Source: Octopus sinensis
Taxonomy: Eukaryota
DNA length: 32,003 bases
Direction of reading: 5' to 3'
NCBI RefSeq assembly: GCF_006345805.1
Contig: NW_021829675.1
Location: 1-32,003 of the forward strand
Shown: positions 1 to 32,003 of the stretch, one piece after another
Layout: the number at the start of each line of letters is the position of its first letter
Numbering within the stretch: the first letter of the stretch is position 1
The notes under the pieces: generated by a model
The model's input: only the letters and a program-made list of their open reading frames with translations
The model's database searches: none
What the model was told of the DNA's origin: nothing
Position numbers and translations under genes: made by a program

Positions 1-1069
1 AGACATGGTAACGATACAATTTCATATGTCTCCACCCATTCCCGGGTAAGCTGGACATAAATGTGATATCTAACTCTTGGCACTTGGTTCAGATTACTTC
101 CGTGCCTTCTTCGTACACAGGTAAAACCGAGTGAACGTCTATGTACAGATTGTATAAACTGGTTAAATACATAATTTCAGTGTACACCAGAAAAGGAAAG
201 CAGGAACCAAACACTAACCATTGATATAATGTTTTAAAGGTCAACACCAGTTATCAAAACTCAATGTACGTAAAATCGAACGTCATTGGTCTCTTGTTTA
301 GTTACGGATCTCACCATTCACATAGTGTTAAGAAAAATGGACAGTGAAATAACTACATCGAGATAAAAGTATCAGCATCAAGGAATCAGTTTGTTATGAA
401 GACGTGAATCATCTAAAATATATTCCCGAAATAACAAACACCAAGTTCGTTTTATGAACCCCATAGCACATTACATAAGATCTACAGTATATATAAGAGT
501 TACGGAACATTATGTAAGTTACACTATACTTTATATAAGGCCACTGTAAAAAAGCACTTTACATGAGACCCACGATATATAGAACAGCTCCGATAACACA
601 TTGTATACTACCGACAAAAAACCATAATACAAACCGACAATACATTATACAAGATACACAATTACTCTCCAGTATCAAGTAAAGGTTCACTGCCACTACA
701 TTACTGCAAGAAATTTTCAGACAAAAAAATCTGAGTATCCGCGAAACTTATAACATCATATCTGTGGCCCAAATATAAATTAATAGTTTGCAAAAACTAA
801 CAAAAGATAATATGCTAGAATTGGAGGAACATGAAAGCTATACCTGTACTTTACATTGGTACTGGTCGAAAAGGATCGTTTTCGAAACTAACTTCCAACG
901 TTAGAGACATTAGCCCTGGATGAAGGAGGTGATATTTCAGCTCTCCTCTACCTGAGAATTAATCTGTGATGTCTATACTACGTTTACTTTAGAGACGTAT
1001 AGACTTTCTTACAGACTTTCTTAATGGTACTACCTTGCTTTATAACATAATTGTTTCAAATTTTGGAGG

Positions 1070-1240
1070 TGGTTAGTCGATTATATCGGCTCAAGTACTT
1101 CACTACTATTTTTGTTATCGACCCGAAAGGATGAAAGACAATGTTAACTTTGGCGGTAGTTGAGCTAATAAGCCAGGCGACAGCTAATATGAACTTCGTC
1201 TGGCGAACTAACGATTCTACCACCTCGTCACCACATCCGA
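1070..1240 (-). mobile_element. Degenerate octopus-type SINE fragment
   Basis: Reverse strand reads ...ggtagaatcgttag...ctttcatcctttcgggtcgataac, similar to the SINE segments at 14434-14745. Confidence 0.5.
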
Positions 1241-1411
1241 CCTCGTAGTAAACTTGGGAATTTCAGAATTTTCTGATCTATAAAACATTCCATTGATGAG
1301 AAGTACAGATCAGTGCCTAAAGAATATTGTTTGATACGTCCCAATCTTTCCAAATAAAAGTTATTCGGTTTATAAATGTGTTTAGATGATAGTAAAATCA
1401 CAAAAACTTAC

Positions 1412-1553
1412 CAGAGTCGCTATCATCATCGTCCACACTATGCGATACCTTTCTACAGCACTTCGGGTTGAGGGAACACATTTTACCAGACACTGACACA
1501 AGCAAAGCACCGTTTGGTAACACTAGCTTTACCTTAGCGGTTTTTCCTAATAT
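1412..1553 (-). CDS. Coding exon 7, second half of MIB repeat 3 plus acidic tail; next exon not identified
   Basis: ILGKTAKVKLVLPNGALLVSVSGKMCSLNPKCCRKVSHSVDDDDSDS+1 nt (142 nt), acceptor ttttgtttgtag, donor gtaagt, phase 0-1. Clearly paralogous to exon 4. Confidence 0.85.
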
Positions 1554-1869
1554 CTACAAACAAAATTAATATATAAAATTTGTGATGAAAGGGTAAAAAT
1601 AAAGCAGCAAATTATTTAAATGAAGTCAAATACTCAAGAAAATCCCAGGCCAAATTAAAAGAAAAAATACCCCTCTTTTTACACAATTAATGGACTGTTG
1701 TGTAATTTGACTTATATTTTGTCGTATTACTACTCTTTGACATTAATTTGAATAATCGCATGTGTAAACCTCAAAATTGTAATCTAAGAACATTCTTATC
1801 GTATTTCAAGATGATAAAAATTACATGCCGCTTTGGTTTTAGTTGATATATTTAACGAAAATTATATAT

Positions 1870-2870
1870 ATAACATAGTCCTATCTGTGTCACAAATGTT
1901 TGATCCTGAAGCGAAGAAACAATCAATATAATTTTGAATCTGCTTTTCTTTAAAATTCTTGCAGTAGATAAAGCAAGTTTTGGAGAGTAAGCATGATAAG
2001 CGTAAACTTCCATATTTAGGCCATAATCTGTTCCTGAGTTATTTGAGACACATGCGGCCTTGCTTTATCGTGTAAGAGAAACAACATTTTGCAGCTGGCT
2101 AATGATCTGCGAATTCTTGTGCAATGCTTTAAACTTCTCCATATTATTTGTTTTGTCTTGGCTTAACACACCATGATAGTCGATAACCTTCCTTACCCAC
2201 CAAATAGAGCATAACTATTTTTGCGCAGAAGCAAGGACTGGAGATGTATTTTTTCTTTGGATGTTCACTATATGATATGGTTATAGGGAATCCACTTTCC
2301 ATCACTTGTGATATTTCTACCTAGGTATGGTTCCGTAGGAAGTTTACTCTTCAATGAGGAGCAGAAGCTTACTCTTGAATTAAGCTGAGAATCTATCAGA
2401 TAATGAGAAACCCTTGACTTAGTGTAGGCACGTTCCTTTGTGAAAGTGTTTTATCGTAGAAGAAAGTTTTACTAATTCTTGTGCAGATTGCTTTGGATTT
2501 CCCTCAACTATCATTTTTAGAATATCAATATCGACAAATATGTCATTCAGATCGAGAATAATCTGCGACGGAATATTTTCCCGAACTATCGTGACATATT
2601 CAGAGAATTACGGGTCTATTCCATATGCAAAATGAATATTTCTTGCCACTTCCATTGCTGAAGAGCTCTTTGAATTACTAAAGTGTACAGTATCTTATCT
2701 AAATTCATTAAAAAATGGTAAGATCAAAACGAATTTAACAGCTATGGTACATAAAGCAATCTGCCGAGAAACAAAAATTATAAGAATTAGATTTAATATT
2801 TATTTTACTGAAGACTATTGAAAAAGTAACTTTAATGTGATCGTGTTAAAAATGTGACAGGCTTTAATAC
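1870..2870 (-). pseudogene. Highly degenerate mariner transposase remnant
   Basis: Minus-strand fragments in mariner order: IVEGNPKQSAQEL (~2470-2510), RNITSDGKWIPYN (2281-2320; cf. RIVTGDEKW), DKARPHVSQ...AYSPKLA (~1975-2075; cf. HDNARPH...YSPDLA). Many stops and frameshifts; ends approximate. Confidence 0.65.
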
Positions 2871-3416
2871 ACACACACTCACACACATGTACTACATAAG
2901 TGGGAAGTTCCATCTGTGGGTGTGCTTGTGGAGTTGTTAGCTAACTCCCTCCTACATCGCTTTATCGATTTTGATGAACCTTGTCACGTGAGTAGAACTC
3001 ATGTCTGGAAACGTGATGGCATACTCAGATTGTTGAAAAATCCATAATAGAGCCCTTGGAAGGGATCCTTATATATATTTAATATATTTCATTTTAACAA
3101 TCAAGGAAAATACCCCATTCGCCCAAATTTAAGAGCCAAGGGAAAAAACCCATTAATTTTCCTAAATCATTGGTATAAATCAAATTGAGTATGCTTATTT
3201 CTTAGTATTTGAACTATTAGAGTTATTATCGCAATTCATCCAGTACAACTCTTTAACAAATAAATAGTATTTTCCTAAACAATAGATCCACTTATTTCGG
3301 TTAGTGACATATATATATATATATATATATGTAGGTCCCGGGTTGATTCGGGGTTAACCACAGTAAGTAAGGTACTCAATACATAGCAGAGTAAAATTAA
3401 TTTATTATATAGAAGG

Positions 3417-3467
3417 AGCTTCTACAGGACTAGTACTGTTTCATTCAAGAGAAATCTTCAGGAAGCT
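3417..3467 (-). ncRNA. Type I hammerhead ribozyme, apparently intact
   Basis: Minus strand: agcttc CUGAAGA tttctcttgaat GAAA cag tactagtc ctg UA gaagct. Stem I agcttc/gaagct, full core, weak stem II, stem III acag/ctgt with a palindromic actagt loop, GUA cleavage triplet. Confidence 0.8.
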
Positions 3468-3826
3468 ATTTAACAAGAATTGTATTAGCATTTATACATT
3501 TAGGCAGGTTTAAGGAGTGGTGGTGGGGGACTTTTTTGGGGGTAGGCATAGCGCAAAATACATACTTGGGGGAGTGGTCAAGGAGTCAGTGGAAGTTAGA
3601 TGAAAGAATAGATAAATAAAAAAAAAAAATAAAAAAATAAAATAAAAAAAAAAAAAATAATAAAAAAATAAAAAAATAAAAAAATAAAAAAATAAAAAAA
3701 TATATATAAAAATATATATAAAAAAATATATATAAAAAAAGGGGGGATAGAGTTATAGGTAAATAAGGAGATTCTCACTTATACCTATACACATATGTAT
3801 ACGTATCTACACACACATATATACAC

Positions 3827-3861
<35 letters not shown>

Positions 3862-4297
3862 CACATACACATACACACATATACATACATATCTACATAC
3901 ACACATACATACACCCGCCCACATATACAAATTTATACACATGCACATGCATATACCTGTCTACACATACACACACGTATATATGCATACACTCACTCCC
4001 ATGCATGCACGCATACGCACATGTATATATATACCCACGACCACACATACATATATACACAGAAAAATATATATTCATACGCACATACACTCATGCACAC
4101 ACAACACACCTAGTTCCCTATATACACATATTTACACCTATATATACATACACCCACATACACATATGTACATATATATATATATATATATACATATACA
4201 CGCATACATATATATACATGTGTGCACATACATACATATACACACATACATACACATACACATACACATGTGTACCTATACATACCTACACATACAC

Positions 4298-4342
<45 letters not shown>

Positions 4343-4959
4343 CCAATACAGGCCCATTCCCTAATTTTAATTTTATTATCTTCATTTATTACTTTTGTTA
4401 TCTTGATCGCTAGAGCTAAGGATCCTGGCTATGGCAGCATGTCCATTTTGTGTCTACTAGAAGGCAAGTACTCATTCCCGCACGCACACTCATTAGCACG
4501 TACATTCACCATTCGTAACTCATACACATACACGTACGCACGCGTTATATTCATACATACAAACATCTACATACGTTCACGTATATACACATACGTACTC
4601 GTACCTACAGATTCGTGTCTACACTTTAGGAGGCTAGTCTATACATATGTATAGACTAGCCTCCTAAAGTGTAGACACGAATCTGTAGGTACGAGTACGT
4701 ATGTGTATATACGTGAACGTATGTAGATGTTTGTATGTATGAATATAACGCGTGCGTACGTGTATGTGTATGAGTGTACGAATGGGTGAATGTACGTGCT
4801 AATGAGTGTGCGTGCGGGAATGAGTACTTGCCTTCTAGTAGACAGACAAATGGACATGCTGCCATAGCCAGGATCCTTAGCTCTAGCGATCAAAGATAAC
4901 AAAAGTAATAAATGAAGATAATAAAATTAAAATTAGGGAATGGGCCTGTATTGGATTGT

Positions 4960-5002
<43 letters not shown>

Positions 5003-5436
5003 GTGTATGTGTAGGTATGTATAGGTACACATGTGTATGGTATGTGTATTATGTGTGTGTATATGTATGGTGTGCACACATGTATATATATGTATGCGTG
5101 TATATGTATATATATATATATATATATGTACATATGTGTATGTGGGGTGTATGTATATATAGGTGTAAATATGTGTATATAGGGAACTAGGTGTGTTGTG
5201 TGTGCGATGAGTGTATGTGCGTATGAATATATATTTTCTGTGTATATATGTATGTGTGGTCGTGGGTATATATATACATGTGCGTATGCGTGCATGCATG
5301 GGGAGTGAGTGTATGCATATATACGTGTGTGTATGTGTAGACAGGTATATGCATGTGCATGGTATAAATTTGTATATGTGGGCGGGTGGATTGGTGTGTA
5401 TGTAGATATGTATGTATATGTGTGTATGTGTATGTG

Positions 5437-5471
<35 letters not shown>

Positions 5472-5827
5472 GTGTATATATGTGTGTGTAGATACGTATA
5501 CATATGGTGTAGGTATAAGTGAGAATCTCCTTATTACCTTAAACTCTATCCCCCCTTTTTTTTATATATATTTTTTATATATATATTTTTTATATATTTT
5601 TTTTTTTTTTATTTTTTTATTTTTTTATTTTTATTATTTTTTTATTTTTTATTATTTTTTATTTTTTTTTTTTTATTTATCTATTCTTTCATCTAACTTA
5701 CCACTGACTCCTTGACCACTCCCCCAAGTATGATATTTTGCGCTATGCCTACCCCCAAAAAAGTCCCCCACCACCACTCCTTTAAACCTGCCTAAATGTA
5801 TAAATGCTAATACAATTCTTGTTAAAT

Positions 5828-5877
5828 AGCTTCCTGAAGATTTCTCTTGAATGAAACAGTACTAGTCCTGTAAAGCT
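5828..5877 (+). ncRNA. Mirror copy of the hammerhead in the right palindrome arm
   Basis: Same sequence as 3417-3467 on the + strand, with one G missing in the stem I 3' strand (taaagct). Confidence 0.65.
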
Positions 5878-5920
5878 CCTCTATATAATAAATAAATATA
5901 TATATATTATATATATATAT

Positions 5921-6568
5921 GTAGGTCCCGGGTTGATTCGGGGTTAACCACAGTAAGTAAGGTACTCAATACATAGCAGAGTAAAATTAATTATTATATA
6001 GAAGGAGCTTCTACAGGACTAGTACTGTTTCATTCAAGAGAAAGAATTTCAGGAAGCTATTTAACAAGAATTGTATTAGCATTTATACATTTAGGCAGGT
6101 TTAAAGGAGTGGTGGTGGGGGACTTTTGGGGGTAGGCATAGCGCAAAATATCATACTTGGGGGAGTGGTCAAGGAGTCAGTGGTAAGTTAGATGAAAGAA
6201 TAGATAAATAAAAAAATAAAAAAATAAATAAATAAAAAAATAAAATAAAAAAATAAAAAAATAAAAAATAAAAAAAAATATAAAAAAAATAAATAAAAAA
6301 AAATATATATATAAAAAAAAAATAACAAAATAAAAAAATAAAAAAATAAATAAAATAAAAAAAAAAAATAAAAATAAAAAATAAAAAATAATAAATAAAA
6401 TAAAATAAAAAAAAATATAAAAAAATATAATAAAAAAATAAAAATAAAAAAATATATAAAAAATATATATATATAAAAATATATATATAAAAAAAGGGGG
6501 AATAGAGTTATAGGTAAATAAGGAGATTCTCACTTATACCTATACACATATGTATTACGTATCTACAC

Positions 6569-6605
<37 letters not shown>

Positions 6606-7293
6606 ATATATACATATATATATATAGATATACACACACACACACATACATATACACATATACATGTATACATACGCAATACTGATACACATATATACAC
6701 ATACACACACACACAGACAGATGCATATACATACATATATATATAAATTACATATCTATATAAATACATACATAATACACATATACACACACATATATAT
6801 ATATACACATGCATATACATATACAGGTAAATACACATACATACACACACACGCGCACACATACATATACACACACACATATATACAAATACAACATACA
6901 CACATACACACACACCACTATATACAACAGTACACATATACATATATATATATCAACAAGGGAGGGTAAAGTTAATTAGTTATTAATCAATTTCATCAAG
7001 TGTTCAGTATGTAAAGGGACCATTTATTAGAGTTTAGAAAACAAAGTTAGAGGGAAAAAATTCTCTAAGTAGTGGAAGAGGCTAAAAAAACTTTATTGGC
7101 TGCTATTTCTAGAAAGTTAGTATGTGGCAAAGTAATTTATTTTATTTTACTAAGCCCTAATTATATAATATTTTATACATACATACACATACATAAAAAC
7201 ACATACATTTACACATACATATGCATATATATAAACATATACATACAAACACATATACGCATATACACACACACACACATACAAGCACATACA

Positions 7294-7332
<39 letters not shown>

Positions 7333-8377
7333 GCAAATATATATACATATATATTTTTTTTTTTTTTTTTTTTTTTTTTACATGCATACATACACACACA
7401 CACACATAATACATGCGTATATTCCTACTGTACCCATGCATTTCTATACATATATACATACATACGATACACATATACAAGCGTGCACATATAATATGTG
7501 AAAGGTCTTAGGAGAAAAGGTAATCGGGGGTGCTAGTGGAACAGTGGGGTTGGGGGGTTGTGGGGGTTGGGGGTTGGTGGGGGGTTTGTAGGGGGGGGGG
7601 TTGTCATCAATCAGGTTGCGGGTAGTAGGTCTATAGTTCTTGTAGTTCGCATACTTCTTAGCATGCAATTGGGGAGTGTTCTGAAAATTTGTTAAGGAGA
7701 GGGCCTTTGGCGAACAAGATCTCTAGGCTCTCTGATATGCATAGGTCACAGCAGGTATGTCCTCTGTGTACGAGCGCGCCTTCTGTAGTAGTTTCCACTT
7801 GGTCTTGAAGGGGATTGAGTTCCTTTTAAGGTACCGATGTGGGCGGCGAGGGTAGTTTGGTTGGATTTATCCTGTCGCCGGAACGAGTGTGTATGTGCGT
7901 ACCAGCGGGTCTTAAAGCTGTTTGACGTCATTCCAATGTAGGATTTACTTTTATCGTCAAGGCTGATCTTACCTCGCATTTATATACTAGGTCCTTCTGT
8001 AGGCAGTTGTTGTGAGGGGGCAGGTGGTTTTATCATGGCAGTTGCAATTGCTATCGGACGTTGGATGGGCCCGGAGAAAGTAGATATGTTAAGTTTTTTC
8101 ACATTGTTGTTGGCTAGGTACGTTATTTTTTTATTTTATTTTATTTATTATTTTTATTATCTATTCTTTCATCTAACTTACCACTGACTCCTTGACCACT
8201 CCCCCAAGTATGATATTTTGCGCTATGCCTACCCCCAAAAAAGTCCCCCACCACCACTCCTTTAAACCTGCCTAAATGTATAAATGCTAATACAATTCTT
8301 GTTAAATAGCTTCCTGAAGATTTCTCTGAATGAACAGTACTAGTCCTGTAGAAGCTCCTTCTATATAATAAATTAAT
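5921..8377 (-). mobile_element. 5'-truncated Penelope-like retroelement (family A) with inverted 5' pLTR
   Basis: 5921-~6570 repeats 3331-~3810 in direct orientation, apart from a longer A-rich tract (hammerhead copy 6006-6058 has a disrupted core). GIY-YIG remnant at ~7600-8125. Inverted pLTR copy ~8130-8377 with a hammerhead at 8308-8356 (GAAA reduced to GAA). (TA)n on both sides. Confidence 0.85.
7600..8125 (-). pseudogene. PLE GIY-YIG endonuclease C-terminal fragment (frameshifted)
   Basis: SNCNCHDKTTCP...CLQKDLVYKCEV...KSYIGMTSNSFKTRWYAHTHSFR...TTLAAHI..LK...CDLCISESLEIL...LLNK across frames; typical PLE endonuclease motifs. Confidence 0.8.
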
Positions 8378-8392
8378 ATTATATATATATAT

Positions 8393-8395
<3 letters not shown>

Positions 8396-8475
<80 letters not shown>
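8396..8475. repeat. (TAGA)n microsatellite
   Basis: Direct reading. Similar tracts at ~9842-9927 and ~14360-14432. Confidence 0.95.
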
Positions 8476-8868
8476 TAGATATATTTCGCAATAGAGCCTA
8501 CATATTTCTGTATAGGCTAGCGTGCGGCCTTCAGTCTATATTATAAGGTAATTAGGTATGAAAAACTGTAATTGTTATTTTCAGCTTTATATAAGATACA
8601 CGCGTTTCTCTAAACCGATTGGGGCTGTTGCACAATCTGCGTAGCAATGCTGCTGCTAATACCAAGGAAGACATCCGATCGTCTCGTGCAAAAATACCAA
8701 TCAGCTGTTGGAAACGAGTCTAAATTATATATATCTTAATAAATATAATTACGTTTTCTACATTTCTTACATAAAAATGTGTTTGCCTGTGTATGTGAGA
8801 GAGAGGATGAGAGAGAGAGAGAGAATATACATATATGCATACAAGTATATATATATCGATATACATGC

Positions 8869-8920
<52 letters not shown>

Positions 8921-9064
8921 ATTTATATACATGTGCATGTGCGTGCAAAAGTTATTATGTTTCGAAAATAAATGCACGATGATCACGTTTGAAACATGCT
9001 GATGGTATATCTGCTGGATCAGGCTAAATGTTTGGGGAAGAAAACAATTCTGAAATATACTCAC

Positions 9065-9169
9065 CGATACCATATCATCATTCCATCCGCCATGTCCTTC
9101 CTGTAACTTTTTAACTTCTTGAATGTCTTCAATTATCTTCACTGTATGACCAACGAGAAATTGATCATC
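9065..9169 (-). CDS. Coding exon 6, first half of MIB repeat 3
   Basis: DDQFLVGHTVKIIEDIQEVKKLQEGHGGWNDDMVS (105 nt), acceptor atgtttcag, donor gtgagt, phase 0-0. Confidence 0.85.
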
Positions 9170-9236
9170 CTGAAACATGGATAAGTAAAAGCAAAACATG
9201 CATATGTATGTGTGTACATATATATATATATATATA

Positions 9237-9268
<32 letters not shown>

Positions 9269-9290
9269 ATATATATATATAATAAAATAT

Positions 9291-9510
9291 TAGGGATAAA
9301 TCCAAACTTACATGAAAAATCAGATTTAGGATTAAATCCAATTTTATAGTATAAATATATTATATTATATTATATTATATTAAATTAGAGATAAAACCAC
9401 TATTAGGCAAATCAATCAATGAAAAACATAAGCCAATACATAAAATTAATTAATTAATATTATTTTAAATATATATCAAAAGTATTAAAAGTTTAATAAA
9501 AGATAAAGAG
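9291..9510. repeat. Interspersed repeat (family C), second copy at 25586-25775
   Basis: tagggataaatccaaacttac...gagataaaaccactattaggcaaatc...cataagccaatacataaaattaattaatt shared with 25586-25775; embedded in (TA)n. Confidence 0.85.
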
Positions 9511-9745
9511 TATATATATATGTATATATATACATACATACATACATATACATATAATGTAATGTATTAGCAGACACTCAGGAAAGGAAAGAAAGATGGT
9601 TTATCGTTTCGAGCAAAGCTCTTCTGCAGAAAGAGAGGAAACTCCAAAAGAAGGGAAGACGGAGGAAGAAAATCGCCAACGATTCACATGTGGTTACATA
9701 TACACACATACATACATACATACATACATACATACATACATACAA

Positions 9746-9776
<31 letters not shown>

Positions 9777-9779
9777 TAT

Positions 9780-9820
<41 letters not shown>

Positions 9821-9846
9821 GAGAGAGAGAGAGAGAGATAGGTAGG

Positions 9847-9930
<84 letters not shown>

Positions 9931-10284
9931 CGCAAACACTACTCTGTCAAATACCATACAACATAAATTCTTGATTTACTAAAATTGTCTCCGACTCTAA
10001 AGGATGTAACGTAATGTAAAAAGAAAATGGCAATTAAGGCCAGCTCCAAGAGATAACTACGAATATGTTTAGGTATTGATCTAACCTTATCTTCAGAGCA
10101 TAGCTTTCACTGTACTTGTTATGTTAGTGTGAAAGAGTTACACAGTGAATGAATAAGAATTCATATTTACTTGCATAAGGAAAAAGTTGGCAATTGAAAC
10201 ACAAATTAATATGTCTATCATATATTGATCTATTAAGATGGTGTTTGTGGCATTACTTCGCAAAAGTCGAAAGCAGAAAAGAAA

Positions 10285-10336
<52 letters not shown>

Positions 10337-10360
10337 TGTTGTTGTTGTTGTTGTTGTAGT
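10285..10360. repeat. Compound (AGT)n(GTT)n microsatellite
   Basis: Direct reading; the source of the poly-S/L/T ORFs. Confidence 0.95.
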
Positions 10361-10487
10361 ATCATGAATGCATGTTTTCATTTGGATCGTAAAAAAACGA
10401 AAAATTTGTATTATAGAAACGAGCCATGTCACGAGGGTTGGACTCAAAATGACATCTAAGATATCTAATAAAGTGACAAAAATTTAC

Positions 10488-10591
10488 TTGTCCTTCAGAA
10501 CCATCCACGATTCCGTGCAGGGATTGTAACAAGCTTCTGAAGTCAGGTGTCGCATTAAAAAACTGTTCCATCATCTCCATCATTGATGATG
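10488..10591 (-). CDS. Coding exon 5, linker
   Basis: (T)SSMMEMMEQFFNATPDFRSLLQSLHGIVDGSEGQ (104 nt), acceptor cgttttatag, donor gtaaat. Phase 1-0 exactly bridges exons 4 and 6. Confidence 0.75.
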
Positions 10592-12658
10592 CTATAAAAC
10601 GAAAGTTAATAAAACAATCAATAAAAAGAAGTGTTCATTCATATTTATAGCAAAATCGCTGGAAAAATATTAAAAGGCAAGCAAAAGATTATTGAATTAA
10701 TATAGAAAAGGCGTATGTTACAGAATGATCTTGTCGTTTTTGCTGTTGTTCGCTTTCAGCCTCAGCCAAAACTAATTGTGAAAAAATCCGATCAAAGTAG
10801 TTGCAAACTATGATAATGTCAATTCTTATGTATCAAAAAATACATTTTTCAATGATCTCTTCCTTTGTATGACGGCAGAGTTTAATTTTAAAATAGTTTA
10901 CTTGCTATTTTCTAAAGATCGTCCACCACACGATAACCAGTGATTCCGACCACCTTGGATATTTAGTCCCAGGTCAATCCTGGTTAAGCTAATGAAGCAG
11001 ATATCCTAAGAGTAACGACGGTCTAGCCTCATTATTCAACCAGTTTTAGTTTTCGAGCAATGTGGATCCGGGCCAACTGTATGCAATGTACTCTTTACGA
11101 AAACGTAATACTATTTGAGGAGATCCAGCTATTATGTCTAGTAGGCTGAATGAATATGTACATGGCGTATGTGGAAAGTCTTTGTACTGAAAGTGAAATT
11201 CCTCATAATTCCTCGAGGAATGCTTGGTAGATTTTGTTGATTTTACTTCTATAGCGCGGACCCAGACTTATCCAATCATTCACGGATTTTCTTGGAGTAT
11301 TTTACTACTAGGCCACGTGTTTTCATAAATAAATAGAGAAGCAAGATTCAAGGACTTATATATTTCTGTGAAGGCTATGTACACATGAAGCAGCATTTTT
11401 AAAAAATGCCAAAAGTAGATGAGTTCCTAAAGAATCAACGGCACCCGTATCCTGTGTTGTAGACAGGTACAATCATGATTACCAAGCCTGAAGGAACGTT
11501 TTAATAGAAGTTACACCAATATCTAATTTTATACTATACTACTGAAATGTTCAAAGAAAATCCAAGAGTGAGTAGGGTTGAAAAGATTGGAAAAACAATC
11601 AATACAGCCCCACACATTACGGCTTTTTTTACTACAACTGTTAAATTTCTCCCCATGTTGACATCCCCGGTCTCAGAAACATGTACAGAAAAAACCCGGC
11701 AATTAATTTAATACTCGCTACTTTTATCCGCCATTCAAGAAAATTTCTTGCAGGACAGCGCATTCCTATTCACTCTCGCCTTCCACTTCAATTTCGACTT
11801 GGATTAACTTGACGGAAATATATCAGTCATCAATAATAGTTTCCACTCCAATTTTCTTCACAATCACCAGGTACATAGAAGATCTCTGCTCTTTCCTGCC
11901 AATTTAAAGACGTTCTTCATATGACACCATCTATTTGACAAACACTACAATCTACAGTCGACACCCTGTTATCTAGTACTCCTATAACCAGAACTCTTAA
12001 GCAATCAGTACATAGAAAAGGGTAAAATAAACATTGTTAATTAGAGTTAATATGTGCTAATTTGTGTTAACTAATCGTTATTAAAAGAAGGTTTCTGTTG
12101 TGTCTAAAATGTTTCGTTACTTCTCAAAGTATTGTAAAGTATTTTATTTTACTGCACTTTGAGTAGCTGTATTTTATTAGGTTAACAGAAATTATTAATT
12201 ATTTAACTTATACTGTAAGTTCTTCCACTTTCTCACATTTCTACTATATTCAGAAAATTAATGAAATGGACGTATATAGCAGGTTTTAATGAATGTTTAA
12301 AGCATTATGGTAATTTAAAAAGTCGTGCTCAGATAACTTGAAAATTCAGTTATCGTCTGGTCCCAGTGATTCCGGATAGGAGGTAGTTTATTATTGGTGT
12401 ATTTAAACACGGAATGAATACATGGTAATATCATTGCATTACTCCATGTGCAGCTCAGACGGAACAATCAGATAGCACTCCAGTAACTTATAATATAATA
12501 AATTCCAACGTAAGTTATCTTTTAAAATTGTGTAATCACAGAATTTTCAGACCTATAAGTGTTAATTCAATATAAATACAGAACTTTACATCATGTACCC
12601 CCATTTATATATCAATAATAAGTGTGAAGGAAAACGAAGAAAAAACAGTTAAACTCAC

Positions 12659-12803
12659 TAGCATCATCTTCTTCCCCAACTTTCATACTTTGGGGTACTT
12701 TTGTGCAGCACAGAGGGTTGAATAAAAATATTTTACCAGACACCGACACAAGCAAATCACCGTCTGGGAATGCAATTTTTATGGTACCAATTTTGCCTAA
12801 TAC
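12659..12803 (-). CDS. Coding exon 4, second half of MIB repeat 2 plus acidic tail
   Basis: VLGKIGTIKIAFPDGDLLVSVSGKIFLFNPLCCTKVPQSMKVGEEDDA+1 nt (145 nt), acceptor ctttgtag, donor gtgagt, phase 0-1. Confidence 0.85.
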
Positions 12804-13980
12804 CTACAAAGATACAAACAACATGCTAAATGAAGTCAAACTGTAAATTTGATCCACGTCATATGAACAGGCTGAAAAAAAAATCATAAGGGATCAAATT
12901 AACGATATACATATCTATTTTTAATGGTTCAAAAGATAATGCTTGCGTCCATTACACATTTATGTACTTAGATATATATGTAAGTATTTCTAATCCAGAA
13001 ACGCGTTCGTAAATAACCCTTAGACTTTGCTTTCGTTATTTCTTCCATCTGTTTTACATATGTGAATTACAGGGATATGTCGTATGTGGAGTCTCATTTG
13101 TAGAAAATAGAAATAAACAGTCTTTGACTGCTATTTCTAATTTTTTCGGTATGTGGCTAAGCAACCTGTTGCTTGCCCCTTTTATTTATATACAAAAATA
13201 TATATTGAACTTTTTTTTATAAAAGTTCCTACCGTTAATGGTTATATTTACATGCCGAAATCTACCCGTAAATAATTGTTGGTTTAAAAAAAACAAACTA
13301 TTCAAACTATTATTTACTCTTATTATATTACTACATGTAAGTATTATATATGTATATATATATGTGTATATAAATATATATTCTTTTCTTCTTTTATTCT
13401 TTTACTTGTTTCAGTCATTTGTCTGTGTGTTGTGTTCCTGAGTGTGACACTTTATTTCAAGTTGCTCCAGCTCGTTCAGTTGTAGAAATGAGTTGCGACG
13501 TCACTGCTGCTAAGCTGTAACGACCTTTGCCTTTCCCTTGGATAACATCGGTGGCGTAGAGTGTGGAGGTTGGTATGTATGGGTGACTGCTGGTCTTTCA
13601 TTAAAATCAACCTTACCCAGACTTGAGCCTCGAAGGGTAACTTTCCACGGGCAATTCCATGGTCATTCATGGCCAAAGGGAGTCTTTATTCTTTACTCGA
13701 GTACTATACTAAATGAATAAAGGATACCAAAGAAAATTAGACATTACATACCAGAAAAATTACAGAAATTGAAAATCAAATATCGTTTTTAGACGGTTGA
13801 ACTGCAAGTAGAAAAGTTATAAATGGTACACAAATATATGTATATATGCGTGCATTCGTATATCTATTTACATACTATGTCAAGAAAATAAAACATGACA
13901 GTTGTGGGTGAACCAACTTGCATCGTTTGTCGAGCAAACTAGGTATATTAGGAACTACACAACTTAAGAAATACACTCAC

Positions 13981-14085
13981 CGATGTCATATCAGAAATCC
14001 ATCCACCATGATTAACCTGATATCTTTTAACTTTTTCGGTATCATCAAGTATCCTAACTGCATCTCCAACGTTAAATTTGTCGAT
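13981..14085 (-). CDS. Coding exon 3, first half of MIB repeat 2
   Basis: IDKFNVGDAVRILDDTEKVKRYQVNHGGWISDMTS (105 nt), acceptor ctgtttcag, donor gtgagt, phase 0-0. Not in the ORF track. Confidence 0.85.
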
Positions 14086-14358
14086 CTGAAACAGAGAAAT
14101 TTAATGAGATATAACATAAGAAAGTAAGAGAGGAGGAGGAGAGAGGGAAAGTTTTGAGTGTGGGAGTGGGTTTCAAGAAAAAAGAGTGATTTACGAGAAG
14201 GCGTAGTTGAAGGAGGAAGAGAGAGAGGGGGGGAAAGAAAGAAAGAACGAAAGAAAAAGAAAGTTAGAATGAATGAAAGAATGAAAGAAAGAATAATGAA
14301 TAACTGAGAGAAAGAAAGAAAGAAAGACAGAAATAGGAACGATAGCTAGCCAGCTAGC

Positions 14359-14433
<75 letters not shown>

Positions 14434-14745
14434 TTCAAATTCCGCCGAGGTCGACTTTGCCTTTCATCCTTTCGGGGTAGATTAATTAAGTACCAGTTAC
14501 GCACTGCGGTCGATATAATCGACTTAATCCGTTTGTCTGTCCTTCTTTGTCCTCTCTGTGTTTTGTTCCTTGTGGGTAGTAAAGAAATAGGTATTTCTTC
14601 TGCCGCCACGTTCTGAGTTCAAAGCCCGCCGACTTTGCTTTTCGTCCTTTCGAGGTCAACAGTACCAATTAAGTGCTGGGGTCGATGTAATCGACTATCC
14701 CCCGCCCCCAAATTTCAGGCCTTGTTTCTATAGTAAAAGGATTAC
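14434..14745 (+). mobile_element. Two partial octopus-type SINE copies in tandem
   Basis: ttcaaattccgccgaggtcgactttgcctttcatcctttcgggg and gttctgagttcaaagcccgccgactttgcttttcgtcctttcgaggtc are related, with a B-box-like gagttcaaa. Confidence 0.6.
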
Positions 14746-15105
14746 TTATCCGTTGATTCTGTAGTGTTACCCTGATGAACGAGAGAATATTTCACTGAGA
14801 AATATGGTAATCTATCTCACGGACAATAAACATTGTTAGTCATAGTAATTTTGCTTCTTCTACCCCATAACTGGATGAAGTAAAAGTAATGACAGGCTTC
14901 AATATTCCACTCCACCCACCTACTCTACCCAAAGACAGAGCACACTGGAAAGAGCATGCATCAGATCCAAAACCAAAATCAGGGTATTGTAAGCAAATAG
15001 TTCTTTTGTCACTTAGATTAGTTACCATATTGTTGAACCATACTGCTTAGCAGAGAAGAAGGTTTGCTGGTGTAAGCCACTCGGTGTAAGCTTGTTGTCA
15101 GTGTA

Positions 15106-16395
15106 CGAGGGGCGTTCAATAAGTAATGCCCCTGACCCGCTTCCCATAGCAGTAGAGCAACGAAACTTGACCACAGTTATTAGTCTTTTTCTACATAGGA
15201 ACCACCCAGAGTTACGCATTTCTCCCATCGTTTGATGCAGCTCTGGGGACCGTTTTTGTAGAAGAACCCAGCTTGGTCCTCCACCTCAACGTGACTTCAG
15301 AAATCAAGGCTGCATCATCTGGGAAACGCTTTCCTTTCAAAAACAACTTCATGATTGGGAAGAGGTGAAAATCAGAGGGTGCAAGGTCAGGAAAGTAGGG
15401 GGGATGGGGAGGACTTCATAGCCATACGCCTGTGCTTCTGATCTGGCGACAAGCGAGTTGTGGACCGGAGCGTTGTCCTGCAGGAGGAGGATGTCTTTGC
15501 TGATCTTGCCCCGCCTCTTGATTTTGATAACTTCTCTTAATTTCCTCAAAAGTGAAGCATAATAGGCTCCTGCAATTGTGGTACCCTTTGCCAGGAAATC
15601 TGTCATCACTACTCCGTCCTGGTCCCAGAAGACTGTGAGTATGATCTTGCCAGCGGAGTGCTGCACCCTTGCCTTCTTTGGAGGGGGTGAGTCACGGTGC
15701 TTCCACTGCATTGACTGGGCTTTGGTCTCTGGATCATCGTGATGGACCCAGGTTTCATCCTGTGTAATCAGTCTTTTGAGACATTTTGAATCATCTTCTT
15801 GGCACATCTCCAAATTCACCCTCGAGCACTCGACGCGCTCTTGCTTCTGGAAAGGCGTGAGCAGCCTGGGAATCCATCTGGCAGACACCTTTTGCATATG
15901 CAAATGGTCATGAATGATAGTTTCCACAGACCCGGTACTAATCTTGACCTCATGGGCTATTTGGCGAATAATTATGCGTCGATCTTCCAAAATGGCAGCC
16001 TCAACTTGACGGACAGATGCCTCATCAATAGCAGAAGGGGGCGACCAGATCTGGGAGCTGTTTCCACAGAGTTCCGACCATGTTTGAATTCACGATGCCA
16101 GCGTTTTACAAGGTCATATGATGGGCATCATCACCATAAGTTACTTTCATTTCATCAAAAGTCTCCCGTGGTGTGCGTCCTTTCAAATACAAAAACCGGA
16201 TCACTGCTCGACACTCAACAGGCTCCATTTCACACTTGACTCGGTTCAAACACCTGTAAATCAGAAACCACAATTAATTCAGAGATGTAGTTTGCCACTT
16301 ACTCTATAGAGATATAAATGATTGCACATACAAAATTTCAGCTGGATCAAACAACTGCAAGTGGGTCAGAGGCATTACTTATTGAACGTCCCTCA
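15106..16395 (-). mobile_element. Full-length (1290 bp) mariner DNA transposon in intron 2
   Basis: TIRs cgaggggcgttcaataagtaatgcccctgaccc / reverse complement tgagggacgttcaataagtaatgcctctgaccc. TA on both sides (15104-15105, 16396-16397). Confidence 0.95.
15180..16228 (-). pseudogene. Mariner transposase with frameshifts
   Basis: MEPVECRAVIRFLYLKG...WIPRLLT...LITQDETWVHH...LQDNAPVHNS...SDFHLFP...GGSYVEKD*. Continuous translation needs frameshifts near 16120 and 15390-15400, among others. Confidence 0.9.
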
Positions 16396-16544
16396 TAATA
16401 TTGTGGAAATAAGTTTATCCAAGGAAAACTCCATGAAGTACACAAGTTTTATTAATAGTAAAACATTTAAGCCATATTGGTAAAAAAATATTATAAACGT
16501 AGAAGGTACTGAATGGTGCGGAGATTATGACCTTATATACTGAC

Positions 16545-16658
16545 CTTTGTGAGAGCTTTTGGATTAAAGCGCCATAATTTGTTACCGAGTTCTTCAAATT
16601 TCACAATCACATCGTCGACATTAGTAAGTCCTTGAACTATGCCAACTTGACCTATAAA
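16545..16658 (-). CDS. Coding exon 2, second half of MIB repeat 1
   Basis: FIGQVGIVQGLTNVDDVIVKFEELGNKLWRFNPKALTK (114 nt), acceptor atattcag, donor gtcagt, phase 0-0. Matches the MIB repeat pattern G..G.V......D..V.......W.FNP..L. Confidence 0.85.
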
Positions 16659-16709
16659 CTGAATATAAAGTGGGTTAACAAATATTGTACATACATACAT
16701 GCATACATT

Positions 16710-16741
<32 letters not shown>

Positions 16742-16755
16742 CATACATACATACA

Positions 16756-16848
16756 TGATGGCTTCCCACTCTTTATCGAGTATGGCCATTGCACGAAGCT
16801 TGACTGTTGATGGTGTTGTGATCGAATGTGACTTTTTAGCCCAGTTGC
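16756..16848 (-). mobile_element. Probable 3' end of an RTE-type LINE between (TACA)n tracts
   Basis: Minus strand TGLKSHIRSQH resembles the C-terminal GLxSHxRxH motif of RTE-like ORF2, followed by a (TGTA)n tail. Short, so the assignment is tentative. Confidence 0.4.
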
Positions 16849-17399
16849 ATACATACATACATAAATACATACATACATACATACATACATACATAAATAC
16901 ATACATACATACATACATACATTAATACATACATACATGCATACACACGCATGTTATGTATTCAAATGTATATATGTGCCACATGAACGTGGAAAAAACA
17001 ATTCCAAACGTACAATAAGATATATGGCGTATTTAAAATGAATTCGTTTCTCAGCACCAAATTTCACAGCACCGCGATTTTCAGACAAGAACTGCAATAT
17101 TTGTTTCATTATTTTCCTATTAAATTTATACTTATAAATGTGCATTCGTTGTTTTCTACATCTTTTTACAATCAAAAGGCGTAAGATAACAGGTATAAAC
17201 TGATGGCTATGGGAGACCAGATTCACCCAGTAAATGTGGCAAGAAATGAAAGAAAAAATATTCATATTCATCAGAATATGCCACCCATCTCCTACGTTTT
17301 AGGATAATTTATTTGTGCTATAAAAGAAGATAAAATAAAGGAAAATAAATTTTGACGAAACATATATGGTAGCAATTCTGTAAATTTACAATGACATAT

Positions 17400-17795
17400 T
17401 GTAGTGGCTGAGTGGTAAGTAGCTTGCTTACCAGCCACATGGTTCCGGGTTCAGTCCCACTGCGTGGCACATTGGGCAGGTGTCTTCTGCTATAGCCTCG
17501 GGCCGACCAAAGCCTTGTGAGTGGATTTGGTAGACGGAAACTGAAAGAAGCCCGTTGTATATATGCATATATATGTATGTGCGTGTATGTTTGTGTGTCT
17601 GTGTTTGTCCCCCTAGCATTGCTTGACAACCGATGCTGGTGTGTTTATGTCCCCGTCACTTAGAAGTTCGGCAAAAGAGACCGATAGAATAAGTACTGGG
17701 CTTACAAAGAATAAGTCCCGGGGTCGATATGCTCGACTAAAGGCGGTGCTCCAGCATGGCCGCAGTAAACTGACTGAAACAAGTAAAAGAGTAAA
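17400..17795 (+). mobile_element. tRNA-derived octopus SINE (bipartite) in intron 1
   Basis: A-box-like tggctgagtgg and B-box-like gggttcagtccc. Near-identical reverse copy at 27020-27431. Confidence 0.85.
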
Positions 17796-17989
17796 GAAAA
17801 AGAGAGAGATATTTTTTTACAAAATTGTCATACTTCCGGCAGTTGGTTTCCTTTTCGTGGCTACTGCACTGTAGTCACTTAGTAATAGTAACCGTTCAAC
17901 CAGTTATAGCTGTTTATGCATGTATGTATATATTTCACTATCTATCAGTGACCTTATAACATAATGAAAATACACAAGCCAGTACTTAC

Positions 17990-18112
17990 GTTTTCCATAA
18001 AAGGAGTCCATCCGCCATGTCCTTCTTGTAACAACTTTACAGTATCTATGTCTTCAGATAGAGATACACGGTCTCCTTCGTTGAATACACTGGTAGATGC
18101 GTTGGAATCCAT
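17990..18112 (-). CDS. Coding exon 1 of a Mind bomb SH3-repeat (MIB2-like REP) protein; start Met and first half of repeat 1
   Basis: Translates MDSNASTSVFNEGDRVSLSEDIDTVKLLQEGHGGWTPFMEN (41 aa) with the MIB-repeat signature LQEGHGGW. Acceptor ttgtttcag at 18136 (exon starts 18135), in-frame TAA two codons before ATG, donor gtaagt after 17990, phase 0. Confidence 0.85.
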
Positions 18113-18295
18113 TGTTTATACAAATACAAATTCACCTGAAACAAGCATATATATATATAAGGGGCGTGCACTCTCAGGTATGCAAGGTATGCGTTGCAAG
18201 CCCTGTGATTTTTTATCCATATGATCGGAAAATTAGATAAAATAGTTACTTTGTTTCAAAGAAAATCCGTCCAGTTGTTTTGGAAATATTTTGTC

Positions 18296-18715
18296 TCCCC
18301 TTCTCCTCTCTCAGTGACTCGTACTTCTGCTTTGAGAAGTCATGCTTTGAGAAGACCCGCATGACAGACACTCCCTCTCTGTCTCAGTTTGTCCTTCCTT
18401 CCTCTCTCTCTCTCACTCACTTAGTGATTTGTTTAAAAGACATGCTAAGAGCATAGGGCATTTGAAATATTTTTACCCCCTTCCTCTCTCTCTTAGTGGC
18501 TCGTCATGCTTTGAGAAGACCCGCATGACATCCCTCTCTGTCTCTTTGTTAGTTTGTCCCTCCTTCCTCTCTCTCTCTCTCTTAGTGACTTGATAAAACA
18601 GATGCTAGGAGGAAAGGTCGTTCATAATATTTTATACCCCCTTCCTCTCTCTCTCGGTGGCATGTCATGCTTTGAGATGACCGCATGATACCCACTCTCT
18701 GTCTCTTTGCTAGTG
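18296..18715 (+). repeat. About 2.5 imperfect 160-180 bp subterminal tandem repeats of the hAT
   Basis: cccc(c)ttc..ctctctc..gtg.c..gtcatgctttgaga.gacc(c)gcatga recurs near 18296, 18476 and 18637. Confidence 0.85.
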
Positions 18716-19039
18716 TAGAATTGTTGCTAACCTTGTTCCATTTCTGACCGGAACAAGAGCAGTCCCATAATTCTTAAGTTAGCCAGCTGAAATGTTGGAA
18801 TAACTTAGCGGTAAGTTTGAATTTTTTTAACCAAAACATCTGTTTGCACTATTATACTTTTGGAGTGTTCGGAAAACAAAAATATAATTTATAATATAGT
18901 TCTTATTTCAGAAGTAACTAATTAATCTTAAATTAATTAAACTAAGGTTATTTTTCCGTTTTGTTGAAATTGACTTAAAATTTACGTCGACGCTTCCACG
19001 TGTGTTCGTATATAAGAACAACCTTTTACGAAATAAGAG

Positions 19040-20390
19040 AAATGTGTGTTATAAACGATATTTTGAGAAATAGTTTTTCGAAAAGAGACTTCGATGGAAA
19101 ATAATTAATTATATTCACGGGACAATTCCAGGTTAATTTGTATGAAAAGAAAAAATGGTTAACTGGGAGTGCTATCCTTATTAAATTATTCTGTTGGCCT
19201 TGTTTACTTTTTTGCTTAGAAAAGAATGTTTAGAATGAAAAAGGATATGATGATTTAAATAATTTACATATGGCTATGTTAAAGCACAAGCGTTCTCAAA
19301 GGCATAAAAATCTTTGATAGATCTTAAAATATTCGAGAATGTTCGCATCGACTTACAATTAAATGCATGTAAAAATCAAAGCATACAACATCATAATGAG
19401 AAAGTCAGACGAAACAGATCCATTCTGCAACGATTGATCGATGTTGTTATTTTTTTAGGTTTCCAGGAATTATCGATTTGGGGTCATGTTGAATCTGAAG
19501 GTTCTAATAATAGTGGAAATTATAAAGAACTCGTATATGTAATCATTAAATATGACAAAAAATGGAAAGTCATCTAGATACAGCTTCTATCTTCACTGGT
19601 CTGTCGAACAGAATTCAAAATGACTTGATCGATGCAATTCATAAAGTTATGTTGAATAAGATGGAAAAGGAAATTGAGCAAGCTAAGTTTGCTTCTATTT
19701 TTGTTGATGAGACATCTGTTGCCTCAGCATATTCACAACTGTCAACAGTTTTACGTTATGTTACAGAAGACTGTGTGGCGAAAGAACGATTTATCGGTTT
19801 TAGTGATGTTAGTGCAGATCGATCTGCAAATGCTTTATCTGAACATGTTTTTACATGCATTGAATTGTGGAAATGTGAAAACAAATTGATTGCACAAACC
19901 TATTAACGGTGTCACTACAATGGCAGGACAATTTAATGGGTTACAGGCAAAAGTAAGGAAGAAATATGAATGTGCGATCTTTATTCATTGTTGTGCCCAT
20001 ATTCTAAATTTAGTTCTTTCACAATCATGCTCTGCTATGAAAGAATGCAAGATATTTTTTTGTACAATAAACGGACTGAGTACATTTTTTACGAAATCAC
20101 CGAAAAGGGCTAATGCATTAGATAACATTGTTAAAAAAAATATTTCCGTCTTATTTAACATCCTCCAGAGTAAAAGTCATGTCATAGTGCATTGAAAAGA
20201 GCAAATAGATAAAACTAGAACTGTACTCGTAAACAAACTTGATAATCGGAATTCAGAGATCCAAGAATTGAGCCCCATCGACATTATAAAATACTTTATA
20301 ACAAAATTATCAGTACAATAGTTGACCAAATAAAAGCACGATATTCATCTTTAGAAGAGTTTAAATTCGTGGAACTTTCGAACATATGGG
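19040..20390 (+). pseudogene. hAT transposase fragments
   Basis: LFCWPCLLF; ILQRLIDVVIFLGFQEL..WGHVES; SNRIQNDLI; FASIFVDETS..SQLSTVLRYV; ERFIGF; IFIHCCAHILNLVL. Multiple stops and frameshifts; C-terminal dimerisation region not seen. Confidence 0.85.
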
Positions 20391-20392
20391 TA

Positions 20393-20635
20393 CTATTTAA
20401 GAAGAGTGCACGCACCAGAGCATCCACGCCAGCTAGTTGTGACTAGTCGATCCTTACTTTGTGTTTTTGTGTTTTATTTACTTTGTTTAAAACATTATTT
20501 ACTTTGTGTTTTTGTGTTTTATATATTTTGTTTAAAATATTTATTTACTTTGCTAGATATTCGTAGGATCGACTAGTCATGACTAGCCAACGTGGATGCG
20601 CGAGCGCGCAGAACGAGACCACTCTTCTTAAATAG
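20393..20635. mobile_element. 243-bp MITE nested in the hAT
   Basis: TIR ctatttaagaagagtg / cactcttcttaaatag, inner inverted repeat gcatccacg..ctagt..tgactagtcgatcct, AT-rich core, TA duplication (20391-20392, 20636-20637). Confidence 0.85.
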
Positions 20636-21302
20636 TACCAGGGCGATGTTTTTTTTTATTCTAGGTCATACTCGGGTGATTGCATATTCAGAATCTCTCA
20701 TATGTAAATCATAGGAATTCGAAAATTTTTTTACTGAAATTGCCGGGAGGGGGGAAGCAAAGAAATTCATTGCATGCTCAACCCCGGAAGTCACCGCACG
20801 CCACTGATATATATATATATATATTTATAATAAGATAAGCTCGTATACGAGTGGGTAATATTTGTAAAAAATGAAGTTCGAAAATGCTGCTATATTAGAC
20901 GAATTTTTAATTTTTATATATACACATTATAACATGTTTCGGTTCTGAAATGATGAACCTTATCAGAAAAAGGTATATATAAAAAAGATAGTTCATGCTA
21001 TCAAATATAAAAAATTCATTATAATATACAATAGAGTCAGACATCAAAAGTTCATATATAGTGAAGTGAGTTCGTTCATGCTATATGTTTAAAGAGTATG
21101 ATGCAGTGGTTCATATAGTGGTGATATGCATTCAATATAAAAATAGATCAAGTGGTGATATGCAGTCAATATAAAAAATGATGTTCCTGAGAGAGAGCGA
21201 GGAATTCATTTTAGATTTTACCTTGAGTAACTGTGATGACTTTTGGTCGGTGTTCGCTGGATAGTTCTGGCGAACCTTGTGAATTGTTTGGGTTTTATAT
21301 CA

Positions 21303-21600
21303 CCTGTTAGGTGGCCAGTCCAGCGTAACGTGACTTCATCAACGTTTGACCAATCGTTTCGTTAGGTGGCTTAGTCAAGCAGAACGGGACGTCATCAATA
21401 TTCTGACCAATCCCGACCTATAGCTGTATTAGATCTGCCCCTTGTCTGTACCCTGTTAGGTGACTAGTCAAGCAGAACGGGACGTCATCAATATTCTGAC
21501 CAATCCCGGCCTATAGCTGTATTAGATCTGCCCCTTGTCTGTTTCCTGTCCAATCTAGCAGAACTAGACGTCATCAACGTGTTGACCAATCCGAATCGGG
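21303..21600 (+). repeat. Tandem repeats in the PLE 3' UTR (two 94-bp copies plus two partial ones)
   Basis: gttaggtg.ctagtcaagcagaacgggacgtcatcaatattctgaccaatccc at 21361 and 21455; related partial units at ~21303 and ~21550. Confidence 0.85.
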
Positions 21601-21809
21601 TCTGACCTTAGCTGTATCGTATGTGGCCAGTCATCAGGGTTAGATCTGTTCGAAGAGATCTTTTTATAATTTTTTTCCTTTTTCCCTAAGACATATTTCC
21701 GTCAGTGTGAGGAGTGACTGTTTAGGTAGCAGCCGCCGTGGTGGTGGAATTTTGCTTCTCCTTTTCGGAGGACCAATCTTTTGTTTTAATATTCCTGGCC
21801 AGGGTGTTT

Positions 21810-23950
21810 TAAATTTGTCTAAATTTTTTGATGAAATACTGTTCTTTATTTTGGCGTTGTGTGAAGGTTGCGTTGTTACTGAATTTATAAAGCGGGGGTA
21901 GTTGTAAATTTCGGATTTACATTTCCAGCACATCTATCTATGTGTCCGCTGACCGGTATTTTCCGGTATTCAGGGTTTCTAAATTTGTGATTTATGCACC
22001 GCCATCCTGTTACGTAAGCTATTTTTGTATGGCCTATATACTGCCTATTGCAGCCTGCGCATGTTATGACGTAAATTAAGTTTTCTGATGCGCAGGTGAA
22101 GTTTGCTCTAATGGTGAACTGGTGGCCTTGTTCTAGTATAAATTCTGAACCTTCTATCAAGATGACACAGATTCCGCAGTTGGGCCTTCCACATTTTCTA
22201 ACTGCTGGTTTGTGGTTGTGTGTGAGTGAGTGCAGTTTAGCTTGGGTTAAAATCCTTTTCAGGGATTTTGGTTGCCGTTTACTTTTGATGATGGTTGTGT
22301 TTCGAGGATCCGGTTCATCTTGGGTTTCCCTTTAGTAGGGCTGTGCTTTGTAGTATGGTGCTGAAGGCTCATTGTTGAGTGGTGTGTGTGTAGAGATGTA
22401 GGGAAGGGTTTTTATTGTTCTTTCTTTTTTGGTTTTGTTTGTCTCAGGTCTTCTACACTTAATTTGAGTGCCCTTTGGATTGCACTGTCTATTAGGGGCT
22501 GTGGATAGTTTCTATTTGTGAGTGTGGTTCTAAGTTCCTGGAGACGTGTGTGTCGGGTGTTGTGTCTGATATTATGGTGCAGATCCTTCTAGCTAAACAA
22601 AAAGGGACATTTATTCTTGTGTTGTCGGGTGACATGAATCAAAGGGTAGGTATTGTTTGTGGAGTCTGTCGGTTTATAGTAGATAGCTGTCTCTATTTTG
22701 TTGCGGCGTTTTCTTAATGAGGATGTCTAAAATGGTAATTCTTCTTCGTTATGATCCATCGTGAATTGTATATTATCATTTATTCCATTTAATAGATAAA
22801 TTCCTCAAGTTTCTCTATACTTTTGTCCCAGATGATGAAACAGTCATCGAGGTAACTTTCCAGTTGTTCTGGATATAGGTGGAGAAGGTGTTTCCAAATT
22901 TCTCGAGTGTTATCCGGGGTAGAGTATTTTCTCGAGGTATCCCATCACTAGGTTGGCAAAGATGGTGCAGTACGCGTGCCCATCGCTGTTCCCGATCTTT
23001 GTCTGTAGAAATTATTGTCAAAAATAAAGTAATTGTTTTCTAGAATAAATCTAAGTCCTTCTATTATAAGGTCTTTGTTTATGCGAGTTGGGAGTTCAAA
23101 GGGGTAGTTATTCAGCCAGAAGGTGATCGCTTCTATTCCTAGATTGTGAGGGATGTTAGAATAAAGATTAACTACGTCGAATGATACTAGAAGGGTTTTC
23201 TCATGGACTGTTTTAGGGAGGTGGTTGTGAGCATATCTATCGTCTCTTACGTAGTTTTGATGTGTTTTAGGAAAGGTTTAAGAAGTGTGTCTAAGAAATT
23301 GCTGAGGCGGTGAGTCTCACATGCTGGCCCTGCTATAATCGGTCTAAGTTTAAGATCGTTTGGTGAAGGGATTTTGATGAGTATATCGGTAGATGTTTTG
23401 CATGTTTCTCTAAATTTGGCTTTTGTGTACTTTAGGGATACCATAGAACAAACTCGATTTGCATTGAAGTTAGTGATGTTATGCATTATTTTTTGCTGAT
23501 TATACTGTTGGGCCCTTTCATAATACGTTTCATCTCTAATAGGGATAGCACTAAATTTTATAATCGTTGGTTCATTACTACTATCGCGTTGCCCTTATCT
23601 GCCTCCTTAATTGTTATTGCTTTGTCTTCTCTTAGTTTGATGAGGTCGTTCCAGTCTCTTTTGTTAAAGTTAGGGCTGTGTTTTTGTTTCTTGATGAATT
23701 GAAACGGGAAATTAGTTATGTAGTTACAATAGCGGTCTAAGGCTTTATTCTTTCCCTTGGTGGGGGTTGTAATTGCTCTTGTTTCTAGCTATTGAAATCC
23801 TCATCTATTTGTTTGCCTTGAAATTCCTCGGTGAGTCTTAGTTTCCTGCAAAATTCGAAATATCATCTTTCATTTCATAGTAATTAGAACGTTGTGGGGT
23901 TGGTGTAAATTTAAGTCTTTTGGAGAGTATGCTTATTTCGTTAGGTGTAA
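21810..23950 (-). pseudogene. PLE reverse transcriptase plus GIY-YIG endonuclease, frameshifted
   Basis: KLRPIIAGPAC; LLVSFDVVNLYSNIPH; YRQRSGTAMG; YLDD at 22843-22854; IQFTMD...ELP; YYKPTDS; FTCASENLIYVITCAGCNRQYIGHT. Confidence 0.9.
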
Positions 23951-24329
23951 GTTCTTTGTTTGAGAGATTGATTATCTTAATTACCTGAGGTTTCTTTTGT
24001 TTGTCCTTTGCCATCGTGTGTCCCTGTTCCTGTGTGTAAGGTCTAAAAAATGGTGGTGTGTTGTGTTATGTTCAAAACTACTATTTATCTGTCTCATGTT
24101 GTTATAATTGTCAGAGTGAGTTGTGGTGCTCTGTTCTGAAGTGTGTTGTTGTACCTAGTGTTCCGTCTTAGCTCATCAGATATATTGTGTTGGTAGTCGT
24201 TTCCTCCGTAGTGCATGTGTGTTTGTATGGTTGGTTCCTGGGTGGATGTTTGGTAGTAAGTAGAGTTTTAGTTGGTTATGTGGATTGTATTTCATAGTAT
24301 TGTATGTTGTAGCCCTTAGGTTCGTGAAA

Positions 24330-24590
24330 GGTGTGGTGGGCCCCTGTAAGTGTTTTGGGGTTGGTGTAGGTAGTGTGGGGTGCGTTTTAAATGTATTTTT
24401 CTGGTGTAGAGTGTGTTTGGATTTCTTGGTGGTTGTTCTGTTCTGTTGGTATATCTATTTTCGAACTGGTATGGTGGGCCTCTGTAAGTGTTTGGGGGTT
24501 GTGTAGGAGGTGGTGTGGGTGTGTTTTAAGTGTATTTTTCTGGTGTAGAGTGTGTTAGGATTTCTTGGTGGTTGTTCCGTTCTGTTGGTA
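24330..24590. repeat. ~138-bp tandem duplication inside the PLE N-terminal region
   Basis: ggt.tggtgggcc.ctgtaagtgttt.gggg...tgtatttttctggtgtagagtgtgtt.ggatttcttggtggttgttc.gttctgttggta occurs twice. Confidence 0.85.
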
Positions 24591-25374
24591 ATGGTTTTGA
24601 TTTACTTAATTTTACGAAGGGGTTGTTGGATATGTGTTCATTTTTGAAGTTGGTTTCATAATCCAAGAACCAGATGGCGCTCTTTTCCCATCGTTGGAGG
24701 GACTTAAGTTCCTCTTTTTCACATTCTTCATTCCATAGTGCTGGTAATGTTTCAGTATTGATGTCGTCTATTAGTATGATGACTTCTTCGTTGATTTCCT
24801 CATCTATGGGTTTTACTTTTTCTTCATTCGTCTTAGCTCTCAGCTTAAGTAGTTCTATTTCCATCTTCATTTTTTCTAATGACATTTTTTCTCTAAGTCT
24901 TCTTTGTTCTTCTGGTTCTTCCGAGATGGGCTTGATTTGTAATTTGCAGGGTATGACTAGGGGTGTTGAGTCTAGCCACTTTTGGTAAATCTCTGCTTTA
25001 TTCTGATTTTGTATCATTTTCCAAACGGCGAATTTTCTGTTTCGCTGTAGTGTTCTCCATTGGGGGAGGGCTTGGTTCTTTATTTGTAATGTTGAAGTTG
25101 TTCGGTTCTTCTCATGTGGTCCTTCTTTTTGTTGCTCTTGTTTCGTAAAGTTTGTGAAGAATGTCGTTATTGTATCGCATAGATTTTCAACGTTCTCGTA
25201 TATTTCAGAGGGTGTTTTATTCGATTCGGTTTCCTCGTTAGTTTGTGTAGAAGGTCGAGATGTTGAGTTGAGTTTGATTAACACTGCTGTTAGATTTGAA
25301 TTTATGCTTTTCAATTCTTTCAGTATCTCTTCATTTATTGAGGAGATGTCGTTGGTGTCTTTTTTAGTAGGCAT
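24526..25374 (-). CDS. PLE N-terminal region ORF (282 aa, K/E/Q-rich, coiled-coil-like); probably the 5' part of the element's single long ORF
   Basis: Starts 30 nt after the 5' pLTR; open for 282 codons; no catalytic motif recognised. Confidence 0.65.
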   Translation of the reverse strand: MPTKKDTNDISSINEEILKELKSINSNLTAVLIKLNSTSRPSTQTNEETESNKTPSEIYENVENLCDTITTFFTNFTKQEQQKEGPHEKNRTTSTLQIKNQALPQWRTLQRNRKFAVWKMIQNQNKAEIYQKWLDSTPLVIPCKLQIKPISEEPEEQRRLREKMSLEKMKMEIELLKLRAKTNEEKVKPIDEEINEEVIILIDDINTETLPALWNEECEKEELKSLQRWEKSAIWFLDYETNFKNEHISNNPFVKLSKSKPLPTERNNHQEILTHSTPEKYT

Positions 25375-25585
25375 TTTCGGGAGCTCGTACGTGAAGTGAT
25401 ATTTATAATAAGATTAGCTCGTATACGAGTGGGTATATATTTTTAAAAAATGAAGTTTGAAAATGCTGCTATATTAGACAAATTTTTGATTTTTATATAT
25501 ACATTATTTATTTAACATGCTTCGGTTCTTGAAATGACGAACCTTATCAAAAAAAAATTATATATATATATATTAATAATAGAAT

Positions 25586-25885
25586 ATTAGGGAATAAATC
25601 CAAACTTACAGGAAAAAGTCAGATTTAGGATTAAATCCAATTTTATAGTATAAATATATTATATTATATTATATTAAATTAGAGATAAAACCACTATTAG
25701 GCAAATCGAACAATGAAAAACATAAGCCAATACATAAAATTAATTAATTTACATTATTTTTAAAATATATCAAAACTTTTGATATATTTTTTAAATAATT
25801 TAATTAATTAATTTTATGTATTGGCTTATGTTTTTCATTGTTTGATTTGCCTAATAGTGGTTTTATCTCTTATTTAATATAATAT
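25586..25885. repeat. Family C repeat folded back on itself (centre 25776)
   Basis: atatatcaaaa c ttttgatatat centre; gagataaaaccactattaggcaaatc...cataagccaatacataaaattaattaatt mirrored at 25800-25870. Confidence 0.85.
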
Positions 25886-25994
25886 ATATATATATATGTG
25901 TATACTCTCCACGCATTCGCACATATATACACATATATATATATACAAACATACGTGCATACTTTTCAATACAAGCATACATAGATACATACAT

Positions 25995-26009
25995 ATTTAT
26001 TATTATTAA

Positions 26010-26050
<41 letters not shown>

Positions 26051-26140
26051 TTATTATTATTATTATTTTCATTATTATCATTATTATTATTATTATTGAT
26101 ATTTTTATTATTATTATTATTATTATTTTCATTATTATTA

Positions 26141-26175
<35 letters not shown>

Positions 26176-26299
26176 TACATTATTATTATTATTATTATTT
26201 TCATTATTATTATTACTATTTATTCAAATCACTCTCTGGAATTGAACTCGTAATTTTGGGAATAGTATCCCGCGCTCTTAACCACTACGCTATATGCCC
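25995..26299 (-). mobile_element. tRNA-derived SINE head with (AAT)n tail
   Basis: Minus strand gggcatatagcgtagtggttaagagcgcggg...gagttcaattccag (A and B boxes), then a long (ATT)n tract on + 25995-26222. No convincing tRNA acceptor stem. Confidence 0.7.
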
Positions 26300-27019
26300 A
26301 GCACAGCCGATGAAGGCTGGAAGTAAATGAGCCGAACCGTTGTGGTAAAAAACGAACAAGATGAGGACACATATCCGTCCAATGTAACTAATATAAGTAG
26401 CGTACAGAATTATTCATCTCTTCATAGAAAATTTTAAATGAAAAAATAATATTTTTCCATAATCTTAATCTCGTTATTCTTCACATAGATTGACAAAAAT
26501 AATCGAAAAAATAGTAAAAAACTAAAAATTTAGGGTGACGGAGGGAATGAAAAATTTTGAAAACATGGCATTTTGCATATTCGGAATGTACGTCATCGAA
26601 AACATATGAATCCACTGAAAAAAAAACTCAGAATGATCATATAGGAGAAGCTGCAGCCCCCAGTATGAGTACAGGCCATAATTTGTGTAAAAGTGAAACA
26701 ATAATGTATCGCTGAAAAAACCCGGAAGTCAAAAGTGAAAGAATAAAAGTGAAACAATATTGTTATCAATAGTGAAAGAATAATACCGCTGAAAAAAATT
26801 CACAAGTTTCATATAGGAAGGAGAGTGTGCAACCCTCTGTATTGGCAAGAGCCAAAATTTCATTCCCCGAGAATCTTCCCCGAGTAATGAAATACTTTCG
26901 TACACACTAATCCAGCGATTTCACTGTGCATAAAGAAAGCACGCACGCACCCACCCACAGAGAATTTTTATTGATATAGATATATACACGTATATATATA
27001 TATATATATACGTATACTC

Positions 27020-27431
27020 TTTTACTCTTTACTCTTTTAATTGTTTCAGTAACTTGACTGCGGCCATACTGGAGCACCGCCTTTAGTCGTGCAAATCGAC
27101 CCCGGGACTTATTCTTTGTAAGCCCAGTACTTATTCTATCGGTCTCTTTCGCCGAACCGCTAAGTGACGGGGACGTAAACACACCAGCATCGGTTGTCAA
27201 GCAATGCTAGAGGGACAAACACAGACACACAAACACATATACACACATATATGTATATACATATATGCGACGGGCTTCTTTCAGTTTCCATCTAGCAAAT
27301 CCACTCACAAGGCATTGGTCGGCCCGGGGCTATAGCAGAAGACACTTGCCCAAGATGCCACGCAGTGAGACTGAACCCGGAACCATGTGGTTGGATAGCA
27401 AGCTACTTACCACACAGCCACTCCTGCGCCT
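27020..27431 (-). mobile_element. tRNA-derived octopus SINE, inverted relative to 17400-17795
   Basis: Reverse complement matches 17400-17795 over both unique parts. Confidence 0.85.
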
Positions 27432-27451
27432 ATATATGTACATTCATATAT

Positions 27452-27483
<32 letters not shown>

Positions 27484-27570
27484 GTGTATACATATACTCA
27501 TAAATATATATATATATGCATCTATGCAAATGATGTATCAATATATATGTATGTAAATAATGTATATATA

Positions 27571-27605
<35 letters not shown>

Positions 27606-27878
27606 ATATCTCTCTCTCTCTCTCTTGATATATATATAACATTTTTCGAGGCTGCGATGCAGTTATAGGATATTATGTTGTTATGTAGGCACACAGCTAA
27701 GAAATCCTTGCATTTCATAGCATACACATTTGCAAACTAATGATGTTCGTAGCATAACCCTTGTTTTTACTATCACATCCATTTTACATATTGCCGCTCT
27801 ATATTCATCTAACACTTTGTTCTCGAACATACATATATTGAGTTAACACTAGATCACTAGATTATTAATCTCACAATT

Positions 27879-27917
<39 letters not shown>

Positions 27918-28211
27918 ATATATATATATATTATATATATATAATATATAGGGAGAATTCACAAAATAAAACAAAAGATAAAGACAGGTGCTGTAGATAA
28001 CAAACAGATGTATTACTTTAACGCTCGGGAACTGAAAAAGTGTTTAACCTTTCGAGCCTACGCTCTACCACGGAAAGAAACAAGGAGAGAAAATAAAAAC
28101 TATTTCGTGGCTAGCAATCTACACACACATATAGGTATATATATGTGTGCGAGTGTGTATGTGTATGTATACATAAATATATATATATGTGCATATCAAT
28201 ATATATGTGCG

Positions 28212-28243
<32 letters not shown>

Positions 28244-28252
28244 ATATTATAT

Positions 28253-31085
28253 AATAATAGTTATCGCCATACTAATATGGCATTCTTATAAAAATAAGAA
28301 AAAAGCCGTCCGCTTATTAGCTCCATGAGGCCATCGCCTTAAGTTAGCTATTTGATACACAAACTGTATCCATATAACCTTCGAACAAGGGAGGTTAGTC
28401 GCTCCACACTACTTGACCGGCAGCTACAGACGCGTTTCGGAGTATTGCCCCTTTTCAATGCAGCGTAGCCAGCCATTAGGTGTCGCTTCCGACAATCTCT
28501 GTTCGATGGTTTTATTTACCTAGTTTCGGTGGAATACATCCACTTGTTTTCAATAATAGAAATATTAAAATAACTAAGTCTCTCTAAAAGAGAACAGCGG
28601 CAGCGTTCCCGGAAAATAATAGTTATCGCCATACTAATATGGCATTCTTATAAAAATAAGAAAAAAGCTGTCCGCTTATTAGCTCCATGAGGCCATCGCC
28701 TTAAGTTAGCTATTTGATACACAAACTGTATCCATATAACCTTCGAACAAGGGAGGTCAGTCGCTCCACACTACTTGACCGGCAGCTACAGACGCGTTTC
28801 GGAGTATTGCCCCTTTTCAATGCAGCGTAGCCAGCCAGTAGGTGTCGCTTCCGACAATCTCTGTTCGATGGTTTTATTTACCTAGTTTCGGTGAATACAT
28901 CCACTTGTTTTCAATAATAGAAATATTAAAATAACTAAGTCTCTCTAAAAGAGAACAGCGGCAGCGTTCCCGGAAAATAATAGTTATCGCCATACTAATA
29001 TGGCATTTTATAAAAATAAGAAAAAAGCTGTCCGCTTATTAGCTCCATGAGGCCATCGCCTTAGGTTAGCTATTTGATACACAAACTGTATCCATATAAC
29101 CTTCGAACAAGGGAGGTCAGTCGCTCCACACTACTTGACCGGCAGCTACAGACGCGTTTCGGAGTATTGCCCCTTTTCAATGCAGCGTAGCCATATTAGT
29201 ATGGCGATAACTATTATTTTCCGGGAACGCTGCCGCTGTTCTCTTTTAGAGAGACTTAGTTATTTTAATATTTCTATTATTGAAAACAAGTGGATGTATT
29301 CCACCGAAACTAGGTAAATAAAACCATCGAACAGAGATTGTCGGAAGCGACACCTACTGGCTGGCTACGCTGCATTGAAAAGGGGCAATACTCCGAAACG
29401 CGTCTGTAGCTGCCGGTCAAGTAGTGTGGAGCGACTGACCTCCCTTGTTCGAAGGTTATATGGATACAGTTTGTGTATCAAATAGCTAACTTAAGGCGAT
29501 GGCCTCATGGAGCTAATAAGCGGACAGCTTTTTTCTTATTTTTATCAGAATGCTATATTAGTATGGCGATAACTATTATTTTCCGGGAACGCTGCCGCTG
29601 TTCTCTTTTAGAGAGACTTAGTTATTTTAATATTTCTATTATTGAAAACAAGTGGATGTATTCCACCGAAACTAGGTAAATAAAACATCGACCAGAGATT
29701 GTCGGAAGCGACACCTACTGGCTGGCTACGCTGCATTGAAAAGGGGCAATACTCCAAACGCGTCTGTAGCTGCCGGTCAAGTAGTGTGGAGCGACTGACC
29801 TCCCTTGTTCGAAGGTTATATGGATACAGTTTGTGTATCAAATAGCTAACTTAAGGCGATGGCCTCATGGAGCTAATAAGCGGACAGCTTTTTTCTTATT
29901 TTTATAAGAGTGCTATATTAGTATGGCGATAACTAATATTTTCCGGGAACGCTGCCGCTGTTCTCTTTTAGAGAGACTTAGTTATTTTAATATATTCTAT
30001 TATTGAAAACAAGTGGATGTATTCCACCGAAACTAGGTAAATAAAACCATCGAACAGAGATTGTCGGAAGCGACACCTACTGGCTGGCTACGCTGCATTG
30101 AAAAGGGGCAATACTCCGAAACGCGTCTGTAGCTGCCGGTCAAGTAGTGTGGAGCGACTGACCTCCCTTGTTCGAAGGTTATATGGATACAGTTTGTGTA
30201 TCAAATAGCTAACTAAGGCGATGGCCTCATGGAGCTAATAAGCGGACAGCTTTTTTCTTATTTTTATAAGAATGCCATATTAGTATGGCGATAACTATTA
30301 TTTTCCGGAACGCTGCCGCTGTTCTCTTTTAGAGAGACTTAGTTATTTTAATATTACTATTATTGAAAACAAGTGGATGTATTCCACCGAACTAGGTAAA
30401 TAAAACCATCGAACAGAGATTGTCGGAAGCGACACCTACTGGCTGGCTACGCTGCATTGAAAAGGGGCAATACTCCGAAACGCGTCTGTAGCTGCCGGTC
30501 AAGTAGTGTGGAGCGACTGACCTCCCTTGTTCGAAGGTTATATGGATACAGTTTGTGTATCAAATAGCTAACTTAAGGCGATGGCCTCATGGAGCTAATA
30601 AGCGGACAGCTTTTTTCTTATTTTTATAAGAATGCCATATTAGTATGGCGATAACTATTATTTTCCGGGAACGCTGCCGCTGTTCTCTTTTAGAGAGACT
30701 TGTTATTTTTAATATTACTATTATTGAAAACAAGTGGATGTATTCCACCGAAACTAGGTAAATAAAACCATCGAACAGAGATTGTCGGAAGCGACACCTA
30801 CTGGCTGGCTACGCTGCATTGAAAAGGGGCAATACTCCGAAACGCGTCTGTAGCTGCGGTCAAGTAGTGTGGAGCGACTGACCTCCCTTGTTCGAAGGTT
30901 ATATGGATACAGTTGTGTGTATCAAATAGCTAACTTAAGGCGATGGCCTCATGGAGCTAATAAGCGGACAGCTTTTTTCTATTTTTATAAGAATGCCATA
31001 TTAGTATGGCGATAACTATTATTTTCCGGGAACGCTGTCGCTGTTCTCTTTTAGAGAGACTTAGTTATTTTAATATTTCTATTAT
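28253..31085. repeat. ~360-bp-unit tandem array in two opposed arms (about 2.6 units, then about 5.25 inverted units); hammerhead-bearing, retrozyme-like
   Basis: Unit starts aataatagttatcgccatac at ~28253, ~28615 and ~28976. Orientation flips at 29190-29193. Near-identical units; (TA)n at both ends. Confidence 0.95.
29369..29410 (+). ncRNA. Minimal type I hammerhead ribozyme (U3-A8 variant); representative of 8 copies
   Basis: gctgca UUGAAAA gggg caata ctcc GAAA cgcg UC tgtagc: stem I with one G-U pair, stem II with one G-U pair, palindromic ACGCGU stem III, GUC triplet. + copies at 29369, 29730 (G12 missing), 30092, 30451, 30813; minus copies at 28423-28464, 28785-28826, 29145-29186. Confidence 0.82.
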
Positions 31086-31122
<37 letters not shown>

Positions 31123-32003
31123 GCAAATGTATATTTATATATATATTATATAATATAATATAATATATATATTATATATATATATATATATATAAATGTA
31201 TGTATGTAGGCATGCATATATATATATTTATACATATTCAGGAGGGCCTAAAAGTCACTGAGGAATTGCAATTTTTTAGAATTCTTTCGTTTTTAAAAAC
31301 TTTTTCTGATCTTTTTAGGGATTCCTTGGACTACGTTCTGAAAATACGTTATTGAAATGTGTGTGTGTGTGTTGTGTGTGTGTGTGTGTGTATAGGCACA
31401 TATTAAAATGATCTCAAAAATTATAAAAGCTATTATGATGCTATTATAGGAAATTACCTTAATTGTAGATATAGAGACGTGTTGTGTTGCCTGGAAAGTT
31501 TGGTTCTCGTCAAGACAGAGCTTTAAATCAGTTACAGAAATGAATGCGTCTCAAATTTGCTTCAGAATATATAGCTCTCTCTTTGCATGCCAACTTACCT
31601 GTGTTTCTACGAATGAGGATGCGATATAACAGAAGGAGAAAGTGAAAGAGGCGGAGTTTGAAAGTTTGTTGTTTGTTTCTTACTGTTTTCTTCTTCATGC
31701 ATTGATTTTGCTTTTAACTAATAGTGGTCGTTTAGTTATCGTGGGCGTGTCACTACTATGGCAACACGTATGATATAATTTGATATAGAAGTAGAGTTTT
31801 TGCGCAGTATATTTCTATATTCTGTCGACCATATATATACATACATATATATATATATATATGTGTGTGTGTATGTGTGTGTGTGTGTGCGTGTGTGTCT
31901 GTGTGTGTGTATACTTTTTACGCATTCGCACATATATGCACATATATATATACATACATACAAGCATAATTAGAGACGTAAATATCCATACATGCATACA
32001 TAG

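What the first reader, a model, noticed from the sequence alone, without database searches (positions are those of the whole stretch)
28253..31085. Retrozyme-like array: eight minimal hammerheads in ~360-nt non-coding repeats
Sequence: every unit carries a 42-nt type I hammerhead with the compensated U3-A8 core and a 6-nt palindrome in place of stem III; 7 of 8 look intact; no recognisable protein-coding content. Established: minimal PLE-associated hammerheads with palindromic stem III cleave as dimers, and non-LTR retrozymes of metazoans are 170-400-nt tandem repeats processed into circular RNAs. Inference: transcription would release ~360-nt monomers that circularise, and the array is an integrated multimeric (rolling-circle) cDNA. 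I do not know of a description of this family in cephalopods, but I cannot search. The opposed arms mean one transcript would also form long dsRNA, and both strands carry ribozymes.
Basis: partly seen in the sequence, partly recalled or inferred. Interest (0 to 1): 0.92.

Follow-up and report, generated by a model that had tools for sequence, protein, structure and literature searches.

The report
Octopus hammerhead-ribozyme retrozyme repeat array
This is a tandem array of a 362-base non-coding repeat in an octopus genome, each copy carrying a small self-cutting RNA motif; it is a new cephalopod member of an already described class of mobile elements (animal "retrozymes"), not a new kind of system.

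Summary
Window 28253-31085 has 2.6 units (sense on the minus strand) joined head-to-head to 5.2 units (sense on the plus strand) of a 362-nt repeat, 98-99% identical. There are eight hammerhead motifs: seven identical and one lacking G12.

Rfam finds no hammerhead. However, a covariance model I built only from four experimentally validated retrozyme hammerheads (coral, mussel, two axolotl) hits all seven intact motifs full-length at 30 bits (E about 1e-6).

Diverged relatives exist in Octopus bimaculoides and O. vulgaris. Across three copies, helix I and the core 3-8 pair stay 100% paired, with both-sided changes at 5 of 7 pairs. The U3-A8 core is therefore a compensated switch from C3-G8 within one family.

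The unit is non-coding (longest open frame 55 codons), 41% GC, and folds far better than shuffles (z = -6.5).

The motif is not a Penelope-type minimal hammerhead. It has the canonical animal type I layout, closest to the axolotl dimer-acting type.

The locus anatomy resembles Penelope-like-element integration: inverted plus tandem arms, 3' ends outward in a (TA)n microsatellite, both ending at the unit's only two CTATTAT heptamers.

Cleavage, circles and mobility are untested. Verdict: new member of a known kind, moderate interest.

The parts
28164..28252 (.). Left flank: TA-rich microsatellite abutting the array
   Evidence: TRF row 28164-28253 period 2; sequence; TA-microsatellite-like DNA covers only 4.8% of the window
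28253..29193 (-). Left arm: 2.6 units, sense on the minus strand. It consists of a 43-nt 5' piece (hammerhead only), two full monomers of 360 and 362 nt, and a 176-nt 3' piece
28253..28260 (-). 3' end of the left arm: octamer CTATTATT (unit positions 169-176) merging into (TA)n
   Evidence: predicted unpaired
28423..28464 (-). Hammerhead, intact; C17 at 28429
   Evidence: model R1 30.0 bits, full length
28785..28826 (-). Hammerhead, intact; C17 at 28791
29145..29186 (-). Hammerhead, intact; C17 at 29151. Only 3 bp of its helix I extension remain because the inversion junction follows
29190..29193 (.). Head-to-head (5'-to-5') inversion junction with 4-nt overlap GCCA. The arms meet out of phase (unit position 321 versus 148), so the nearest complementary arms are 168 nt apart
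   Evidence: the repeat finder I10
29190..31085 (+). Right arm: 5.2 units, sense on the plus strand. It consists of a 215-nt 5'-truncated piece, four monomers of 360, 363, 359 and 362 nt, and a 237-nt 3' piece
29369..29410 (+). Hammerhead, intact; C17 at 29404
29730..29770 (+). Hammerhead, defective: G12 deleted (GAAA reads AAA); C17 equivalent at 29764
   Evidence: R1 19.5 bits against 30.0 for the others
30092..30133 (+). Hammerhead, intact; C17 at 30127
30451..30492 (+). Hammerhead, intact; C17 at 30486
30813..30854 (+). Hammerhead, 42-nt core intact; C17 at 30848. A 1-nt deletion lies just 3' of it, in the helix I extension
31079..31085 (+). 3' end of the right arm: heptamer CTATTAT (unit positions 232-238) merging into (TA)n
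31086..31237 (.). Right flank: TA-rich microsatellite
   Evidence: TRF rows 31083-31237

Best explanation
The locus is an integrated multimer of a non-autonomous, non-coding retroelement of the animal 'non-LTR retrozyme' class, in an Octopus genome.

Proposed mechanism, with each step marked shown or inferred:
1. (Inferred) Each arm is transcribed as a multimer.
2. (Shown in silico only; cleavage inferred) Each unit carries one type I hammerhead whose helix III is only A15.1-U16.1 plus the palindrome CGCG. Two neighbouring hammerheads therefore pair through ACGCGU/ACGCGU into a double hammerhead and cut after C17. This would release 359-363-nt monomers with 5'-OH and 2',3'-cyclic phosphate ends. 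The G12-less copy would give a 723-nt dimer.
3. (Inferred from coral, mussel and axolotl) A host tRNA ligase of the RtcB type circularises the compact, highly paired monomer.
4. (Inferred; the locus anatomy fits) A Penelope-like element's RT/GIY-YIG enzyme copies the circular or multimeric RNA for more than one unit length into nicked AT-rich DNA. It primes on both target strands. That would give two arms with 3' ends outward in a (TA)n microsatellite and 5' ends joined head-to-head by microhomology.
For: Ribozyme identity:
- Core, three helices and cut site can be read directly.
- Model R1 was built only from the coral Amil224, mussel Mg353 and axolotl Ax353/Ax330 retrozyme hammerheads (sequences from the supplement of PMC7229834; alignment A1). 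It hits all 7 intact motifs full-length at 30.0 bits, E about 1e-6 over the whole window with filters off, and the G12-less copy at 19.5 bits.
- Column-by-column it matches the validated motifs: 6-bp helix I ending C-G, A-U; G10.1-C11.1; 4-bp helix II; 5-nt loop 2; palindromic helix III; C17.

Family and covariation:
- nhmmer finds diverged relatives in O. bimaculoides (L101:19882-20320 and L103:14150-14436) and a fragment in O. vulgaris (L104:11504-11693), with E from 1e-7 to 1e-19.
- Across the array, L101 and L103 copies, 21 of 21 cells of helix I plus the 3-8 pair are paired, against 22-58% when partners are slid.
- 5 of 7 pairs change on both sides, including U3-A8 versus C3-G8. No shuffle out of 500 reaches the observed pairing (table).

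Retrozyme traits:
- 362-nt tandem unit, 41% GC, and no ORF over 55 codons.
- Minimum free energy -123.8 kcal/mol against -87.5 +/- 5.6 for shuffles, z = -6.5. The hammerhead's helices I and II are retained in that fold.
- The double-hammerhead dimer is the cofold minimum: -38.1 against 2 x -16.0 kcal/mol.

PLE link:
- A degenerate RT + CxxC + GIY-YIG element lies at about 21.9-25.4 kb.
- PLE insertions are described as partial tandems with an inverted 5'-truncated copy and a (TA)n bias (PMC8557442).
- A purified PLE protein nicks and extends both strands in AT-rich DNA and starts reverse transcription at internal sites (PMC11167929).
- Both arms end at the unit's only two CTATTAT heptamers. 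By my estimate this is about 0.006 under random ends.
- No variant separates the two arms.
Against: - Rfam's hammerhead models give no hit even at E <= 10 on a 71-nt piece. They also miss a second, fully canonical-core hammerhead in this window, so this negative is weak.
- There are no expression, cleavage or circle data.
- Weak-helix-III hammerheads cleave poorly as monomers (6% in 1 h for the axolotl Rtz_331).
- PLE minimal hammerheads have low activity in vitro.
- Only 1 of 9 Xenopus retrozyme dimers cleaved.
- The effect of U3-A8 on rate in this context is unknown.
- The unit has no detectable similarity to the PLE remnant in the window, so the trans-mobilising partner is not identified.
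- Two variants are shared by adjacent units, which suggests some DNA-level duplication or conversion.
- Only one array was seen. The relatives found elsewhere are solitary, old copies.
Confidence: 0.7

Rival explanations
1. It is an ordinary minisatellite. An old, dispersed hammerhead-bearing repeat was amplified locally at the DNA level by unequal crossing-over or slippage and then partly inverted. The ribozyme motif is inherited baggage, and no RNA circle or fresh reverse transcription was involved in making the array.
For: - Two variants are shared by neighbouring units only.
- The Li/Pollet preprint explicitly proposes local amplification by unequal crossover for retrozyme minisatellites.
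- The relatives found elsewhere are solitary and diverged.
- The window contains many other tandem and inverted repeats.
Against: - Both arm ends fall on the same heptamer in a (TA)n tract, with 3' ends outward. This is what target-primed reverse transcription on two strands predicts, and is not expected from crossover.
- 7 of 8 ribozymes are identical and intact.
- Family covariation shows the ribozyme was under selection during the family's history.
Confidence: 0.18
2. The unit is simply the pseudo-LTR of an autonomous Penelope-like element, here present as terminal repeats without the coding body.
For: - Hammerheads sit in PLE pLTRs.
- Xenopus retrozymes are sister to pLTRs.
- A PLE remnant lies 3-6 kb away.
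- In O. vulgaris L104 a family fragment lies about 270 nt from PLE ORF pieces.
Against: - There is no similarity between the unit and the PLE remnant or anything else in the window (blastn and nhmmer).
- No hammerhead was found in that PLE's flanks.
- The motif lacks the PLE minimal-hammerhead traits: a 7-8-bp helix II, a bulged nucleotide after A9, and no helix III nucleotides.
- In L101 the family copy is 9 kb from the PLE ORF.
Confidence: 0.07
3. The inverted arrangement, or the copy number, is an assembly artefact such as a fold-back chimera or a mis-joined repeat.
For: - Many unit differences are 1-nt indels typical of long-read error.
- The same window holds a zero-spacer perfect palindrome at 4646/4647 that looks suspicious.
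Against: - The junction is out of phase (unit position 321 joined to 148). The nearest complementary arms are 168 nt apart, so this is not a symmetric fold-back.
- The arms carry different private variants.
- This rival concerns only the architecture, not the ribozyme-bearing repeat itself.
Confidence: 0.1
4. It is an integrated cDNA of an exogenous viroid-like or delta-like circular RNA replicon rather than a genomic retroelement.
For: Small size, compact fold and a hammerhead.
Against: - The ribozyme is present in one polarity only.
- There is no ORF.
- Diverged copies sit at other chromosomal sites in two more Octopus species, so this is an old resident genomic family.
- There are no relatives in the viral or metagenome collections.
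Confidence: 0.02

Closest known systems
Axolotl/newt non-LTR retrozymes (HHR_Amex1 in Rtz_331; satellite 2 type), Cervera & de la Pena 2020, PMC7229834
   Same: - Tandem, non-coding unit of about 330-360 nt.
- Type I hammerhead with a 6-bp helix I, a 3x1 internal loop 1 (U-N-C opposite U), and a 4-bp helix II with a CAA-rich loop.
- Helix III is one base pair capped by a palindromic tetraloop (CAUG there, CGCG here), so dimeric action is expected.
   Different: - The core pair is U3-A8 instead of C3-G8.
- There is no sequence similarity outside the ribozyme.
- The host is a cephalopod.
- Activity and circular RNA are shown for axolotl and not tested here.
Mussel (Mytilus galloprovincialis) retrozyme Mg353, PMC7229834
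   Same: - The host is also a mollusc.
- 353-nt tandem unit.
- The hammerhead ends in GAAACGCGCGUC^UG (here GAAACGCGUC^UG), with a 6-bp helix I and a 4-bp helix II.
   Different: - The rest of the unit is unrelated: alignment z is about 1.4 local and -1.5 global against shuffles.
- The mussel core is canonical.
- Mussel circular RNAs are shown experimentally.
Minimal hammerheads of Penelope-like elements (Cervera & de la Pena 2014, PMC4209133)
   Same: - Type I topology, palindromic 15.2-16.2, dimer logic, and G10.1-C11.1.
- The U3-A8 covariation was first reported there (about 1,300 hits in Schistosoma).
- Pairs of motifs on opposite strands were noted there.
   Different: - Those motifs have no helix III nucleotides, a 7-8-bp helix II, a 4-5-bp helix I and an extra nucleotide after A9.
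- They sit in the pLTRs of coding elements.
- None of this applies here.
Penelope-like element insertion architecture (Craig et al. 2021, PMC8557442; Frangieh et al. 2024, PMC11167929)
   Same: Partial tandem plus an inverted 5'-truncated copy joined at the 5' ends. Also shared: insertion in a (TA)n or AT-rich target, alternative internal reverse-transcription start sites that leave a 'tail', and extension on both target strands.
   Different: - Here the inserted sequence is a 362-nt non-coding unit, not a 3-4-kb coding element.
- The offset between the two ends is 63 nt, against the 30-40-bp PLE tail.
- Both ends share a heptamer. For the anole PLE the start site was not homologous to the target.

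Membership tests
Hammerhead ribozyme, type I | Conserved core C3 U4 G5 A6 N7 G8 A9 ... G12 A13 A14 A15.1 ... U16.1 H17 | tested here: met
   All positions are present in 7 copies, except that C3-G8 is replaced by the isosteric U3-A8. This covariation is documented in natural PLE hammerheads. A sister copy in O. bimaculoides has C3-G8.
Hammerhead ribozyme, type I | Three helices around the core with helix I open; G10.1-C11.1 | tested here: met
   Helix I is 6 bp plus a 3x1 loop plus 8 bp. Helix II is 4 bp starting G-C. Helix III is A-U plus palindromic CGCG.
Hammerhead ribozyme, type I | Reaches the Rfam Hammerhead_1 (or any Rfam hammerhead) threshold | tested here: not met
   No hit at gathering score, nor at E <= 10 on 2.9 kb or on 71 nt. 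Control: Rfam also misses the canonical-core hammerhead at 3417-3467, so the test lacks sensitivity here.
Hammerhead ribozyme, type I | Matches a covariance model of experimentally validated animal retrozyme hammerheads | tested here: met
   R1 (4 sequences, none from octopus) gives 30.0 bits, model positions 1-44 of 44, E about 1e-6, for all 7 intact copies.
Hammerhead ribozyme, type I | Helices supported by compensatory change among relatives | tested here: met
   Across 3 family members, helix I plus the 3-8 pair are 100% paired and 5 of 7 pairs change on both sides. Slid controls give 22-58% paired. Helix II position 10.1-11.1 reads G-C, U-A and A-U. Only three sequences were available.
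Hammerhead ribozyme, type I | Site-specific self-cleavage | not testable with these tools
   Needs in vitro transcription of a dimer or longer.
Metazoan non-LTR retrozyme | Short tandem repeats (about 150-450 bp), every unit with a type I hammerhead | tested here: met
   Period 362; 8 units or part-units, each with the motif. Under the strict 'active' definition of the 2026 preprint (hammerhead in all repeats) one unit fails.
Metazoan non-LTR retrozyme | Non-coding, GC below 50%, no LTRs | tested here: met
   Longest frame 55 codons; no credible Pfam match; GC 41%; no terminal repeats other than the units themselves. PBS and PPT motifs were not searched for specifically.
Metazoan non-LTR retrozyme | RNA predicted to be compact and highly self-paired | tested here: met
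   z = -6.5 against dinucleotide shuffles; 62% of bases paired in the minimum-energy fold.
Metazoan non-LTR retrozyme | Co-occurrence with Penelope-like elements in the genome | tested here: met
   RT and GIY-YIG remnants lie in the window. The closest protein is from O. bimaculoides (81% identity). Full-length relatives carry RVT_1 plus a C-terminal GIY-YIG domain.
Metazoan non-LTR retrozyme | Expressed as linear and circular RNA of unit length | not testable with these tools
   No transcriptome could be searched by nucleotide. ORF-based look-ups found nothing.
PLE minimal hammerhead / pLTR | No helix III nucleotides, long helix II, a bulge after A9, and location in the terminal repeat of a coding PLE | tested here: not met
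   definitions.
Viroid-like or delta-like circular RNA replicon | Ribozymes in both polarities and/or an ORF; no fixed chromosomal copies | tested here: not met
   Ribozyme in one polarity only, no ORF, and old chromosomal relatives in three Octopus species.

The most novel reading that the evidence does not exclude
The locus is a preserved footprint of how animal retrozymes integrate. On this reading a PLE-type enzyme primed reverse transcription on both nicked strands of a (TA)n target. Each time it started at one of the two exposed CUAUUAU loops of a circular (or multimeric) retrozyme RNA. It ran round the template 2.6 and 5.2 times, and the two cDNAs were joined 5'-to-5' by 4-nt microhomology.

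Together with the within-family C3-G8 to U3-A8 switch, this would be direct structural evidence linking non-LTR retrozymes to PLE machinery in an invertebrate. It would also be an example of a catalytic-core pair evolving by compensation.
Probability: 0.3. Interest if true: 0.6.

Novelty: new member of a known kind. Interest (0 to 1): 0.42.

Why it matters
- It extends hammerhead retrozymes to cephalopods, with a family that Rfam-based annotation does not see. The giant squid genome paper counted only Rfam Hammerhead_1 hits.
- It gives a natural, within-family example of the C3-G8 to U3-A8 core swap in a canonical (not minimal) type I hammerhead. That swap can be tested with simple single and double revertants.
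- One locus shows tandem and inverted arms, outward 3' ends in a TA microsatellite, and shared end heptamers. This makes the proposed PLE-dependent, more-than-unit-length reverse transcription of retrozymes concretely testable.
- None of this changes the known picture of what retrozymes are.

Tried and rejected
- Rfam cmscan at gathering score and at E <= 10, on the whole window, on 2.9 kb and on 71 nt, found no hammerhead. A control on a second hammerhead was also negative, so the negative was set aside.
- An exact 39-mer and a degenerate core pattern in metagenome contigs gave 0 and 73 hits. None of the 73 had both helices, so they are chance matches. The same degenerate pattern in viral contigs gave 26 single hits, which were not examined further.
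- Ten array ORFs and ten other window ORFs were looked up by exact sequence in the protein collection. None was present.
- A homology search with the longest array frame found no candidate. Transcript or other-genome copies therefore could not be reached that way.
- The unit was compared with the rest of the window by blastn (word size 7) and nhmmer. Only AT-rich noise came back.
- A search for a hammerhead in the flanks of the window's PLE remnant found none. There is only a repeated ATTGGTCA...TTGATGACGTC motif.
- The body of the octopus unit was compared with the mussel Mg353 retrozyme. It is not similar.
- Pfam on the PLE ORF pieces gave nothing. Identity was instead established by a HMMER search of the RT piece and the domain content of the hits.
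- ARAGORN found no tRNA-like part.
- MAFFT misaligned the hammerheads in A3 and partly in A5. Helix II was therefore tabulated by hand.
- My first fold script timed out in a home-made shuffle. The strand folding was used instead.
Full report
**What is there**

Tandem Repeats Finder gives two abutting arrays of period 362: 28253-29193 (2.6 copies) and 29190-31085 (5.3 copies). They are reverse complements of each other, with arms 98-100% complementary.

Cutting the sequence at every ACGCGTC and aligning the pieces gives six full monomers of 359-363 nt and four partial ones, 98-99% identical to a 362-nt consensus. In the sense orientation:
- The left arm reads on the minus strand. It holds a 43-nt 5' piece, two monomers and a 176-nt 3' piece.
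- The right arm reads on the plus strand. It holds a 215-nt 5' piece, four monomers and a 237-nt 3' piece.

The arms therefore meet 5'-to-5' at 29190-29193, sharing GCCA, and their 3' ends point outward. They meet out of phase (unit position 321 against 148), so the nearest complementary stretches are 168 nt apart (I10). This is not a symmetric fold-back.

**The ribozyme motif**

Every unit contains GCUGCA-UUGAAAA-GGGG CAAUA CUCC-GAA-A CGCG U-C^UGUAGC.
- Seven copies are identical.
- The copy with C17 at 29764 has lost G12.
- On the plus strand C17 lies at 29404, 29764, 30127, 30486 and 30848. On the minus strand it lies at 29151, 28791 and 28429.
- The motif occurs in one polarity of the unit only.

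Chance is not a credible source:
- The relaxed descriptor gives 0.02-0.04 hits per random 32 kb. The strict version gave none in about 38 Mb.
- None of the 73 chance matches to the core string in a metagenome collection had both helices.

**Rfam negative, and an independent test**

Rfam finds no hammerhead at its thresholds, or even at E <= 10 on a 71-nt piece. I therefore built a separate test.

The supplement of Cervera & de la Pena 2020 prints four constructs whose hammerheads were shown to cleave: coral Amil224, mussel Mg353, and axolotl Ax353 and Ax330. A covariance model built from those four motifs alone (A1, R1) was run over the whole window with filters off:
- All seven intact copies score 30.0 bits, full length, E about 1e-6.
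- The G12-less copy scores 19.5 bits.

Laid side by side, the octopus motif has the same layout as the validated ones:
- a 6-bp helix I closing with C-G and A-U;
- a 4-bp helix II starting G10.1-C11.1;
- a 5-nt loop 2;
- a palindrome between A15.1 and U16.1;
- C17.

Its helix I continues through a 3x1 internal loop (UAC opposite U) into an 8-bp stem. The two axolotl motifs have the same geometry, UUC/U and UGC/U.

By the published definitions this is the canonical animal type I hammerhead with a weak, palindromic helix III. It is closest to the axolotl HHR_Amex1 type, which cleaves poorly alone and well as a dimer. It is not the PLE 'minimal' hammerhead, which has no helix III nucleotides, a 7-8-bp helix II and a bulge after A9.

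The same model uncovered a second, canonical-core hammerhead at 3417-3467 that Rfam also misses. The Rfam negative therefore carries little weight.

**Relatives and covariation**

The nucleotide collections held nothing related. ORF-based look-ups also failed.

The RT piece of a degenerate Penelope-like element in the window (22951-23277, minus strand) led to Octopus proteins. Through them I fetched ten chromosomal loci, 259 kb in all, from O. bimaculoides, O. sinensis and O. vulgaris. nhmmer finds diverged copies of the 362-nt family in three of them:
- L101:19882-20320, about 1.2 units, about 77% identity in aligned columns;
- L103:14150-14436;
- a fragment at L104:11504-11693.

The L101 copy has an intact hammerhead with a canonical core: CUCAUA-CUGAGGA-UGGG UAACCA CCCA-GAAA-CCUAUG-UC^UGUGAG (R1 23.9 bits). 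The L103 copy keeps all helices and a palindromic UCCGGA, but has U4 changed to C.

Across the three copies:
- Helix I and the 3-8 pair are paired in 21 of 21 cells, against 22-58% with slid partners.
- Five of the seven pairs change on both sides.
- No shuffle out of 500 reaches the observed value.
- Position 10.1-11.1 of helix II reads G-C, U-A and A-U.

The U3-A8 of the array is thus a compensated replacement of C3-G8 within one family. That is good evidence the fold was under selection. The U3-A8 covariation itself is already known from Schistosoma PLE hammerheads.

**Retrozyme traits**

- The unit is 41% GC.
- It has no frame longer than 55 codons and no credible Pfam match.
- It has no tRNA-like part.
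- It folds to -123.8 kcal/mol against -87.5 +/- 5.6 for shuffles, z = -6.5. Helices I and II of the hammerhead are kept in that fold.
- Two hammerheads cofold into the double-hammerhead form through a 6-bp ACGCGU duplex (-38.1 against 2 x -16.0 kcal/mol).

These are the features listed for animal non-LTR retrozymes: 170-400-nt tandem units, GC below 50%, non-coding, and highly self-paired RNA. Outside the ribozyme the unit is unrelated to the mussel retrozyme.

**How it probably got there**

The array sits inside a TA microsatellite. Such sequence covers 4.8% of the window.

The left arm ends at unit position 175 and the right arm at 238. These are the unit's only two CTATTAT(T) sites. The CUA(U) at the start of each site is predicted to be unpaired. 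With random end points, I estimate the chance of the second end matching the first in this way at about 0.006.

The literature describes matching behaviour for Penelope-like elements:
- Their insertions are partial tandems, often with an inverted 5'-truncated copy at the 5' end, and they prefer (TA)n (PMC8557442).
- A purified anole PLE protein nicks and extends both strands of AT-rich DNA and starts reverse transcription at two internal sites. This explains the optional 'tail' of PLE copies (PMC11167929).

The locus fits that pattern. [quoted passage not shown]

This step is inference:
- The unit shows no similarity to that remnant.
- Two variants shared by neighbouring units leave room for DNA-level amplification, which a 2026 preprint favours for retrozyme minisatellites.

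**Limits**

Nothing here shows cleavage, circles or transcription. Predicted retrozyme hammerheads often fail in vitro: only 1 of 9 in Xenopus cleaved, and PLE minimal motifs have low activity. Covariation rests on three sequences. The inversion cannot be checked without reads.

The host is an Octopus. Repeat identities are highest to O. sinensis loci, at about 92%, but the species is not established.

**Known or new**

Retrozymes with type I hammerheads are described in cnidarians, a mussel, amphibians and other animals. Rfam hammerhead hits have been counted in the giant squid genome. I found no paper describing a cephalopod retrozyme.

This is a new member of a known kind, with two features worth a short follow-up: the compensated core pair within a family, and an integration footprint that matches PLE biochemistry.

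Noticed in passing
window 3417-3467 (-), 5829-5880 (+), 6006-6058 (-); elements about 3300-3600, 5700-5907, 5890-6190: A second, unrelated hammerhead family: AGCUUC-CUGAAGA-UUUC UCUU GAAU-GAAA-CAG UACUAGUC CUG-UA^GAAGCU.
- It has a canonical core, a 6-bp helix I, a stable 4-bp helix III and a U.U at the base of helix II.
- There are three copies of an element of about 280 nt. One is intact, one has a damaged helix I and one has a damaged core.
- Each copy is preceded by T-rich low-complexity sequence and ends in (TA)n.
- R1 scores the intact copy 18.1 bits; Rfam does not see it.
- An inverted pair of the same family is in O. sinensis at L108:419-516 (21.2 and 16.9 bits).
   Followed up: partly
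window about 3300-5990, centre 4646/4647: A large palindrome. The arms 4518-4646 and 4647-4775 are 100% complementary with no spacer, and the outer parts are 89-93% complementary. It carries two of the family-2 hammerhead copies in opposite orientation. It is either a real inverted duplication or a fold-back assembly artefact.
   Followed up: no
window about 21885-25374 (-): A degenerate Penelope-like element.
[quoted passage not shown]
- The RT piece is 81% identical to O. bimaculoides XP_014779461.1.
- At the DNA level it is 92% identical to an O. sinensis copy (L102).
- No hammerhead was found in its flanks.
   Followed up: partly
window 21350-21600 (-): Downstream of the PLE ORF lies a 93-bp tandem repeat that carries repeated ATTGGTCA...TTGATGACGTC motifs, resembling CCAAT-box and CRE sites. 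Its function is unknown.
   Followed up: no
window 17403-17795 (+) and 27015-27436 (-): Two inverted copies of a repeat of about 400 bp that is very abundant in Octopus. There are several copies in most of the ten fetched loci, at 81-93% identity. It is probably a SINE-like element.
   Followed up: no
window 15349-15990 (-); 19562-20195 (+): A mariner-type transposase fragment (Pfam Transposase_1, E = 1e-22), and a DUF4371 (hAT/ZMYM-like) fragment.
   Followed up: no
window 8720-9199 (-): An ORF with a Mind-bomb SH3 repeat match (PF18346, E = 1.4e-8). It may be an exon of a MIB-like gene, in which case the window would be largely intronic.
   Followed up: no
L101:19882-20320; L103:14150-14436: The O. 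bimaculoides relative in L101 lies within the annotated range of a Snf7-domain gene, probably in an intron. The L103 relative abuts an assembly gap (a run of N) exactly at the 5' edge of its hammerhead.
   Followed up: no
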